64,000 nt of DNA from Candidatus Woesearchaeota archaeon (GCA_023898365.1 CP060219.1:737934-801933); one strand, 5' to 3'; positions 1-64,000 are shown, counted from the stretch's first letter. The notes: a model not told the origin generated them from the letters alone. A program made the numbers and translations.

Positions 1-399
1 CAAGATACTCTTGTGCTTGTACGTTATCATCACTTATTTGTTCTTTAACATATCTGACTCGTTCATTTTCTGCTTCAACTTTCTTTGCAAGATATGTTTG
101 CAAATCAGTTAGTGCTTCTTGCGTATTTCCTTCTTGAATTTTTGCTTGCAGCTGTTCTTTTTCTTGATTCCAATTCTCTTTTGCTGCTGCAACTTGTTCT
201 TTTGCTTGAACGTACCGGGCTTTTGCTTCTCGATAATCTTCTTTTGCCTGCACATCCATGGTATGAATTGTTGGGGATCTTGCCGCAACACTGATTCTTT
301 CTTGTCCCATCGTAACTGAGACTGCATTCGTACTTTGCACTGCAGTTACTACGCCACTAAGAGCGAGAAGAACGCAAAGTAACACTATGATTTTTTTCA
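1..399 (-). CDS. Secreted coiled-coil protein, 5'-complete but 3'-partial (runs off window start)
   Basis: ATG at 399 preceded by GGAGGT 7 nt upstream; MKKIIVLLCVLLALSGVVTAVQS signal peptide; no stop to position 1; track ORFs 85-327 are other frames inside it. Confidence 0.6.
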
Positions 400-499
400 T
401 CACACTACCTCCGAGCAAATATGGATTTTTTCTACAAATCAATGTTTAAAAAAGTTGTGCTTAAAAATACTTATAAATAAGTAATCGGTGAAGAAATGC

Positions 500-943
500 A
501 TGCAACGAAAGACGCTATCCAAATCTGAAATAAAAGAATTTTTCTCAACAGTCAACATTTCTCTACCACTGACAAAAAAGGATGTGGTGGTGCGCTATGA
601 TGATCGCATCACGATAAATGAAAAATCTGCATTTTTTCAAGCTGAAAACTTGTGGTATCCAACATTGTGGTTAGTTTCTTCATACGCGCTTTCTTTGCCA
701 AGAGTCATTGTTGACAAAGGCGCTATTCGGTTTGTCGTTAACGGTGCAGATGTGATGCGACCAGGCATTGTCGCTGCTGATGAGTTTATGCAAGAAGAAA
801 CGGTGTGCATAGTTGATCAAGATCATGGCAAAAAACTAGGTATTGGCAAAGCACTTTTCTCATCAAAAGATCTCTTAGCTTTAGAGAAAGGAAAAGTGGT
901 GCGCACTTTGCATGTTGTTGGCGACCAGTTTTGGAATACGTAA
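500..943 (+). CDS. PUA-domain RNA-binding protein (Tma20/MCT-1-like, archaeal type)
   Basis: Fold-like pattern ...RFVVNGADVMRPGIV...; track start 488 is GTG, first ATG at 500 lies ~25 bp downstream of TATA-like cttataaataag (leaderless). Confidence 0.6.
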   Translation: MQRKTLSKSEIKEFFSTVNISLPLTKKDVVVRYDDRITINEKSAFFQAENLWYPTLWLVSSYALSLPRVIVDKGAIRFVVNGADVMRPGIVAADEFMQEETVCIVDQDHGKKLGIGKALFSSKDLLALEKGKVVRTLHVVGDQFWNT

Positions 944-972
944 AGAATACAAGGTTAAACAAGAAAAAATAA

Positions 973-1194
973 TTACTTTCTTTCCATGTAACCGCACTTA
1001 CCACAGGTAAGACGATCTTTATGATCTGCTAAGAAAACGCCTGAACCACATTTGGCACAAGTCTTTTTTTTACGTTTGAAAGAATCGCCTGAAACATCGT
1101 AGAGGGTGTGGAGTTTTTGCGACGGTTTTTTCTTCTTACCGGTGGTCTTCGCTGGACCTTTTGCTGCTCCTCCGCCTTTCTTTTTCGCTGCCAT
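973..1194 (-). CDS. rps27ae: 30S ribosomal protein S27ae (eS31)
   Basis: Lys-rich N-term plus zinc ribbon [24 protein letters not shown] typical of S27ae. Confidence 0.9.
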
Positions 1195-1196
1195 GT

Positions 1197-1499
1197 TTAT
1201 TCCTCTTCTTTCTTCTCTTCTGCGATGAGATTATGTTTTTTGAGAACATATTTTGGCTCAATGACTTTCATGTCTTCCGCATTGTCATAGACGAACGCAG
1301 TTACTTCTGCTGATCCTTCGCCAAAATGATTATAGATTGATTTAATGATGAGGAGTTCTTTTGCAGCTTTGAGAAGTTTAGCAAGTTCTTCCCTTACTTC
1401 TTCTCGCTTTGGTGTTGCTCCATCGAAGAAAATTTTAACTTCGACTTCTTTTCTTGAGAGAAGCGGTCTTGCATATTCTTTTTGCACGTCAACTTTCAT
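1197..1499 (-). CDS. rps24e: 30S ribosomal protein S24e
   Basis: 100 aa; [11 protein letters not shown]...TPKR...[35 protein letters not shown] resembles S24e; acidic tail; 2-nt gap to S27ae. Confidence 0.85.
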
Positions 1500-1500
1500 C

Positions 1501-1686
1501 TTACTTTACCTTGATGGCATACTCACCTTTGACAGTGATGCCCATTTCTTGCGCGACAAGAGATTCTTTCGCGTCATGAATATAAACGAAACCTTGCCAG
1601 TTGGTAGCAAGTGACTGCTTTTTGCAAAGCGGGCACACATCGCCTTCAACAAGCGCTTTATCGTTTCGACATGCTTTCTTCTTCAT
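1501..1686 (-). CDS. spt4: Transcription elongation factor Spt4 / RNAP subunit E''
   Basis: 62 aa from internal ATG (1686): MKKKACRNDKALVEGDVCPLCKK...GKYAIKV, zinc-ribbon Spt4 pattern; immediately downstream of rpoE'. Confidence 0.75.
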   Translation of the reverse strand: MKKKACRNDKALVEGDVCPLCKKQSLATNWQGFVYIHDAKESLVAQEMGITVKGEYAIKVK

Positions 1687-1718
1687 AATGACCTGGAATG
1701 AAAGTTCATTTAAAAAAC

Positions 1719-2264
1719 TTATTTTTTCTTGGAGAGATCTTCTGAAACCCATTCAAGCTTTCCAAGGCCTGGTTGGCGCATGGTTAACCCAAAGCGTGGA
1801 TTGAGTTGATCCTTAAATGAAACTGCGATAACTTTTGCAAGGCATTTATCACCAATTTTAAGTGTTCGCTTTGTTTCTTTTCCAAGTAAGGCTTTATCTT
1901 TTGAGAAGGAAACATAATCATTCATTGCTTGAGAAATATGGATCATGCCATCGACGGGACCCATGCTAAAGAAAACGCCGAAATCAGCAATGTCTTTAAC
2001 TCTACCAATCATGATCTCTTTTAATTCTGGTTGGAAAACGATGAGAGTGAATTCAGTATCATAATACACGCCACCATCTCCCATGATGATTACGCCTTCA
2101 CCAATTTTTTCAACAGAAGAAACTTCGACAACAACGCCAAGATCTTTAGAAATAAAACCGTTGAATTTCGCCTTGACTTCGTTGATGATTCCAGCTGAAA
2201 CATCTTCGCCGAGTCGTTCTGGTGAAACCCGAACGTGATCCTTGACTTTTACGCGATAATACAT
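1719..2264 (-). CDS. rpoE: DNA-directed RNA polymerase subunit E' (Rpb7 homolog, S1 domain)
   Basis: From ATG at 2264: MYYRVKVKDHVRVSPERLGED...GEGVIIMGDGGVYYDTEF...MIHISQ...ALTMRQPGLGKLEWV matches RpoE'; start overlaps stop of the upstream PIN gene. Confidence 0.9.
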   Translation of the reverse strand: MYYRVKVKDHVRVSPERLGEDVSAGIINEVKAKFNGFISKDLGVVVEVSSVEKIGEGVIIMGDGGVYYDTEFTLIVFQPELKEIMIGRVKDIADFGVFFSMGPVDGMIHISQAMNDYVSFSKDKALLGKETKRTLKIGDKCLAKVIAVSFKDQLNPRFGLTMRQPGLGKLEWVSEDLSKKK

Positions 2265-2638
2265 TATATACCCAGAATTCGCTTTTGCTTTATAAACATT
2301 ACTCTTATGCCCCGTTCCGCACATGCTTTTTTGAGCAATTTATCGCTTGTAATCACCACCTCTTGCGTGGTAAGCTCTAAAAAGGCGTCATCGGCAGTCT
2401 GGAACGAGTTTTTTCCACGCAGGGGAACTTGTTCCTTTGCAATTATTTGTTGTGCCACGCGGGCATATTGGCCTCTTTTCGAGTCTTCTTTCGCAAGGCG
2501 CGCCAATTCTTTTTCGACAGCAGCGTGTAACGCAATAACGCATGGCTCAAGCACGACCCGTTTTATCTCTTCAAAGAGTGAGAACGTGCCACTACCAACG
2601 GCTAGCCATACATTTGTATCAGGATAAATCGTGGTCAT
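2264..2638 (-). CDS. PIN-domain protein of the archaeal rpoE' neighbourhood (Nob1/Fcf1-like small PIN)
   Basis: 124 aa; N-terminal DTNVW motif typical of PIN; conserved position upstream of rpoE'-spt4 in archaeal genomes. Confidence 0.55.
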   Translation of the reverse strand: MTTIYPDTNVWLAVGSGTFSLFEEIKRVVLEPCVIALHAAVEKELARLAKEDSKRGQYARVAQQIIAKEQVPLRGKNSFQTADDAFLELTTQEVVITSDKLLKKACAERGIRVMFIKQKRILGI

Positions 2639-3657
2639 GAGAGTAAGGTGCTTAAGCGTTTTTTTAGGAGAGGAAACTCTTCAGCAATGATTGAGCCGCC
2701 GCATGCATGCGTATGGCCTCCCCCACTTCCTTGGAGGCCTTCAAGAGCAATTTTTAACGCGCTGGCAAGGTCCTTTGTGGTGTTTCTTGCAGAAAATGCA
2801 ATTTGATCTCCTTTTTGTCTGCCAATAAGGACTGTTTTTTCAGGATACCTAATGAGTAATTCGTTTGAAAGATCTCCTGTAAATGATAATCCTTCATCTT
2901 GATACACGTGAGACACGAGTGGGCTTCTGGTCGCTTTAATTTGTCTTCTGATTTTATCGTACTGCACTTGAATTTTTTCTGCGTATCGGTACAAAAATTT
3001 ACCTTGCGACGTTGTTTGTTCAAGAATTTCACTCGCTTCTTTAATGCGCGTCATAATTTTGATGTTTTTTTTCACATCCTTTGTTGGTCCTTTCAAAATG
3101 AAATTGATCATGCGCACAAACGATCCCCAAATCGTGTCAAGATAGATGTCTTCCTGCTTGGTGACTGAAGGAGGGATTACTCCAGGATATGCTTTTTTGA
3201 ACTCTGCAAGGTGATGTGTTTGCCAATCGCCAATGATGCCGGTCATCGCAATCCACAAGGGTCCGCCAGCTAATTCATACGCCCAGTACGCAGTGCACGA
3301 ATTATCTTCATCATTAAACATACGTGGGTTAAAATAGGTGCACCCGGTGACTTGTTGCACCGGGTGATGATCTAAGTAGAAGACAGGTGCTTTGCACGCA
3401 TCAATGAACTCTTGCTCCACAACAGGTTTGTCAAGAATGAAAATGACATCCGGATGGTAACTGTTTATTTTGTCAATAAATGGTTCATTGTAGGTAACAT
3501 GAAGTTTTTGCATGATGCCTTTACCTTCTTTTACAAAGTGATACAAGAGAAGAAAACTTGAAAGACCGTCTGTATCCCCATCAAAAATGTATACTGGCCT
3601 CTGAGCGTTTTGTAATGCTTCTTTAAATTTTTTAATCAGCGCTTCTTTTTTCTCCAT
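2635..3657 (-). CDS. DHH-family phosphoesterase with DHHA1 domain (RecJ/GAN-like nuclease or nanoRNase)
   Basis: FDGDTDGLSS (DHH motif I), LDHHP, C-terminal GGGHTHACGG (DHHA1); start placed at ATG 3657 to avoid overlapping the upstream gene. Confidence 0.8.
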   Translation of the reverse strand: MEKKEALIKKFKEALQNAQRPVYIFDGDTDGLSSFLLLYHFVKEGKGIMQKLHVTYNEPFIDKINSYHPDVIFILDKPVVEQEFIDACKAPVFYLDHHPVQQVTGCTYFNPRMFNDEDNSCTAYWAYELAGGPLWIAMTGIIGDWQTHHLAEFKKAYPGVIPPSVTKQEDIYLDTIWGSFVRMINFILKGPTKDVKKNIKIMTRIKEASEILEQTTSQGKFLYRYAEKIQVQYDKIRRQIKATRSPLVSHVYQDEGLSFTGDLSNELLIRYPEKTVLIGRQKGDQIAFSARNTTKDLASALKIALEGLQGSGGGHTHACGGSIIAEEFPLLKKRLSTLLS

Positions 3658-3697
3658 GGATTCTCCTGGTCTGGACAAATATTTATAAGGATTTGCC

Positions 3698-4210
3698 TTA
3701 GCTGAGGATGAGGTTAAATGGTGCGGTGACAAGAACAACATACGCTCCGACAAACAGCACGCTTAGGGTTACAGGGATCCATCGTTTTTTGATAAACGAG
3801 CTGCAAAGAGCGCTGAGTAATGCTCCAAGAAGCGCCCAGCTACTTGAAAAGAACAGTTTACCCTTATAGTCTTGTTTTATGTTCTCAGGAAATGAAGAGG
3901 TGACTGTTTCTTCTTTGTTGTTGAGCACCATTTGTGTTTTGAGCTCATAGGTGCCAAAAGGAACTGCTCTTACGTTACACGTGGTGTGCAGGGTGACGCG
4001 ATCACCTGGTTCTAGACTTTCTTCGCCAAACGATTTGTCACAAAAGGTGCCTGCTACTTGTGCTGATGGTCGCAAGATAAGTTCTGCATCACCTTGTGCG
4101 CTGCGTAAAATGAAACTATCACAAAACGTCGTATTCGCAGATATGGTGCAGGCATAACTACTTGCGATCATGGCAAAGAAAAGCACGCCTGCAAGGAAGT
4201 ATTTCATCAT
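3698..4210 (-). CDS. Secreted/membrane-anchored hypothetical protein (signal peptide, C-terminal TM)
   Basis: MMKYFLAGVLFFAMIASSYAC signal peptide with lipobox-like SYAC; C-terminal hydrophobic helix. Confidence 0.5.
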   Translation of the reverse strand: MMKYFLAGVLFFAMIASSYACTISANTTFCDSFILRSAQGDAELILRPSAQVAGTFCDKSFGEESLEPGDRVTLHTTCNVRAVPFGTYELKTQMVLNNKEETVTSSFPENIKQDYKGKLFFSSSWALLGALLSALCSSFIKKRWIPVTLSVLFVGAYVVLVTAPFNLILS

Positions 4211-6153
4211 GCATACGGTATGCTGCTTGAAAGCTCTCCAAGACGAATGTCATCGTAGAGTTCCCTGATTGCATCGTAAATCATCATCCGTTCTTCTTTG
4301 TTAAACGGTGTCGATTCAAAAGATTCTTTGATAGCCATGTAATCTTTTTTTGCTTCATCAAAATTCTTTTCTTCTATTTTCTTTTTACAGGCATCAATAA
4401 GGGTAAAGAACTTGCTATGCTTAAACTCCATTTGCTTGGTGAATTTATCTTGTTTTCCAAATGGGTTGACTTCATCAATTTCGTCAAGTTTTTTCTCAAT
4501 GTATTTATGGAACCCAACTGTTTCGATATTCTTGCGCATATCGTCCATCTTCTTTTCTGCTTCTTTGATATAATCAAGAATTTCTTGTTCCTTTGCAAGA
4601 CTGAGACGAACTTGTTCTTCACGTTTACGCATGGATGCGTCGTGTTCTTGTTTATGTTTTTCAAACAAATCAGTTTTCTTTTCAAGCTCTCCAAGTTTTT
4701 GCGTGTATGCGGCTTGAAGTGAACGCAAGCGATCAGATTCTTTTTTAATTTCAAGTTCTTGCGCTGCTTTGAGTCGTTTTAGTGAAAGTGTTCCTTGTGA
4801 AAGAATGCCTTCTTGTTTTTTGATGTGTGCTGCTAATGCTGCTTTTTCTTTTTGATATGCGCGTTCATCATTTTGTAGTTTTGCAAGTCTGACTTCATAT
4901 GCCGTTTTTGTTTCTTGCGCTTCTTTAACTTTTGCTAGCATTGCAAGTCTTTCTTGTTCAAGTCGTTTTTCTTTTGTTTGTATAAGTTTTTCTTGCGTTT
5001 CAAGTGTCGCCATTTTTGACCGCACTTCTTTTTCTTTTGCTTCAAGGTCTGCTAGTTGCCTTTGCTTAAGCGCTCTAAACTCTTTTTCTTGGCGATGGGT
5101 TAATTCTCTCGCATGTTCTTCTTGATGAATAGTCTTATGGAGTTGCGCAAGTTCTTTCTTGTACAGATCATCTCCTTTTTTCGCAAGTAGCGTCAAGTAC
5201 GCGTCAAGCTCAGCTTTGAACTTCTTTACCGCTTGCTTTTCGTCTGTGTGTTTAATGCGAGACAGAAGGAATGCTTCTAATTCTTTTTTGCTGGTAAGTG
5301 CTCGTGCAAACGTTGGCGCACTCGTTTTTTCTAAAATTTTTAATGCGTCTTGTAATGATTTCGCTATGGTGCCATCTTGTTTGGTGAAAAGATTCCTTAT
5401 CTTTGTTTCAGGAGTTATTGTTTTGAGCGCTGCAATTGATTTTTTGTTTTTTGCTTGCAACTCTTTAAATGGATTTGGCGGTGCTTTTAGTGTTGTATGT
5501 TTTTTCACTATTTTTTTCTTAGCTCCTTTTTTAACGGCAACTTTTTTCTTCGCCACCTTTTTTTTGAGTTGCGTTTTCTTAATCGCTTTTTTCACGGCAA
5601 CTTTCTTTTTCGCAACTTTTTTCTTAAGAGGAACTTTCTTTACTGCTTTCTTCTGAGGAGCACTCACAATCTTCTTTTTTGCAATGTTTACTTTGAGTGG
5701 TTTTTTCATAACCACTTTCTTGTTTGCTTTTGTCGCCTTTTTTATTGCAGGTGACGTTTTCTTTTTTGCATCAATCGGTTTTGCTTTTGCCGCTTCACGT
5801 AATTTATCTAGTTTTCCAGTCTTTATTGTTTTTCGTAACTTCGCAATTTCATTTGGTTCAGAAGATGCCTTTTCAAATGAGCGAGAAATACTTACTGGTT
5901 TTTTTTCAGGAAGTTCAAGGGCTTCGCGGAGTTCATCAATGCTGACATCCGCGTTTTTTCCTTTAAAGAGTTTGTTGAAGAGGCCTGCTTTTTTTTCAGG
6001 AGTTTTTGTAGCGGGTTCAGGAGCACCTTTCCAAAACGAAGAACTATCTGCTTTTGTGCTGCTTTTTTCTTTAGTTGCAGTCTTTTTTGGTGGCTCGGGG
6101 ACACCAATTGTTTTCGGCCTACTTGGTGGTCTAATTATGTTTTCCTCAACCAT
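4207..6153 (-). CDS. Lys-rich coiled-coil protein with histone-H1-like (V/A)KKK tandem repeats
   Basis: 648 aa; N-terminal ~180 aa low-complexity K/A/V tract with a 21-aa repeat, then long heptad-rich coiled coil; ATG at 6153. Confidence 0.6.
   Translation of the reverse strand: MVEENIIRPPSRPKTIGVPEPPKKTATKEKSSTKADSSSFWKGAPEPATKTPEKKAGLFNKLFKGKNADVSIDELREALELPEKKPVSISRSFEKASSEPNEIAKLRKTIKTGKLDKLREAAKAKPIDAKKKTSPAIKKATKANKKVVMKKPLKVNIAKKKIVSAPQKKAVKKVPLKKKVAKKKVAVKKAIKKTQLKKKVAKKKVAVKKGAKKKIVKKHTTLKAPPNPFKELQAKNKKSIAALKTITPETKIRNLFTKQDGTIAKSLQDALKILEKTSAPTFARALTSKKELEAFLLSRIKHTDEKQAVKKFKAELDAYLTLLAKKGDDLYKKELAQLHKTIHQEEHARELTHRQEKEFRALKQRQLADLEAKEKEVRSKMATLETQEKLIQTKEKRLEQERLAMLAKVKEAQETKTAYEVRLAKLQNDERAYQKEKAALAAHIKKQEGILSQGTLSLKRLKAAQELEIKKESDRLRSLQAAYTQKLGELEKKTDLFEKHKQEHDASMRKREEQVRLSLAKEQEILDYIKEAEKKMDDMRKNIETVGFHKYIEKKLDEIDEVNPFGKQDKFTKQMEFKHSKFFTLIDACKKKIEEKNFDEAKKDYMAIKESFESTPFNKEERMMIYDAIRELYDDIRLGELSSSIPYA
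5497..5650. repeat. Imperfect ~63-nt tandem coding repeat (two copies) inside the Lys-rich gene
   Basis: acggcaactttt(t)tcttcgc(c/a)ac(c)tttttt... repeated; encodes IKKTQLKKKVAKKKVAVKKA twice on the minus strand. Confidence 0.6.
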
Positions 6154-6258
6154 GAAACTCCCTCAGTTTAAAAGCAGCGTACCGAGTATAAAAACTTTGC
6201 GCTACTCCTTTCAAGAAATAACAATACCTTTAAATGTCTCTTTTCTTTGCAGATTTGA

Positions 6259-6588
6259 ATGGAAGAGCAACTTGATGCGTTCGCCGACCAAGTATCCAGT
6301 ATGGAGAAACGTTTGCTTGCGCTCGAAAAAACGATGATCACGCTTGATGAGCTCACGTTGTTTCGGGAGAGGTTTTCCATCCAAGAAGGAGCAAAACTTT
6401 CCTCGTCTCTTTCTTTGCTTCGAGACCATTCAACATCGCTGGGTATGAGTATTTCTCTTCTCTCATCAGAGTTTGACCAGATGAAATTGCTTTTGAAAAA
6501 CTGCGTGGTGCGAGAGCAATTTGACGTGCTTAAGAAAAAAGTAGAAGCAATTCCTTTTGAACAATTCGTTGTTCGCTCACTTTTATAA
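6259..6588 (+). CDS. Hypothetical coiled-coil protein
   Basis: 109 aa ORF with ATG, TATA-like gagtataaaaac ~60 bp upstream; no recognisable domain. Confidence 0.45.
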   Translation: MEEQLDAFADQVSSMEKRLLALEKTMITLDELTLFRERFSIQEGAKLSSSLSLLRDHSTSLGMSISLLSSEFDQMKLLLKNCVVREQFDVLKKKVEAIPFEQFVVRSLL

Positions 6589-6605
6589 TTTTTGAGGTTT
6601 ACTGT

Positions 6606-6917
6606 ATGGATACTGACCAGGAAAAAAAAATAGATCGCATCACTGAAGAAAAGCTCGCCAAGTATTTTGCAATTACTCGAGAAGCAATAGCCATGATTGA
6701 AGAAAAAGGGTTTGCCTCAGGAAAAGAAGATGACGCTCGCGAAGTGCTTTCTATGGCACAAAATTACCTTTCGGACGCCACTACCCATTTTTATCCAAAA
6801 CAAGACTTTGTCAACGCGTTTGCCGCCATAAATTACGCGCATGGTTGGCTTGACGCTGGAGCACGTTTAGGGCTCTTTTTAGTCCACGATTCTCGCCTAT
6901 TTACTGTTGATGATTGA
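6606..6917 (+). CDS. Conserved archaeal small protein (DUF357-like, inference)
   Basis: 103 aa; ...AINYAHGWLDAGARLG... motif; ATG start. Confidence 0.45.
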   Translation: MDTDQEKKIDRITEEKLAKYFAITREAIAMIEEKGFASGKEDDAREVLSMAQNYLSDATTHFYPKQDFVNAFAAINYAHGWLDAGARLGLFLVHDSRLFTVDD

Positions 6918-6995
6918 CTCATGCTCTGTTGACTTGTCTGATCTTACAATTCGAGAACAAATAATTATATAAATACCTGCAATAAAAATCCTTCC

Positions 6996-7190
6996 ATGCC
7001 TGAGAAAGATGAAAACGAAGAAGCATTCGATGAACTTGATTCTGAAGAAGTTCAAGAAGCACTTGTCGAAGACGATGAAATAGATGGTGCTGAAGAAGGG
7101 GTTATCCGCGGTTATTACGAAGAGAAGAAAAAGAAAAAGGATGACAAACCCTCAAAAGGCGACCAAATGTACGAAGAATCGTTCGGTTGA
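6996..7190 (+). CDS. Small highly acidic protein
   Basis: 64 aa, Glu/Asp-rich; TATA attatataaatacc ~25 bp upstream of ATG (leaderless). Confidence 0.45.
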   Translation: MPEKDENEEAFDELDSEEVQEALVEDDEIDGAEEGVIRGYYEEKKKKKDDKPSKGDQMYEESFG

Positions 7191-7227
7191 TAAGAAATTA
7201 TTTTTTCACTTCTTTTCTTTGCTTATG

Positions 7228-8343
7228 TTACAAAGGAGCTAAGTCTCCTGCTGGAAGATTCTGCACGTATTCTCTTGGTTTGTTCTGTGGTTGCCTGTGA
7301 GGTGGTATGTCTTTTGATAGTCCATCTCGCGCCATTCTATATTTTATGAGGTGGTGCGAGAGTTCCAATGGTCTTGCACTTCTAAGTGTATTTATGATGT
7401 ATCCTTCTCCTTTCTTTTGAAGCACGCTAGGTCCTGAATGATAGAGTGCGATAAGTGCCTCGTCAAACGGAAGTCCTTCCACTCGCGAGAGTTTTTTCCC
7501 ATAGATGTTCATGAGATCTCGTATGTGAAGAAGTCCAACATAGCTACCAACGTCCGCATCTTTCCAAATGGCACTGCTCTGACTTCTTACAAGGTTTCTT
7601 CCAGGAAAACGTGCTGCTAGTTCTCTTTTGTGTTTTGCAACGGTGTTGTTCCAGGTTCTTGGAATCATTTGACTGATACTTTTCGCATTAGATTTTGGTG
7701 ATGCTGCCGTGCTTGAGTACCCTGATTCGATGCCGATCATTCCAAGATAGCTTTCGAGAGTAAATAATTGCTGTTGTTCTGGTGTTAACACTTCTTGATA
7801 ATTGTGGGCGAGTATGTCGCGGTGTTTGACAAAGTTTCTGTGAATGTGGGCTACTTTTATCTTTGTTGCTAAGCTGTACATGCTACTGAAGGCAAACACG
7901 TCGACAAATGCGGGTTGTACATTGCGCGTAATGAGGTTGAGTTGTTCATCGAGTGTGAGTGCTTTCGTGAGTTCTTCAGGCGGGGTGGTAGGAGTTGCTT
8001 GTTCTGGAACGGGGTCATTTTTTTCTTGACTCCATTGTTTAAACTTATCTGCTATGTCGCTTCCTTTTTCTCGTAATCGTTCAAGAAAGCTTCTTTCTTC
8101 TTTGGTGAGTTGATTTGCGGGGGAAATTGTTTGGGCTGCGACATTGTGTTGTTGGAGAAATTGTTTCTCTACTTTCTCTGACCAAGAGCCTTCTCTTTGC
8201 GGATACACCGTAATAGAATAGAGTAGTGCTGCAGTGGTAACTGTGGCTAGACTATAGGTTGCAACTGCCGATCTTCGTATTCGCTCAACAATATCCATAA
8301 CTACTCCATAGTGATTAATGATTTTTAAACATTTCGCTTTCAA
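7228..8343 (-). CDS. Membrane-anchored lytic-transglycosylase-like (SLT domain) protein
   Basis: N-terminal TM (VATYSLATVTTAALLYSITVY); C-terminal IGIESGYSSTAASPKSNAKSISQMIP ... ALYHSGP fits SLT motifs E-S / GLMQ / AYNAG. Confidence 0.5.
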   Translation of the reverse strand: MKAKCLKIINHYGVVMDIVERIRRSAVATYSLATVTTAALLYSITVYPQREGSWSEKVEKQFLQQHNVAAQTISPANQLTKEERSFLERLREKGSDIADKFKQWSQEKNDPVPEQATPTTPPEELTKALTLDEQLNLITRNVQPAFVDVFAFSSMYSLATKIKVAHIHRNFVKHRDILAHNYQEVLTPEQQQLFTLESYLGMIGIESGYSSTAASPKSNAKSISQMIPRTWNNTVAKHKRELAARFPGRNLVRSQSSAIWKDADVGSYVGLLHIRDLMNIYGKKLSRVEGLPFDEALIALYHSGPSVLQKKGEGYIINTLRSARPLELSHHLIKYRMARDGLSKDIPPHRQPQNKPREYVQNLPAGDLAPL

Positions 8344-8384
8344 AATCGAAATCTTTATATTGGTATACTCTTCAGTATATTGGT

Positions 8385-8516
8385 ATGGATATCGAAATTG
8401 ATTGTGATCATCATCTTAACGGCTTTTGTTTAGATCCAGAAATCAGCATACCAGGGATCATAGCACAAGAATGCAACCATTGCAGAAAAGCACGATCCTG
8501 TAAACGACACAGATAA
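8385..8516 (+). CDS. Candidate small Cys/His-rich (zinc-finger-like) protein, 43 aa
   Basis: MDIEIDCDHHLNGFCLDPEISIPGIIAQECNHCRKARSCKRHR; ATG 25-30 bp downstream of tttatat; below track size cut-off. Confidence 0.3.
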   Translation: MDIEIDCDHHLNGFCLDPEISIPGIIAQECNHCRKARSCKRHR

Positions 8517-8523
8517 GAATTCT

Positions 8524-8820
8524 TTACAACGCCTTTCTCATTTCACTCATCAAAGAAGCAATTTTCTTACCTTTCTCTGTGAGCTTAAGCACCTTTAATC
8601 GTCCCGTCTTCTCAAAAGAGATAAGACCAAACGTTTCCATTTCCTTGAGAACTTTAACAACATGTGAATACGTGCAATCGACATTTTTAGCAAGAGAAGA
8701 TGCATAGGTTTCATTTGGTGAACTGAACAGCTCAATCAAAATCATTGCTGGCTTTTCACGGAAAAAAGTTGTGAATATCTTCTTATTGTCTTTCAAAATA
8801 TCTCCCCCCAAGGAAAACAA
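8524..8820 (-). CDS. Winged-helix transcriptional regulator (ArsR/TrmB-like)
   Basis: ...SSLAKNVDCTYSHVVKVLKEMETFGLISFEKTGRLKVLKLTEKGK helix-turn-helix + wing pattern; track start is TTG (8820); alternative ATG at 8745 gives 74 aa. Confidence 0.55.
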   Translation of the reverse strand: MFSLGGDILKDNKKIFTTFFREKPAMILIELFSSPNETYASSLAKNVDCTYSHVVKVLKEMETFGLISFEKTGRLKVLKLTEKGKKIASLMSEMRKAL

Positions 8821-8865
8821 ACGAGTAAAAATTAAAAAATTATTTCTCTTTATAATAGTTTCGAC

Positions 8866-9276
8866 TTACGCACCGAAGAGGCCCATATACGTCAATACAG
8901 CTCCGCCAACAGCGAACAAGTACGTGACGATGCTATTCACAAAATTAGGCAAGGAAAAGCCAATGATGCCCATAGTATGCAGTAAAGGAATGCCCCCAGC
9001 GATAACGAATACGAACCCAAGACCGAACGAAAGAATGGCTTCGGTACCGTGGAACTTTCCATTCTTTAAACCATCCCACACGAAGAGAAGAGCAGCAACA
9101 ACAAGCAAGATGTACGTGACCAAACCAGGCAAACTAGGTATTTTTACGGCGATCTTACCAAGGCCATCAGTGCCACTGCCAAGGATAGCAAGCACACTGT
9201 ACACTAACAAAATCAAACCCAAAATAACACTGATCCACTCATGTGGTGTATCAGCAAGACCTCTCTTATTTAACAT
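8866..9276 (-). CDS. Polytopic membrane protein (hypothetical)
   Basis: 136 aa, 4 hydrophobic helices; ATG at 9276; the + strand ORF 8771-9337 is antisense and rejected. Confidence 0.55.
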   Translation of the reverse strand: MLNKRGLADTPHEWISVILGLILLVYSVLAILGSGTDGLGKIAVKIPSLPGLVTYILLVVAALLFVWDGLKNGKFHGTEAILSFGLGFVFVIAGGIPLLHTMGIIGFSLPNFVNSIVTYLFAVGGAVLTYMGLFGA

Positions 9277-9304
9277 AGTACTTCACCCCTCGAATAAAAA
9301 TGAA

Positions 9305-12300
9305 TTAGTCGAACTTGCCGTTGCGAAAGCGCATTGACCGAGCACGCTCAATAACATCCATTGGGTTGCCGCGAAGCTTTTTCTGCAACGCAGGACCAAT
9401 GTTTGACATGCCAATATGATCAGCACCTTGATAGCCATTAAGCATTTTTGTAATGACCGTAAACAAATATTTTGCAAGATTGTTAAAGTTTTGAATCGTT
9501 CCACCGTTTGCAACATTTTGCAATCCCTTCCTGATGGCCTCGTACAATCCGTACGCGTTGCCAAGATTTCTAAATAATGGTTGTCCTTTAGGAGACTTAG
9601 TTTGCAAGAATGCATCAACAAGAATAGCCCATTCAACAAGACTTGCTTTCGAAGTATCATCGAAAACAAACGATGCCTTTTGCATCTCGCGAAGCTTAGG
9701 TAAGATATCGTTTGCAAACGAAACAAATTCTTTTGGACCAACAAGAACTTCCGCAACGCCTTCTTCAGGAGGCTGAACTAGTTGTTCAAGAGGACTTGGA
9801 GGATGTTTTTCATCATCAGATGAAACCTCCTTACCCTCTCCAAGCTGCTTTACTTCTTGATGTTCCAGACGATGAACTTCCATGGCATACAACAAAATGA
9901 TGCTTATTTGAATCGTTTCAATCCAGAGCAATGTCACAGGTAATGATTCTACTATGTCAAGCAAAATAACAATTCTTTGTTGAGGATCTTGTTCATTTTG
10001 AAGACGTGCAAGACTTCTTTTTGAGGCAGAAAACATCTGCTGAGCCTCTTCTCGCGCTTCCTCGCCATACAAAGGTGATGTTGCGATAAGTTCAAGAACC
10101 CGCTGCAATTGGGTTTCCATATGGATTATACCATGAATAGTATTTTCAGCAAGCAAGCCTCCTTGTATTTGTGAGACAATCTGTTCCAAAGCAGTTCTTG
10201 TGTTTGCAATAAGTTGAGGTGAAAAGACTCTTTCGACTTCCTCTTTTCGCGTTACTAATGCGTTTTTGTCCAAACGTGCTTCAGGAAGTAGAAGAATTTG
10301 TCGTTCAAGCATGCCAAGTTGCAATCCAACACTTGTCGCAACATCTATAAATGCTCTGAGTTGCTTCGCTTTTCTCTTAGAAACCCACGTACGAACTGCT
10401 TCTTCTGTGTTTGCTGGTTTAAGCAAATTATTACTCTGCTTGATGATTTCCTTTGTTTTACCAGGAGGAAGAAGAAGTATGTCACTTGGACCTTCAGGAA
10501 GCAATAAACTTCCTTGAGATCTTAGCAAGAAGATTTGTTTAATGATACGAGGTAATGTTTTGAAGAATTCTGTGTTTTTTATTACTGTTTCAAGAGGGTC
10601 TTCCAGCACAACAAGAGCAGTACTCCTTAACTCTTCCGTAAGTTTTTCTTCTTGCTTGTTTTTTTCTTCAAGAAATTTTTCATACTCTTCAAGCCACTCT
10701 AAGATTTTATCAGCAAGCTCAAGAGCCTTTGTCTCAATTTCTTCAACTAAGGCACTCCACGTTAAGGTGGTTAAGAACTCGTGTTGTTCTCTTAGAGTCT
10801 TCTTTGCCGCATCATCCAGTTTAGAAAATTCAAAGACGAGTTGCAATCGTTCCTTTAATGAATTGCTACCTTCTTGAAGGAACTGTTTAAACAATGCAGC
10901 AGAACTATCTCTGTCCGCGTAGAAGCTCGATCTTTCTCGTTCATCAACGCTACCTTCTCGCACATCAAACCGAGAAATTTCTTTTCCGTACCGATCAACT
11001 AACACTTGTGCTTGCTTAAAAATTGCAAAACAGGTATAGAGCGCATCTTGGTTTAACCAACCAACAGTAGAATCCGCACCTTCAGTTTCTTTTGCTTTTT
11101 CAGAGAATTTCTTAACTAATTTCCTCCATAACTCAACGCGTTTAATGATTTGCGAAAGTGATTTTCCTTCAAGTTTATTTACTTCTTGAGACGAGCGAAC
11201 AAATTCTTTGAACTTTCTTTTGTCAATCTTTACTTTCTTAGGATCTTCTTTCTTTTTCTCGTTAAGCGCTTTTTTGATATGGTAACTAAGTGCTGTTATA
11301 GCTCTTCGTATCATAACAAGTCCTTCTTGGTGATCGATTATCTCGCCATAATGTGTTCTTGCCTGAATGATGAGTTCCTCTGCACTATCAATATCTTGCG
11401 CTTCAAGGAATGATGTTATTTTTGGAAGAAGATCTTGTTCGATGATGTTTCTTTGAGTCAATTGAACGTGTTCATATGTTTCAAGAACTGGTCCTATTTG
11501 TTGTTCTAATTCTTCAAGTTCTTCTTTCCAGGATTGGTATCTGCCATCCATTCGTGAGGGGTTGTCTTCAGGAATTTTTTCAAGCTGCTTTTGAACTGCA
11601 TTTAATTTCTCTGGAAGCGTACGCCAGTATTTTCCAAGTTCTCCAATCTTGTGAAGAATTATATTAATTTTATTAAGTAAATCTTCCTCTTTATTTATAG
11701 TATCGGGATCATCTGATGGGTTAGGTTCAGGAGGGGGTATAGGATCAGGATCTTGTTTTATTTTGTCAAGGATTTCTCTGAGTTGTGTTCGAATTTTTTC
11801 AAGCTCCTCATCCATCTTTGTTTTATGAGCTTCGTATTCATTTTTTAATTGTTTAACCTTATCATCAAGTGCTCGAACTGCTGCTTGTTGTTCTTCGCTT
11901 TTTTGTTCTAGAAGTTTTTTTATGCGTTCTTCCTGGGCGTCAACATATGCTTTTCCTTTTCGAGTAAGCTCTCCAATCGCATCATAAAGAGCTTTTTTGT
12001 ATACTGCTTGTAATTTGCGCAATGCATTTTTTTGCTTTTGGAGTTCTTCTTGCAAAGAAGTATTACTTTGTGCAATTGCATCTCGTAATTTTTCTTCAAG
12101 CGAAGCAAGTGCTTCCTGCATTTCTTGTTGCATGCGTTCTCGTTCACTTTGCATATCTTGTGTGAGTTCAAAGATTTTGTAATATAATTCTCTTCGGGTT
12201 AACTCTAACTCTGCTTTGAGTTCTTCAATCAGTTTTCTTAATTCTTCATTTTCTTCAGGAGTGCCACCGCCTTCTTGGAGTTTCTTGATAAGATCTTCTA

Positions 12301-12544
12301 ATTCCTTTATTTTTCTTTCATACACTTGAAGTTTATCAGCTAAGTCTTTATTTTGCTTTTCGAGACGATCGATAATATCTTGCCATTTCTTATCGTCTTC
12401 TGAGGAAGGAATTTTACCGCCGCCAGATCTCCAAGACTTGAATCCGCTGAAAATCGCCCAAATGATAAGGATGAAGAAAGATGTTTCTAAGAATGAGAGA
12501 ACGCCTTGAAAGATATTGATAAAAGTGATGCCGAATGTTGCCAT
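9305..12544 (-). CDS. Giant N-terminally membrane-anchored coiled-coil protein (1079 aa)
   Basis: N-terminal TM (FFILIIWAIFSGF) then >900 aa of heptad-rich E/K/L coiled coil and a Pro-rich linker; ATG 12544. Confidence 0.65.
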   Translation of the reverse strand: MATFGITFINIFQGVLSFLETSFFILIIWAIFSGFKSWRSGGGKIPSSEDDKKWQDIIDRLEKQNKDLADKLQVYERKIKELEDLIKKLQEGGGTPEENEELRKLIEELKAELELTRRELYYKIFELTQDMQSERERMQQEMQEALASLEEKLRDAIAQSNTSLQEELQKQKNALRKLQAVYKKALYDAIGELTRKGKAYVDAQEERIKKLLEQKSEEQQAAVRALDDKVKQLKNEYEAHKTKMDEELEKIRTQLREILDKIKQDPDPIPPPEPNPSDDPDTINKEEDLLNKINIILHKIGELGKYWRTLPEKLNAVQKQLEKIPEDNPSRMDGRYQSWKEELEELEQQIGPVLETYEHVQLTQRNIIEQDLLPKITSFLEAQDIDSAEELIIQARTHYGEIIDHQEGLVMIRRAITALSYHIKKALNEKKKEDPKKVKIDKRKFKEFVRSSQEVNKLEGKSLSQIIKRVELWRKLVKKFSEKAKETEGADSTVGWLNQDALYTCFAIFKQAQVLVDRYGKEISRFDVREGSVDERERSSFYADRDSSAALFKQFLQEGSNSLKERLQLVFEFSKLDDAAKKTLREQHEFLTTLTWSALVEEIETKALELADKILEWLEEYEKFLEEKNKQEEKLTEELRSTALVVLEDPLETVIKNTEFFKTLPRIIKQIFLLRSQGSLLLPEGPSDILLLPPGKTKEIIKQSNNLLKPANTEEAVRTWVSKRKAKQLRAFIDVATSVGLQLGMLERQILLLPEARLDKNALVTRKEEVERVFSPQLIANTRTALEQIVSQIQGGLLAENTIHGIIHMETQLQRVLELIATSPLYGEEAREEAQQMFSASKRSLARLQNEQDPQQRIVILLDIVESLPVTLLWIETIQISIILLYAMEVHRLEHQEVKQLGEGKEVSSDDEKHPPSPLEQLVQPPEEGVAEVLVGPKEFVSFANDILPKLREMQKASFVFDDTSKASLVEWAILVDAFLQTKSPKGQPLFRNLGNAYGLYEAIRKGLQNVANGGTIQNFNNLAKYLFTVITKMLNGYQGADHIGMSNIGPALQKKLRGNPMDVIERARSMRFRNGKFD

Positions 12545-12548
12545 TTCT

Positions 12549-13247
12549 TTAAACTCCTCCTAGGAACCCTTCAATGAGAGTAGTTGCAAACATGTCAAGG
12601 AAGTAGATAAAAATTAATCCTGCTATAACAACGAGAAGGCGCATGAACATAAGATAAAACGGATTTTGATTTTCAGTGGGAAGTTCCCTGAAGAAATAAT
12701 GAAACACCCCCCATGCGACGCCAAAAACTCCTGCCATAAGTATGATTAAGAACGGTAACAAACCTGCAAGAAAAACCGTTTGTACGGGCATAAGAACTGC
12801 TGTCATGAGCGCAAGAACAGCAGCAATGCCTCTTGCTTGTTTTTCTTTGCCTTGACCGAACAATTTAGTTGCGCCTAGTTCAAAGAGAAAGTACGTGAGA
12901 ACGAACAAGATAAGTCTAATGATGCCTTCTTTTGCTCGAGGATTTTGGAGCAATTCTCGAAGACTAAACACTTCACCAATACGAACAAACATTTTATCGG
13001 CAACACCAATGCCGCCACTATAATAACCGTAGTCGTTTTTTTGATAGTAGAAAAAGTTCGACGGATAGAAAACGACCGAGCTGGTTCCTTGCTCGTTGAC
13101 GTTCATCGTATCAGCATGAATATTAATTGTTGTTTCTTCATCTCCTAAGCCAACGACTCCTTGAAGCGAGAATACGAAGAAAAAGATCAATAGTGCGCTA
13201 ACCGCTAATAACACCACACGGTTTCCTTTCATCAAGCAAGAATGCAT
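12549..13247 (-). CDS. Membrane protein with signal peptide (hypothetical), cotranscribed with the giant coiled-coil gene
   Basis: 232 aa; N-terminal signal/TM, several C-terminal TM helices; 4-nt gap to downstream gene. Confidence 0.55.
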   Translation of the reverse strand: MHSCLMKGNRVVLLAVSALLIFFFVFSLQGVVGLGDEETTINIHADTMNVNEQGTSSVVFYPSNFFYYQKNDYGYYSGGIGVADKMFVRIGEVFSLRELLQNPRAKEGIIRLILFVLTYFLFELGATKLFGQGKEKQARGIAAVLALMTAVLMPVQTVFLAGLLPFLIILMAGVFGVAWGVFHYFFRELPTENQNPFYLMFMRLLVVIAGLIFIYFLDMFATTLIEGFLGGV

Positions 13248-13317
13248 CGTAAAAGTTTATAAATCTTTTGATTTCACCCGTTTAAAGACTTGCAGAGCTC
13301 ATCTAACAAGTTTTTAC

Positions 13318-13464
13318 AGCCCCATAGTGTAGCGGCCAATCATAGCGGACTCTGGCAACTGGTTACGCCCGTTGATGACAAGGAGCGACATTCCGCTTCG
13401 CTCCAGTCCCTCGGTTTTTCGTTGGAGACATCCGTTGACCCCGGTTCGAATCCGGGTGGGGCTA
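13318..13464 (+). tRNA. tRNA-Gln (anticodon CUG) with ~74-nt intron at canonical 37/38 position (intron 13356-13429)
   Basis: Acceptor AGCCCCA/TGGGGCT, discriminator A; D-loop GUAGCGGCCAAUC; anticodon stem GCGGA/TCCGT with loop CUCUGG|intron|A; T-arm CCCGG-TTCGAAT-CCGGG; intron ends CAAC...GTTG can pair; no encoded CCA. Confidence 0.6.
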
Positions 13465-13495
13465 TTACTGTTTAGCAGTATTGGTTACGTGTAAG

Positions 13496-14032
13496 ATGAA
13501 GCGAAAGATAATTCTTAATTTGGCTATGAGTTTGGATGGCTTTATTGCTGATTCGAATGGTGGCTTTGATTGGATTACGGGTGATGGCAAGAATTCTCTT
13601 GATACGAAGGACCAATTTGATTTTCCTGCATTCCTTGATGCTGTTGATGTTATTGTTATGGGTAAACGGTCATTTTTAGATTGTCCTAAAGAAACATTGG
13701 ATTCTTTTAAAGATAAGATGGTGTTCGTTGCTTCTAACGAGCCTTTCGAAACAGAACGTTCTTATGTGGTGCGTATTCAAGGCGATCTTGTCAAGCAAAT
13801 CACTGCGCTTCAACAGCAAAAAGGAAAACATATTTGGCTCTTTGGCGGGGCTGGTTTAACTGACGCTTTCATTAAGGCGAATGTTATCGATGAATACATC
13901 TTGGGTTTTATCCCTATACTTCTGGGGAATGGACGTCCTTTGTTTTTAGAGAATAATCCAACAGTACTGTTGCATCTAGAAGAAATAACTTCTCAAGAAG
14001 GTATTGTTGTTTTGAGATATGTAAGAAGATGA
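13496..14032 (+). CDS. RibD C-terminal domain / dihydrofolate-reductase-like family protein
   Basis: MKRKIILNLAMSLDGFIA...VDVIVMGKRSF...IWLFGGAGL matches RibD_C/DHFR-like fold; track start 13481 is TTG, ATG at 13496. Confidence 0.7.
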   Translation: MKRKIILNLAMSLDGFIADSNGGFDWITGDGKNSLDTKDQFDFPAFLDAVDVIVMGKRSFLDCPKETLDSFKDKMVFVASNEPFETERSYVVRIQGDLVKQITALQQQKGKHIWLFGGAGLTDAFIKANVIDEYILGFIPILLGNGRPLFLENNPTVLLHLEEITSQEGIVVLRYVRR

Positions 14033-14226
14033 TTGTTTTGATAGTGTGGTTGTGGTGCGTATTTATCCGATTAAATGTTTTAGTTGGTTTTTATTAGTGT
14101 GTTTCTAATGATGTCCTCGGAGAACAATGGTTAAAATATAGGTGTTCTGTCGCCACAATGTATTTAAAGAATGGCGAAAGTAGCACTACTTGGAACGCTA
14201 CATGTGTTCTTTTTTTCATTAAATAT

Positions 14227-14258
14227 CCACATATAGTGTTTTAATTCACTATATGTGG
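14227..14258. promoter_or_regulatory. Perfect 12-bp inverted repeat (CCACATATAGTG-N8-CACTATATGTGG) flanking the TATA-like spacer TTTTAATT upstream of nrdR
   Basis: Arms 14227-14238 and 14247-14258 are exact reverse complements; the spacer sits ~25 bp upstream of nrdR ATG (14269), so the IR brackets the putative TATA box. Confidence 0.55.
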
Positions 14259-14268
14259 GGGTGTGTGT

Positions 14269-14721
14269 ATGAGGTGTCCGTTTTGCGAAAGCGATGATAT
14301 TAAGGTTCTGGAGACGCGTGAGAGCGAAGATAATAAAACGCGAAGACGCAGAGAATGTTTGCGCTGCGCAAAACGATTTACCACCGAAGAACAAGTTATC
14401 AATGCGACCATGTTTGTGCAAAAAAAAGATGGTCGCCGAGAAGAATTTTCTCGCGAAAAACTTCTCAAAGGGGTTCTGATTGCTACAGGAAAACGCCCCA
14501 TTCCTCATGAAAAAATCATTCATCTTATTGAAGACACCGAAGCTCGTCTTCGCGAACTTAAAATTTCTGAAGTACCGAGTAAGCGTATTGGTCAAGAAGT
14601 GATTAAACGTCTCAAAAAACTTGACAAAATTGCGTATATTCGTTTTGCATCCGTCTATAAAGAATTAGACGTTGATGATCTTGAGAAAGAATTGGATAAA
14701 CTACGAGGAAAAGAACAATGA
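14269..14721 (+). CDS. nrdR: Transcriptional repressor NrdR (zinc ribbon + ATP-cone)
   Basis: MRCPFCESDDIKVLETRESEDNKTRRRRECLRCAKRFTTEE + ATP-cone (VQKKDGRREEFSREKLLKGV...); ATG at 14269 (track start 14263 is GTG); stop overlaps nrdJ start (ATGA). Confidence 0.9.
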   Translation: MRCPFCESDDIKVLETRESEDNKTRRRRECLRCAKRFTTEEQVINATMFVQKKDGRREEFSREKLLKGVLIATGKRPIPHEKIIHLIEDTEARLRELKISEVPSKRIGQEVIKRLKKLDKIAYIRFASVYKELDVDDLEKELDKLRGKEQ

Positions 14722-17700
14722 GCGGCATGACAGTTAAACGCATGTTTACCGAGAGCGGGAAAGACCCGCTTGGCACACTAACATTTGTAAAGGCAACAAG
14801 CGCCATTCGTGACCAGACAGGCAAAGAAATCTTCAAGAAAGAAAATGTCGAAGTACCTGACACGTGGTCGCAAGTCGCCATTGATATTCTCGCACAAAAG
14901 TATTTTCGCAAACAAGGCGTTCCCCAACGAGACGAACAGGGAAAGCCCCTGCTCAAAGATGGCAAGCCCATTCTTGGCAGTGAATCCAGCATGAAACAAG
15001 TTGCGCATCGTATGGCTTATACGTGGCGATATTGGGGGGAAAAACATGGATACTTTGCCTCTCCCGAAGATGCGCAAACTTTTTATGATGAAATGCTCTA
15101 TGTGCTTTCAAACCAAATTGCCGTTCCTAATTCTCCGCAATGGTTTAATACAGGATTAAATGCAGTTTATGGTATAACTCGTCCACCGCAAGGACATTAC
15201 TATGTTGAACCAGAATCAGGCGAAGTAAAACTTTCGGAAGATGCGTACACGCATCCACAACCTCATGCATGTTTTATTCAATCAGTAAAGGACGATTTAG
15301 TCAATGAAGGAGGAATTTTTGATCTCTTAACGCGAGAAGCACGTGTCTTCAAATATGGTAGTGGTTCCGGAACAAACTTTTCTTCTCTTCGTGGAGAAAC
15401 AGAACCGCTTTCTGGCGGAGGAAAATCAAGCGGCTTAATGTCCTTTTTGAAAGTCTTTGACGCAAGTGCTGGTGCCATCAAAAGCGGAGGCACAACACGG
15501 CGCGCTGCAAAAATGGTCACGCTTGATATTGATCATCCAGAAATTGAAAACTTTATCGAATGGAAAGCGCGAGAAGAAAAGAAGGTTGCCATGCTCGTTG
15601 CAGGAAGTCACGCGGTCAAGAACCTACTTGATGATGTCATGCGAATTGCTTACGAAACAAAATCAACCTCACTCAAAGAAAACGAACGTTTGAAACGAGC
15701 AGTCTTACAAGCGCTTAAAGCAAACGTTTCCCCAAACTATGTGCAGCGCGCACTCTATCTTGTCGAACAAGGCTATAAGTCGATGGACTTGTTTTATCTC
15801 ACCTCAGAATTTGAAAGCGAAGCCTATCAGACGGTTTCAGGTCAGAATTCAAACAATTCTGTCATGGTCACGAATGATTTTCTGAAGGCAGTTGAACAGG
15901 ACGAATCTTGGAAACTTATTCGAAGAACTGATGGCTCGGTGTGCAAAGTTATTCCTGCAAGAGACTTGTGGCAAAAAATCGCACTTGCTGCTTGGCACTC
16001 AGCTGATCCAGGCATCCAATTTCGTGACACCCTTAACGAATGGCATACTTGTCCAAATGATGGACCGATCAATGGATCAAATCCTTGCAGCGAGTATGTA
16101 TTCTTAGATGACACTGCGTGCAATTTGGCATCAATAAATTTGATGAAATTTTACGACGGCAAACAATTCAATGTTGATGCATTTCGTCACACCGTCAGAC
16201 TCATGACTGTTGTGCTCGAAATATCTGTGCTGATGGCACAATTTGCAAGTAAGGAACTCGCAAGGAAGAGTTTTGATTTTCGCACGCTCGGACTTGGCTT
16301 TGCAAACCTTGGCACTCTCCTGATGGTTCAAGGAATTCCGTATGATTCCACAAAAGGCCGATCATTTGCAGGAGCAATAGCGGCAATTATGACGGGAACA
16401 GCGTACGCGACAAGCGCAGCCCTAGCAGCACATCTCGGGCCCTTCCCTCGCTATTCGCAAAACAAGGATTCTATGCTTCGTGTTATTCGCAACCACCGAC
16501 GTGCAGCATACGATGATCCTGATGAATCCTATGAAGAGCTTACTATTACTCCCCAAGGTTTGCACCATGAAGAACTTGATAAGGCTCTTTCTGTTGCGGC
16601 AAAAAAATCTTGGGATGAAGCGCTCCAACTTGGAGAAAAATATGGTTATCGAAATGCACAGACCACGCTTATTGCACCAACGGGCACTATTGGTCTTGTG
16701 ATGGATTGTGACACGACAGGTGTTGAGCCAGACTTTGCCTTGGTGAAATTTAAGAAGCTTGCTGGCGGCGGCTATTTCAAAATTATTAATCAGAGCGTTC
16801 CTCGAGCACTTCAACACCTTGGCTATTCGTCTGAACAAATTCAAGACATTGAAAAGTATGCAACTGGTCATGGGACGATGAAGGGTTGTCCGCATATTAA
16901 TGAAACCACGTTAAGTGAGAAGGGCGTTCCAAAACCGGTTATCAAAAATATTGAAGCACAACTGAAAAACACGTTCGATATAAATTTTGTTTTTAACAAA
17001 TTCACCCTTGGTGAAGAGGTGTGTATTGATCTTGGTTTTACTAAAGATCAACTTGCTGACCCTTCATTAAAGATGCTTGAAGCGCTTGGCTTTTCTCGAA
17101 AAGAAGTAGCGCAAGCAAATGAATACATTTGTGGCTCGATGACCATCGAAGGGGCGCCTCATCTCAAGGAAGAACATTACGCTGTTTTTGACACGGCAAA
17201 TAAATGCGGCAAGAAAGGAACGCGCTTTATCAGTTATCTTGGTCATATCAAGATGATGGGTGCGGTGCAACCATTTTTGAGCGGCTCAATTAGCAAGACC
17301 ATCAACATGGAAAAAGAAGCTTCTATTTCTGATGTAAAAGAAGCGTACTTGACCAGTTGGAAACAAATGATTAAGGCAATTGCGTTGTATCGCGATGGTT
17401 CAAAATTAAGTCAACCACTGAATACGTCAAGTGAAGATGATGAAGAATTACTCTATCTTTTGGATGCTGCAAAGCAAATGCCCGACATTCCCGAACCCGA
17501 AGAAAAAATGGTATTTGCCTCAAAGCAGAAAATGCCAAAGCGACGAGGTGGTTTTGTTCAGGAAGCGGTTGTTGGTGGTCAGAAAATATTTTTGCGAACA
17601 GGAGAATATCCTGATGGTCGCTTGGGAGAAATTTTCATTGACACCTATAAAGAAGGCGCATCTTACGGCGCGCTCCTTAATTGCTTTGCGATAGCAATTT

Positions 17701-18101
17701 CGAAAGCATTGCAACATGGCGTTCCGTTAGAAGAATTTGTTGATGCCTTTACGTTTACTCGCTTTGAACCTGCAGGTGCGGTGCTTGGCCATGACGCGAT
17801 TAAACAGGCCACTTCGATTCTCGACTATGTCTTTCGTGTGCTTGGTTATGAGTATTTAGGACGCAAAGACTTCGTTCATGTGAAGTCAATGGAAACTGCT
17901 GATAAGAAGGAAAAACTTGCCGAGGAAAAACGTGAACTTCCTTCTGAAAAACAGATTCGCATTACTGACACAAAGGTTTTTGAAGCAAGAGCTAAAGGGT
18001 ATACGGGAGAACAATGCACGCAGTGCGGTAGTATGCGCGTCAAACAAAACGGCTCGTGTAGTTTATGTGAAGATTGCGGTACGACAACAGGTTGCAGTTA
18101 A
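14718..18101 (+). CDS. nrdJ: Class II adenosylcobalamin-dependent ribonucleotide reductase, long (~1100 aa) NrdJ type
   Basis: 1127 aa; N-term ...VEVPDTWSQVAIDILAQKYFRK..., C-terminal Cys-rich tail CTQCGSMRVKQNGSCSLCEDCG; no HN[CST] intein signature seen. Confidence 0.9.
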   Translation: MSGMTVKRMFTESGKDPLGTLTFVKATSAIRDQTGKEIFKKENVEVPDTWSQVAIDILAQKYFRKQGVPQRDEQGKPLLKDGKPILGSESSMKQVAHRMAYTWRYWGEKHGYFASPEDAQTFYDEMLYVLSNQIAVPNSPQWFNTGLNAVYGITRPPQGHYYVEPESGEVKLSEDAYTHPQPHACFIQSVKDDLVNEGGIFDLLTREARVFKYGSGSGTNFSSLRGETEPLSGGGKSSGLMSFLKVFDASAGAIKSGGTTRRAAKMVTLDIDHPEIENFIEWKAREEKKVAMLVAGSHAVKNLLDDVMRIAYETKSTSLKENERLKRAVLQALKANVSPNYVQRALYLVEQGYKSMDLFYLTSEFESEAYQTVSGQNSNNSVMVTNDFLKAVEQDESWKLIRRTDGSVCKVIPARDLWQKIALAAWHSADPGIQFRDTLNEWHTCPNDGPINGSNPCSEYVFLDDTACNLASINLMKFYDGKQFNVDAFRHTVRLMTVVLEISVLMAQFASKELARKSFDFRTLGLGFANLGTLLMVQGIPYDSTKGRSFAGAIAAIMTGTAYATSAALAAHLGPFPRYSQNKDSMLRVIRNHRRAAYDDPDESYEELTITPQGLHHEELDKALSVAAKKSWDEALQLGEKYGYRNAQTTLIAPTGTIGLVMDCDTTGVEPDFALVKFKKLAGGGYFKIINQSVPRALQHLGYSSEQIQDIEKYATGHGTMKGCPHINETTLSEKGVPKPVIKNIEAQLKNTFDINFVFNKFTLGEEVCIDLGFTKDQLADPSLKMLEALGFSRKEVAQANEYICGSMTIEGAPHLKEEHYAVFDTANKCGKKGTRFISYLGHIKMMGAVQPFLSGSISKTINMEKEASISDVKEAYLTSWKQMIKAIALYRDGSKLSQPLNTSSEDDEELLYLLDAAKQMPDIPEPEEKMVFASKQKMPKRRGGFVQEAVVGGQKIFLRTGEYPDGRLGEIFIDTYKEGASYGALLNCFAIAISKALQHGVPLEEFVDAFTFTRFEPAGAVLGHDAIKQATSILDYVFRVLGYEYLGRKDFVHVKSMETADKKEKLAEEKRELPSEKQIRITDTKVFEARAKGYTGEQCTQCGSMRVKQNGSCSLCEDCGTTTGCS

Positions 18102-18105
18102 ACCC

Positions 18106-18609
18106 ATGAGAATCACAACAAAGACCGGAGATAAAGGAGTAACGTCCACTGTTGGTGGCGAGCGCATTGAAAAAAGCCATCTCTATATCGAAGTTGCAGG
18201 TGTTATTGACGAAGTGGTAACGGTAATAGGGTTTGCACGATCGCTGCAACGGGACGAGGCAGTCAAAGATCGTTTGGAAAACATTCAGCGCGTTTGTTTT
18301 TCTTTGCTTCCTGCTCTTGATCAAGACCACGCTGCTACTTTTCCTTCGAAGGCGCTTGAAGAACTTGAACAAGAAATGGAACTTCTTGAGAAAAGGCGAT
18401 TGGTAAACGATTGGTTGATAACGGGCGCTACGCCCGACGCTGCAGCATTGGGCCTCGCACGCACAGCAACTCGTCGCCTCGAACGAGAACTCTCGCGGTT
18501 CGACAAGCACGTCTATGCGGTTGATGCGACCGTTAAAGCCTTCGTGAATCGCCTCTCCGACTACTTTTGGCTTTTAGAATCCCATCACTTTCCTTCGCAA
18601 CAAAAATGA
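18106..18609 (+). CDS. pduO: ATP:cob(I)alamin adenosyltransferase, PduO type
   Basis: MRITTKTGDKGVTSTVGGERIEKSHLYIEVAGVIDE... canonical PduO-type N-terminus; ATG at 18106, 5 nt after nrdJ stop. Confidence 0.85.
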   Translation: MRITTKTGDKGVTSTVGGERIEKSHLYIEVAGVIDEVVTVIGFARSLQRDEAVKDRLENIQRVCFSLLPALDQDHAATFPSKALEELEQEMELLEKRRLVNDWLITGATPDAAALGLARTATRRLERELSRFDKHVYAVDATVKAFVNRLSDYFWLLESHHFPSQQK

Positions 18610-18619
18610 TTTTGTATGT

Positions 18620-18730
18620 TCAGGCTTGCTCATCCCATTCGTTGAAAAGCATATAGTCAATAAATGCTCTTTCCGTTTCTTGTAAAAAATCCTCTCTTTC
18701 AAGAATGTTGCTCGTTATATATCCTCTCAT
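18620..18730 (-). CDS. Candidate small acidic protein (36 aa) with strong Shine-Dalgarno, immediately downstream of the previous small ORF
   Basis: AAGGGGGAGAAATT-ATG; MRGYITSNILEREDFLQETERAFIDYMLFNEWDEQA. Confidence 0.35.
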   Translation of the reverse strand: MRGYITSNILEREDFLQETERAFIDYMLFNEWDEQA

Positions 18731-18744
18731 AATTTCTCCCCCTT

Positions 18745-18885
18745 TCAGATAAGTTGAATTTCTTCAAAGTACGCTTTCATTAGTTCATGTCTGTTTAATC
18801 CTAAGTCGCGCTCGATAGTGAGTAAAACGTCCTCGAATGGCATTTCATCACCTGCAACGAGCAAACCCAGTTCGTTTATGTACAT
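18745..18885 (-). CDS. Candidate small acidic protein (46 aa) with strong Shine-Dalgarno
   Basis: GGGGGTGATCGTCA-ATG; MYINELGLLVAGDEMPFEDVLLTIERDLGLNRHELMKAYFEEIQLI; not in track (<60 aa). Confidence 0.35.
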   Translation of the reverse strand: MYINELGLLVAGDEMPFEDVLLTIERDLGLNRHELMKAYFEEIQLI

Positions 18886-19016
18886 TGACGATCACCCCCC
18901 AATTTGATCTATTTCAGTTGTGATATTCGCTGATAAATACTTTCTCAATATAGAAATAAAACAAATTATGTGGTATATTCTAAATATTTATAAGTATGAA
19001 AGCATATACTTTTTGT

Positions 19017-19982
19017 ATGGAATATCGAAAGCTCATCAAATTCGGGAAAAACAGTTTTGTTATCTCTCTTCCTAAATCTTGGATTGAAAAAAACCATTTG
19101 AAAAAATCAGACCTTCTCTACCTAGCAGTTGAAAGTGACCAACTGGTTATTACGCCAGAACCAAAGACTGGAATGAATGAAGAACGAGAATTATCTGTTG
19201 ATGTCGATCGAGTAGTTCCAGGATCGTTGCGTCGTCGATTAAAAAGTTCTTATATTGATAATTATCATGTCATTACTTTTTTTGGAAAAACAATTCCTCA
19301 ACAAGCAGATCATATTCGAGAAGAAGTTAATGATCTAATGGCACTTGAAATTGTTGAACAAACACCAACGAAAATTGTTGCAAAGAATTATTTGAACATG
19401 AATGAGATTTCGTTATCTGAAACCTTGCGAAAAGTTGACAATATCTTGCGATATGAATTTGTAATTCTTAAAAATATTCTAACTAAAAAAATTGAGGGAA
19501 CAAAGGAAGATGTTATCAAAGAAGCCTATCGCATGGATGGAGATATTAATCGCCTCATGTTTCTCTTACTTCGCACGGTAAAGTTTTTAAGCAACACGGC
19601 AGAAATTAGCAGAGGAAAAAATGTCATCAACAATGAAGACTTGTTACGTATTTGGATGCTGATTAGTGTACTTGAAAAAATTGGTGACGAACTAAAGCGA
19701 CTCATAAAAAAACTCATTTCTGCTAAACAACTCGTAAAGGAAAAAGACCTATTGTTTATTGTAGATCAGATTGAAGATGCGTTCAAGCAAGCAATGAAGA
19801 GCTTTTATTTGAAAGATGTCGAACTCGCCTTTAAAGTTTCAGAAGATAATAAAGTGCGATTGAAAAAACTCATTCTTGATTTTTTAGAAAAAAACACTTC
19901 AAATGTTTTTGTTGCTTCAATGAGGGAAAATTTTGTCAATCTCTATTATAATATTGTCGAAATTCCTCGTCTACAATATTAG
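19017..19982 (+). CDS. AbrB/SpoVT-domain + PhoU-like regulator (archaeal PhoU-family)
   Basis: MEYRKLIKFGKNSFVISLPKSWIEKNHL swapped-hairpin N-terminus followed by helical PhoU-like repeats; TATA atatttataa ~25 bp upstream of ATG 19017 (leaderless); track start 18996. Confidence 0.65.
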   Translation: MEYRKLIKFGKNSFVISLPKSWIEKNHLKKSDLLYLAVESDQLVITPEPKTGMNEERELSVDVDRVVPGSLRRRLKSSYIDNYHVITFFGKTIPQQADHIREEVNDLMALEIVEQTPTKIVAKNYLNMNEISLSETLRKVDNILRYEFVILKNILTKKIEGTKEDVIKEAYRMDGDINRLMFLLLRTVKFLSNTAEISRGKNVINNEDLLRIWMLISVLEKIGDELKRLIKKLISAKQLVKEKDLLFIVDQIEDAFKQAMKSFYLKDVELAFKVSEDNKVRLKKLILDFLEKNTSNVFVASMRENFVNLYYNIVEIPRLQY

Positions 19983-20516
19983 GCGTTCTTTTATAGCGAA
20001 CTCTTTTGTTTCTTTTAAACGAAGCTGCACGTTTTTTGGTGCGTGAAGTTTATCGCTCACGTCAGGTGATTTTCCAAGAACGGTAAATGGAAGTTCTATT
20101 TGTTTATCATGGGCGAGGACAGCAAGCTCATGCAGGTCAGCGAGCAATTTTTCCTCATAAGAACTTGCTTCGTAACTTTTTTCATCAATGCACATTATGA
20201 GGCGAAGTGCTTTTTCTGAGTTAATGGTGCTGCTAGAAAGTACTTCTCGAGCAATTTCTTTTGCTGTGCTTGTTCGATGTTTGGGATCGAATGAGTGTAA
20301 GATGCCCAGATCATGAAAAAAGAGAGCTGCGAGACCTTCTGCTGATATGCTTTTCTCAAACTTTCCTTTTTTGATAACGCCAAAGAGACTGGCGAGATGA
20401 GCAAGGAGTGACTGAGCAACTTCTGAAGGTAATTGGGTGATTTTTTCAAAGAAGAAATTCTCAACAAGCATCACCTCCTTTGCTTGTGGCGTGTTTTGAT
20501 AGGTGTGGGTGAACAT
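19971..20516 (-). CDS. HD-domain-like hydrolase (weak assignment)
   Basis: ...AALFFHDLGILH...LIMCIDE...LAHDK: H..HD...D pattern only. Confidence 0.4.
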   Translation of the reverse strand: MFTHTYQNTPQAKEVMLVENFFFEKITQLPSEVAQSLLAHLASLFGVIKKGKFEKSISAEGLAALFFHDLGILHSFDPKHRTSTAKEIAREVLSSSTINSEKALRLIMCIDEKSYEASSYEEKLLADLHELAVLAHDKQIELPFTVLGKSPDVSDKLHAPKNVQLRLKETKEFAIKERLIL

Positions 20517-20579
20517 GAATAAAAAAAAGAAAAAAGAAATTATAAGAGTTACTCGTTAGTTTTCGGAAATCTTACGCAT

Positions 20580-21872
20580 CTACTCCGAAGCACTAATAAA
20601 TTTAGTCTTACTCACTTTCCAAGGAAATAACCCAAGGAATTTTGCTTCTTCGCTGTACCTGACTTCGTACGTTGCAATGCCGTCTCGCATGTCAAGGGTT
20701 ACTGACTCGATGTTTTCTGCGTAGTCTTTAATTTCGTGTGGTGCGACGGTAAGTTCTTTTGCTTCTGTGCCGTCGTAGACAACGAGCTTCTCATCAGTTT
20801 TTTCAATGTCAAGATTTTTTGCGCCAACGACGGTGATTCCATCGCTTTCAATTTCTTTATGATCTCCTACGTCTGAGATGCGGACAGTTGCAAGTTTATG
20901 GTTTTGGGCAACAATAATTTGACTATTGTCAGCTTGCTGTGTCGCTGCAAGAAGTTCCTGTTTCATTTTCTCATATTCTTCTTGAGTCATGGTGTTGCTC
21001 AAAGAATTTGGATCTTCTTCTTTGAACTCTTTTTTGATAATTGTTTCCTTTGCATCAATCGTGTAGGTGGTTTTTGGATCAACCGTTAAGACCACTTTGG
21101 TACTTTCGTGTGTGCCGTCCGCATCAATCCATAATTCTGAAGCAACATAGGTGAATTGTACTTTGATTGTTGCGTCGTTGAAAGGAAGTTCAATTTCATC
21201 AAATAATCCAATTTCATATTTTGCTGGATCATAAACCGCGGTTGCAGCGCAATCATCACGTTCATAGCAAAGATTTGTCTGAATAACTAGTGTTGCTTGT
21301 TGTGTTGTTGGCTCATACGCTGCTAATTCGAATGTAAATGCTTTGTATGACTCCAGGTCACTTTGACCATCTCTATTCACCAACACGACTCGTCCTGTCC
21401 AAGAATTGTCTTCACGGTAGTCCTCATGGTCTGACGTATCGTCATCTGCTTCGTTTGAGTCCTCTCGTGCATCATCGGAACTTCTTCCTTCTGATAATTT
21501 TAGTGTTCCAAACGTAAATGATGCCATTGCTTGAGCAGCTGTTGTTGCATCACCTTGCGTGATTGCATCAAGTCGAACGTAAAAATCATCTGCAAATTTT
21601 TTCACTTCGCCAATCTCAAGTTTTTCATCATTGTCGTTTGCAATAACAACAGCAGTTTCAGGGGTGATTTGGGCAACCATTACTTTGTTTCCCAAAATAG
21701 TAATTATTTCTCCTTGAGCGAGTTGTCTGGGCATTGCGATGCCTTGATTGCCTTGTTCTTGTTCGTTTGCACCAGTTGATTCTGATGCATAGACTCCACT
21801 TACCATGCTAATGCTTAGAATGGCAAGAATAAACATGCTAATTAGGTAATTGATTGTTGTTTTTCGTTTCAT
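20580..21872 (-). CDS. Secreted acidic protein with N-terminal signal anchor (hypothetical)
   Basis: Start taken at MKRKTTINYLISMFILAILSISMVSGVYA (ATG 21872, GGAGGAAAG upstream); longest ORF extends to 21917. Confidence 0.5.
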   Translation of the reverse strand: MKRKTTINYLISMFILAILSISMVSGVYASESTGANEQEQGNQGIAMPRQLAQGEIITILGNKVMVAQITPETAVVIANDNDEKLEIGEVKKFADDFYVRLDAITQGDATTAAQAMASFTFGTLKLSEGRSSDDAREDSNEADDDTSDHEDYREDNSWTGRVVLVNRDGQSDLESYKAFTFELAAYEPTTQQATLVIQTNLCYERDDCAATAVYDPAKYEIGLFDEIELPFNDATIKVQFTYVASELWIDADGTHESTKVVLTVDPKTTYTIDAKETIIKKEFKEEDPNSLSNTMTQEEYEKMKQELLAATQQADNSQIIVAQNHKLATVRISDVGDHKEIESDGITVVGAKNLDIEKTDEKLVVYDGTEAKELTVAPHEIKDYAENIESVTLDMRDGIATYEVRYSEEAKFLGLFPWKVSKTKFISASE

Positions 21873-21995
21873 TTTGTCGTGCTTTCCTCCATTTTTTGTG
21901 TTATGCCTTGGTGGCATGATTTGTTTTATCGTGACGCTTTCTTTTAAGGCTTATGTGGAATAACGTGGAATGACTGGGTGAAAACGTGGAATTTT

Positions 21996-22862
21996 TTATG
22001 TTTCTTTTTTTGCAGGGTTTGGTTTTCCTTGGTAGAGAATGCGCTTGTTCATGCCAACGCGTGCGGTGATGATGAGTTGTTTTGCTTCCAGTTTTTTGAG
22101 TGTCCGTGAGAGGGTGCTTTTTGGAAGGAGTGTTTCTTCGAGGAGTTTTTTCTGTGTGGTGTTCTTGTTCTGTTTCATTATTCGAAGAATCGTGTACTCA
22201 TTTTCGGTGAGTAAGTGCTTCATTTCTTCAAGTTCATCTTTTTCTTCTTTTTTTGGCTGTTTTTTTTCTATGTCTTTGTTTTTCTCGTCCTTCGCATCAT
22301 TTCTTTTTACAACGATGAAGAGGAAGAGTGCTCCAAGGATGATAATGATTGCTGTAATTGCGATTGTTGGCGGGGTGTTGTTTGTTGGCGAGATTGCCCA
22401 GCGAACGTCAATTGCTTCTTGGGTGTTTGCACTGGTGAGGATGAGTTTGCCGCTAAAACTGTGCACGCTCGCGTTTTGCGGTATCGTTTCAATAATTGCG
22501 TTTTCGGGAAAGGTAATAACTAGATTTGTGCTTTCTTCGCTCCACCACGATTCGGGAATGGTAATGTGCCAGATGTCTCCAGATTTGCTTGTTATTGTTG
22601 ACGTGGTAAATGATAGTTCTATTCCAGCTGCTCTTGTGAAAATGACTTCATTTCCTCTCAGGTCTGTTCCTTGTGCAAGTTCTAAATCGTGATAGGTTTC
22701 AGGAAGTTGAAACTGTACTTGAGGTGTTGTTTGCGAGTAGTAGATGGTTATGTGCACTTCTCCAGTCTCCTCAATGGTTGCGTCAATTTCTTGAAATGCG
22801 TGCGCGCTTGCAATAAGAAGAAGGAGTATTCCAAGCAAGAGCATACTTTCTCTTCGGTTCAT
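21996..22862 (-). CDS. Single-pass transmembrane transcriptional regulator: signal peptide, extracellular domain, TM, cytoplasmic winged HTH
   Basis: MNRRESMLLLGILLLLIASAHA signal; TM TIAITAIIIILGALFLFIVV; KE-rich linker; C-terminal TENEYTILRIMKQNKNTTQKKLLEETLLPKSTLSRTLKKLEAKQLIITARVGMNKRI (MarR/wHTH-like). Confidence 0.65.
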   Translation of the reverse strand: MNRRESMLLLGILLLLIASAHAFQEIDATIEETGEVHITIYYSQTTPQVQFQLPETYHDLELAQGTDLRGNEVIFTRAAGIELSFTTSTITSKSGDIWHITIPESWWSEESTNLVITFPENAIIETIPQNASVHSFSGKLILTSANTQEAIDVRWAISPTNNTPPTIAITAIIIILGALFLFIVVKRNDAKDEKNKDIEKKQPKKEEKDELEEMKHLLTENEYTILRIMKQNKNTTQKKLLEETLLPKSTLSRTLKKLEAKQLIITARVGMNKRILYQGKPNPAKKET

Positions 22863-23043
22863 GGGGTTATCTTTGATTTCTTTCTTTAAAACTCTTATCG
22901 TTCTTTTCGGAAGTTTCCGGGTTGAAGGGGTTTTTGGCTTTATCGCATCCGCTCTTTATAAATTAACTATTATATAGTGGTGAAAATGGAAAACTATATA
23001 AATAAGAGGTGTGTAAGAACAAATACGAAACCCACAAGGTGAT

Positions 23044-23628
23044 ATGATGGCTATGACTATGCAAGAACTTTTGGCGGATAAACAATTCGAAAAAGCATTA
23101 ATCAGAGCAGGCGAGCAAGATCCTACCCTCTTCGTCCTTGGTGATTCAGGCCGGCAGGAGGTTACTGATGTCTTATTTGATTTGTTAGGGCAAGAAGTTA
23201 CGTTTCCTCAATTTCCCATTTGTTTTGGTCCTTTTGAGCGTGATGCCTATGCCATGGCGCTTAAGTATATGTCCCATGCTTCGGGAGCACGAGCATTTAT
23301 TGAAGCGACCATCAGTTTGCCAAATGGAAACGTATCAGTTCTTGGTGTAGATGTTCCAAATATGTACCGATTTGAATTAGAAGTTGCTCGGCATGGAAAG
23401 ACGCCTATTTTAGAAAAGCGACGGTTTACTGGTCCGTATGAAAATCCTTTGGCCCATCTTGCCGACCTTCCTCTTGTTGGAGATTCAGTTCGCAGTATTT
23501 TGCCAAAAGGATTACAACACCGATTGATGCTTGAAGAAAGCTTTCACAGAAACGTACGAGGGTATGTTGCACGTAACCTCTTTCTTGCTCAGCAACTTGC
23601 TCAGCAACTTGCACAGAACGGAGTATAA
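23044..23628 (+). CDS. Hypothetical protein
   Basis: 194 aa ORF, AAGGTGAT upstream of ATG; no recognisable motif. Confidence 0.45.
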   Translation: MMAMTMQELLADKQFEKALIRAGEQDPTLFVLGDSGRQEVTDVLFDLLGQEVTFPQFPICFGPFERDAYAMALKYMSHASGARAFIEATISLPNGNVSVLGVDVPNMYRFELEVARHGKTPILEKRRFTGPYENPLAHLADLPLVGDSVRSILPKGLQHRLMLEESFHRNVRGYVARNLFLAQQLAQQLAQNGV

Positions 23629-24591
23629 ATGGAACGAACATTCTCTTTCTTTGGTCTTGAAGACAGAACACAAGAAATACTTTCTTATGAAGATCGAGCC
23701 CCTTCACAACAATCACTTGATGCGGCATTGCTTGTTCAACGAGATCGTTTTCTTCGTGAAGTAGATAGGCATCTAGCTGATCTTCCAGGGTTTCACCGAG
23801 CTACGTTTCAAGAAAATTATGGAACTCTTCTTGGTATTTTCAGGCAATTAGAAGAAAACAACATATCACTTTTTGATGATCAGGCAGCAGATTATTTGGC
23901 GCATGAACTGAGTGCAAATCTTTCACCTATGAGAAAACGACTTCTTCTTCCTACTTCTCCAGATAAACAACTAATTCTTAACACCATGGGTGCTTCTCTT
24001 CAAAGAAATTTAACCAATCCTCTTGACAGGGCACTATTTGCAATTGTAAGTTACTCGCTTGCTTTTGAAACGTCTTCATATCAAGCAACTATTATGGCAG
24101 AACTTGTTGCAAACGCTGTTTTGTCTGCACATTGCCTTCCACTGATCGCTCTTGATTTTGAAAATAGAAGCGAGGCATTTCAACACGGACAGGCAGTAGA
24201 TGCAGCGAAGCCTTTTTTGAAAGCAAGAACGTTTCAAATGCGAGATTATGCGAATGAAGAAGCTGTAGCTGCCTATGCAGATTATATTGCTGGAAAAGTT
24301 GTTCTTGCAACGTATTCTTTGCAGTTTGTTCCCACACCTCAAGATCATGTTATTGCATACAAGGGTGATAAAGGAGTTGCTATTGCAGTTGCAAGTCAAC
24401 TAGACGCGCGCCTAAAGCATAATCCTGCATATCAGGGAATGGGTGTTTCTGCAAAGGTAACTGGTAATTTTATCCATGTTCTTGGCCCTGAAGAGGGGAC
24501 GGTCTATGAATCTCAAGCAAGAGATATTCTCTCGGGAATGCGAGGCAGAAAACGATTTCACTTCTTAAAATCTGAGAATAAAAAAGAATAA
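23629..24591 (+). CDS. Hypothetical protein (TAA-ATG coupled to upstream gene)
   Basis: 320 aa; start abuts previous stop; no recognisable motif. Confidence 0.45.
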   Translation: MERTFSFFGLEDRTQEILSYEDRAPSQQSLDAALLVQRDRFLREVDRHLADLPGFHRATFQENYGTLLGIFRQLEENNISLFDDQAADYLAHELSANLSPMRKRLLLPTSPDKQLILNTMGASLQRNLTNPLDRALFAIVSYSLAFETSSYQATIMAELVANAVLSAHCLPLIALDFENRSEAFQHGQAVDAAKPFLKARTFQMRDYANEEAVAAYADYIAGKVVLATYSLQFVPTPQDHVIAYKGDKGVAIAVASQLDARLKHNPAYQGMGVSAKVTGNFIHVLGPEEGTVYESQARDILSGMRGRKRFHFLKSENKKE

Positions 24592-24662
24592 GCCCTTGGA
24601 GGGATTTGAACCCTCGACCTGCGCTTTACGAGAGCACCGCACCACCACTATGCTACAAGGGC
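24591..24662 (-). tRNA. tRNA-Thr (anticodon CGU)
   Basis: Reverse complement GCCCTTG-TA-GCAT-AGTGGTG-GTGC-G-GTGCT-CTCGTAA-AGCGC-AGGTC-GAGGG-TTCAAAT-CCCTC-CAAGGGC-T folds as cloverleaf; no encoded CCA. Confidence 0.8.
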
Positions 24663-24663
24663 A

Positions 24664-24816
24664 TTAGAGTTTTTCACGTAATTCTTTGATCGGATGTTGT
24701 TGTTGACAGGTTGCACACACGACATGTTTCTTTCCTTTTTCATCGCGAAGGTACGTTCCGTTGATTTTTTCAAGGAAGAGTATTTCAATTTTTTGTCCGC
24801 AAACTGCACATTTCAT
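24664..24816 (-). CDS. Candidate small C4 zinc-ribbon protein (50 aa)
   Basis: MKCAVCGQKIEILFLEKINGTYLRDEKGKKHVVCATCQQQHPIKELREKL; CxxC...CxxC; abuts the tRNA-Thr 5' end; below track cut-off. Confidence 0.4.
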   Translation of the reverse strand: MKCAVCGQKIEILFLEKINGTYLRDEKGKKHVVCATCQQQHPIKELREKL

Positions 24817-24940
24817 GCTTTGTGAGCAACCAGGAGTGCTTTAAGAAGTTTGCGCCTTTCGATTTCTCACTTTCAAATAGAAAACTTTATATATTACTGT
24901 CATTTAGCAACACTTTATAAAACCAAGGGGTTTGGTGAGC

Positions 24941-26209
24941 ATGAAATACGCATTTATGGTTGTACTATTAAGTTTATTTGTTCTGGCGTCATGTACGACA
25001 CAGCAAATTGGGAACACTGACAGTGCCATTACGGGCAACATCGTTCTTGATGAGAATAATAACTTTGTTCTTATTGTAGATAATGGAACAGACACGGGCA
25101 ACCAGTCCGATGTCCCAAGCGGAGTTGATGATCAAGATCAATCCGATACCTCGCAAAATACTGGTCAAGATGATGGCGCGTCATTTGATCCTGACAACTC
25201 TCCTTCAAAGCAATATTACTCAGAGATTATTGTAACGGAAGGAGATCTTGTTGAGTTTTCTCCAGAAGTTATCGATCCCGACGGTGACGACATTTCGATA
25301 ACGTTTTCTGCTCCTCTCTCCGAGGATGGTGTTTGGCAAACCAACATTGGCGATGCAGGAACGTATGAAGTTGAGATGACTGCATCAGACGGTCTTCTTG
25401 TTTCAAAAGAACTTGTGCTCTTAGTTGTTGAACGAATGAATCGTGCGCCAACCATTGAATGTGACACGGTGCAATACGCGAAAGAAGGTGAAGCCCATTC
25501 TCTTGGTTGTAAGATTTACGACGTTGAGGGAGATGAGTTTACTGTTTCGTATGAAGGATTTCGCAGTGAAGCATTCTTCACGCCAACATTTACTGAGGCG
25601 GGTGAACAGCTCATTGTTGTTCGCGCAACCGACAGCTTCAACCAAGAAAATGAAGTTGCCATTACCTTGTTTGTCGAAGATGTGAATCGTGAACCTCTTG
25701 TCTACTTTGAAAGTCCAGAACTTACTGTTTTGGAAGGTGATCTTGTGACCATTCCCGTAACGGTTGCTGATCCTGATGGTGAAGATGTATCAGTATCGTA
25801 CTCAACTCCTTTTAGTCAGGATGGAACGTGGCAAACAGGAGAAGGCGATGCAGGAACGTATGTAGTTACCGTTTCAGCATTTGACGGTGTGATGACCTCA
25901 GAACGTGAGATCTCGGTTATTGTTTCAGCTCGAAACGAACCTCCTGCCTTGCTTATTGGTGACACCGAAATCATCGTTGAGGAAGGAGATCTTATCACTC
26001 TAGATGTCAGCGCTTTTGATCCTGAAGATGAAGAAGTGACGTTGACGGTGAGTGGATGGATGAACGAACTTTCTTACCAGACAACTTTCACTGATGCTGG
26101 CGAGTACGAAGTATATGTTACCGCATCTGATGGTGAGAAAGAGACAACGGCAACTGTTTTGGTAACCGTACTCAACGTGAATCGACCACCGGTCTTTGTC
26201 CAAGGCTAA
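24941..26209 (+). CDS. Secreted lipoprotein with four tandem Ig-like (He_PIG/cadherin-like) repeats
   Basis: Signal MKYAFMVVLLSLFVLASC (lipobox LASC); ~90-aa repeat EGDLV.F...DPDGDD.S.S.S.P.S.DG.WQT..GDAGTY.V...ASDG x4; ATG 24941 with GGTGA 6 nt upstream (track start 24932 is TTG). Confidence 0.7.
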   Translation: MKYAFMVVLLSLFVLASCTTQQIGNTDSAITGNIVLDENNNFVLIVDNGTDTGNQSDVPSGVDDQDQSDTSQNTGQDDGASFDPDNSPSKQYYSEIIVTEGDLVEFSPEVIDPDGDDISITFSAPLSEDGVWQTNIGDAGTYEVEMTASDGLLVSKELVLLVVERMNRAPTIECDTVQYAKEGEAHSLGCKIYDVEGDEFTVSYEGFRSEAFFTPTFTEAGEQLIVVRATDSFNQENEVAITLFVEDVNREPLVYFESPELTVLEGDLVTIPVTVADPDGEDVSVSYSTPFSQDGTWQTGEGDAGTYVVTVSAFDGVMTSEREISVIVSARNEPPALLIGDTEIIVEEGDLITLDVSAFDPEDEEVTLTVSGWMNELSYQTTFTDAGEYEVYVTASDGEKETTATVLVTVLNVNRPPVFVQG

Positions 26210-26321
26210 TTTTTTTTATTCCTTTTATTTTCCTTCTTTTCTCAGTTTGCATCTTGTCGCAAAGTTTATAAATAATCAAACCTCGATACAGAATAGACCA
26301 CAACGTGAGGTGAGAGTGTTC

Positions 26322-26684
26322 ATGGTTGCAAAGTCTAAACGAATAACGAAGAAAACTCCAGTAAAAAAGAAAGCTAGTGTGAAAAAGGTTGCAAAGAAAG
26401 CACCTGCAAAGAAAAAAGCAGTTGTGAAAAAGAAAGCAGTTGTAAAGGCAAAAGCAGTAAAGAAGACTCCTGCAAAAAAGAAGGCTCCAGTGAAAAAGAA
26501 TGCAGTGATTGTTGCATCAGCTCCTGCAAAAAAAGAAACTGCCGCACCAATGGCAACTGCATCAGTGCAAACAAAGCCAAAAACGGTTGAATGCGCTGCC
26601 TCTTCTTACCATTTGGCGCTTATTAGCATCATTGCCATAGTGATAATCGTTCTTATCATCGTTTATCTGTTTGGTAAGCTCTAG
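26322..26684 (+). CDS. Tail-anchored Lys/Ala-rich basic protein (histone-H1-like repeats + C-terminal TM)
   Basis: MVAKSKRITKKTPVKKKASVKKVAKKAPAKKKAVVKKKAVVKAKAVKKTPAKKKAPVKK... then ALISIIAIVIIVLIIVYLFG TM; ATG 26322 with GTGAGGTGA upstream. Confidence 0.55.
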   Translation: MVAKSKRITKKTPVKKKASVKKVAKKAPAKKKAVVKKKAVVKAKAVKKTPAKKKAPVKKNAVIVASAPAKKETAAPMATASVQTKPKTVECAASSYHLALISIIAIVIIVLIIVYLFGKL

Positions 26685-26745
26685 AAAACTTTAAATAGAT
26701 GCAAAGATTCCTTTTTTTTCTCATTTATTGTTCATTGGTGCTCTT

Positions 26746-27417
26746 ATGCGGTATAAGAAACAAAAGTTAGTAAAGCAAATTGCTGAAAAGGAAGAGTTGC
26801 TTCGAGACAAAACAGTAACCATCGTCGGACTTGGTGGCGTTGGCAGTGTTCTTGCAGATATGTTTGTCCGATCAGGCATTAACGTGCGCATTGTTGATCG
26901 AGGCCGAGTAGAATCTGAGGATTTGCAAAAGCTCGCTCTCTTTTCTGAAGATGATGTTTCTAAGTTTAAGGTCAAACAAGCAAAGAAAATTCTTGAAAAA
27001 ATCAATCCGAAACTTAAAATTAAAGCATTTCATGAAGATCTTTCAAGTGATAACATGTTTTTGATCGATGCGGACATTGTTATTGATGCAACGAACGAAC
27101 TTTCTCTTTCTCTTCAAATTGACAAGTATTGTGCCAAAAAGAAAATCCCGTTGATTTTCACCCACGTTGCAGGAAGCAGGGGTGGCGTGTACTTAACACA
27201 GAAAACAAAAACTCTCTCAGATATTAGCGATTATTTGAAGGAACATTTCAGTCAGCAAGAAGGGATCTTGAGTCAGACCGTGCATGGCACAGCAGCCATT
27301 GCCGCTTCAAAAACATTCAAAGTGCTTCTTGGCGAGAAAGTTGCAAAGAGCGTTCTCTTCTTTGACATTTGGGATTACTCAATTGACACAGAAATTGCAA
27401 AGAAAAATAAAAAATAA
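26746..27417 (+). CDS. ThiF/MoeB/E1-like adenylyltransferase family protein
   Basis: TVTIVGLGGVGSVLADMFVRSGINVRIVDRGRVESEDL Rossmann GxGxxG of ThiF/HesA family; first ATG 26746 (track start 26728 is TTG). Confidence 0.75.
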   Translation: MRYKKQKLVKQIAEKEELLRDKTVTIVGLGGVGSVLADMFVRSGINVRIVDRGRVESEDLQKLALFSEDDVSKFKVKQAKKILEKINPKLKIKAFHEDLSSDNMFLIDADIVIDATNELSLSLQIDKYCAKKKIPLIFTHVAGSRGGVYLTQKTKTLSDISDYLKEHFSQQEGILSQTVHGTAAIAASKTFKVLLGEKVAKSVLFFDIWDYSIDTEIAKKNKK

Positions 27418-27425
27418 TTTTCTTC

Positions 27426-28289
27426 TCACTGTAAGAGTAATGGTGATTGTGGTATAAGAGAAATACGCACGTCACCTGAGAGAATATCAAATAAACTCTT
27501 TTCAGTTTCAAAGCGAACAAACACTGCTTCTTCTCCAAGAACTTGAGCAAGATGTTCTTGTACTTGCACTTGTCCTCCAAGTTCATCTACGAGGCCAAGG
27601 TTATATGCTTCGACTCCAAGAAAGAACGATCCAGAGGTGATAAGTTCGTATGACTCATCATCTTTAGAAAGATGTCTGTTCTCGTAGACTTCTTGAATAA
27701 AGTAATCATGAATCATATCAAGTTTTTCTTGAAAGATATCTCGCTCTTCGTTTGTAACTTTCCTAAATGGCGTGCCAAGATCTTTGTATTCTCCTGAAAC
27801 AAACCGTTCATAACTAACATTGTACCGTTCGATAAATCCGCTAAAATCAAGAAAGCTTGCAATAACTCCGATGCTTCCTGTCATGCTCATGCGATTTGCA
27901 ACAATATAATCGGTTGTTGAAGCAATCCAGTATCCTCCCGATGCTCCCACTTCTCTAATGTGTGCTACGGTTGGCAGATCAATTGCTTTTATTGCCTGAC
28001 CAACTTCGTCGCTTGCTACTGCAGAGCCTCCAGGAGAATTGATTTCAAAAACAATTGCTTTGATGCGAGGGTCACGTGTTGCTTTATCAATAAGTTCAAG
28101 AACTTCATCAGATGAAACAACAGAATCTTGAAAAACGCCACTCTCGCCCGTTGCTACAATCGTTCCTTGAACAGGAATAACTGCCACGTTGCCATTCTTT
28201 ATGTCGTCTTGCGCTCCCAAACTAAAAAGTTGAGCGAGAATAAATAATCCAATAATAATCGCTGATGCCATAATCCATTTTTGTTTCAT
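27426..28289 (-). CDS. sppA: Signal peptide peptidase SppA (S49 family, 36K type)
   Basis: N-terminal TM; FEINSPGGSAVASDE and GASGGYWIA motifs typical of SppA. Confidence 0.85.
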   Translation of the reverse strand: MKQKWIMASAIIIGLFILAQLFSLGAQDDIKNGNVAVIPVQGTIVATGESGVFQDSVVSSDEVLELIDKATRDPRIKAIVFEINSPGGSAVASDEVGQAIKAIDLPTVAHIREVGASGGYWIASTTDYIVANRMSMTGSIGVIASFLDFSGFIERYNVSYERFVSGEYKDLGTPFRKVTNEERDIFQEKLDMIHDYFIQEVYENRHLSKDDESYELITSGSFFLGVEAYNLGLVDELGGQVQVQEHLAQVLGEEAVFVRFETEKSLFDILSGDVRISLIPQSPLLLQ

Positions 28290-28717
28290 GCAACCACCCG
28301 TTCATATGTTGAGTCGGTCCATCGTTCAAGGAGTCGTTTCTTCCATCCAAGAAGTGCGATGGGTTCAATAAGTATGAGAAGATTAAGCGGAAAGAAAGGA
28401 ATAAGATAACAATTTCGAAGAAAAGCGGAAGAAAGCGTGTTCTGTCCTGAAATTGAAATTTTTGTAATGGCCATCCCAATTGTTGCGCCAACAAAACGTT
28501 CAAAGAGCACAAAGTAAAAAAAAGTAAGTAAAGCAAGAAGAGCGGTTGTTGTCGTTGCATGAAAATTTTCTGCGAGCGAATCGGATAATCGTTTGGCCAG
28601 AGGCCACCCAATAATATTTACCGCAATAAAGAGATCAATAACGAAACTGAGCAACCGAAACCAAACTGAAGCTGGTTGCACTTGTTTTTTCTTTTTTGCA
28701 CTCTCTTTTTTTTGCAT
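28286..28717 (-). CDS. RDD-family membrane protein
   Basis: 143 aa, 3 TM, K-rich N-terminus; RDD-like arrangement; ATGA overlap with sppA. Confidence 0.5.
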   Translation of the reverse strand: MQKKESAKKKKQVQPASVWFRLLSFVIDLFIAVNIIGWPLAKRLSDSLAENFHATTTTALLALLTFFYFVLFERFVGATIGMAITKISISGQNTLSSAFLRNCYLIPFFPLNLLILIEPIALLGWKKRLLERWTDSTYERVVA

Positions 28718-28820
28718 AATTGCACTGACTTCTCCCGTATTAAAAAGCTTACGAAAAGCGTGTATTTACTTCCTTAAAAAGGCAACGCTTATAAAGAACG
28801 ACCCCTTTTCTCATTGCTAT

Positions 28821-29147
28821 ATGAGACCTCAAAACAACGCACAAGATGAGGAGTTTATTCGTGTGAAGGTTCCTCGAAAAACTGAGGTACTTGGCATTCT
28901 CGACTCTCGACTTGGTGGAGGTCGCTGTCGCGTTCGTTGTTTTGATGGAAAAGTTCGTGTCTGCAGAATTCCTGGGCGATTAAAACGTCGATTATGGGTG
29001 CGAGAAAATGATATTGTTCTTGTTGAACCTTGGGAGCTGAGCGGAGACGAAAAGGGCGATATTATTTACAAATATCGACCAAATCAAGTTAAATGGTTAA
29101 AAGATCGCGGCTATTACAAAGAAGTCGAAGAGTTTGACCAATTCTAA
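28821..29147 (+). CDS. eif1a: Translation initiation factor 1A (aIF-1A)
   Basis: ...EEFIRVKVPRKTEVLGILDSRLGGGRCRVRCFDGKVRVCRIPGRLKRRLWVRENDIVLVEPWELSGDEKGDIIYKY S1-like fold; ATG 28821 (track start is alt codon). Confidence 0.9.
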   Translation: MRPQNNAQDEEFIRVKVPRKTEVLGILDSRLGGGRCRVRCFDGKVRVCRIPGRLKRRLWVRENDIVLVEPWELSGDEKGDIIYKYRPNQVKWLKDRGYYKEVEEFDQF

Positions 29148-29254
29148 GTTATATCTTTGGTTGCTTACCAAGTCAGACGTATTCTCTTTACTTTCTCAGA
29201 AAAAATTATTGCTTGTAAGAAGACTTGTTTTTAACAAAGAAAACTCAAATGTCT

Positions 29255-29905
29255 TTACGGTTCTGCAGCTAAGTAGAACACCGCAAGAAATGCAATAATA
29301 AACAAAATAATAAATCCAAGAACTTTGGGATGCGTAAGCGTGTTTGCAATGTTTGTAGCAACGCTTGTTGTTGCAGTTAATTCTGCTTTTCGATCAGGAT
29401 CAAAGTGCGTGCTTGAACCACTGCTAGACGAACCACTTTCTCCGCCAACAGTGGTGGCACCAGTTGTTTGCCCATCAGTAATCGCAGTTGATGCAAGCAA
29501 ATCATTACCAAATGAAATAACCATGCCGATAACAACGAGTGTGATAAAAATACCAATAAGCCATCCTCTGATCGTCGCATCCTTTGTAACTGCGTTGACC
29601 ATGCTCTCATCCTTAAGACCGAACATCTTGAGCACGAAGAGAATGAAAAAGATGGCAATCGTAATGATCATAAACCAAGGAACAAGCAAGCCAACAATGA
29701 TAGTGAACGTCTTTGAAAGAATAGCGATAAACGCGATGAGCACAGCAATAATTGCTGCAAGTCCCGTTGAACTGTCCTTATCTCCAAAGATCCCAAAAAA
29801 TCCTGTTTTTTTTGAAAACCCATAGACAACTACGAAGACGAATAAGAACGTGATCATAGGAAGCAAACGTTCCATGATTGTTGCGCTAAATAATGCAGTT
29901 GCCAT
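29255..29905 (-). CDS. Paralogous polytopic membrane protein (family member 1 of 4, divergent)
   Basis: 216 aa; LLPMITFLFVFVVVYGF aligns with conserved DVLLPF..F segment of the three downstream paralogs; Gly/Ser-rich loop. Confidence 0.55.
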   Translation of the reverse strand: MATALFSATIMERLLPMITFLFVFVVVYGFSKKTGFFGIFGDKDSSTGLAAIIAVLIAFIAILSKTFTIIVGLLVPWFMIITIAIFFILFVLKMFGLKDESMVNAVTKDATIRGWLIGIFITLVVIGMVISFGNDLLASTAITDGQTTGATTVGGESGSSSSGSSTHFDPDRKAELTATTSVATNIANTLTHPKVLGFIILFIIAFLAVFYLAAEP

Positions 29906-29907
29906 TG

Positions 29908-30552
29908 TTAGTTTTTGTCAAGAGCGTCGTATAATTTTGCAAGTCTTTTTGCCTCAAGTTCTTTTATTTTATTTTTTCTCGCTTCTCCTTCAAGTCCTTT
30001 GAGCGAATCATCCTCGTTGCTACCCACAATGAACTTGTAAATGAGGCCAAAGACTAAGACCATGATTAAAAGCGACTGCGTGTTTCGATCTCGAAGGAAA
30101 CTCAGCCAACCGGGAAGAATGACAACGTTTGCTGCAGTTAAGAAAATGTAGACGACTGCTATGAGTGCTACCCACGGAATAAAAGTTTTTGAAATAAATG
30201 CAAACTTTCCTGTGCCAAGCACATTGAGCATGATCAGAAGCATGATAACTGCAACAATAACAACAGAAACATTTGGAAGCGCCTTGTTCATAATGTCAAC
30301 GACATCCATCCCGTTTGGATAGCCGCCTGTGACGTGCGGGATGATGACGCCAAGTGCGAGCGCAAACGAGATCATTGCGTTAAAGCCACGAACCCGTTTT
30401 GCTTTGTTTTGATCACTGTTCTTTGGATCGCCAAGAATTTTTGTTTTTTGCAAGATAGCAAAAACTATAGTAAATACGAGTACGAACGGTAAGAGTACGT
30501 CCGAGAGGCCAATGTCGTCCAAGGCGCGTACGCCATCTTCAAGTAAAGTCAT
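29908..30552 (-). CDS. Paralogous polytopic membrane protein (member 2 of 4)
   Basis: MTLLEDGVRALDDIGLSDVLLPFVLVFTIVFA...; shares N-terminus and hydrophobicity profile with 30588-31187 and 31258-31836. Confidence 0.6.
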   Translation of the reverse strand: MTLLEDGVRALDDIGLSDVLLPFVLVFTIVFAILQKTKILGDPKNSDQNKAKRVRGFNAMISFALALGVIIPHVTGGYPNGMDVVDIMNKALPNVSVVIVAVIMLLIMLNVLGTGKFAFISKTFIPWVALIAVVYIFLTAANVVILPGWLSFLRDRNTQSLLIMVLVFGLIYKFIVGSNEDDSLKGLEGEARKNKIKELEAKRLAKLYDALDKN

Positions 30553-30587
30553 TTTCTTGTTTAGTAGGATGTTAGGTTGTTACATAC

Positions 30588-31187
30588 TCATCCTTCAGTT
30601 TTTTCTTCGACAGGAGTAGAGCCTGTTTTTTTGCCAATTCCGTGCCAATCAAAATACTCTTTTTCTTTTTTCTCACCACCACCAACAATAAATCGGTAGA
30701 TGAGGCCAAAGACTAAGATCATAATAATAAGTGATTGCGTGTTTTTGTCACGCAAAAAATAGAGCCAGTTTGGAATGTTTGTAATATTTGCCGCGCTTGT
30801 AAAAATATACACAACAATCACTAAGGCAATCCAAGGAACCCATGTTGCGACAAGTCCACCAAAGGTTCCTTCGCCAAAGATGTTTAGCATGATAAGCACC
30901 ATAACAAGCGCAATTACTACGAGTGAAATGTTTGGCAAGGCGGTATTGAGAATAACAACAATGTCTGCGTTATGCGGATACAGGCCTTTGACATGCGGGA
31001 TGATGACGCCAATTGCCATGGCAAGCGCAATCATCGCATTGAATCCCTTTGCTTTATCATCAGTTCCAAGAATGTTTGATTTTTCTAAAACAGCAAAGAC
31101 GATAGTAAAGATAATGATAAAGGGGAGGAGCACATCGCTTAATCCTAAATCCTCAAGGGCGCGTACGCCGTCTTCAAGTAAGCTCAT
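30588..31187 (-). CDS. Paralogous polytopic membrane protein (member 3 of 4)
   Basis: MSLLEDGVRALEDLGLSDVLLPFIIIFTIVFAVLEKS...NAMIALAMAIGVIIPHV. Confidence 0.6.
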   Translation of the reverse strand: MSLLEDGVRALEDLGLSDVLLPFIIIFTIVFAVLEKSNILGTDDKAKGFNAMIALAMAIGVIIPHVKGLYPHNADIVVILNTALPNISLVVIALVMVLIMLNIFGEGTFGGLVATWVPWIALVIVVYIFTSAANITNIPNWLYFLRDKNTQSLIIMILVFGLIYRFIVGGGEKKEKEYFDWHGIGKKTGSTPVEEKTEG

Positions 31188-31257
31188 TTTCTTTTGTCTA
31201 CCTCACGAATGTGTAATGATTTTCCTTGTTGTGATATAAAAACTTTGTTGTTTTGCA

Positions 31258-31836
31258 TTAATCTCCTTGTTTGTCTCCGCTGCTGCTCTTAGTTGATCCG
31301 CCCATGACCAGCCACATGATGCCGCCAAGAAGCACGAGAAGCACAACCGCCCCTCCTGATTCATTACTCCAGATGCTTTTGATGAATCGACTGATGTAGT
31401 CCATCCATCCAACGGCATCAAGGAATATGACCAGGACTGCGATAAGTGCAAAGATTAGAAAGAATGTTTTTGTCCAACCTTCTAACGCAAACGATTTATC
31501 AGACCCATCGTGGGTGAGTGCCCCGTAGAGCAACATAAAGGCAAAGACGATGACAAGCACCAGGACTGTGCGAGAGAGCATGATGCTAATGTATTCAACA
31601 AGTTGCAAAGATGCAACAACAAAGAGCGCAATTGAAAACGCAATCATTGCGTTTAAGTTCTTTCTTGTGGTTGTCTCTGTTTTATCCGTATTTCTGTTCG
31701 TGAATGTTTCTTTCCCAAAGAACTGCGTCTTTTCAAGAAACGCATATACGAGAGTAAATATGACTAAGAAGGGGAGTACGACGTCGTACACACCAATGTC
31801 ACTCATAAATTCTACGCCGCTTCGAAGCAAGCTCAC
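31258..31836 (-). CDS. Paralogous polytopic membrane protein (member 4 of 4), GTG start
   Basis: VSLLRSGVEFMSDIGVYDVVLPFLVIFTLVYAFLEKT; GTG start at 31836 supported by paralog alignment (conserved SLL..GV....G..DV.LPF). Confidence 0.55.
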   Translation of the reverse strand: MSLLRSGVEFMSDIGVYDVVLPFLVIFTLVYAFLEKTQFFGKETFTNRNTDKTETTTRKNLNAMIAFSIALFVVASLQLVEYISIMLSRTVLVLVIVFAFMLLYGALTHDGSDKSFALEGWTKTFFLIFALIAVLVIFLDAVGWMDYISRFIKSIWSNESGGAVVLLVLLGGIMWLVMGGSTKSSSGDKQGD

Positions 31837-32023
31837 CGATCATTCACCCTGCTTTTTAAAGAGTAGCGCCATATATAAATCTTTTTGTTTTGACAAGGGA
31901 TTTTACTTCGATCAAAGAAAGCGATGTGCAAAGAAGCTCTTAAACGGCTTTTTTTGTTCGCGTGAGAAAAAACTTTTTAAATGTGAGTTTTCTAAATGAT
32001 TTTTGTAAGTGGTGAGAGCTTTC

Positions 32024-33238
32024 ATGGCAAAAAGAAAGAGAGGGGAGTTGGTAAAGGTTTGGGAGTATGATGCGAAAGCTCCTCTCTTGTCTGCACCAAC
32101 ACCTGCTGTTCTCAATGATACGCGTGGCGTGATTATTGCAACTGCTGATGGTCATGTTCAGTTTGTTGACAAAGATGGAAAGCTCGTCTGGTCTTTTGCG
32201 GCTGTTGCGAAGGTTTCTGCGCAGGAAAGCATGTTTCTTGAGCAAGAAAAAGTGAATGCGATTATTGGCCCTCCTATTGTTGTTGATGTTAACGCTGATG
32301 GCAGTCCTGAAATAATTTTTGGCACTGAGCACGGCATGTTATACACGCTTGATTCTGATGGAAAAAAACTTTGGGAGTTTGCAGCAAAAGGACCGATCAG
32401 ATCGTCGCCTCTTGCTACTGATCTTACTGGTGATGAAGGATTAGAAATTGTGTTCGGTTCTTCAGATAAGCATTTATACATATTAACAAATGAAGGAAAG
32501 CTCATCTCTCGCTACGCATATGATGTGGGAATTGAATCAACGCCTGCACGCATCGGAAGACAAATCATATTTGGAGATAATGATGGCGTCGTTCATTCTC
32601 TTGGACCGAAAGGAGAAGATAATTGGACGTTTGAAACCGGAGCGCGCATCGTAACCGAACCTCTTATTGTGCGTTTGCTCGATGACGAGTTCTACGTTCT
32701 TGTCGCTTCAACAAACGGCATTCTTTTCGCACTACATCTTTCCGGCGATTTGCTTTGGAAATTTGAAACGGGTGGTGCTATTATTGGACAACCAGTAGTT
32801 CACGATCTTGATGGTGATGGCAAACCAGAAATTGTTGTGGGCTCGTGTGATAATTTTGTCTACGCAATTAGAAATAATGGCGATTTGTATTGGTCGTACG
32901 AAACCAATTTTTGGATAGCGTCCTCTCCCATTGTTAAAGATCTTGATGGTGATGGCACGCCGGAAGTTATCGCGGGAAGTTACGATCATCATATTTATGT
33001 GCTTGCAACCGAAGGAAATTATAATTTAGATTATGTTCCCGGTATTGCAGGGGTAGTCAATCAAGCATCCTATTATTCGGAAGTCATGACTGACGAACCT
33101 GGCACGATGGTTGCAAAGCTTATTTGGAAGTATAAAACCGAAGGCATGTTGGTTGGTGGCGTGTTTCTGCCCTATAACCATAATTTGGTAATGGCTTCAA
33201 AAAACGGTATAGTTACGGTGCTTGCGCATCGTGAATGA
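32024..33238 (+). CDS. Beta-propeller repeat protein (PQQ-like / FG-GAP-like DxDGDG repeats), no obvious signal peptide
   Basis: Repeated ~40-aa units with D.DGDG.PEI(V/I)(F/V)G and (L/F)(Y/W)..(T/S)G; ATG 32024 with GGTGA 9 nt upstream (track start is GTG 32009). Confidence 0.6.
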   Translation: MAKRKRGELVKVWEYDAKAPLLSAPTPAVLNDTRGVIIATADGHVQFVDKDGKLVWSFAAVAKVSAQESMFLEQEKVNAIIGPPIVVDVNADGSPEIIFGTEHGMLYTLDSDGKKLWEFAAKGPIRSSPLATDLTGDEGLEIVFGSSDKHLYILTNEGKLISRYAYDVGIESTPARIGRQIIFGDNDGVVHSLGPKGEDNWTFETGARIVTEPLIVRLLDDEFYVLVASTNGILFALHLSGDLLWKFETGGAIIGQPVVHDLDGDGKPEIVVGSCDNFVYAIRNNGDLYWSYETNFWIASSPIVKDLDGDGTPEVIAGSYDHHIYVLATEGNYNLDYVPGIAGVVNQASYYSEVMTDEPGTMVAKLIWKYKTEGMLVGGVFLPYNHNLVMASKNGIVTVLAHRE

Positions 33239-33253
33239 TGAGGTGAAGAGTTT

Positions 33254-34069
33254 ATGGTAGAACAAATTGTTTCGAGTCCAGATGAAATTCGTAGAGTGAG
33301 AACCTACATTGAAGGGTTTGATGAGCATTTGCAAGGAGGAATTCCTCACGGGCATATTTCGCTTATCGCAGGAAGTGCGGGTACGATGAAGTCGTCCGTT
33401 TGCTTTAACATTTTGTATGGTGAAGCAGTAAATGGTCGCATCGGTTTGTATCTTTCTTTAGAACAGAGCCATCAATCTATCCTAAACCACATCATTAACA
33501 TGGGATATAATCTTAACCTGGTTAATATTGTGGTCATAAAGGATCTTGCTGATTTCCAACAAGATGTTGCAAAGGTGAAGAACTCCCATGATAAAGGAAC
33601 AATCATCATTGTAGATATTGGCGTTATTCGAAAAGAAGTAAAGGATGTAAAGATTGATGAGAATCGAAGTTGGCTTAATGTCATAAAGAATGTGGTTAAG
33701 ACAGTAAAAGACACTGTCGGACTTGATGTGTTCACTCTTGATTCGATGAGCGCACTCTATGTCCTTAGCAGATTCAAGAATCCTCGCATCGAACTCTTTT
33801 ACATTTTCGAGTTCTTACGTGATGCAGACGTAACATCGCTGCTCATCTCAGAAGCACCTTCTGACGGATCCCGCTATGGAGAGTTTGATGAAGATTTCTT
33901 AAGCGACGGCATTATTCATTTGCGTCTTGCCGCGTTTCGTCGACGAATTGTTAGAGAAATATCTGTGGTAAAAATGCGTACGACGAAGACAAATAATGAT
34001 TTGTTCAGTCTCGAATTTGAAGGTGGACGTTTTAAAGCAATGTACGGCGGACAGAATCCTCTGCTTTAG
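33254..34069 (+). CDS. KaiC/RadB-like RecA-superfamily ATPase with degenerate Walker A
   Basis: YIEGFDEHLQGGIPHGHISLIAGSAGTMKSSVCF (KaiC-like N-terminus, Walker A with G->M: GSAGTMKS), Walker B IIIVDIG; 15-nt gap after upstream gene. Confidence 0.7.
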   Translation: MVEQIVSSPDEIRRVRTYIEGFDEHLQGGIPHGHISLIAGSAGTMKSSVCFNILYGEAVNGRIGLYLSLEQSHQSILNHIINMGYNLNLVNIVVIKDLADFQQDVAKVKNSHDKGTIIIVDIGVIRKEVKDVKIDENRSWLNVIKNVVKTVKDTVGLDVFTLDSMSALYVLSRFKNPRIELFYIFEFLRDADVTSLLISEAPSDGSRYGEFDEDFLSDGIIHLRLAAFRRRIVREISVVKMRTTKTNNDLFSLEFEGGRFKAMYGGQNPLL

Positions 34070-34110
34070 AGACCAAACCTTTTTAAATCTGTATTGACAG
34101 GGAATATTTC

Positions 34111-35694
34111 ATGGTAGATAGTGTGCTCGATCAATTAGAACGTCCTGATGAAGCAGCAAAGCTTCTTGTCAAGCACGGTTTCATCAAGAGCAGCCATATG
34201 AGCAAATACAAAAAGGATGATGCAAAAGGCTTCATGCTTACAAAAGAAGCAATAGAAAAATATTATCCTGGAAAATCTATCCTAGTCGATCCCGCACATG
34301 CTGATGAAGAAATTGATGAAGAAATTACAGTGCGCATGGCCGGTCAGTTCATGAAAACAGGGTATCCCAAACCCTACAAACGATGGCGACTATCTTTTGA
34401 AAGTATGAATGAAACACCTGAAGAAATGTATTACTGGGTGCTTGACCATTTGCGACTTGACGGAGGATTTCCAAACTATATTAAGATAACTGATGTGATG
34501 AGTGCCTCTGAACAATCGACCTTGTTTGGTAATCACCAGCAAAAACTTGCCGCGCAGCAAGACCGCGCAGCAAATTATTTGCGAGGAATCAGTGAACTTA
34601 TCAGAACACTCTTTACTATTGTCAGAGAAATTCGTGTCATCAAAGAACGTTTAATGATTTATGAAAAAGCACCAAAAGACAAGAACTACGATGTTACGCT
34701 GAAAGGAATTTATGTTGATTTTGCAGAAGGCGGCGCGCAAAATCCTTCAAGTGTGTTCGGTCTTGCAAACAAGGTGGGGTTCACGCTCCTTCCCGATGTG
34801 TTCTTTAACACCATGGTCTATGACGATAATCAATTGTCAAAAGCAATTGATGGAACAAAAAAAGACAACGGCATGGAATTTAACGAACAATTCAAAAATA
34901 CGGTGCGCAGAAAATTATCTTCCTACATTAATTGGAAGTTGCACACTGAAAAAGAACTTCATTCTCGTCAAAAATATCAACTCGCGTATTTGCGCCAACA
35001 CTGGAATGTGATCAAGCTCTACGCGGATTGGCTTAAACCATACTTAAAAGTTTCACGTCGCATGCAACAAAATCCTCGCCATCAAGACAGTGTTGATTTG
35101 ATAGGTGCATTTCAAGGTGCGATGACTGATATCGAATTCTTAGCATACAAACCAGGAAAAGTTATGCCTGTCGTGCTTGCAACCTTTCATTATCGATCAC
35201 GGCCAACCATGTCTTACCAGCAAGAATATCAGCGAGCAGCTGCATTCACAGGACGAGTCGATATGGATCTTCGTGCTTATGGATGGACTGCTGATGATAT
35301 CAAGAGTTATGTTCGTATGCGCCAAGAAGAAGATCTTGAGATACTGTCCTGGGCAGACAAAAACATTGAAGCGGCCATGGAGAGTTTTGGAGATGAACTA
35401 CGCAATTACTTAGACGAAGCAGAAAATTTAGGAAAGAAAAAAGACGATGGGGATGCGTCAAAGAAAAAATCATCTAGTACAACAATTAATGTCCTTGAAC
35501 CATTCATATCGCTCTTTGGCGGATTTGGAGAAATGGGAAAAATGGTTGGCAGCGTTTTTGCACCTTTCAAGCCAACAAAGAAAGCAAAAAGTTCAGGTTC
35601 TCCGGATCGTATCAAACCAGCAAAGATGGCATCAGGAGCAGCGTTTAATATGATCAAGTTCTACAAAAAAAGTCACGGCATGATGACGTGGTAA
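34111..35694 (+). CDS. Hypothetical 527-aa protein (operon member, no recognisable domain)
   Basis: ATG 34111 ~25 bp downstream of ttttaaat; C-terminal Gly/Lys-rich tail. Confidence 0.5.
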   Translation: MVDSVLDQLERPDEAAKLLVKHGFIKSSHMSKYKKDDAKGFMLTKEAIEKYYPGKSILVDPAHADEEIDEEITVRMAGQFMKTGYPKPYKRWRLSFESMNETPEEMYYWVLDHLRLDGGFPNYIKITDVMSASEQSTLFGNHQQKLAAQQDRAANYLRGISELIRTLFTIVREIRVIKERLMIYEKAPKDKNYDVTLKGIYVDFAEGGAQNPSSVFGLANKVGFTLLPDVFFNTMVYDDNQLSKAIDGTKKDNGMEFNEQFKNTVRRKLSSYINWKLHTEKELHSRQKYQLAYLRQHWNVIKLYADWLKPYLKVSRRMQQNPRHQDSVDLIGAFQGAMTDIEFLAYKPGKVMPVVLATFHYRSRPTMSYQQEYQRAAAFTGRVDMDLRAYGWTADDIKSYVRMRQEEDLEILSWADKNIEAAMESFGDELRNYLDEAENLGKKKDDGDASKKKSSSTTINVLEPFISLFGGFGEMGKMVGSVFAPFKPTKKAKSSGSPDRIKPAKMASGAAFNMIKFYKKSHGMMTW

Positions 35695-35696
35695 CC

Positions 35697-36299
35697 ATGG
35701 AAGATCTTGAAGGCTTATCAACAAAAGAAAAACTTGAACTCTTGCGTAAACGACGTCAACGCGTAGAAAAAGAAGCAGAAGAGCGCATACAAAAAGAAAA
35801 AGAAGACGAAGAAAAGCAACTTAAAGCAATAGAAGAATTGCTTGCACGAACGGAAAAGGAAGCGCGAGAAGAACTCGAAGAACGACTTCGCGAAAGCGCA
35901 TCTGAAGCGCCACTTGACGCACTTGAAGAAGAACTCATGCAGCAAACGCATGAAGACTATGAACAAAAAAAACCCGAAGAACCACCCGTTGTCGCCTATA
36001 ACGAAGAAGGTTTTGGTACGCAAGATAAGTATGCGCCGCTCACGTCAGGCGGATCAGTTGGAGATTTTTTATCATTGCGAAAAGAAAGTCAATATCGCTC
36101 CTTAAGTGTCGAGGAACAAAGCTTCGTCTCACTCATGAGCTATCATGTCAATGTCTCAAACGCAGAGTTTTTAGGATCGCAAAAACAAGGCGGCATCGAA
36201 GAATTAGCATCGTATGCCACGCCCACTCTTAACGTTGAAGTGCTGCGCATGGTCGACGCGCCAAAACAAAACGACGTGTACAAAACAGAAGACAAATGA
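35697..36299 (+). CDS. Acidic Glu/Lys-rich coiled-coil protein
   Basis: MEDLEGLSTKEKLELLRKRRQRVEKEAEERIQKEKEDEEKQ...; ATG 35697, 3 nt after upstream stop (track start 35688 is GTG). Confidence 0.5.
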   Translation: MEDLEGLSTKEKLELLRKRRQRVEKEAEERIQKEKEDEEKQLKAIEELLARTEKEAREELEERLRESASEAPLDALEEELMQQTHEDYEQKKPEEPPVVAYNEEGFGTQDKYAPLTSGGSVGDFLSLRKESQYRSLSVEEQSFVSLMSYHVNVSNAEFLGSQKQGGIEELASYATPTLNVEVLRMVDAPKQNDVYKTEDK

Positions 36300-38314
36300 T
36301 ACATCAAGATGATTTGCCCGATAATATTTTTCGCGAACACCGCATAGAACAACCCATATTCTTAGAAGAAGACTTTACCAAAGGAGAAACAACTTTTGGA
36401 CCAAAACAAATAGGAACAACCACCAACCCCATGGCAAGTCCTCTTGAATCATTCAAAGCAAAATTGCGCGAAGGAGTAGGAAAAATAGAATTTGGCTTTC
36501 TTGGTTCAGGAAAAACAAGCAGCCAACAACCTTCGCCAGAAGCAGTCAGCGCAGAAGAACGCTTAGCGCTTAGAAATTTAGTGCGTATCAACAAAGTGCG
36601 CACCTCAACACACGCCGCTGTCCACATGGGTGGACTCGGCGGATTCAACCCAGAATCAGGAAGCTTCTCAGACGCTGCACGTGGACGAACCCTTCGAGAA
36701 ATCGAACGAGCAGTAGACTTCGCTGCTGACGCAACAGACGGCGGCGCCATCGTCTTTCACGTAGGAGAATTTACGCGGCCAGTAAGTGAAATCAAAGAAA
36801 AAACTGGTGACAAACTTTTCGAAACCTACGAAGACGAAGGGAAAACAGGACAAGAACTCATCGTTGACACCACGACAGGAAAAGTCACGGGTCTACCAAA
36901 AGATCAACCAATCATTATTCCGAAGTGGACTTTGGCAAAAGATAAGGGGTTGAAGGTAGGTCAAAAATACGAATCGGTAAATGGAGATCAAGTCGTTCTT
37001 CGAGAAGGAGACTACATTGATCAAATTGGAAGAATCATTCCAAGATATGATCTAAACAATTATGATAAACGTATTCCTGAAGGAGAGCTTAGCAAAGATA
37101 AGTACGAAACTGAAGAACTCAATTGGGAAAAACTAGGTAAGCGTGCCGAACAAGAAAATAAGTACATTGCCCAATGGAATAAAGAACATCCTGATAAGCA
37201 AGTTGCAGAAGTAACTGCAGCGGTGCTTTTTGCTCGATTACAAAAAGAACAACAACTCCTTCAAGCAGAAGGACAAATTAATTATTATCAGCAAGGGTAT
37301 GAAGGATACATAAGGCGATTGGAAGAAGAAAAGAAAATTCCTGAATATGAAAAAGAAATTGAAACATTATCAAAAATTGTTCGTGACGAAAAGGTGCCTC
37401 AGAAAGATAGAGAAAACTATTATCAACGGTTGATTCAACTTCAGAATAGAGTGGATTCAATTCCAGAAGAAGTAAGGGATGCGCGACGTCACTTTAGTCA
37501 CGCTCACGCATCAGTCACTGCTGCTACTGCTCAGCGTGAGCAGGCGAAAAAGGAGTGGAATGCATTACAAGATCCTGAGACGTATGCAGTAAAGCGTGCT
37601 GCGGAAACCATTGCCAAAGTTGGTATGGAAACGTATTACAAAACAAAACAGATCAAACCAAAGGAAGCGTTTTTTGCAGCTCCTGAACATTGGGCGATTG
37701 AAAGTTTTGGTTCGCATCCTGAGGAACTCAAAAAATTGGTGCTTTCTTCTCGTGAACAAATGGTTAAGCAACTTGTCAAAACAGGTGTGAACGAAGAAGA
37801 AGCTAAGAAGCTTGCAAAAACACATATTAAGGCAACGATTGACACGGGTCATTTGAATATGTGGCGCAGTAGGTTTAAGCGCAATCCTGGCGAGTCCGCT
37901 GAAGATCGTGATAAGCGGTATCATAAATGGTATTTGGAACATATGGAAAAGCTTGCGAAGGAAGGCATTGTTGGTCATGCGCACTTGGCTGATAATTTTG
38001 GGTGGGATGATGAACACTTAACTCCTGGTCAAGGTAATGCTCCTATTAAGGAGACGATGAAAATCTTTGAACGGTTTGGCATGAATGATACGGTTGTTGA
38101 ACCGGGTAGTTTTAATCCGCTCACTGCCATGCCCGAAACGTGGCGTATGCTTGGCAGCCCTATTTATGCTGTTTCTCAACCGGGGAGATCTTCGTGGCGC
38201 AGTATTTATCAGGCAGATTCAGGTTTTGGACGTGCTCCATCGCAATATATGCAAGGAGAGTATGTGCCCAGTAAAGAAAACTGGCAGTTATGGAGTCAGA
38301 CTCCTTTGGAATAA
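36296..38314 (+). CDS. Xylose-isomerase-like TIM-barrel (sugar-phosphate isomerase/epimerase, AP-endonuclease-2 fold) split by a ~350-aa coiled-coil-rich insertion
   Basis: N-part ...GGAIVFHVGEF...; C-part IDTGHLNMW ... GHAHLADNFGWDDEHLTPGQGNAPIKE (cf. lDtGH and H.H..D....H..PG.G.i motifs); start ATGA-overlaps upstream stop. Confidence 0.5.
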   Translation: MIHQDDLPDNIFREHRIEQPIFLEEDFTKGETTFGPKQIGTTTNPMASPLESFKAKLREGVGKIEFGFLGSGKTSSQQPSPEAVSAEERLALRNLVRINKVRTSTHAAVHMGGLGGFNPESGSFSDAARGRTLREIERAVDFAADATDGGAIVFHVGEFTRPVSEIKEKTGDKLFETYEDEGKTGQELIVDTTTGKVTGLPKDQPIIIPKWTLAKDKGLKVGQKYESVNGDQVVLREGDYIDQIGRIIPRYDLNNYDKRIPEGELSKDKYETEELNWEKLGKRAEQENKYIAQWNKEHPDKQVAEVTAAVLFARLQKEQQLLQAEGQINYYQQGYEGYIRRLEEEKKIPEYEKEIETLSKIVRDEKVPQKDRENYYQRLIQLQNRVDSIPEEVRDARRHFSHAHASVTAATAQREQAKKEWNALQDPETYAVKRAAETIAKVGMETYYKTKQIKPKEAFFAAPEHWAIESFGSHPEELKKLVLSSREQMVKQLVKTGVNEEEAKKLAKTHIKATIDTGHLNMWRSRFKRNPGESAEDRDKRYHKWYLEHMEKLAKEGIVGHAHLADNFGWDDEHLTPGQGNAPIKETMKIFERFGMNDTVVEPGSFNPLTAMPETWRMLGSPIYAVSQPGRSSWRSIYQADSGFGRAPSQYMQGEYVPSKENWQLWSQTPLE

Positions 38315-38370
38315 TTTTATAAAGTTCATGTGCATTATTTTTTGTTACGAGGTGGGTTTGTGAAGCGATC

Positions 38371-39148
38371 TATGCATACAACGGCGCATAAACATGATAA
38401 GGAAGCTATTACGCTTGCGTATGAATTTGCAAAACACTTACATCGTGAAGTGCATGATTTTGTAAAGGCCATTGTGCTTTTTGGTTCTCAAGCAAAATCA
38501 AACAAGCCCGGTCATGACATTGACCTTCTCATTGTTGTTGATGATGTTGCGGTGCATATTGATGATGAAACTGCAGAAGCCTATCGCATTATTGTTGAAA
38601 AAATTATGCTCAAAGTTAGTAAACGTTTGCATGTGACTACTTTGCGTTTTACTTCCTTCTGGGAATATGTGCGAAGCGGTGATCCTGTTGCTATGAACAT
38701 GCTGCGCGATGGGTTACCCTTAATTGACACGGGTTTTTTTGAACCTTTGCAACTCTTACTCAAACAGGGAAGAATATTTCCAAGTGAAGAAACAATGTGG
38801 TTGTACTTGCAACGCGCAAAAAACAGTTTGCAAAATTCTCAAAAACGTATTGGCGGCGCACTTGTTGATTTGTATTGGGGGGTTGTTGATGCAGCCCACG
38901 CAGCGCTTATGCGACTCAATGTTTCTCCCCCTTCACCTCTGCACATTCCTGCATTGCTTGAAAAAGAAATGGTGGCAAAAAGTTACTTAACAAAGGCAGA
39001 TGTTGAGCTTTACAAAACGTTGTATGCTATTTCAAAACGTGTTGAACAAGGAAGAAATGATTTTCGCTCATCAGATTTTGAAGAATTATCACATAAAGCA
39101 AAACTCTTTGTTGAAAAAATTGATCACTTTCTTAGCGGAAGACCTTGA
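38371..39148 (+). CDS. Minimal nucleotidyltransferase (Pol-beta superfamily) with helical C-terminal (HEPN-like?) domain
   Basis: AIVLFGSQAKSNKPGHDIDLLIVVDD = GS...D.D NTase motif; ATG 38371 (GTG alternatives 38330/38359 in track). Confidence 0.65.
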
Positions 39149-39167
39149 ATAACAAAACCAGATTCTT

Positions 39168-39743
39168 TCACTCTCTTTCTCTGTAGCGATATACTGCTTT
39201 GCGGATGGCAAGATCTCCAGCGTTTGTGCGAAATCGTCGATTGAATTCTTCGGTGATGCGCAGTATGTCTCTGCGGTTGTTACCTATAGCATACTCAGGA
39301 TCTTCTGCTCGTTCTCGAACAAACGCGATGCGAGTTGGTGTCCAGTTGAGATATCCTCTTGCTTGATGTCCTTTTTTTCCAAATTCAGACATTTTTTCTG
39401 GATGTCGCTTTTTATAGTCTGCAAGATGACGAGAAACTTTTTTGCCGGTTGCCTGCGCAACACGTTCATTTGCCAGTGCTCGTTCTTCGTCGGTGAGAAG
39501 GCCTTTGTACGGAGTTCTTCTTCCTTTGCGAAAACTCCCATCGTATCCTCGTAAAGCAAATTTCACGGCGGAACACGCAAGAGGAAAATTAACTTGATAT
39601 GTATCGGTGAGTCCAAGAATGTTTACTATTTCTCCACTTGAAAACCCTGCAACTTTCATATCGCCAACAAGAGGAAACGTGTCTGCAATTCTTTTTCCGA
39701 TTCCGATCGCTTTGTTAATGGCAAATATTTGTTCAAGTTCCAT
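39168..39743 (-). CDS. Hypothetical basic protein
   Basis: 191 aa, Arg-rich C-terminus (possible nucleic-acid binding); ATG 39743. Confidence 0.45.
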   Translation of the reverse strand: MELEQIFAINKAIGIGKRIADTFPLVGDMKVAGFSSGEIVNILGLTDTYQVNFPLACSAVKFALRGYDGSFRKGRRTPYKGLLTDEERALANERVAQATGKKVSRHLADYKKRHPEKMSEFGKKGHQARGYLNWTPTRIAFVRERAEDPEYAIGNNRRDILRITEEFNRRFRTNAGDLAIRKAVYRYRERE

Positions 39744-39763
39744 ATTGCATAGAAAAAACTCTT

Positions 39764-42055
39764 CTAGCCATAGTAACTGGGGAGCTGGTCCTTCATTTCT
39801 TTGGCTTTTGCTTTGGTAAACTGCGTTTTGAGTTCTTCATACATTTTTTCAATTTCTGGCGTTACTGACGATGTTACTTTTTTGAGCGCCTCATCGAAGT
39901 CTTCTTGGGTAACATTTCCTGTTTTCATATCGCGGCGTAATGCCATAATTGCTGCTTCTCGACAGAGTGATTCAATGTCTGCGCCAACGTAGCCTTTTGT
40001 TGCAGCCACCATTTTTTTCAGATCAATTTCATCGGTAGGGATGTTTTTGAGGTGGACTTTGAAAATTTCTTCTCTTGCTTTTTCATCAGGTGCCGTGACA
40101 AGGACAATTCTGTCAAACCGTCCCGGTCGCAGAAGTGCAGGATCTAAAATGTCTGGTCTGTTTGTTGCCCCAATCACGATAACATCATTTAAGTCTTGCA
40201 AGCCACCCATTTCGGTTAAGAGTTGATTAATAATGGAGTCATAATATTGCGCGCTGTTGTTTTGCAATCCTCTGCGCGTTGCGATGGCGTCGATTTCATC
40301 AAAGAAAATTATTGAAGGTGATGTTTGTCGTGCTTTTTTGAAAATGTTACGAATACCTTTTTCGGTTTCGCCAATGTACATGTTCATTAATTCTGGACCT
40401 TTAATGGAGATAAAGTTTGCTTCACTCTCATTAGCAACAGCTTTTGCAAGCATAGTTTTTCCCGTGCCTGGTGGTCCATAAAGCAGAATGCCTCGTGGCG
40501 GTTTAATACCGAGTCGTAAGAAACCTTCTTTGTTGTTTAGTGGCCATTCAACTGCTTCTTTAAGTTCTTGTTTGACTGTTTCTAATCCGCCAACATCATC
40601 CCATTTCACATTTGGTACTTCAACGAGCACTTCGCGAAGTGCAGATGGACGGACTACTTTGAGTGCTTCAAGAAAGTCATTCATCGTAATACGCATCTTT
40701 TCAAGTGACTCTCGAGGAATACTTTCTGTCTCGTCAAGTTTTAAGTCAGGTAAGATTCTTCGAAGAACGATCATTGCTGCTTCTTTAGCGAGGCTGTATA
40801 AGTCTGCGCCAACAAAACCATGGGTGATCTCTGAAATTTTTTCTAAGGAAACATTTTTGTGCAAGGGCATGTTTCTGGTGTGGATCTTGAGAATGTTTAA
40901 TCGTCCTTCTTTTCCTGGCACGCCAATTTCGATTTCTCGATCGAATCGTCCGGGTCTGCGAAGTGCGGGATCAATTTGATTTGGGATGTTGGTTGCTGCA
41001 ATAACGACAACTTTTCCTCTGCTCTTCAATCCATCCATCGTGGTGAGCATTTGCGCGACGACTCGTCGTTCAACTTCTCCTTTGGATTCTTCACGTTTTG
41101 GCGCGATCGCGTCGATTTCGTCAATGAAGATGATTGATGGCGCATTTTTTTCTGCTTCTTCAAATTTCTTTCTTATGTTTTGTTCACTTTCGCCGTAGAA
41201 TTTACTCATAACTTCTGGTCCGTTGATCAGAATAAAGTTACTGTTTGTTTCATTTGCGATTGCTTTTGCAAGCAACGTTTTTCCTGTGCCTGGTGGGCCA
41301 TGGAGTAAGACGCCTTTTGGTGCGTCAATGCCGAGTGCTTCGAAAACTTCAGGATGTTTTAATGGTAATTCTACCATTTCGCGAATTTTTGAGAGTTCTT
41401 CGTCAAGGCCACCAATATCTTCATATGAAATATCTGGCACGACCGTGTCTTCTTTGAGTTCTACTGCTTGCGGGTTGTATTCAATTTCTGTATGTTCAGT
41501 AATTAAGACTGCGCCTTTTGGTTGTGTGTCAACGACGATGAATTTGAGGTCGCCCAATCCAAAATTAAGAAGATCTTTATCTAGTCTGCTAAAAATTTCA
41601 TCAAAGTAAGGCGTGCCGGTCATCGTGGTGCGTCGGCGTTTTGCTCCGCCTAAACTAACAATATCTCCTTTGATGACTGCTCTGCCAAGAAGTCCTTGTT
41701 TGAAAATGACTGGTGAGGCGCGCACGAGAATGCCTTCGCGGGCGGGTGCGATAAAGACTTTTTTTGCATCTTTTACTTCTGCTGGTTTGACTTTGACCAT
41801 TTCACCAATGGAGGTTTTTGCGTTTCGTCGAACAACACCATCCATGCGAATGATGGGGAACCCAATGTCTCCTGGGAGGCTTCGGTCAACAATGCCAACG
41901 GTGCTGCGTTCGCCAATGATTTCGACGATATTGCCTGGTCTGATGTCGAGTTCTCGCATGAAGGAGGAATCAACTCTGACAATGCCTTTGTTGACATCAT
42001 CTTGGATACTTTCGACTACTTTTAATTCAACATGTTCAGGCTTTTTTTCCGTCAT
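39764..42055 (-). CDS. cdc48: CDC48/VCP-like AAA+ ATPase (N-domain + two AAA domains)
   Basis: 763 aa; two Walker A GPPGTGKT(L/M)LAKA, two Walker B ([11 protein letters not shown]; [11 protein letters not shown]), CDC48 N-domain; + strand ORFs 40041-42080 are antisense artefacts. Confidence 0.95.
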
Positions 42056-42119
42056 AGTAAACCACCAGTGTTATTTCTAGCTGGAATCGATCTGGGTTTA
42101 AAAAGGTTAAGAAAAAAAT

Positions 42120-42539
42120 TTATTTCTTTGCTTCTTTAAAGCTCACGCCACTTAAGCGAATAGGGCTTGGCAATCCAATATCTTTTGCAAGGCCAATTCC
42201 TTGTACGTTACAGTGGTAGAGAACGTAATCAAGCACTTCTTTGACTACTTCTTTTGGAAGCGGAGCTTTGCTGTCTGCTTTTTTAAGTAAATCTTCTGCT
42301 TTTTTTGTTTCAGCAAAATACAAGAGGTCTCCGATAAGTACGATTTCAGCAACGTCTGGTTCGTATTCAGCTTTCCACGTAAACTCAATTCTAATAGGTA
42401 TATTATTTTCTGGTACGCGAGCTGTCGTTTTGGCTATTTTTCCAAGCTCAACACCTGTCTTGATGTTTTTAAGTGCTCGTGGGTCACTTTTTTTCTTTGT
42501 TCCGCTAATTTTTGCAAAGCTTAGTCCTGCGATGGGCAT
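42120..42539 (-). CDS. Hypothetical protein
   Basis: Start placed at MPIAGLSF (ATG 42539, AAGGTGAT 5 nt upstream), immediately after the upstream stop; longest ORF runs to 42665. Confidence 0.45.
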   Translation of the reverse strand: MPIAGLSFAKISGTKKKSDPRALKNIKTGVELGKIAKTTARVPENNIPIRIEFTWKAEYEPDVAEIVLIGDLLYFAETKKAEDLLKKADSKAPLPKEVVKEVLDYVLYHCNVQGIGLAKDIGLPSPIRLSGVSFKEAKK

Positions 42540-42543
42540 GGTA

Positions 42544-42861
42544 TCACCTTTGTAGTTTAACAGCTGTTCCGTAGGCAAGCACTTCTGCCGCACCTGGCAT
42601 AACTTCTGCAGTGACCAGTCGCATGCAAATGATTGCATCAGCGTTAAGTTCTTTTGCTTGTGCAATCATGCGATCAAGTGCTTCTTCTCGCGCTTCGTTA
42701 ATCATCGACGTGTAGCTTTTTATTTCTCCACCAATGAGGGTTTTAAATCCTGCCATGATGTCTCTACCTATGTGCTTGGCTCTAATAGTGCTGCCTCGCA
42801 CAACGCCGAGGATTTTCGTTGCCTTTTTTCCCGGAATAGTTTCTGTTGTTGTAATAATCAT
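42544..42861 (-). CDS. YbjQ/UPF0145 (DUF74) family protein
   Basis: 105 aa; MIITTTETIPGKKATKILGVVRGSTIRAKHIGRDIMAGFKTLIGGEI...EEALDRMIAQAKELNADAIICMRL characteristic of UPF0145. Confidence 0.7.
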   Translation of the reverse strand: MIITTTETIPGKKATKILGVVRGSTIRAKHIGRDIMAGFKTLIGGEIKSYTSMINEAREEALDRMIAQAKELNADAIICMRLVTAEVMPGAAEVLAYGTAVKLQR

Positions 42862-42952
42862 TACGTTCTTGGAACCTGTTCTTCAATAAAAAGCTTTCGT
42901 AAATAGTCCAGAATACAAAAGTTTAAAAAAAGGTTACTACTCAAGAAGAAGT

Positions 42953-45595
42953 ATGGGGGTTGCGATCGAACGATTTGTAGATGGGGGTTCTGTTTCTCAA
43001 AAAGGTTTGGAAGATAGAGTGAAAGCTTTTGTTCTTGACACGAATGAACTCATTAACGATCCTACAGTTATCGAATCTCTTGGAAAGGATAATGTTATTG
43101 TTCTTCCAAAAATGGTTCTTGAAGAACTCGACAAATTAAAAATATCTACTGGTCCCGCTCGTTCTGCAGCAATCGAATTTTGGCAATATTACGATCGATT
43201 AACACAAGGTCTTGAGACAAGATCTGAGCTTGTTGGTCATAATAAAATTAATTCTATTATGACGTTACCAACCGGTTTGCGCATAGTAACTTTTGATTAT
43301 GCTTCTCGACGATCAGAACTTGCAGTTAACACGCCGCCTGATGACGCCATCATTAAATCTGCTGAGTTGTTAAACGAGGCTTTGAAATCTCTCTATGCTT
43401 CAGAAGAAGGTGAAGAGAAGAAGGAAATCTCTCCTGAAGAAGAAGAAAGAGAAAAAGAAATTGCTTCTGCTCGTGAGGTTATGAACGCGCTTGGAAACAT
43501 TTCTGCTGTTGAAGTTATTTCAGAAGATAGGGGTTTACGTTCACTTGCACGAGGAAGGGGTCTTCGAGCAGAACCTTTACTTCAAGAGCAGCGATACTAT
43601 GAGCCTCGGTCTGAACGGGAACATAATCTAGTATATTTGCTTGCAGGAACTGATGCTGGATTTACCAAAAGACATCCTGATGCAGTTGTTATAGAAGATC
43701 CTGAGCTTCATGCTCGTTTTTTTCATGACTTGAAACCAAAGCGAGATTCTTTTTATGCTGATAAGGTCTCCAAAGATCATACAAAACAACCTTCTTTTGT
43801 CGTGCTTACTGACCCTGCTGGTGTAAAAAGATATTTTCGCCTCGTGAAAGGAGTTGTTGATTCAGAAAATATGTACGTTGATATGCCTATCAATATCGTG
43901 CCTACTCGCTCAGGGCATCGTATTTTTCAAAAGATTGCGGGAGGAAAACTTCCACATAGTTCTCTCTTTAGTGAAGGCATGATTAATATTGTTTCTTCAA
44001 GAACTGATCCGAACAGCACTTCAGCATTTTTTGTAGTTGTGGAAAAAGCAGGAAGGCAGAAAAAAATTATTACTGTTTCTCCCGAAGCATTACCAAAAAG
44101 AAAAAACAATGCAATAATGGGTTCTATAAAGCGAGAACTTACTCAAAGAAATCTTCTTGCTAAACGATATCCAATAGATGTTGATCCAAACGGTTTTTTA
44201 GTCTTGCTTAGAAATGGTGGCAGAGAAGAAGTTATATTGATGAAAACTGACGGACATTATGAAGTTGTGCGTGACCCTTACAATCGACCTCTTGGTGCAA
44301 CGCCTCCTTCTCAAGATCATGAAGGATTTCCCGGTATAACTCCTCGAAACAGAGAACAGGCAATTCTCCTCGCAGCTCTTACGAACAATTATAATCTCAC
44401 CAATTTTCCAAATAAGATATTTGCAATTGAAGGTCCCGCTGGTTGCGGAAAGACGCTTCTTGCATTTGCAGCAGCGTTATATCGTCAAGCAATGTCTCTA
44501 AAAATTTCTTCTAAAGCTGCTCTTGGAAAAAAATTAAATGATCTTGAAGATAAACTAGATGATGCGCGTTCAGATGCTGAGAAAGCACACGCACATTTCT
44601 ATCATCGTCATGAACCAAAGAAAACCTTGACCAATAAAGCCGATAAAGAGTTCATTGCAAAATTAAAGGATTCCTTAGGTGTTCGGTGGGATGAGTATTA
44701 TACAAATTTTAGACTTATTGTGGAACGTGCTCACGAAGTTGAACAAAGTTCGCAAGGCCCTTCCCATAAGAGAAAGAAACGCACGAGTTATTATGTGAAA
44801 AGAAGACATGCTCCAAGTGGAAAAATGGTTTCCTGTCTTGACTTTGAAAAGTTTTTTGAGCAGCAGGGTTTGAGCGGTGGGCGTTTATCAAGAGTGGATG
44901 TTTCTGACATAAATGAATATGTACGACTAGAACAACTGCTAATTGATGATGCCTATGAACGAGGAATCTATCGAAAAGAAAAAAAAGTTGCCGAACTTTC
45001 AGAAGAAATTGAACGAGTTAAGTTACAGCTCAAAGATGCTCCTGAAGAATCGCAGCCATTGAAAGTTTACTTGGTCAAACCATCTATTCATGCTGAAGGA
45101 GAAGATCATGGGTTCCTTCCTGGTGATAAGGCGAAAAAAACTGCTCCGTGGCAAGGAAATTATCGAGATTTGTTTGAAAAAATTGTTGGCTGGTTTGGCT
45201 CTGTCGATAAAGGCGGGTTGTTGCCGTTTGGTACCTATGATGCTTATGTGAACAGTGGTTTGCTTGAATTTTCTATTCTCACCGAATTGATGAGTAAGTC
45301 GCTTGACAATTCAATAGTTCTTGTTGATGAAGCGCAGGACATTCGACGAAAGCAACTGAAAGATGCAGTTTTAACAAGACTGGGTTATAATTCGTCTGCC
45401 ATTCTCACCGGCGATCATCTGCAAGTGCATCATCAAGGATTGTCTCGAGGAAAAGGAACTGAAATAGGATTAAAGCATGTAGTTAATACGTTTTTGGATG
45501 ATCCTGATTTGCGTGACGATCGCAAATACTTTGCTCACGTTAATTTGTGGCGAATTGAGCGAAGCGAATTGGCAAAACTCGCCGTCAAATTTTAA
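42953..45595 (+). CDS. PIN-PhoH (YlaK-like) ATPase, double length because of large insertions
   Basis: N-terminal PIN (FVLDTNELINDP...VIVLPKMVLEELDKLK); Walker A FAIEGPAGCGKTLLA (res ~490); Walker B/PhoH motif IVLVDEAQDI...ILTGDHLQ (res ~790); ~250-aa helical insertion between them. Confidence 0.75.
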   Translation: MGVAIERFVDGGSVSQKGLEDRVKAFVLDTNELINDPTVIESLGKDNVIVLPKMVLEELDKLKISTGPARSAAIEFWQYYDRLTQGLETRSELVGHNKINSIMTLPTGLRIVTFDYASRRSELAVNTPPDDAIIKSAELLNEALKSLYASEEGEEKKEISPEEEEREKEIASAREVMNALGNISAVEVISEDRGLRSLARGRGLRAEPLLQEQRYYEPRSEREHNLVYLLAGTDAGFTKRHPDAVVIEDPELHARFFHDLKPKRDSFYADKVSKDHTKQPSFVVLTDPAGVKRYFRLVKGVVDSENMYVDMPINIVPTRSGHRIFQKIAGGKLPHSSLFSEGMINIVSSRTDPNSTSAFFVVVEKAGRQKKIITVSPEALPKRKNNAIMGSIKRELTQRNLLAKRYPIDVDPNGFLVLLRNGGREEVILMKTDGHYEVVRDPYNRPLGATPPSQDHEGFPGITPRNREQAILLAALTNNYNLTNFPNKIFAIEGPAGCGKTLLAFAAALYRQAMSLKISSKAALGKKLNDLEDKLDDARSDAEKAHAHFYHRHEPKKTLTNKADKEFIAKLKDSLGVRWDEYYTNFRLIVERAHEVEQSSQGPSHKRKKRTSYYVKRRHAPSGKMVSCLDFEKFFEQQGLSGGRLSRVDVSDINEYVRLEQLLIDDAYERGIYRKEKKVAELSEEIERVKLQLKDAPEESQPLKVYLVKPSIHAEGEDHGFLPGDKAKKTAPWQGNYRDLFEKIVGWFGSVDKGGLLPFGTYDAYVNSGLLEFSILTELMSKSLDNSIVLVDEAQDIRRKQLKDAVLTRLGYNSSAILTGDHLQVHHQGLSRGKGTEIGLKHVVNTFLDDPDLRDDRKYFAHVNLWRIERSELAKLAVKF

Positions 45596-45656
45596 GTTTC
45601 TTAACTGGTCACGTCGATTCGTAAGGTTTATAATATCTGTTTGTTTTATTGGATGT

Positions 45657-48386
45657 ATGGTTTGGCGTGGTGTGTTTTCCGTAGTCTTTGTTTTGCTCGT
45701 CGTAGCGGGCATTGGCATTGGTGTTGATGCCGCGCTTTCAGTCCAGGATCATCATTGTTTTACCGTTGCAGATAAACTTGTTCTTGATCAAGAAACAAAT
45801 CCTCTTCTTTCGGTTGCTATTTATGATGAGACCGTTCTTTCATCTTGTCTGTCCGATGTGCGTTCGCAAACGGAGACGGTTATTTCTGCAAATGGTCATC
45901 TTTCGCTTTTTTCTGTGCTTGACAAAGACGGATCCTTTCTTGTTCGCGAATCGTTAGAACAAGATGGTGTTGCTTATCTTGTTAAGATAAAGACTGGCGA
46001 GTATGATGTGCGTAATCCAGAGGTGCAAAGGAAATTGCTCTCTTTGCTTGCAGACTATGGTGGTTCATTCGATCGAGTCATTGGTTACTCGAAACAATGG
46101 GTTCGGGTGAAGCTTCCTGTTAGCGCTGCAAACAATTTTTTCTCTGAGCATGATTGGCTTATTGAGGAACAATATGAAGAACGATTGCTTTCTCCACAAC
46201 TTGATCAGAGCGTGCCTCGCATTGGTGCGAATCTTCTTCGAGACGATCTTGGGCTAACAGGAGAAGAAGTAACAATTGGCGTTATCGATTCTGGTTTTTC
46301 ACCAAGTACGGGTTCACACATGACCGCTCCTGCTTCGCAAGGTATGTTCGGTGGGCATGCGATTGATGGAACAACGTTTGCTTATGTGCATCAACAAAAT
46401 GATAACGCTATTCGCAGTTACGCAACAGTGCCATTGGATGAAGCATTTGTCTACGTGACAAAGCATTGGTTTGCCGGTGGAAGTTTGTTTGTTCGTGCAT
46501 ATGCCAATGGTCCTCAGTCAACTATTTCTTTCTCTGCGCCTCGTGAAGGAGGACAAACATTTTCTTTTTCTGATCGCACCCAAGATCCCTTTGGTTCGTT
46601 CTTTGCAGAAATTGAACAACCAGCTTTTATTGGGCGAGTTAAGATTGATGATGATTTGTTAAACGAAGCATATTTTCGTTGGGAGGAAGATCAAGTTGGG
46701 GGATTTACTGTCACTGATGTTAATCCGTATTATCATGGTCTTGTAGTGAGCAACTATCCTTATTTCCTGCTTCTTGACCTTTCCGAACTCGAAGTGCAAC
46801 CCTACGATCCTTCGACGGGTCTTGACGAACCACTTGATGGGGTGCAACGTGTTGGCAGTTTTTCTGTGCGAGGCGAAACATATAATTTTATTTTGTATGA
46901 TCGAGAAGAAACACTTGTCGAAGAAATCAATCCTTCGCTTTTTCGCGCAACATATGAGGGTGTTGACACAATCGCTTTCGATCTTGACCATGACAGCGCT
47001 GGCATCTACGAATATCAACTCACTCGTGGTAGTGATGGTACGCACGAATATTGTTTTGATCAATCTCGCTTAACCGGTCTTGGAAATTATGATCCTTGCT
47101 TTGATCCGTTCAGCACCTATTATTTTAAAGTTGATGAAGAAGGAAATGACGTGCCCATTCTTGGCTATCCTCAGTTGAATGATCGCTATGTGTTGTTGTT
47201 TGCACCAGAGCAAGAGTTTGTTTCATATGCGCGCACATCAGAAGATTATCTTGCGCATGAATCAACGCTTGCATCCGTCTTGTTTTCACGCGATTCGGTA
47301 TATACAGGAATTGTTCCTGACGCAACGTACTTTTCAGAAAAAACACATGGCTTATCGTATGGCATAGATCCGAGCGAAGGTACCTTATCGCTACGTAATG
47401 CAATTATGGATGTAACCGATCCAGTTAGTGTGTATGTAACGACGCGTTCATCAGTTCCAGAATCTTATTTTATAGAAAGTATTCATGACTTGGCGTCGCA
47501 AGGTGCGCACATTGTCTTGCTTTCTTCAAACACCGATCCTGCAGGTGCAGAGTATCCTGAATTATATTGTGATGAGTTTCCCTTGGCTGAAACCATGCAT
47601 TCCTATGCTTTGCACGCAAACATGCTCTTTGTTGTTCCAGCAGGAAACATTCCTTTTTTTATGATGAACCCAGAGCTTGACGCAATTTTATATCCTGGTT
47701 GCGCCTCCTCTGCCCTCACGGTTGGTGGTGCGTCCCGAGGAAGCACTGTTTTAGAACTGTCTGGTCACGCTCCTAATTTTAATCCGCTTAAACCAGAGAT
47801 TGTTGCGCCAGGTGGTGATGTGCCGCTCTCTTCAGTTGTTGATGAAATCTATTATGATAATGGCAACGCATTGTCACTTTTCTTTCCTATGACTGCTTCA
47901 TCGTATTTAGGACTTGTTGATCCTGTCCAACTTGGCTCTGCGCGTCGAAGCACGGGAACAAGTTTGGCAGCAGCACATGCAGCAGGCGTTGCTGCGCAGC
48001 TGATGCAAGCAAATCCTAATTTATGCTGGTATGAATATCGTGCCATTTTGCAAGAGACCGCAACTGATCTTGGCGCGCCAACGTATCGTCAAGGCAGTGG
48101 GTTGCTTAATGCGTCTGCAGCGTATGCTCGCTTGGTTGATCCGAACGCTTACTTTGATTATTGTTTTGATGAAGAATTGTTTTGTGATGATGGCACAACG
48201 CTTAATTCTTGTTCGGTAGATAATGATCCATATTTCTGTGCGTTCACACCAGAGGACGGTGTTGCGCTTGTTGCTTCGTGCCAACGCTGTGGTTGTCCGC
48301 AAGGGTATGCGTGCGTTGAAGAAAACGAACTCGTTGGCTATTGCGAATGCGTTGGTTCACACTGCGAGCAAGAATTTATTTGGTGA
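45657..48386 (+). CDS. Secreted subtilisin-like serine protease (S8) with Cys-rich C-terminal module
   Basis: Signal MVWRGVFSVVFVLLVVAGIGIG; Asp motif VTIGVIDSGF; Ser motif GTSLAAAHAAGVAAQL; C-terminal CxxC-rich ~90 aa; ATG 45657 ~25 bp after TATA ggtttataatatc (leaderless); track start 45498 rejected. Confidence 0.75.
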   Translation: MVWRGVFSVVFVLLVVAGIGIGVDAALSVQDHHCFTVADKLVLDQETNPLLSVAIYDETVLSSCLSDVRSQTETVISANGHLSLFSVLDKDGSFLVRESLEQDGVAYLVKIKTGEYDVRNPEVQRKLLSLLADYGGSFDRVIGYSKQWVRVKLPVSAANNFFSEHDWLIEEQYEERLLSPQLDQSVPRIGANLLRDDLGLTGEEVTIGVIDSGFSPSTGSHMTAPASQGMFGGHAIDGTTFAYVHQQNDNAIRSYATVPLDEAFVYVTKHWFAGGSLFVRAYANGPQSTISFSAPREGGQTFSFSDRTQDPFGSFFAEIEQPAFIGRVKIDDDLLNEAYFRWEEDQVGGFTVTDVNPYYHGLVVSNYPYFLLLDLSELEVQPYDPSTGLDEPLDGVQRVGSFSVRGETYNFILYDREETLVEEINPSLFRATYEGVDTIAFDLDHDSAGIYEYQLTRGSDGTHEYCFDQSRLTGLGNYDPCFDPFSTYYFKVDEEGNDVPILGYPQLNDRYVLLFAPEQEFVSYARTSEDYLAHESTLASVLFSRDSVYTGIVPDATYFSEKTHGLSYGIDPSEGTLSLRNAIMDVTDPVSVYVTTRSSVPESYFIESIHDLASQGAHIVLLSSNTDPAGAEYPELYCDEFPLAETMHSYALHANMLFVVPAGNIPFFMMNPELDAILYPGCASSALTVGGASRGSTVLELSGHAPNFNPLKPEIVAPGGDVPLSSVVDEIYYDNGNALSLFFPMTASSYLGLVDPVQLGSARRSTGTSLAAAHAAGVAAQLMQANPNLCWYEYRAILQETATDLGAPTYRQGSGLLNASAAYARLVDPNAYFDYCFDEELFCDDGTTLNSCSVDNDPYFCAFTPEDGVALVASCQRCGCPQGYACVEENELVGYCECVGSHCEQEFIW

Positions 48387-48398
48387 TTTCCTTTTCTG

Positions 48399-48563
48399 TT
48401 ATACTTTTAATCTCTCTGTTGCCTTGATAACTCTACACTTACCTTGCAAGCCTTGGTTTTCTTTTACTTCTCTGACTACGCGTTCATATTTCTCAAATAT
48501 TGATCTGAATGTAGTTCCTATATACGGTAGCGAATCAATAACTGTTATCTTTTCCACTTTCAT
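48399..48563 (-). CDS. Candidate small protein (54 aa) translationally coupled to the esterase
   Basis: ATGA overlap with upstream stop; MKVEKITVIDSLPYIGTTFRSIFEKYERVVREVKENQGLQGKCRVIKATERLKV. Confidence 0.3.
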   Translation of the reverse strand: MKVEKITVIDSLPYIGTTFRSIFEKYERVVREVKENQGLQGKCRVIKATERLKV

Positions 48564-49117
48564 AGGGATGTTATCCAACTCTTAATGATCTCACTAACTT
48601 CTTCAAGATTTGTGAATTCGTGTCCTTGTTCACTTTCTACAAGAGTTATGTTCGAGCAAGAATTTGCTATTTTCTGGGAGTTGACGAATGGAATTTTTTT
48701 GTCTTTTCTATCGTGAATAATGAGAATTGGTTTTTTGTGTTTCTTGATGAACTCCTTGGTCACCACATTATCAAAAAACGAAGATAGATGCTTTAGTTGT
48801 GTATTTTCATGGAACTTATCTTCTTCTCCAAATTGAACTGCTGGCGCAAGCAACACTAGACGCTTTACAGATTCATGTGGTGATACTAGTGCGACTCCAC
48901 CTCCAAGACTTCTTGCTATGACAACCCATTCATTTCCAGAATCTTCGATTTCTTTGAAAAACGACTGTTGAATCTCACTTAATGTCAGATTCGCCAATTC
49001 ATTAATTGATGACCATTTTTCGAAATCAGTAATTCTCTTATCTAACTGCTCAGAGAGGATGCTGCTGATTCTCCCTTTTTCTTCATGAACTCCTTGTATG
49101 TACATCCATTTCAACAT
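48560..49117 (-). CDS. Alpha/beta-hydrolase fold esterase
   Basis: VVIARSLGGGVAL nucleophile elbow (AxSxG variant), downstream Asp/His candidates; ATG 49117. Confidence 0.55.
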   Translation of the reverse strand: MLKWMYIQGVHEEKGRISSILSEQLDKRITDFEKWSSINELANLTLSEIQQSFFKEIEDSGNEWVVIARSLGGGVALVSPHESVKRLVLLAPAVQFGEEDKFHENTQLKHLSSFFDNVVTKEFIKKHKKPILIIHDRKDKKIPFVNSQKIANSCSNITLVESEQGHEFTNLEEVSEIIKSWITSL

Positions 49118-49118
49118 T

Positions 49119-49235
49119 TTATGTGGTTATTGGTCTTGCTTGAAGATAATAAATCTTTCCTTCTTTAACACAGAACTCAATATCTGCTGGTTTTTGCAGC
49201 GCTTCTTCAACAATTTTGTAATCTAAAAACCCTCT
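49119..49235 (-). pseudogene. Remnant of a PEP-utilising-enzyme N-terminal (PPDK_N/ATP-grasp) domain gene: last ~38 codons only
   Basis: Minus-strand frame RGFLDYKIVEEALQKPADIEFCVKEGKIYYLQARPITT* matches the ...P.DIEW...GK.Y.LQARPIT C-terminus of PPDK_N domains; in-frame stop immediately upstream, no start. Confidence 0.35.
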
Positions 49236-49367
49236 TTAAAGCTTTGTGGAATCTTTTCGTAATTTTTACGGGTGTGTTCGGAAAAAAAACGAGTGGTTTT
49301 CAAAATACGTAATTATTTTCCATATAGAAATTAATTAATCTTTAACAAATTATTTAAACTTCAGAAT

Positions 49368-49379
49368 CACTATATAGTG
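49368..49379. promoter_or_regulatory. Perfect palindrome CACTATATAGTG between a TATA-like element (aaattatttaaac) and the ATG at 49382
   Basis: Same CAC-(A/T)5-GTG motif as the two arms of the nrdR upstream inverted repeat. Confidence 0.4.
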
Positions 49380-49381
49380 GT

Positions 49382-50899
49382 ATGAACTGGGGGATGCGAA
49401 AAGTAGCGCCGTTGGTGGCAGCCATTCCTTTAGCGTTAGCAGTGCCACAAGCAGATGCAGCAAATATTCATGTTGTCGACGGCACCACCATGCAACCTGT
49501 CTCAAATTTTCCTCTTGCTGTGACGTACGATGGGCAAACTGAAACACAGTATTCTGATCTTGAAGGAATTATTACCGTAGATCCGACAACTGCGGTTGCA
49601 GATCCCCAAACACCTTCGCGTAGCACACATCTTGATTTTTTTCGCACCATGCATGACTATGGCGTTCCTAACGCTAGGGCTGAGGTGTACAATATTCAAG
49701 GTCGGCGTGAAGGATCAATTTCTGCAATGAACGAACTTACTGATTTCGCACTTGCGCCGGGAACTTATTTTTTGCGTGATCAAAAAACGGGTGCGTTAGA
49801 AAAAATAACCTTGCTTGAACGAGGCGCTATGCCTGCTCTTCATTCTTGGCATCACTTACCCTCTCCCTATCATGCCGGCCAGCGATTGCAAACGGCAAGT
49901 TCTCGCGATGGAGAAAGTTTTGAAGTTGCCATGGCCATACCTGATAATGAAGAACATGCAGTAAATGTAAATGGCGCAGATTATCTTTCAGATGTTGGCG
50001 CACTCTGGCACATTCCAGGTGGCTATACTGAAGCGAACCGTAGTGAACTGTTAGCAACAAGTATGGATGATGATTACTTGCACGGTCTTATCGGTATTGA
50101 TCGAGATGGAACGATCACCCAATCAATAAATGCCTCGCTTGAACCAGACGAAGATTATTTCTTATCCGTCATTCCTTATGATCGAGTGACGTTGCCAAAT
50201 GGTGGCGAGAGCAGCAAACGAAGTTTTTTAGAATCAGTGTACAGCGCATATCCTGGAGGAGATTTATTTCGACACCTTAACGATTCTTTAAATGTCTTCG
50301 TATACATGGGCGTCTCGCAACCAATTGAATTTTTTAACAATGACACGCTCACCACTGCAATAGATAAATTTATTGATCTTCATGCAGTGGATGGATATAA
50401 TTTTTTTGACCATATTGAGGGAACGCCAACGTACGCAGAACCTATGTCTGATGACACTCCCCGTCATGTGTTCTTTGGCTATGATCGTGTTGGCAATGAT
50501 TTTTGGTCACTCTTAGAACCCTACGATCCTACGATCATTTGGGCAACGCACAGTTATGAACATCTTGCAGGTCGCAATGTGAACGCAATCACCAGTGATG
50601 ATTTTGTGCGGGGACTTAACAAAGCATTTTTGCTCACCTCATTACTCGATGTGCAAGAAGGGCCTGGTTATGATCCAGAAGCAGCACGTCCCTTCATCTA
50701 TGCATTGCACGCCTTAGGTTTTCACGTCAAACCATACGGATCAGCAAATTTGTTTGGACTAGCTGGCAGTCCTGAAGAGCAAACACCCGAAGTCTTAGAA
50801 AGCAAACTTCTAAACAGATCATACGACTCGCAAGCAACAAGTGCGCAACAATACAAAGGACTTGTGAATGATCAACCCGCACCCTACACTGGCGAGTGA
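49382..50899 (+). CDS. Secreted hypothetical protein (paralog-like to 52270-54210 in N-terminal module)
   Basis: Signal MNWGMRKVAPLVAAIPLALAVPQADAA; N-terminal ~90-aa module ...THLDF...Y.I.GRR...ELT.F...GTYF resembles that of the 52270 protein. Confidence 0.55.
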   Translation: MNWGMRKVAPLVAAIPLALAVPQADAANIHVVDGTTMQPVSNFPLAVTYDGQTETQYSDLEGIITVDPTTAVADPQTPSRSTHLDFFRTMHDYGVPNARAEVYNIQGRREGSISAMNELTDFALAPGTYFLRDQKTGALEKITLLERGAMPALHSWHHLPSPYHAGQRLQTASSRDGESFEVAMAIPDNEEHAVNVNGADYLSDVGALWHIPGGYTEANRSELLATSMDDDYLHGLIGIDRDGTITQSINASLEPDEDYFLSVIPYDRVTLPNGGESSKRSFLESVYSAYPGGDLFRHLNDSLNVFVYMGVSQPIEFFNNDTLTTAIDKFIDLHAVDGYNFFDHIEGTPTYAEPMSDDTPRHVFFGYDRVGNDFWSLLEPYDPTIIWATHSYEHLAGRNVNAITSDDFVRGLNKAFLLTSLLDVQEGPGYDPEAARPFIYALHALGFHVKPYGSANLFGLAGSPEEQTPEVLESKLLNRSYDSQATSAQQYKGLVNDQPAPYTGE

Positions 50900-50957
50900 T
50901 TCATAAACCAAAGTAAAAAACCTTTATTCACTATCATCGCAATCTTTATAAATAACT

Positions 50958-52130
50958 TTGCGTGAAGTAATTTCTGTGTTAGCGAGAGTGTGTTTCGGAG
51001 TTTTGATCTTATTCTTACTTCCCACAGTAATTGGATTAGCAGGTCCGCCACCTGAAACAATGCCAGAAGAACTTCCTGTACTCAATCCGGTGTACGCATT
51101 TCAAGAAAACTATGATTGTTACTTTGACTTTAACACCGTTCCCGGAAGTGTTGAAGCAGGCGTCATATATGCTAACTACTCTGACTTTGACGTAGACCTT
51201 GGTATCACCGGCGATGTTGATAACGCACACTTCGAACAAGGTTTGAAGACGTTGTTTTGTCCAGATTGGGCATCATCACCAGGGCACACCCTTGGTCATC
51301 CACAAACCGTTGACACCATCATCGGCTACGAGCTTGACGGTCACTTCAACATAACTGACTCGCAAGGCATAATGAACCCTATCGAACTCCCACTCTATGA
51401 ACGATCAGGATTTGACACCGTTGAATATAAAAACGCATGGACTGAAGATTGCTCCAAAGGCTACGCCTGTTTATTTTATGCATCTGATGTTGGCAACGCA
51501 CACGTCGCATCCTGTGATGGAGACAACCCCTACAACTTCTCCGTACTCGTCTGTGCACGAACCGCACCGCTTGAGAATTGTTACAACAGCATCGATGACA
51601 ATTACGACGGATTCATCGACTGTGTAGATTCAGACTGTCATGCTGCTGCAATCGAACAAGCAGTAGATGCGTTTTACTGTGATAATTCTGCATTGCCAGC
51701 TGGAAGTATGTTAACAACAGACTTTTGCGTGAACAATCCAACGCTGTGTAATAATACTGAAGAAGCAATCGAAGGAACTGATCCTGTTGAGTATGGAGTG
51801 TCTTACTATTGCTCGTATGTTGAAGAGGATGATCCTGTGTTAAGCAATCGAGAAGCATATTGTTGCCCGCAAGGATATTACCCTCAACGAGTGTCTCCTT
51901 GGGAATATAAATGTCTAGAAACTGCTACTTGTTATGATGAGAGTCAGCCAGAGTTTTGCAATTCCATGTTTCATCTCTTTGCAGAATTCCCTGCGTGGTC
52001 AACGGAAAACAACCCTTTAGATCTTGACTGTAACCAATACAACGAACCAACGGGAAGCGAAGCTTGTTGCCTGGTGAGTCGTTGGGGTGGAGTAGATTAT
52101 TTTGACACGGCAAATGTCAGAGTGTACTAA
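50958..52130 (+). CDS. Secreted Cys-rich hypothetical protein, non-ATG start
   Basis: No in-frame ATG before the signal peptide (VLARVCFGVLILFLLPTVIGLAG); TTG 50958 / GTG 50975 / GTG 50987 possible; ~30 Cys. Confidence 0.5.
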   Translation: MREVISVLARVCFGVLILFLLPTVIGLAGPPPETMPEELPVLNPVYAFQENYDCYFDFNTVPGSVEAGVIYANYSDFDVDLGITGDVDNAHFEQGLKTLFCPDWASSPGHTLGHPQTVDTIIGYELDGHFNITDSQGIMNPIELPLYERSGFDTVEYKNAWTEDCSKGYACLFYASDVGNAHVASCDGDNPYNFSVLVCARTAPLENCYNSIDDNYDGFIDCVDSDCHAAAIEQAVDAFYCDNSALPAGSMLTTDFCVNNPTLCNNTEEAIEGTDPVEYGVSYYCSYVEEDDPVLSNREAYCCPQGYYPQRVSPWEYKCLETATCYDESQPEFCNSMFHLFAEFPAWSTENNPLDLDCNQYNEPTGSEACCLVSRWGGVDYFDTANVRVY

Positions 52131-52269
52131 GACCACTTCTTTCTCGTAAACTTTTCGGAACTCATCGAACAACCAATAGTAATTTTAGAGGTAATGCTCC
52201 TTATTGTAAAACTTTTTTTTTGGGGTTCTATTTTTTTTAAAGAAAGAAAAGTGAATATAACATCCGGAA

Positions 52270-54210
52270 TTACTTGTTGTTGTATGCGTTTATAACTTGA
52301 CTAACTGGTTGTTGTGCTGCTTCTGGATGTGTTGCAACGTACGCTTTGAGTTCGCTTACCTTGATTGTTTTTCCTTGCTCGGTAAGTTCTTCAATGCTTG
52401 GTCCCGTACTTGAGAATCTACTTTCTCTCGTTTCTGTTGCTTGTAGACCTGGCATTTGTGCTTGTCCCAGGTCGCTTTGTCGTAACTGTCTTCCTGCAAG
52501 GTTGCGGTATGCCATCATTGAGCGTAGTACCCAACCAGGTCCTCCTGTTCCGTCTGTTACATAGATGTCTCCCACTGTTGAATAGCCGAAGTCATCGTCC
52601 ATTTGGTCAATGTCTGCTCCTCCAAGGAGTCCTGCGCTTTCTGCGAATTCTTGTGCTCTTACGGGTGATGGTTCTCCAATGTTAAATGATTGTTCACTTC
52701 TTACTAAGTAATCTGCCCAAATATCATCTGGGTTTGCACTGTTTGCGTTGCCATTTGGCGCTCCTGAGTCAAACCACATCCAGTTTTTGTAACGAGATCC
52801 AACCTCGTTTGGTAATTCTGTTGTTGCGGTAAGCTCACTTGCGTATTGTCGAAGAGTGTCTTGTCCGATAGCAAAGAATCCTGGCACGACTTGTTCATGA
52901 AAGTTATAATATGTGAGGAGTTGTTCCGCAGTGAGTTCTTGTCCGTTGTCCCAGTTAATCGGATACATCCACCGTTGCCAGTCAGGACCTATCATGAAGA
53001 TAGCTCTGAGATGGCTTCCCCAGGCGTTGTAGTTGTTGTGGTCTTCTGCGCTACCGCGGAGTCCTTCTGTTCGTTTGACGAAGATGGTTGCAAATCGGTC
53101 GTCTGGATGGTCGTCATTGATGAATCTGAATGGTTGGCCGAAGTACTCGTTAAGTGACCAGCTGCCATTTCCTTGTGGATAATTTGCAACGATAGTACTT
53201 GTTGTGTCGTTGCTTGTGATGTGGTCACTGACGTCTGTGCCGTTGTTTGCCCACCACATGCCAATATCTGGTCTGGTGAGTACTGCGTTAATGTTTGGAA
53301 ATACGCTTTGATCGGGTGTGTCGACGTTCATGCGAAAGTAATCGTTGATGTTGATTGCTTCTCCTGTTCGTTCATCTCGTGTTTCTCCGTCTTGTTCAAT
53401 CGTGCTTTGTGCGTTTGCGGGCACTAATCTTGTTCCTAACGTTCTTGCTTGTTTTGCTGCTTTGTTCCAGTTTTTATAGCCTTCAAGTACTTGTCCGTGT
53501 GCGACGGTGATGCCTTCTGCGAATGGGGAATCTGTTCCTTGAATGAAGTATTTTCCTGAGGATAGTCCGAGTGTGTTGATTTCGTCCATTGATTTGATGT
53601 TTGCTACGCGTCGTCCTAGGACATCGTAGATTGTTGCTTGGGTTAGCCCTGTTGCAGAGAAATAATCAAAGTCAAGGTGGGTGTTGTTTCGTTGTTGTGG
53701 CACGCCAGTGTCTTCATCTAGGGGGATGCGTAAAAACCCATCTGCGTCTGAGGTGTAATGCGTGGTGTCTCCTGTTGCACTGTTAATTAAATCTACGGAA
53801 AAATCTGGTACGGGTATAAATCCTTGTGAGGGGTTTGTTAACAATTCTTGATTGGGAATGCTAAGCATATTAATAAGCAGTGTGTCGGGGTCTGTTCGTG
53901 CACTGACTCTGTACCATCCTTGTCCGTTGCCAACTGCGCCAACATCTGTTAAGAAGGTGTCTGCTGTTGTTGCAAGTGGTAAGAAGTTGTTTGGGTTGTG
54001 TGGATCGTGACTTGCTTTGTCAACGTGATAGTCTCGTGCACGATCAACTCGTGTCCAGTTAAGAAGGACGTCGCCTCCTTGTGCTCTGATCGAAAGATCT
54101 GGTGTGGTGCCTACGCCTTGTGCGAATGCTGGCTGTCCTAGTGTTGCGCCGAGCAAGAGTATTTTTGCTGCTGTGTTAATCCTTGTAAGGAGTGAGTCTT
54201 TCTTGACCAT
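52270..54210 (-). CDS. Large secreted hypothetical protein
   Basis: Signal MVKKDSLLTRINTAAKILLLGATLGQPAFAQG; 646 aa; N-terminal module similar to 49382 protein. Confidence 0.55.
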   Translation of the reverse strand: MVKKDSLLTRINTAAKILLLGATLGQPAFAQGVGTTPDLSIRAQGGDVLLNWTRVDRARDYHVDKASHDPHNPNNFLPLATTADTFLTDVGAVGNGQGWYRVSARTDPDTLLINMLSIPNQELLTNPSQGFIPVPDFSVDLINSATGDTTHYTSDADGFLRIPLDEDTGVPQQRNNTHLDFDYFSATGLTQATIYDVLGRRVANIKSMDEINTLGLSSGKYFIQGTDSPFAEGITVAHGQVLEGYKNWNKAAKQARTLGTRLVPANAQSTIEQDGETRDERTGEAININDYFRMNVDTPDQSVFPNINAVLTRPDIGMWWANNGTDVSDHITSNDTTSTIVANYPQGNGSWSLNEYFGQPFRFINDDHPDDRFATIFVKRTEGLRGSAEDHNNYNAWGSHLRAIFMIGPDWQRWMYPINWDNGQELTAEQLLTYYNFHEQVVPGFFAIGQDTLRQYASELTATTELPNEVGSRYKNWMWFDSGAPNGNANSANPDDIWADYLVRSEQSFNIGEPSPVRAQEFAESAGLLGGADIDQMDDDFGYSTVGDIYVTDGTGGPGWVLRSMMAYRNLAGRQLRQSDLGQAQMPGLQATETRESRFSSTGPSIEELTEQGKTIKVSELKAYVATHPEAAQQPVSQVINAYNNK

Positions 54211-54337
54211 GACTAAATAGATGCATTCTAGATTTATAAACTTTTCTCTTATTTACTTTTAAGTAGTGAATTTATTTATAAATTGCATATTGCCTTCGCA
54301 ACCAGAAAACACTTCAAAGAAATAGACGGGATTACGA

Positions 54338-54862
54338 TTATTTCGTATTAATAGCAAGAGCACTCCAAAGCTTCTCAAGAATGCCTAGTGCTAGCTCATT
54401 TTCTGCATACGCTCCCTTATACTTCGCATACAATTTTTCCATACGTTGATTGATCTTAGCAAATGACAATCCTTCTTTTCCTTCAGCAAAATAACGAAAT
54501 CTGACCACTTCAGGAATAAATAAAGACAGTCCATCAGCACACCGGAACAGTTTTCCCTCTTTCGTTTTTGGATTACCGCCAGAACCATGTTCTGCAATAC
54601 ACTCTCTTGCAACAGCGTCAAGTAAAAAATCTTGCTCGAGCATAAGTAATCCTTGACGAGCATGATCTTCCTCGCCTCGCACCTTACCTACATCATGCAC
54701 CCACGCAACAGCGATCAACTCATCACGAGAACATGATAAGAGTTCAAGCGCAGCAATAATGCCCCTAGAATGTATTGTATTCCACTCTTGCATGAGAGGA
54801 TCAAGTTCAGAGAACTTCTCCTTCGCATACTCCTTTGCAGCAGTAAGTGTTAGTTTATTCAT
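54338..54862 (-). CDS. HD-domain phosphohydrolase
   Basis: ...HSRGIIAALELL...AWVHDVGK...D... (H..HD...D). Confidence 0.55.
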   Translation of the reverse strand: MNKLTLTAAKEYAKEKFSELDPLMQEWNTIHSRGIIAALELLSCSRDELIAVAWVHDVGKVRGEEDHARQGLLMLEQDFLLDAVARECIAEHGSGGNPKTKEGKLFRCADGLSLFIPEVVRFRYFAEGKEGLSFAKINQRMEKLYAKYKGAYAENELALGILEKLWSALAINTK

Positions 54863-55214
54863 GGTTTTATTGTTGTTATTGGTCTAGTTTGAAAGCAGTA
54901 AAACCTGTCCTTAACAACTCCAAATTCTATGTCTTGCGGATAGTTAATAATTTTTCTATTATGTTTTTTTTGCTACAGATACTATGATATCGGAATTTTT
55001 TTTAGATCTTTCACGAATATTTATAATATGAAAGTAATGTTTTCAAAATATTAATTTATTTTTTAAGGAGGTTGAAAATTGAAGTTAGATATTATTTTTT
55101 TGAATAGTGTCAACAACTATGGCGAAAAGGATTTGTCGTTGAAACTGTTGACGTTGCAAGTTAGGTTGATCAGTTAACGAGAATTCTATCGAACAAATAA
55201 TTTTTTTATCTGTC

Positions 55215-55688
55215 TTACTGTTTCATTTCGTATTCTTTCTTCACCTTTATCACTACGGGTGAACAGGCTTTCTTAATTTCTGAAACGGTAATTTCTAATA
55301 AGGTGTGCATATCACCACCGCCAACAAACACGCTCAGATCATCGGGTAAACTTTCATCAACAATGAATGTTGCGTCAAACCCAAAAGGTGGCACGCCTCC
55401 TGCGGGAAATCCACACACCTTCACAACTTTTTCAAAAGGAACCAGTCGAAGCTTTGAGCAAGAAAACTGTTCGCGGATTTTGTTTTTATCAACGAGATCT
55501 TTACCAAAAAGTATGACGGCAAACAACCGTTCTTCTTTGTCTTCGAGCAACACTGTTTTTACTATTTTTTCAAGAGGAATGCCTGACGCACGTGCTGAAT
55601 GAACAGAACTATGCACGGATGCGGAAAATTCGTGTAGGGTAAACATATAGTGTTTGCGCAGTTCACAAATTTTTTCTCTAGGTGTCAT
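55215..55688 (-). CDS. YbaK/ProX-type aminoacyl-tRNA deacylase domain protein
   Basis: VCGFPAGGVPPFG and FIVDESL motifs typical of YbaK/ProX; ATG 55688 (track start 55694 is TTG); 11-nt overlap with upstream gene. Confidence 0.7.
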   Translation of the reverse strand: MTPREKICELRKHYMFTLHEFSASVHSSVHSARASGIPLEKIVKTVLLEDKEERLFAVILFGKDLVDKNKIREQFSCSKLRLVPFEKVVKVCGFPAGGVPPFGFDATFIVDESLPDDLSVFVGGGDMHTLLEITVSEIKKACSPVVIKVKKEYEMKQ

Positions 55689-56352
55689 CTTCAAGAAACT
55701 CTATTTCGTGTTCAAACAAAATACCTTTTTTGAGCGGAACGGGCCGATAGGTGTCAAGCACCACTTCTGCTTCTAGCCATGAGCCAAGCTCTTGCGGGTT
55801 GCCAATTGTTGCGGACAATCCAATAAGTTGCACCGAAGGAAATCTTGTTTTCATTATGGTAAGAACAATTTCAAGAGCAGGACCTCTCCCTGGATCGGTA
55901 AGTAAATGAATTTCATCAGCAACAACGCATCCAATACTGCCAATCCACAGCGGTCGATGGCGTAAGAGTGAATCAAACTTTTCAACCGTTGCAATAATAA
56001 TATCATATGATGCTAAATAATCGTCACTCGTGTCAAGATCGCCTGAGCTAATACCGATGCGACACGCGGCGCCATATTTTTTCTTAAAATCCTGATACTT
56101 CTCACTTGCAAGCGCTTTGAGCGGCACGAGATAAATTGCTTTACGACCTTTTTCTAACACGGCATTGAGCATGGCAAGTTCTGCAACTAATGTCTTTCCA
56201 GAACCCGTTGGTGAACAGACCAGAATATTTTTTGAAGAAAATAGACCTTTGTCAATGCTCATGCGTTGACAAGCGCGAAGCTCTCGCTGTTTCGTTTTTT
56301 CGCTTAGTATTGCAAACACTTTTGTTGGAATTACTGCTCTTGCTTTTTCCAT
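55678..56352 (-). CDS. Stand-alone DEAH/Ski2-type helicase RecA1 domain (224 aa; truncated Hel308-like)
   Basis: Q-like motif, Walker A CSPTGSGKT, Walker B DEIH, SAT motif; no RecA2 domain follows. Confidence 0.65.
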   Translation of the reverse strand: MEKARAVIPTKVFAILSEKTKQRELRACQRMSIDKGLFSSKNILVCSPTGSGKTLVAELAMLNAVLEKGRKAIYLVPLKALASEKYQDFKKKYGAACRIGISSGDLDTSDDYLASYDIIIATVEKFDSLLRHRPLWIGSIGCVVADEIHLLTDPGRGPALEIVLTIMKTRFPSVQLIGLSATIGNPQELGSWLEAEVVLDTYRPVPLKKGILFEHEIEFLEDDT

Positions 56353-56930
56353 GTGGTAAATCTCCTCACTAACACAGCGAGTTTTTTATGGGTTGTTGAT
56401 AGTTTTTCATTTGCAATAGCAACCGCGCGAACAACATACGTGTCATCGACAAGTTTGTCTTTGCCAACTTTCACCGGCGCATCCATGCGTTCATTAAAAA
56501 ACATCTCAACCATGATCCGTCCTGTTTTTGAAAATGACACGATGCCTGAATGTTTTAATCCTTCTTCTCTACAGAGTTCTAAAAGTTTTTTTGCTGCGTC
56601 AAGATCTTTGCACGCAACGTGTAAGATTGCCGATTCTTGCCGCAAATACAACGTCGAGCCTTCATCAATGGACAATTCAACGTTTAGAAGATCCTGCGCA
56701 TCCACAACTGCATGACTAACAAAGAGCCAGCGTGCTTCGTGCTTCTTTTTTGAAGCGGGTTCTTCAAGAAGGACGATGCGTCCTGAACAAGATGACGTGG
56801 TGTACAATACATCAATTGCATTTATTGCGGTAAGTAATGGAATAATTTCTTTATCAACATCTCCTTTTTTTGATTTGTCAGGTGAGAACAATTTGGCAAG
56901 GACGCGTTTTTTATCTTCAGCAAATGGCAT
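56331..56930 (-). CDS. taw3: tRNA wybutosine-synthesis protein TYW3/Taw3
   Basis: Conserved SSCSGRI motif and overall length (~200 aa) of TYW3. Confidence 0.75.
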   Translation of the reverse strand: MPFAEDKKRVLAKLFSPDKSKKGDVDKEIIPLLTAINAIDVLYTTSSCSGRIVLLEEPASKKKHEARWLFVSHAVVDAQDLLNVELSIDEGSTLYLRQESAILHVACKDLDAAKKLLELCREEGLKHSGIVSFSKTGRIMVEMFFNERMDAPVKVGKDKLVDDTYVVRAVAIANEKLSTTHKKLAVLVRRFTTWKKQEQ

Positions 56931-56966
56931 ACGTGAGAAGAAAACCTTTCTTGTTTAAATAAGTGT

Positions 56967-57431
56967 TTATGGATGCTTCTTTTTTCTTTGTAAAGAAAAT
57001 TCGTAGAGGATGATAAGCACGATACTAACTGAAAGCAGCGCATCAGCAACGTTAAAGACGGGAAAGAAACCTAGATCAATGAAATCAGTAACGAATCCAA
57101 AAAAAATCCGATCAAGAATGTTACCAACACCGCCTGCAAAAAAAAGGCTTTCGCCAAGCCAGCTTCGCCGATCAAATTGAGAAAATGCAAGCCAACACAT
57201 GCCAAGAATGATGATGCTAAGCCCAAGAAACAAGAGATTTTTTCCAGGAAATAAGCCCCACGAAACACCGGTGTTTGCAACAAAATGCAAGTGAAGAACA
57301 CCAAAGGAAACATCCAACCCGTTGCGAAACAAAAACTTGGTACTTTGATCAACAAGCACTGCAAGAAGAAATGCAAGAACTACTTTACCAGGAAATTTCA
57401 TCCCTTTTTGTTTGCTTTGACGTGCCATCAA
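56967..57431 (-). CDS. lspA: Lipoprotein signal peptidase II (LspA)
   Basis: 4 TM; conserved FNVAD motif and NxxDR-like NILDRIFFGF segment; alternative start at 57401 (MKFPGK...). Confidence 0.75.
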   Translation of the reverse strand: MMARQSKQKGMKFPGKVVLAFLLAVLVDQSTKFLFRNGLDVSFGVLHLHFVANTGVSWGLFPGKNLLFLGLSIIILGMCWLAFSQFDRRSWLGESLFFAGGVGNILDRIFFGFVTDFIDLGFFPVFNVADALLSVSIVLIILYEFSLQRKKKHP

Positions 57432-57771
57432 CGATCTTCTCTATTTTTTGTAAACGCAAATTTACTCCGTCAAGTTCGCTCTTGATCATATCAAGTTTTG
57501 CAAGTATTAACTCAATTTCTCGCGAAGAATTTTGCGACAGGCCTGGTTCTTGCCGGGCACCACTCATCATAGGATCTCGATACTCTCGCTCTTTTATCGG
57601 TTCGCCAATTTGTCCCCCTGGTTGTCGTGGCGTGCCAAGAATAGGGTCATTCGCGAAGGGATCGTTTGCTTGTTGAGATGATCCTGAATCTCCGAATAAA
57701 TTATCGTCAAGGCCGGGATCAAATGCCTGTTCTTCTTTTCGTTTAAACAAATTTTTAATTCCCATCGTCAT
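57385..57771 (-). CDS. Hypothetical Gln/Pro-rich protein with C-terminal coiled coil
   Basis: ATG 57771 (track start 57810 is TTG); short overlaps with both neighbours. Confidence 0.4.
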   Translation of the reverse strand: MTMGIKNLFKRKEEQAFDPGLDDNLFGDSGSSQQANDPFANDPILGTPRQPGGQIGEPIKEREYRDPMMSGARQEPGLSQNSSREIELILAKLDMIKSELDGVNLRLQKIEKIVDGTSKQTKRDEISW

Positions 57772-58522
57772 CGCCACGCAACCGCTCGCCAAGTGATTGG
57801 CCGATTGCAAAGGTCTTGTCTCCGGCCATTTTCAAATAAGAAAACACGATCTTCGTCGGTTTGACTGTAATCGAATCCTCTCTGATGCCATCAAGAAAAA
57901 ACATGCCGCCTTGTTCTTCAAGCGCGTTTTTAACAAGTCCTGCGAACACCACCGATTTAAGATCTTGACCTGTGCCATACAACTCTTCGATTGCTGTTCT
58001 TGCTGCTACTTTTTCTTCATCAGATAAGGAGTCATAGCCTGGCGTTCTTGTTTGGGTAACATACCCAATTGGATCTTCTTGTGAAAGAACCTCAAGTAAG
58101 AATTCATTTGATAAGTCTTTACCAAAGGGGCCTTTTGTTTGCACTGTTACATTGTCAATTGCTTCTTTGCTGATGATGAACGTTAAGTAATACTCTTTTG
58201 GAGGTTCTTGCAAAGGAAAAGAGGCAAGTTCTTCTGCTGAAAAAATTGTTTCTTCATCCTCAAAAGCACCTATGTGGAATCCTGCAAGTACCTGTTCGTC
58301 TTCAACATACAAAAACGCCTTTTCCTTACTGGGGAAGTCTTCTTTGAACGATTTGACTTCTTGGTAGACGTTGATGCCGAAAATCGCACTCAGTAAAATG
58401 ACAACGACAACAACAACGAGCACTGCTTTGAGCACGCTCTTGATAAGTTTAAAGGAGAGAAATATGACAATTGCAAGGATGACGCCAAGGATCAAAGGAT
58501 TCGCGAATAATTCAGTTAACAT
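57755..58522 (-). CDS. N-terminally membrane-anchored hypothetical protein
   Basis: MLTELFANPLILGVILAIVIFLSF...AVLVVVVVVILLSAIFG two TM then soluble domain; divergent from the HerA-like gene. Confidence 0.5.
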   Translation of the reverse strand: MLTELFANPLILGVILAIVIFLSFKLIKSVLKAVLVVVVVVILLSAIFGINVYQEVKSFKEDFPSKEKAFLYVEDEQVLAGFHIGAFEDEETIFSAEELASFPLQEPPKEYYLTFIISKEAIDNVTVQTKGPFGKDLSNEFLLEVLSQEDPIGYVTQTRTPGYDSLSDEEKVAARTAIEELYGTGQDLKSVVFAGLVKNALEEQGGMFFLDGIREDSITVKPTKIVFSYLKMAGDKTFAIGQSLGERLRGDDDGN

Positions 58523-58624
58523 CTCACCACCTCCAGACAGATAGATCGGGACTGCTTCTTTAAAAAACTTCTTGTTGCGTTCTCACCCATTAACTTTAAA
58601 TAAGCACTCAGTTTAGCATCTCTT

Positions 58625-60583
58625 ATGCTCCTTGGAACGCTCTTTGGAAAGATAACCACGAACAAATTTTCATTTGCCGCAACTACGACGGTAAAAAAGT
58701 TTGATTATGTGCAGGTGATGCATGACGAGTACGGGTTTGTTCTTAGTCAAATTGTTGAAGTGACGCGCGATAAAGGAAAAACCCTTGCAACCTGTCAAAT
58801 TATTGGGTTTCTTGACAATGGCAAACTTACGCGTCTTCGCACTCCTTTTGCAGAAAACTCCGAGGTTCTCTTAGCTGAGGATGATGTGGTCAAAGAAATT
58901 GTCATGGCGGCAATTCCCCAGCACGGCTTTTTTCTTGGCAGACTTGATGGTCGCTACGTTGATGTTCTTCTCGATCCGGATATTGTCTTAACAAAGCATC
59001 TTGCTATTCTTGCAAAATCGGGAGCAGGAAAATCGTATGCGGCGGGCGTCCTTCTTGAAGAGATGCTTGAAAAGAATGTTCCTGTTCTCATTTTTGATCC
59101 CCATGGAGAATACGCAACCCTTAGCGAAAAAGCTGAACCGAGCGAAGCGTTAGCAAGTTTCGGCCTTGATCCAAAGCGCTATAAAGTAAAAACGTGGGGT
59201 GATCCAACGGTTGTTGCGAATGCAACGCCCATTTCCCTTCCACCACCCGCAACTGCACATGATCTTTTTGATTTGCTTCCAGGAAAGCTTTCCCCTTCCC
59301 AGCAAGCTCTCTTGCACACCGCATTGAAAGGGCTATCACAGTTCACGTTTGACGATCTCCTTGCCATTCTTGATCTTGAAGAGTCCACATCAAAGTTTCA
59401 ACTCATGGGAATGATCACCTACCTTAAAGAACTAAAACTCTTCTCCCAAGCAAGGCCTGCACACAACGAATTCGTTAAACCGGGCAGGGCGAACATTATC
59501 AATTTCAAAGGGTTCTCTCCTGACGTACAAGAAATTATCGCTTCTAAATTATTAACTGATTTGTTTAAGCTTCGAAAAGAAAACAAGATTCCTCCTTTCT
59601 TTTTGGTGCTCGAAGAAGCGCATAATTTTTGTCCTGAAAGAAGTTTTGGAGAGAAAAAATCTTCGAAAATTATTCGCACATTAGCTTCTGAAGGAAGAAA
59701 ATTCGGTCTTGGACTGTGCGTTATTAGTCAGCGTCCTGCACGTATTGATAAATCGGTATTAAGTCAGTGTTCAACAAACATTATTTTGAAAGTGACAAAC
59801 CCGCAAGATGTCAGAGCAGTCATGGCAAGCGTTGAAGGTGTAACTGATGCTTCGGAGACTGAAATTCAGCAGCTTCCTATTGGCAGCGCAATGATTTGCG
59901 GCGTTACAGATGTTCCTCTCTTCATTTCTGTTCGTCCGAGAAGAACAAAACACGGCGGCGAAACAGTACGTATTCTGCAACAAGAAGAATCATTTACCAA
60001 CCAACAACAATCATTTCAGGAGGCAGAAGTGTTGCCCTTGATCAAACCAGAAATGTCGTTGCAAGATGCACGCATTGTTCTTGACAAGCAAGATGCGGGC
60101 GTTGAGTTAGTGCCTGCAATTCAAGTTGTCTGTTCTGAAAATAATGAAACCTTTCATGTTCTTGTTGAACTCATCGAAGGAGGAATTGTTGCAAACAGAG
60201 ACACGTTCGAAAAAAAATTCATCCCCTCATTTCAAGGACTCTTACCTCTTGCTGTTCAAATATTGCGCTATGCAAACAAAGCAGAACGCTTCTTACCAAG
60301 CGCATTGTATTCTCTTGGGGCTGCGCGAGAACGATCAAAAGCACTTGCTCAATTACTTGAAAAAGGATATGTGATACGAGATGGCGAGCACATTGCCCTT
60401 TCACCACAGTTCTTATTCAAGAAGCTTTCAAGCGTGAAAGATTTTGGCAAACTCCAATATGAAAGCATCGCTTACAAAGAAAAACTAGCTCCCCTTCTCC
60501 AAGCAAAAGAGGTGCAAGAACAATTTGCAAAATTTGTTTCAGTCATTGAAACAAATGAGTGTTTCTTGGTGCGTTACATATAA
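58625..60583 (+). CDS. HerA-family (FtsK/HerA superfamily, DUF87-type) ATPase with extra ~200-aa C-terminal domain
   Basis: HAS-barrel-like N-term (FDYVQVMHDEYGFVLSQIVEV...); Walker A HLAILAKSGAGKSYAAG; VPVLIFDPHGEY; Walker B FFLVLEEAHNF; ISQRPARID Arg-finger; C-terminal 450-652 unassigned. Confidence 0.7.
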   Translation: MLLGTLFGKITTNKFSFAATTTVKKFDYVQVMHDEYGFVLSQIVEVTRDKGKTLATCQIIGFLDNGKLTRLRTPFAENSEVLLAEDDVVKEIVMAAIPQHGFFLGRLDGRYVDVLLDPDIVLTKHLAILAKSGAGKSYAAGVLLEEMLEKNVPVLIFDPHGEYATLSEKAEPSEALASFGLDPKRYKVKTWGDPTVVANATPISLPPPATAHDLFDLLPGKLSPSQQALLHTALKGLSQFTFDDLLAILDLEESTSKFQLMGMITYLKELKLFSQARPAHNEFVKPGRANIINFKGFSPDVQEIIASKLLTDLFKLRKENKIPPFFLVLEEAHNFCPERSFGEKKSSKIIRTLASEGRKFGLGLCVISQRPARIDKSVLSQCSTNIILKVTNPQDVRAVMASVEGVTDASETEIQQLPIGSAMICGVTDVPLFISVRPRRTKHGGETVRILQQEESFTNQQQSFQEAEVLPLIKPEMSLQDARIVLDKQDAGVELVPAIQVVCSENNETFHVLVELIEGGIVANRDTFEKKFIPSFQGLLPLAVQILRYANKAERFLPSALYSLGAARERSKALAQLLEKGYVIRDGEHIALSPQFLFKKLSSVKDFGKLQYESIAYKEKLAPLLQAKEVQEQFAKFVSVIETNECFLVRYI

Positions 60584-61026
60584 CTCGAAATGCTTGGCGT
60601 GATAACGTCAAGATTGAGAAAGAGCACGAGAACAATGCCTGCCATAAACACGAGCATGGAAATAACATAACTTTGCAGTGCAACTTGAAAGGATGTTTCT
60701 TTGTCAACTTTTGCGATAAGGTTACACAGCTTATATGCGCAAATCGAAAATAAAGCAAGACCAATGCTGACACTTGCAAACTCACTCATAATCAACGTAC
60801 AAGCAGTTGTAGCAACTAAAAACACAAGAGAACTAACACTGACAATAAATAGGATGTCTGCTCGCTGTTGTTTTTTGAGAAAGAGGCGAAATAAGAGGAG
60901 CTCGAGAGGAATCAAGAGTAGCGTAACAATGCCAATAAGAAACACTTGAGCACTAAACTGGGCAAGCATGAAGGGTAACGGCAGGTGAGGATTTATATAG
61001 GCATCGTTTTCGGGCAACTTCTCCAT
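60574..61026 (-). CDS. Polytopic membrane protein (hypothetical), convergent with the HerA-like gene
   Basis: 4 TM; ATG 61026 (track start 61050 is TTG). Confidence 0.5.
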   Translation of the reverse strand: MEKLPENDAYINPHLPLPFMLAQFSAQVFLIGIVTLLLIPLELLLFRLFLKKQQRADILFIVSVSSLVFLVATTACTLIMSEFASVSIGLALFSICAYKLCNLIAKVDKETSFQVALQSYVISMLVFMAGIVLVLFLNLDVITPSISSYM

Positions 61027-61119
61027 GGTAAAAAGAGCCGATTTTGTCAAGGACTTTCGGGAAAAATTTTTAAATGGAGAAGATGTTATTTTCTCGTAGA
61101 GTACATGAGGGGAATGAGC

Positions 61120-62532
61120 ATGAAATATACATTATTTGCATCTTTGCTATTGGTCTTGGTGTCGTCGTTTGTTCTTGCAGACGCGTTTCATTATGAAGCA
61201 GGAGCCGTACGATCGGTTGTTTTACCTGGATCGCCAGTCGTGTTCAACCTTTCGATCACTAATTTGCAAAGTAGCACTGATGTTGTTTCCTTTTCTCCTG
61301 TAGAAAGTACGAACTGGATAACGACTCCAAGTTCGGTCTCCGTGCTTCCCCAAGAAACAAAAGTAGTCACCCTCACTATCACTCCTGCACAGGTCTTTGT
61401 TGGCTCGTTTACCGTTGACATTGATGCGCACTCAAGAAACACCAGAGAAATCTCTCGTATTTCTCTTTTTACGCGATTTACGACATCAAGCCCTGCGCAA
61501 TCATATGTCAAAAACGTTGGGGTTGTGGTAGCAACTGATGAAGTGTATGATCCTCGTGAGCAAGTGAAAGTTCGCTTTTCTCTTACTAACAGAAACCCAA
61601 TTCTTATCGATCCGGTGCGCATTGTCGTACTCTCAGACGGACTCTTTGAAGATGAATTTACCATCTCCCTTGATCCTCTTGAACAAGAAGATATTAATCG
61701 CTACTACGTCATCGACCCACTTCAAGCGCCAGGAGAGCATGAACTTATTGTCAATGTCTTCCTTGATAATGAATCCGTTGCGTACAAGAGTGTACAGAAA
61801 CTATTCTCGGTTGAAGAATACGGTGACATCTCTTTTACGCTCACCACAGAAAAAGATGGATTGTTATCACGACGCTTAGTTGAAGTGTTCACCAACACAG
61901 GAAATATTCCTCTTGAAAAAACATTCATGATTCCTGTTGGTGGATTTCGCAAATACTTTTCTTCAACAGACCCATCGTACAAGGTCGTAAAAGATTTGAA
62001 TGGAAACAATTATTATGAAGTCGGCGTTTCCTTAGCACCTAACACATCAACAGAAGTTGTCTTTACAGAAAATTTCTGGCCTCTTGTCTCTACCATCCTT
62101 GTTATTATCGTCAGCATTGTTGCATACTTTGTTTTCAGACCGCAAGTTGTTATTCGAAAATCATATTCGACACTCGGAGACAATGAGAAAGATGGCACGC
62201 AAGTACTTCGCGTACGACTCATTGTTCGAAACCGTTCAAGAACGCCAGTTTCAAACTTATCAGTCTTTGACAAGGCACCGCACATCGTTGACATCAGTGT
62301 TGATGACAAGCCAGGCGTGCTTATGCCAACAAAAATTACAAAGAATGACAAACGAGGAGCGATCGTTAAATGGGATATTGACTTGTTTGATGGCTTTGAA
62401 GAACGCATCCTCGTCTACAAACTCAAAACAAAACTCAACGTCATAGGAGATATGACCTTGCCACGGGCAAAAGCAAAATTTGTGAGCAAATTCGGTGCGC
62501 AAACAACGGTGCAAAGTAAGCGTGTTTTCTAA
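61120..62532 (+). CDS. Secreted beta-rich protein with C-terminal TM anchor (S-layer/COG1470-like, inference)
   Basis: Signal MKYTLFASLLLVLVSSFVLADA; TM WPLVSTILVIIVSIVAYFVF near residue 350; ATG 61120 with GAGGGG upstream (track start 60985 rejected). Confidence 0.6.
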   Translation: MKYTLFASLLLVLVSSFVLADAFHYEAGAVRSVVLPGSPVVFNLSITNLQSSTDVVSFSPVESTNWITTPSSVSVLPQETKVVTLTITPAQVFVGSFTVDIDAHSRNTREISRISLFTRFTTSSPAQSYVKNVGVVVATDEVYDPREQVKVRFSLTNRNPILIDPVRIVVLSDGLFEDEFTISLDPLEQEDINRYYVIDPLQAPGEHELIVNVFLDNESVAYKSVQKLFSVEEYGDISFTLTTEKDGLLSRRLVEVFTNTGNIPLEKTFMIPVGGFRKYFSSTDPSYKVVKDLNGNNYYEVGVSLAPNTSTEVVFTENFWPLVSTILVIIVSIVAYFVFRPQVVIRKSYSTLGDNEKDGTQVLRVRLIVRNRSRTPVSNLSVFDKAPHIVDISVDDKPGVLMPTKITKNDKRGAIVKWDIDLFDGFEERILVYKLKTKLNVIGDMTLPRAKAKFVSKFGAQTTVQSKRVF

Positions 62533-62620
62533 AGAGAGGTGAGGAAAAACGGTTCTTGAAAGCATCCTCCCTTCGGGTTGGCTCGAGCGGAGGCTACGTT
62601 ACGTATTCTTTCTTGGTAGT

Positions 62621-63400
62621 GTGTATTCCGTCATAGGCATTCTCATTGCACGATTGTTGTTTCCAAATAATCCTTCGCTGGTGTCAGTTGCATTCACTTC
62701 CTTGCTTCTCCTGCCTTCATTAAGTAAAATCTTTTCTCTTGAAACAAGACAACAAGCAAGAGAAAAGCGGTTTAGTTTTCGCAAACTCATCTATGACGAG
62801 TACGATTTTGTTGGCGTCTACCTCATGCTCATGCTTGGCGTCTTTGTCACGTATTTACTGGCAGCTGTTGTGCTCCCCAATTTCGAAGTTAACAGCTTGT
62901 TTGCAGCCCAACTAACAACAGGGGATATTGCGGGCTTTGCAACCTTTAATTCAGGGCTCTTTTCTCTCATACTGCTCAATAACTTCTTTGTCTTACTTGC
63001 GTGCTTCTTGCTTTCGTTGTTGACTGGTGATGGAGGTTCATTCCTTCTTATCTGGAATGCATCGCTTTGGGGATCTGTTTTTGGCATCACTGCAAAAAAT
63101 GCGGCGTTCTACTTAGGACAAAATCCTTTCTTTGTTATCTTCATGATTTTACTTGTTGTCTTTCCTCATGCCCTTCTAGAAATGTTCTCTTATATTTTGG
63201 GAGCTATTAGCGGAGGAATTATTTCAAAAAGCTTTCAGCACGGTATTGTTCAGAAAAAAAACGAGCTCTTCATGTATAACTTTTGGACTTTCTTTATTGC
63301 GTTTGCAGTTCTTATCATTGCAGCGCTTGTTGAAACATTCGTATTGCAAAACGCATCGACGTACGCGTCAATTGCGCATCTTGCGAGGTTCGGGCCGTGA
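62621..63400 (+). CDS. Polytopic membrane protein (SpoIIM/DUF95-like, weak), GTG start
   Basis: 6 TM; in-frame stop at 62540 and no ATG before the first TM leaves GTG 62621 as start. Confidence 0.45.
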   Translation: MYSVIGILIARLLFPNNPSLVSVAFTSLLLLPSLSKIFSLETRQQAREKRFSFRKLIYDEYDFVGVYLMLMLGVFVTYLLAAVVLPNFEVNSLFAAQLTTGDIAGFATFNSGLFSLILLNNFFVLLACFLLSLLTGDGGSFLLIWNASLWGSVFGITAKNAAFYLGQNPFFVIFMILLVVFPHALLEMFSYILGAISGGIISKSFQHGIVQKKNELFMYNFWTFFIAFAVLIIAALVETFVLQNASTYASIAHLARFGP

Positions 63401-63666
63401 AACTGACGAGCTATCTTTTTTCTTTTGAGCGGTTTGCCATTCACTTGCTCATACTCATCCTTCTTGGAGGCGTGCAGCTCCTGCAACAACTTCTTTCTTT
63501 AGATAAAATCTTGTTTTGGTATGATTATGTGTTGATGTTCTTGTTCTTGCCCTCGCTTTACCTTCCAGGGTTTTTTGGCATTTTTCTCACGTATGTCTAC
63601 TTTCACGTGCTTGCCTGCGTTGCAACTGTTGCGTATTTGTTCGCTCGTGAAAACATGAAGAAATAA
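63397..63666 (+). CDS. Small membrane protein (GTGA-coupled to upstream gene)
   Basis: 89 aa, 3 hydrophobic helices; GTG start overlapping upstream TGA. Confidence 0.35.
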   Translation: MKLTSYLFSFERFAIHLLILILLGGVQLLQQLLSLDKILFWYDYVLMFLFLPSLYLPGFFGIFLTYVYFHVLACVATVAYLFARENMKK

Positions 63667-63677
63667 AAACTGGTTGA

Positions 63678-64000
63678 TCAGAACCGTTGTAAGTTCAGAT
63701 ATGACCTAACTTCAAGAAGGAGCCGGTCAACATCTTCTCCAACCATCTTATCATAATGTGACGAATAGACTTTGTAGATGAATTTATCAAAAATAGTTTT
63801 CATAAAGAGCATGACCGCGTTGTTATCCCATTTGTTCTCAAGATCGGTAACAACATATGCGTCAGTTGTAATGGTAACTTCTCCTTTCCAGAGTTTTTTC
63901 TTTCGCACACCATCTTCAACTTCTGCTTCTTGAAGTTTGCGAAAATTGATGACCAGATGTATTTCAAGCTTTGCTTCCGGATTGAGCAGACGGTAGGGGA
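63678..64000 (-). CDS. Hypothetical protein, 3' part only (open frame continues past window end)
   Basis: Frame open from 64000 to stop at 63678; track ORF 63678-63908 is its C-terminal portion. Confidence 0.5.
   Translation of the reverse strand, partial: PYRLLNPEAKLEIHLVINFRKLQEAEVEDGVRKKKLWKGEVTITTDAYVVTDLENKWDNNAVMLFMKTIFDKFIYKVYSSHYDKMVGEDVDRLLLEVRSYLNLQRF

What the first reader, a model, noticed from the sequence alone, without database searches (positions are those of the whole stretch)
57755..63666. HerA-family ATPase with a novel C-terminal domain embedded in a membrane/secreted-protein locus (Ced-like DNA translocation or defence candidate)
58625-60583 has the HerA hallmarks: HAS-barrel-like N-terminus, Walker A AILAKSGAGKSYA, Walker B LVLEEAHNF, Arg-finger SQRPARID. 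No NurA/Mre11/Rad50 partner is nearby, and it carries ~200 extra C-terminal residues of unknown fold. It is flanked by a divergent membrane-anchored protein, a convergent 4-TM protein, a secreted TM-anchored beta-rich protein, a 6-TM protein and a small 3-TM protein. HerA-like ATPases paired with membrane proteins occur in crenarchaeal Ced DNA-import systems, and HerA with novel C-terminal effectors occurs in antiphage systems. Either would be noteworthy in a DPANN-like genome.
Basis: partly seen in the sequence, partly recalled or inferred. Interest (0 to 1): 0.7.

Follow-up and report, generated by a model that had tools for sequence, protein, structure and literature searches.

The report
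DPANN HerA translocase with extra tail
This is a real HerA-type DNA-pumping ATPase whose extra ~190-residue C-terminal domain is conserved in hundreds of Woesearchaeota and Nanoarchaeota genomes, but it looks like a housekeeping DNA-repair gene, and the membrane genes beside it are chance neighbours rather than a DNA-import or defence system.

Summary
Window 58625-60583(+) encodes a 652-aa soluble HerA-family ATPase with a HAS-like barrel, Walker A, Walker B and an SQRPAR motif. A conserved C-terminal extension follows the ATPase, and membrane or secreted proteins flank the gene.

The Ced-like or defence interpretation is not supported.
- The gene is found in at least 592 species-representative genomes, in changing and mostly housekeeping contexts.
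- None of the window's membrane neighbours recurs next to it, apart from residual synteny of the secreted protein in four close relatives.
- It has no TM segment and no effector partner.
- Its closest structures are the repair HerAs of Sulfolobus and Thermococcus.
- Orthologues carry inteins in the P-loop and near the arginine motif.
- NurA genes are common in the same lineage. They share a contig with this HerA in at least 12 cases and lie 1-4 kb away in six species. No other HerA sits beside NurA.

The extension is a flexible acidic linker followed by a beta-rich domain with a winged-helix insert. A sister clade lacks the insert. Neither Pfam nor the PDB covers the beta part.

Best reading: the lineage's own HerA, working with an unlinked NurA, with a new accessory tail of unknown role. 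It is a new variant of a known kind, of modest interest.

The parts
58594..58601 (+). TTTAAATA, an archaeal TATA-box-like element 24-31 nt upstream of the ATG. It suggests the gene has its own promoter and a short or absent leader.
   Evidence: Read by eye from the sequence. This is an inference from the archaeal TATA consensus and was not tested.
58625..60583 (+). HerA-family ATPase gene (652 aa). The protein is soluble, with no predicted TM segment.
58625..58909 (+). N-terminal HAS-like beta barrel (aa 1-95).
   Evidence: AF2 model strands at aa 2-83. Pfam HAS-barrel gives weak, sub-cut-off hits in two intein-free or intein-bearing relatives and is a precomputed annotation for homologue P0004. 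The region superposes on HerA 4d2i.
58922..59959 (+). RecA-like HerA ATPase domain (aa 100-445), ending in the invariant HGG at aa 443-445.
   Evidence: Pfam DUF87 at 1.4e-28. PDB HerA chains at E 1e-17 to 3e-29. Invariant columns.
59012..59035 (+). Walker A / P-loop AKSGAGKS (aa 130-137). This is also the site where orthologues carry an intein.
   Evidence: Sequence. Invariant G133, G135, K136, S137. Intein at about aa 136-146 in P0160, P0164 and P0145.
59600..59617 (+). Walker B FLVLEE (aa 326-331).
   Evidence: Sequence. Invariant F326, E330, E331.
59726..59749 (+). SQRPARID (aa 368-375), the HerA arginine-finger/sensor motif.
   Evidence: Invariant Q369, R370, P371, A372, R373, D375. Aligned to the same motif of HerA 9x1l and 4d2i.
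59960..60022 (+). Flexible acidic linker (aa 446-466).
   Evidence: pLDDT below 50 in the full-length model. Mean net charge -4.5 in 120 homologues.
60023..60229 (+). First half of the family-specific beta-rich C-terminal domain (aa 467-535; beta-alpha-beta4).
   Evidence: AF2 model with pLDDT about 95. Conserved P471, I473, P475, D481, P497, C503, G519, P534. Present in 87 of 89 relatives scanned.
60230..60409 (+). Winged-helix domain (aa 536-595) inserted into the beta domain.
60410..60580 (+). Second half of the beta-rich C-terminal domain (aa 596-652; beta-alpha-beta).
   Evidence: AF2 model. C646 and F637 are conserved. In WH-less orthologues it is joined directly to the first half.

Best explanation
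The gene encodes the Woesearchaeota/Nanoarchaeota version of the archaeal DNA translocase HerA. It is a chromosomal housekeeping gene, not a component of the surrounding membrane genes.

Inferred by homology to solved HerA rings: six subunits form a ring, with the HAS barrels on one face and the RecA-like ATPase domains forming the motor. Walker A (GAGKS 133-137), Walker B (FLVLEE 326-331) and the arginines of SQRPAR (368-373) build the inter-subunit ATP sites. ATP hydrolysis pulls double-stranded DNA through the central pore.

The most likely partner is the NurA nuclease, which is encoded elsewhere in the genome. It would dock on the HAS face and resect DNA ends for recombinational repair.

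Shown here: after an invariant HGG comes a ~20-residue acidic flexible tether. It carries a lineage-specific module, a conserved beta-rich domain into which a winged-helix domain is inserted.

Inferred role of the module: helix 3 of the winged helix, the usual DNA-reading helix, is acidic in the family consensus, and a sister clade lacks the whole insert. The tail is therefore more likely a partner-recruiting or regulatory appendage on the exit face of the ring than a sequence-reading DNA-binding domain.
For: Family membership:
- HerA profiles match strongly.
- The best solved structures are S. solfataricus HerA 4d2i (Foldseek E 2.9e-32, TM 0.78 normalised to the target) and the T. kodakarensis HerA-NurA complex 9x1m. 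Both rank ahead of the anti-phage HerAs (sequence level).

Core-gene behaviour:
- At least 592 species genomes carry a relative.
- The 120 closest homologues are 640-720 aa and cover the full length.
- Neighbours elsewhere are exosome, aIF5B (IF-2), RNA polymerase and prefoldin genes, and they vary between genomes.
- Orthologues carry inteins in the P-loop and near the SQRP motif. From general knowledge, such inteins are typical of essential replication and repair enzymes.

NurA link:
- A Pfam-positive NurA lies 3.7 kb away in Archaeon GW2011_AR15.
- NurA lies within 1-4 kb in six species: L001/L010, L012, L015, L021, L022 and L092. An unconfirmed 336-aa candidate sits two genes away on the 4.5-kb contig L091.
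- The NurA profile finds 999 proteins, mostly from Woesearchaeota and Nanoarchaeota.
- Two stand-alone NurA loci have no other HerA beside them.

Tail anatomy:
- The AF2 model has pLDDT 90. The linker is disordered.
- Helix 3 is acidic in the consensus.
- The winged helix is cleanly deleted in 10 orthologues, confirmed by hhalign at E 1.4e-38.
Against: - NurA was not found in the 64-kb window or the next ~7 kb. The rest of this 1.13-Mb genome could not be searched, and its contig is not among the 120 NurA hits listed.
- NurA lies within 10 kb in only 4 of the 80 species loci.
- The protein scores far below the NCBIfam equivalog cut-offs for repair HerA: 136 bits against 970, and 118 against 800. 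Orthology is therefore inferred, not shown.
- No phylogeny against CedB, anti-phage or other HerA clades was made.
- The role of the C-terminal module is pure inference.
- In this particular protein helix 3 is basic (AARERSKALAQLLEK), so DNA contact cannot be excluded.
Confidence: 0.6

Rival explanations
1. It is an FtsK-like chromosomal DNA pump. The ring translocase carries a tethered C-terminal winged helix, as the gamma domain does in FtsK, SpoIIIE and TraB. The winged helix would orient or load the motor on DNA for chromosome segregation or clearance at division, independently of NurA.
For: - The architecture is a motor, a flexible linker and a C-terminal winged helix.
- It belongs to the same FtsK-HerA superfamily (weak FtsK/Zot/TrwB hits).
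- The gene is stand-alone and widely conserved.
- ScpB and SMC genes are nearby in some genomes.
- In this protein helix 3 is basic.
Against: - Helix 3 is acidic in the family consensus, and the winged-helix domain has a net charge of about 0.
- A sister clade lacks the winged helix altogether while keeping the beta domain.
- The closest structures are repair HerAs.
- NurA co-occurs and is sometimes linked.
Confidence: 0.12
2. It is an anti-phage HerA, comparable to SIR2-HerA or DUF4297-HerA, in which the C-terminal module acts as the effector or sensor.
For: PADLOC HerA models match, the best at 138 bits. Anti-phage HerA structures are the next-best structural matches.
Against: - The scores equal those for repair HerA and lie far below the NCBIfam anti-phage cut-offs: 105 bits against 800, and 94 against 850.
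- No SIR2, DUF4297 or other effector sits beside the gene here or in 86 other loci.
- It is present in at least 592 species, in housekeeping contexts and with inteins.
- The tail has no catalytic-looking conserved motif.
Confidence: 0.05
3. It is the ATPase of a Ced-like or type-IV-secretion-like DNA import machine, working with the flanking membrane proteins.
For: TM proteins flank the gene. The CedD model gives a partial match at 86 bits. A SpoIIM/DUF95 protein is adjacent again in L026.
Against: - The protein has no TM segment.
- It has a HAS barrel instead of the VirB4-like N-terminal domain that defines CedB and CedD (PMC11868833).
- The CedD cut-off of 600 bits is not met.
- The flanking genes are not conserved with it.
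- A convergent gene separates it from the downstream TM genes.
Confidence: 0.04
4. It is the packaging or transfer ATPase of an integrated virus or plasmid.
For: PHROG hits to a family of unknown function (130 bits) and to a family annotated as terminase large subunit (91 bits). A resolvase gene lies about 8 kb downstream.
Against: - The hits cover only the shared ATPase core.
- The flanks and the tail have no PHROG match.
- The surrounding genes are cellular: TYW3, signal peptidase II, thymidylate kinase.
- GC content is flat across the region.
- The gene is conserved vertically in hundreds of species.
Confidence: 0.02

Closest known systems
Archaeal DNA-repair translocase HerA of the HerA-NurA complex (S. 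solfataricus 4d2i; T. kodakarensis 9x1l/9x1m)
   Same: It shares the HAS barrel, the RecA-like ATPase, Walker A, Walker B and the SQRP arginine motif. These are the best structural and sequence matches. NurA is present in the lineage and sometimes linked to this gene.
   Different: Identity is only 21-23%, and scores are far below the equivalog cut-offs. The gene is not in an operon with NurA, Mre11 or Rad50. It carries an extra linker and a ~185-aa C-terminal module that canonical HerA lacks.
FtsK / SpoIIIE / TraB translocases, which carry a C-terminal gamma winged-helix domain
   Same: It belongs to the same superfamily. Its layout also has a ring motor followed by a flexible linker and a winged helix.
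   Different: It belongs to a different clade (HerA, with a HAS barrel). The winged helix is inserted in a beta domain, has an acidic helix 3 in the family consensus, and is dispensable in a sister clade. There is no membrane anchor.
Anti-phage HerA (SIR2-HerA/Nezha, DUF4297-HerA)
   Same: It has the HerA fold, and profile scores are similar to those for repair HerA.
   Different: It has no effector partner, is distributed like a core gene and carries inteins. The cut-offs are not met.
CedB / CedD of the crenarchaeal Ced DNA-import system
   Same: The ATPase domain belongs to the HerA clade (PMC11868833).
   Different: It lacks the TM helix and the VirB4-like N-terminal domain, and has no conserved CedA-like partner. 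The lineage is Woesearchaeota/Nanoarchaeota, not Crenarchaeota.

Membership tests
HerA clade of the FtsK-HerA superfamily | Match to the HerA central ATPase domain (Pfam PF01935/DUF87) above the gathering score | tested here: met
   100.9 bits against a cut-off of 23.2, over aa 103-311.
HerA clade of the FtsK-HerA superfamily | N-terminal HAS beta barrel preceding the ATPase | tested here: met
   The AF2 model has an all-beta region at aa 1-83. The full-length model superposes on 4d2i over about 500 alignment columns. Pfam HAS-barrel itself is not significant for the window protein: two relatives give sub-cut-off hits (21-22 bits against 25.2) and P0004 carries it as a precomputed annotation.
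HerA clade of the FtsK-HerA superfamily | Walker A, Walker B and a trans-acting arginine motif | tested here: met
   GAGKS at aa 133-137, FLVLEE at aa 326-331 and SQRPAR at aa 368-373, all invariant in 44 sequences.
Repair HerA (NCBIfam equivalogs NF040819, NF040937) | Score at or above the curated equivalog cut-off | tested here: not met
   136 bits against 970, and 118 bits against 800.
Repair HerA (HerA-NurA system) | A NurA nuclease partner in the same genome, classically adjacent | tested here: inconclusive
   No NurA lies in the window or within 10 kb downstream of the gene. The rest of the genome was not searchable. In relatives NurA shares a contig in at least 12 cases and lies 1-4 kb away in six species.
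Repair HerA (HerA-NurA system) | Hexameric ring that translocates dsDNA and binds NurA on the HAS face | not testable with these tools
   This needs biochemistry or multimer modelling.
Ced system ATPase (CedB/CedD) | TM helix plus VirB4-like N-terminal domain (PMC11868833) | tested here: not met
   No hydrophobic segment. The N-terminus is a HAS-type barrel.
Ced system ATPase (CedB/CedD) | NCBIfam CedD equivalog cut-off | tested here: not met
   86 bits against 600.
Ced system ATPase (CedB/CedD) | Conserved co-occurrence with CedA/VirB6-like multi-TM and pilin-like partners | tested here: not met
   The flanking TM proteins have no relevant family hits. They do not recur beside the ATPase in 86 other loci.
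Anti-phage HerA systems (SIR2-HerA, DUF4297-HerA) | Adjacent effector gene (SIR2, DUF4297 or another nuclease/NADase) | tested here: not met
   No such domain appears in the flanks here or in the related loci.
Anti-phage HerA systems (SIR2-HerA, DUF4297-HerA) | NCBIfam HerA_antiphage equivalog cut-offs | tested here: not met
   105 bits against 800, and 94 bits against 850.
FtsK/SpoIIIE | FtsK alpha/beta motor domain and membrane anchor | tested here: not met
   No Pfam FtsK_SpoIIIE hit. The only FtsK-like hit is a weak PHROG match at 19.6 bits. No TM segment.
FtsK/SpoIIIE | C-terminal winged helix that reads a chromosomal polarity motif | tested here: inconclusive
   The winged-helix fold is present. 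However, helix 3 is acidic in the family consensus and the domain is absent from a sister clade. DNA binding was not testable.

The most novel reading that the evidence does not exclude
The conserved tail, a beta domain with or without a winged helix on an acidic tether, turns this HerA into a self-sufficient, NurA-independent DNA pump specific to DPANN archaea. It might act as an FtsK-like chromosome-segregation or chromosome-clearing motor. Alternatively it might be a motor recruited by a still-unknown partner to take up or process foreign or host DNA in these genome-reduced symbionts. The beta domain would then be a new partner-docking fold.
Probability: 0.12. Interest if true: 0.65.

Novelty: new variant of a known kind. 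Interest (0 to 1): 0.3.

Why it matters
DPANN archaea have very small genomes, yet at least 592 species keep this HerA together with a ~190-residue appendage that no domain library describes. Defining the appendage would improve annotation of thousands of proteins now labelled only 'ATP-binding protein'. It could also show how DNA-end processing or DNA pumping is organised in a lineage where HerA and NurA are uncoupled in the genome. The finding does not reveal a new DNA-import or defence system.

Tried and rejected
1. DUF7499. The window protein matches at E 0.002-0.01, below the cut-off. Only 1 of 43 family members matches, so I treat it as chance.
2. Secreted 470/515-aa protein as a partner. 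Homologues lie 1-6 kb from the ATPase in L004, L006, L007 and L008. Their orientation and spacing differ, and they sit beside aIF5B. An HMM finds none in the 80 species loci. I read this as residual synteny of close relatives.
3. SpoIIM/DUF95 as a partner. It recurs only in L026.
4. Recurrent neighbours elsewhere. These are an 84-aa coiled-coil protein (20 of 83 loci), an MscS-like channel (19), an Asn-synthase-like protein (17) and IF-2 (16). None is universal, and none of these is present anywhere in the window.
5. A 438-aa unknown protein lies beside HerA in L004 and another beside NurA in L094. They are not homologous.
6. The NurA HMM and tblastn found nothing in the window.
7. PDB sequence searches with the tail, as a single sequence and as two profiles, found nothing.
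9. Literature searches for a description of this HerA variant in DPANN or Woesearchaeota found none.
10. My greedy ORF caller missed NurA in L001 because a neighbouring ORF was over-extended. The NurA counts therefore rest on stop-to-stop ORFs and tblastn.

Full report
**Observation.** The ORF map matches the finding.
- 57755-58522(-) encodes 255 aa.
- 58625-60583(+) encodes 652 aa.
- 60574-61050(-) encodes 158 aa.
- 60985-62532(+) encodes 515 aa. Public gene calls and homologues start it at M 61120, giving 470 aa.
- 62621-63400(+) encodes 259 aa.
- 63397-63666(+) encodes 89 aa. Public gene calls do not include it.

The 652-aa protein matches Pfam DUF87, the HerA central domain, at 1.4e-28. 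It also matches every HerA model in NCBIfam and PADLOC. All are invariant in 44 homologues.

A hydropathy scan finds no TM segment in the ATPase. It confirms TM segments in all five neighbours. The 259-aa neighbour is a SpoIIM/DUF95-family protein.

No NurA, Mre11 or Rad50 was found in the window. A NurA HMM and tblastn covered all six frames. Pfam scans covered 35 of the ~65 ORFs, including all of at least 270 aa except 42953-45595.

**What the protein is.** A full-length AlphaFold2 model (pLDDT 83.7) shows:
- an N-terminal beta barrel (aa 1-83);
- a RecA-like ATPase (about aa 100-440);
- a disordered stretch (aa 446-466);
- a separately folded C-terminal module (aa 469-652).

Foldseek against the PDB ranks the S. 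solfataricus repair HerA 4d2i first (E 2.9e-32, TM 0.78 relative to the target, 23% identity). The T. kodakarensis HerA-NurA complex 9x1m comes second. The SIR2-HerA and DUF4297-HerA defence proteins follow at 16-20% identity. Sequence searches of the PDB give the same order.

All NCBIfam equivalog cut-offs are missed by a wide margin:

| Model | Score (bits) | Cut-off (bits) |
|---|---|---|
| Repair HerA | 136 | 970 |
| Anti-phage HerA | 105 | 800 |
| CedD | 86 | 600 |

This is therefore a distinct HerA subfamily.

**The C-terminal extension.** Canonical HerA profiles and structures end near aa 450-464 of this protein.
- The remaining ~190 residues are conserved without gaps in the 120 closest homologues.
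- They have no PDB sequence match and no reproducible Pfam match.
- An exhaustive HMMER search of 1.84 billion representative proteins with aa 445-652 found only 68 proteins. The seven full-length hits scanned with Pfam all carry the domain at the C-terminus of a HerA-like ATPase, four of them with inteins (1058-1339 aa). The remaining hits have compatible lengths and match positions or are short fragments.

An AF2 model of aa 440-652 is confident (pLDDT 90.1, pTM 0.79). Its order is beta-alpha-beta4, then a three-helix winged-helix unit with a beta hairpin, then beta-alpha-beta.

Two observations argue against a classical DNA-reading winged helix.
- In the family consensus, helix 3 is acidic (D569 in 59% of sequences; D/E at 571-573 in 36-58%). 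The domain's net charge is about zero.
- A domain-wise HMM scan of 89 related loci found 10 orthologues of 605-640 aa whose two beta halves are only 10-13 residues apart. They have no winged helix.
- Profile-profile alignment confirms a clean deletion of exactly that unit (hhalign E 1.4e-38).

The conserved, defining addition is therefore the beta-rich domain. The winged helix is an optional insert. The linker before it is acidic (mean charge -4.5) and disordered.

**Is it part of a membrane locus?** No.

In the window the ATPase is flanked by a divergent gene upstream. Downstream lies a convergent gene whose end overlaps it by 10 nt. A TATA-like TTTAAATA sits 24-31 nt before its ATG (read by eye). 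It therefore looks monocistronic.

I collected the gene's surroundings in close relatives. I also collected 80 species-representative genomes out of at least 592 that encode a relative.
- tblastn found the 255-aa, 158-aa and 89-aa neighbours beside the ATPase in no other locus, and SpoIIM in one.
- The secreted protein appears only in the four closest relatives, at 1-6 kb, on either strand, beside aIF5B. An HMM of that family finds none in the 80 species loci.
- Unbiased clustering of all neighbours shows no universal partner. The commonest are an 84-aa coiled-coil protein (20 of 83 loci), an MscS-like channel (19), an Asn-synthase-like protein (17) and IF-2 (16).
- None of these commonest neighbours is present in this window.
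- Elsewhere the gene sits among exosome, RNA polymerase, prefoldin and ribosomal-protein genes.

**Ced and defence readings.** According to PMC11868833, CedB and CedD combine a TM helix, a VirB4-like N-terminal domain and a HerA-type ATPase. [quoted passage not shown] This protein has no TM helix, has a HAS barrel at its N-terminus, and has no conserved CedA-like partner.

For defence, no SIR2, DUF4297 or other effector is adjacent here or in any related locus. The gene's breadth and housekeeping surroundings are unlike a defence island.

Orthologues carry inteins in the P-loop and near the SQRP motif. From general knowledge, this is typical of essential replication and repair enzymes. PHROG matches are confined to the ATPase core.

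**NurA.**
- A 314-aa protein 3.7 kb from the orthologue in Archaeon GW2011_AR15 passes Pfam's NurA threshold: 26.1 bits against a cut-off of 21.
- NurA homologues lie 1-4 kb from the ATPase in six species. In L092 the order is HerA, Asn-synthase-like, PfkB, NurA, TopA, then ScpB and a Hef-like helicase further on. On the 4.5-kb contig L091 an unconfirmed 336-aa candidate lies two genes from HerA.
- A NurA profile search returns 999 proteins, largely from Woesearchaeota and Nanoarchaeota. Many are named NurA by NCBI. Twelve have the same longest-contig length as entries in the HerA list, so they very probably sit on the same contigs.
- Two stand-alone NurA loci have no other HerA beside them.

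The simplest reading is that this subfamily is the lineage's HerA and that NurA is usually unlinked. For the window's own genome, NurA remains untested outside the 64-kb window and the ~7 kb beyond it that I could read.

**Mechanism.** By homology to solved HerA rings, I infer a hexameric dsDNA translocase. Its inter-subunit ATP sites are built by the motifs above. It probably feeds DNA ends to NurA for resection.

Shown here: six copies of a beta-rich module, with or without the winged-helix insert, hang on acidic flexible tethers after the invariant HGG.

Inferred role: partner recruitment or regulation. Sequence-specific DNA guidance, as by FtsK gamma, is the main alternative. I give about 0.6 to the HerA-NurA repair reading and about 0.12 to an FtsK-like autonomous pump. 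Defence, Ced-like import and mobile-element roles each get 0.05 or less.

**Novelty and verdict.** The family is annotated only as 'ATP-binding protein' or 'HerA-like ATPase'. Its tail is absent from Pfam and from the PDB at sequence level. Three literature searches found no description of it.

It is a new variant of a known kind: a DPANN-wide HerA with an uncatalogued C-terminal domain. It is not a new DNA-import or defence system. Interest is modest, at 0.3.

Noticed in passing
P0124, P0145, P0160, P0164 (orthologues; no window coordinates): Orthologues of 1058-1339 aa carry inteins, some with LAGLIDADG homing endonucleases. The inteins are inserted at the Walker A P-loop (equivalent to about aa 136-146) or near the SQRP motif (about aa 365).
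   Followed up: partly
window 61120-62532 (+); L004:3071-4522, L006:3941-5383, L007:3725-5125, L008:13063-14553: This is a conserved 466-496-aa protein family with a signal peptide, a beta-rich ectodomain, one TM segment and a ~130-aa cytoplasmic tail. It has no significant Pfam, NCBIfam, PADLOC or PHROG match. In four relatives it sits beside aIF5B and within 6 kb of the HerA gene.
   Followed up: partly
window 62621-63400 (+); L026:9198-9821: A SpoIIM/DUF95 (COG1300) membrane protein lies 2 kb downstream of HerA here and directly upstream of it in L026. Makarova et al. 2014 (PMC4158269) list both DUF95 (arCOG01996) and HerA-like helicases (arCOG00280) among the commonest families in archaeal 'dark matter islands'. 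Two of 84 loci is too few to call this a link.
   Followed up: partly
window 56967-57431 (-): This ORF is a lipoprotein signal peptidase II (Pfam Peptidase_A8, 1.5e-25), a typically bacterial enzyme, in a DPANN archaeal genome. It may have been acquired horizontally.
   Followed up: no
window 55678-56352 (-) and 55215-55694 (-): A 224-aa ORF holds only the N-terminal DEAD/ResIII half of a superfamily-2 helicase. It overlaps by 17 nt a 159-aa YbaK/tRNA_edit-domain ORF. It may be a truncated or split helicase gene.
   Followed up: no
L004:9598-9852 (-) and homologues in 20 of 83 related loci: An 84-aa lysine-rich coiled-coil protein of unknown function is the most frequent neighbour of the HerA gene. 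It is usually divergent and immediately upstream. It is absent from this window.
   Followed up: partly
L001:15683-18946, L092:12091-15373, L093:3636-6927: In three Woesearchaeota genomes NurA is divergently paired with topoisomerase I (TopA). ScpB and a Hef-like helicase-nuclease are often nearby. This may be a small DNA-maintenance neighbourhood.
   Followed up: no
It has no homologue in any related locus, so its reality is doubtful.
   Followed up: partly
window 14718-18101 (+): This ORF is a class II (B12-dependent) ribonucleotide reductase with a C-terminal TSCPD domain (1127 aa). It shows the organism can make its own deoxynucleotides.
   Followed up: no
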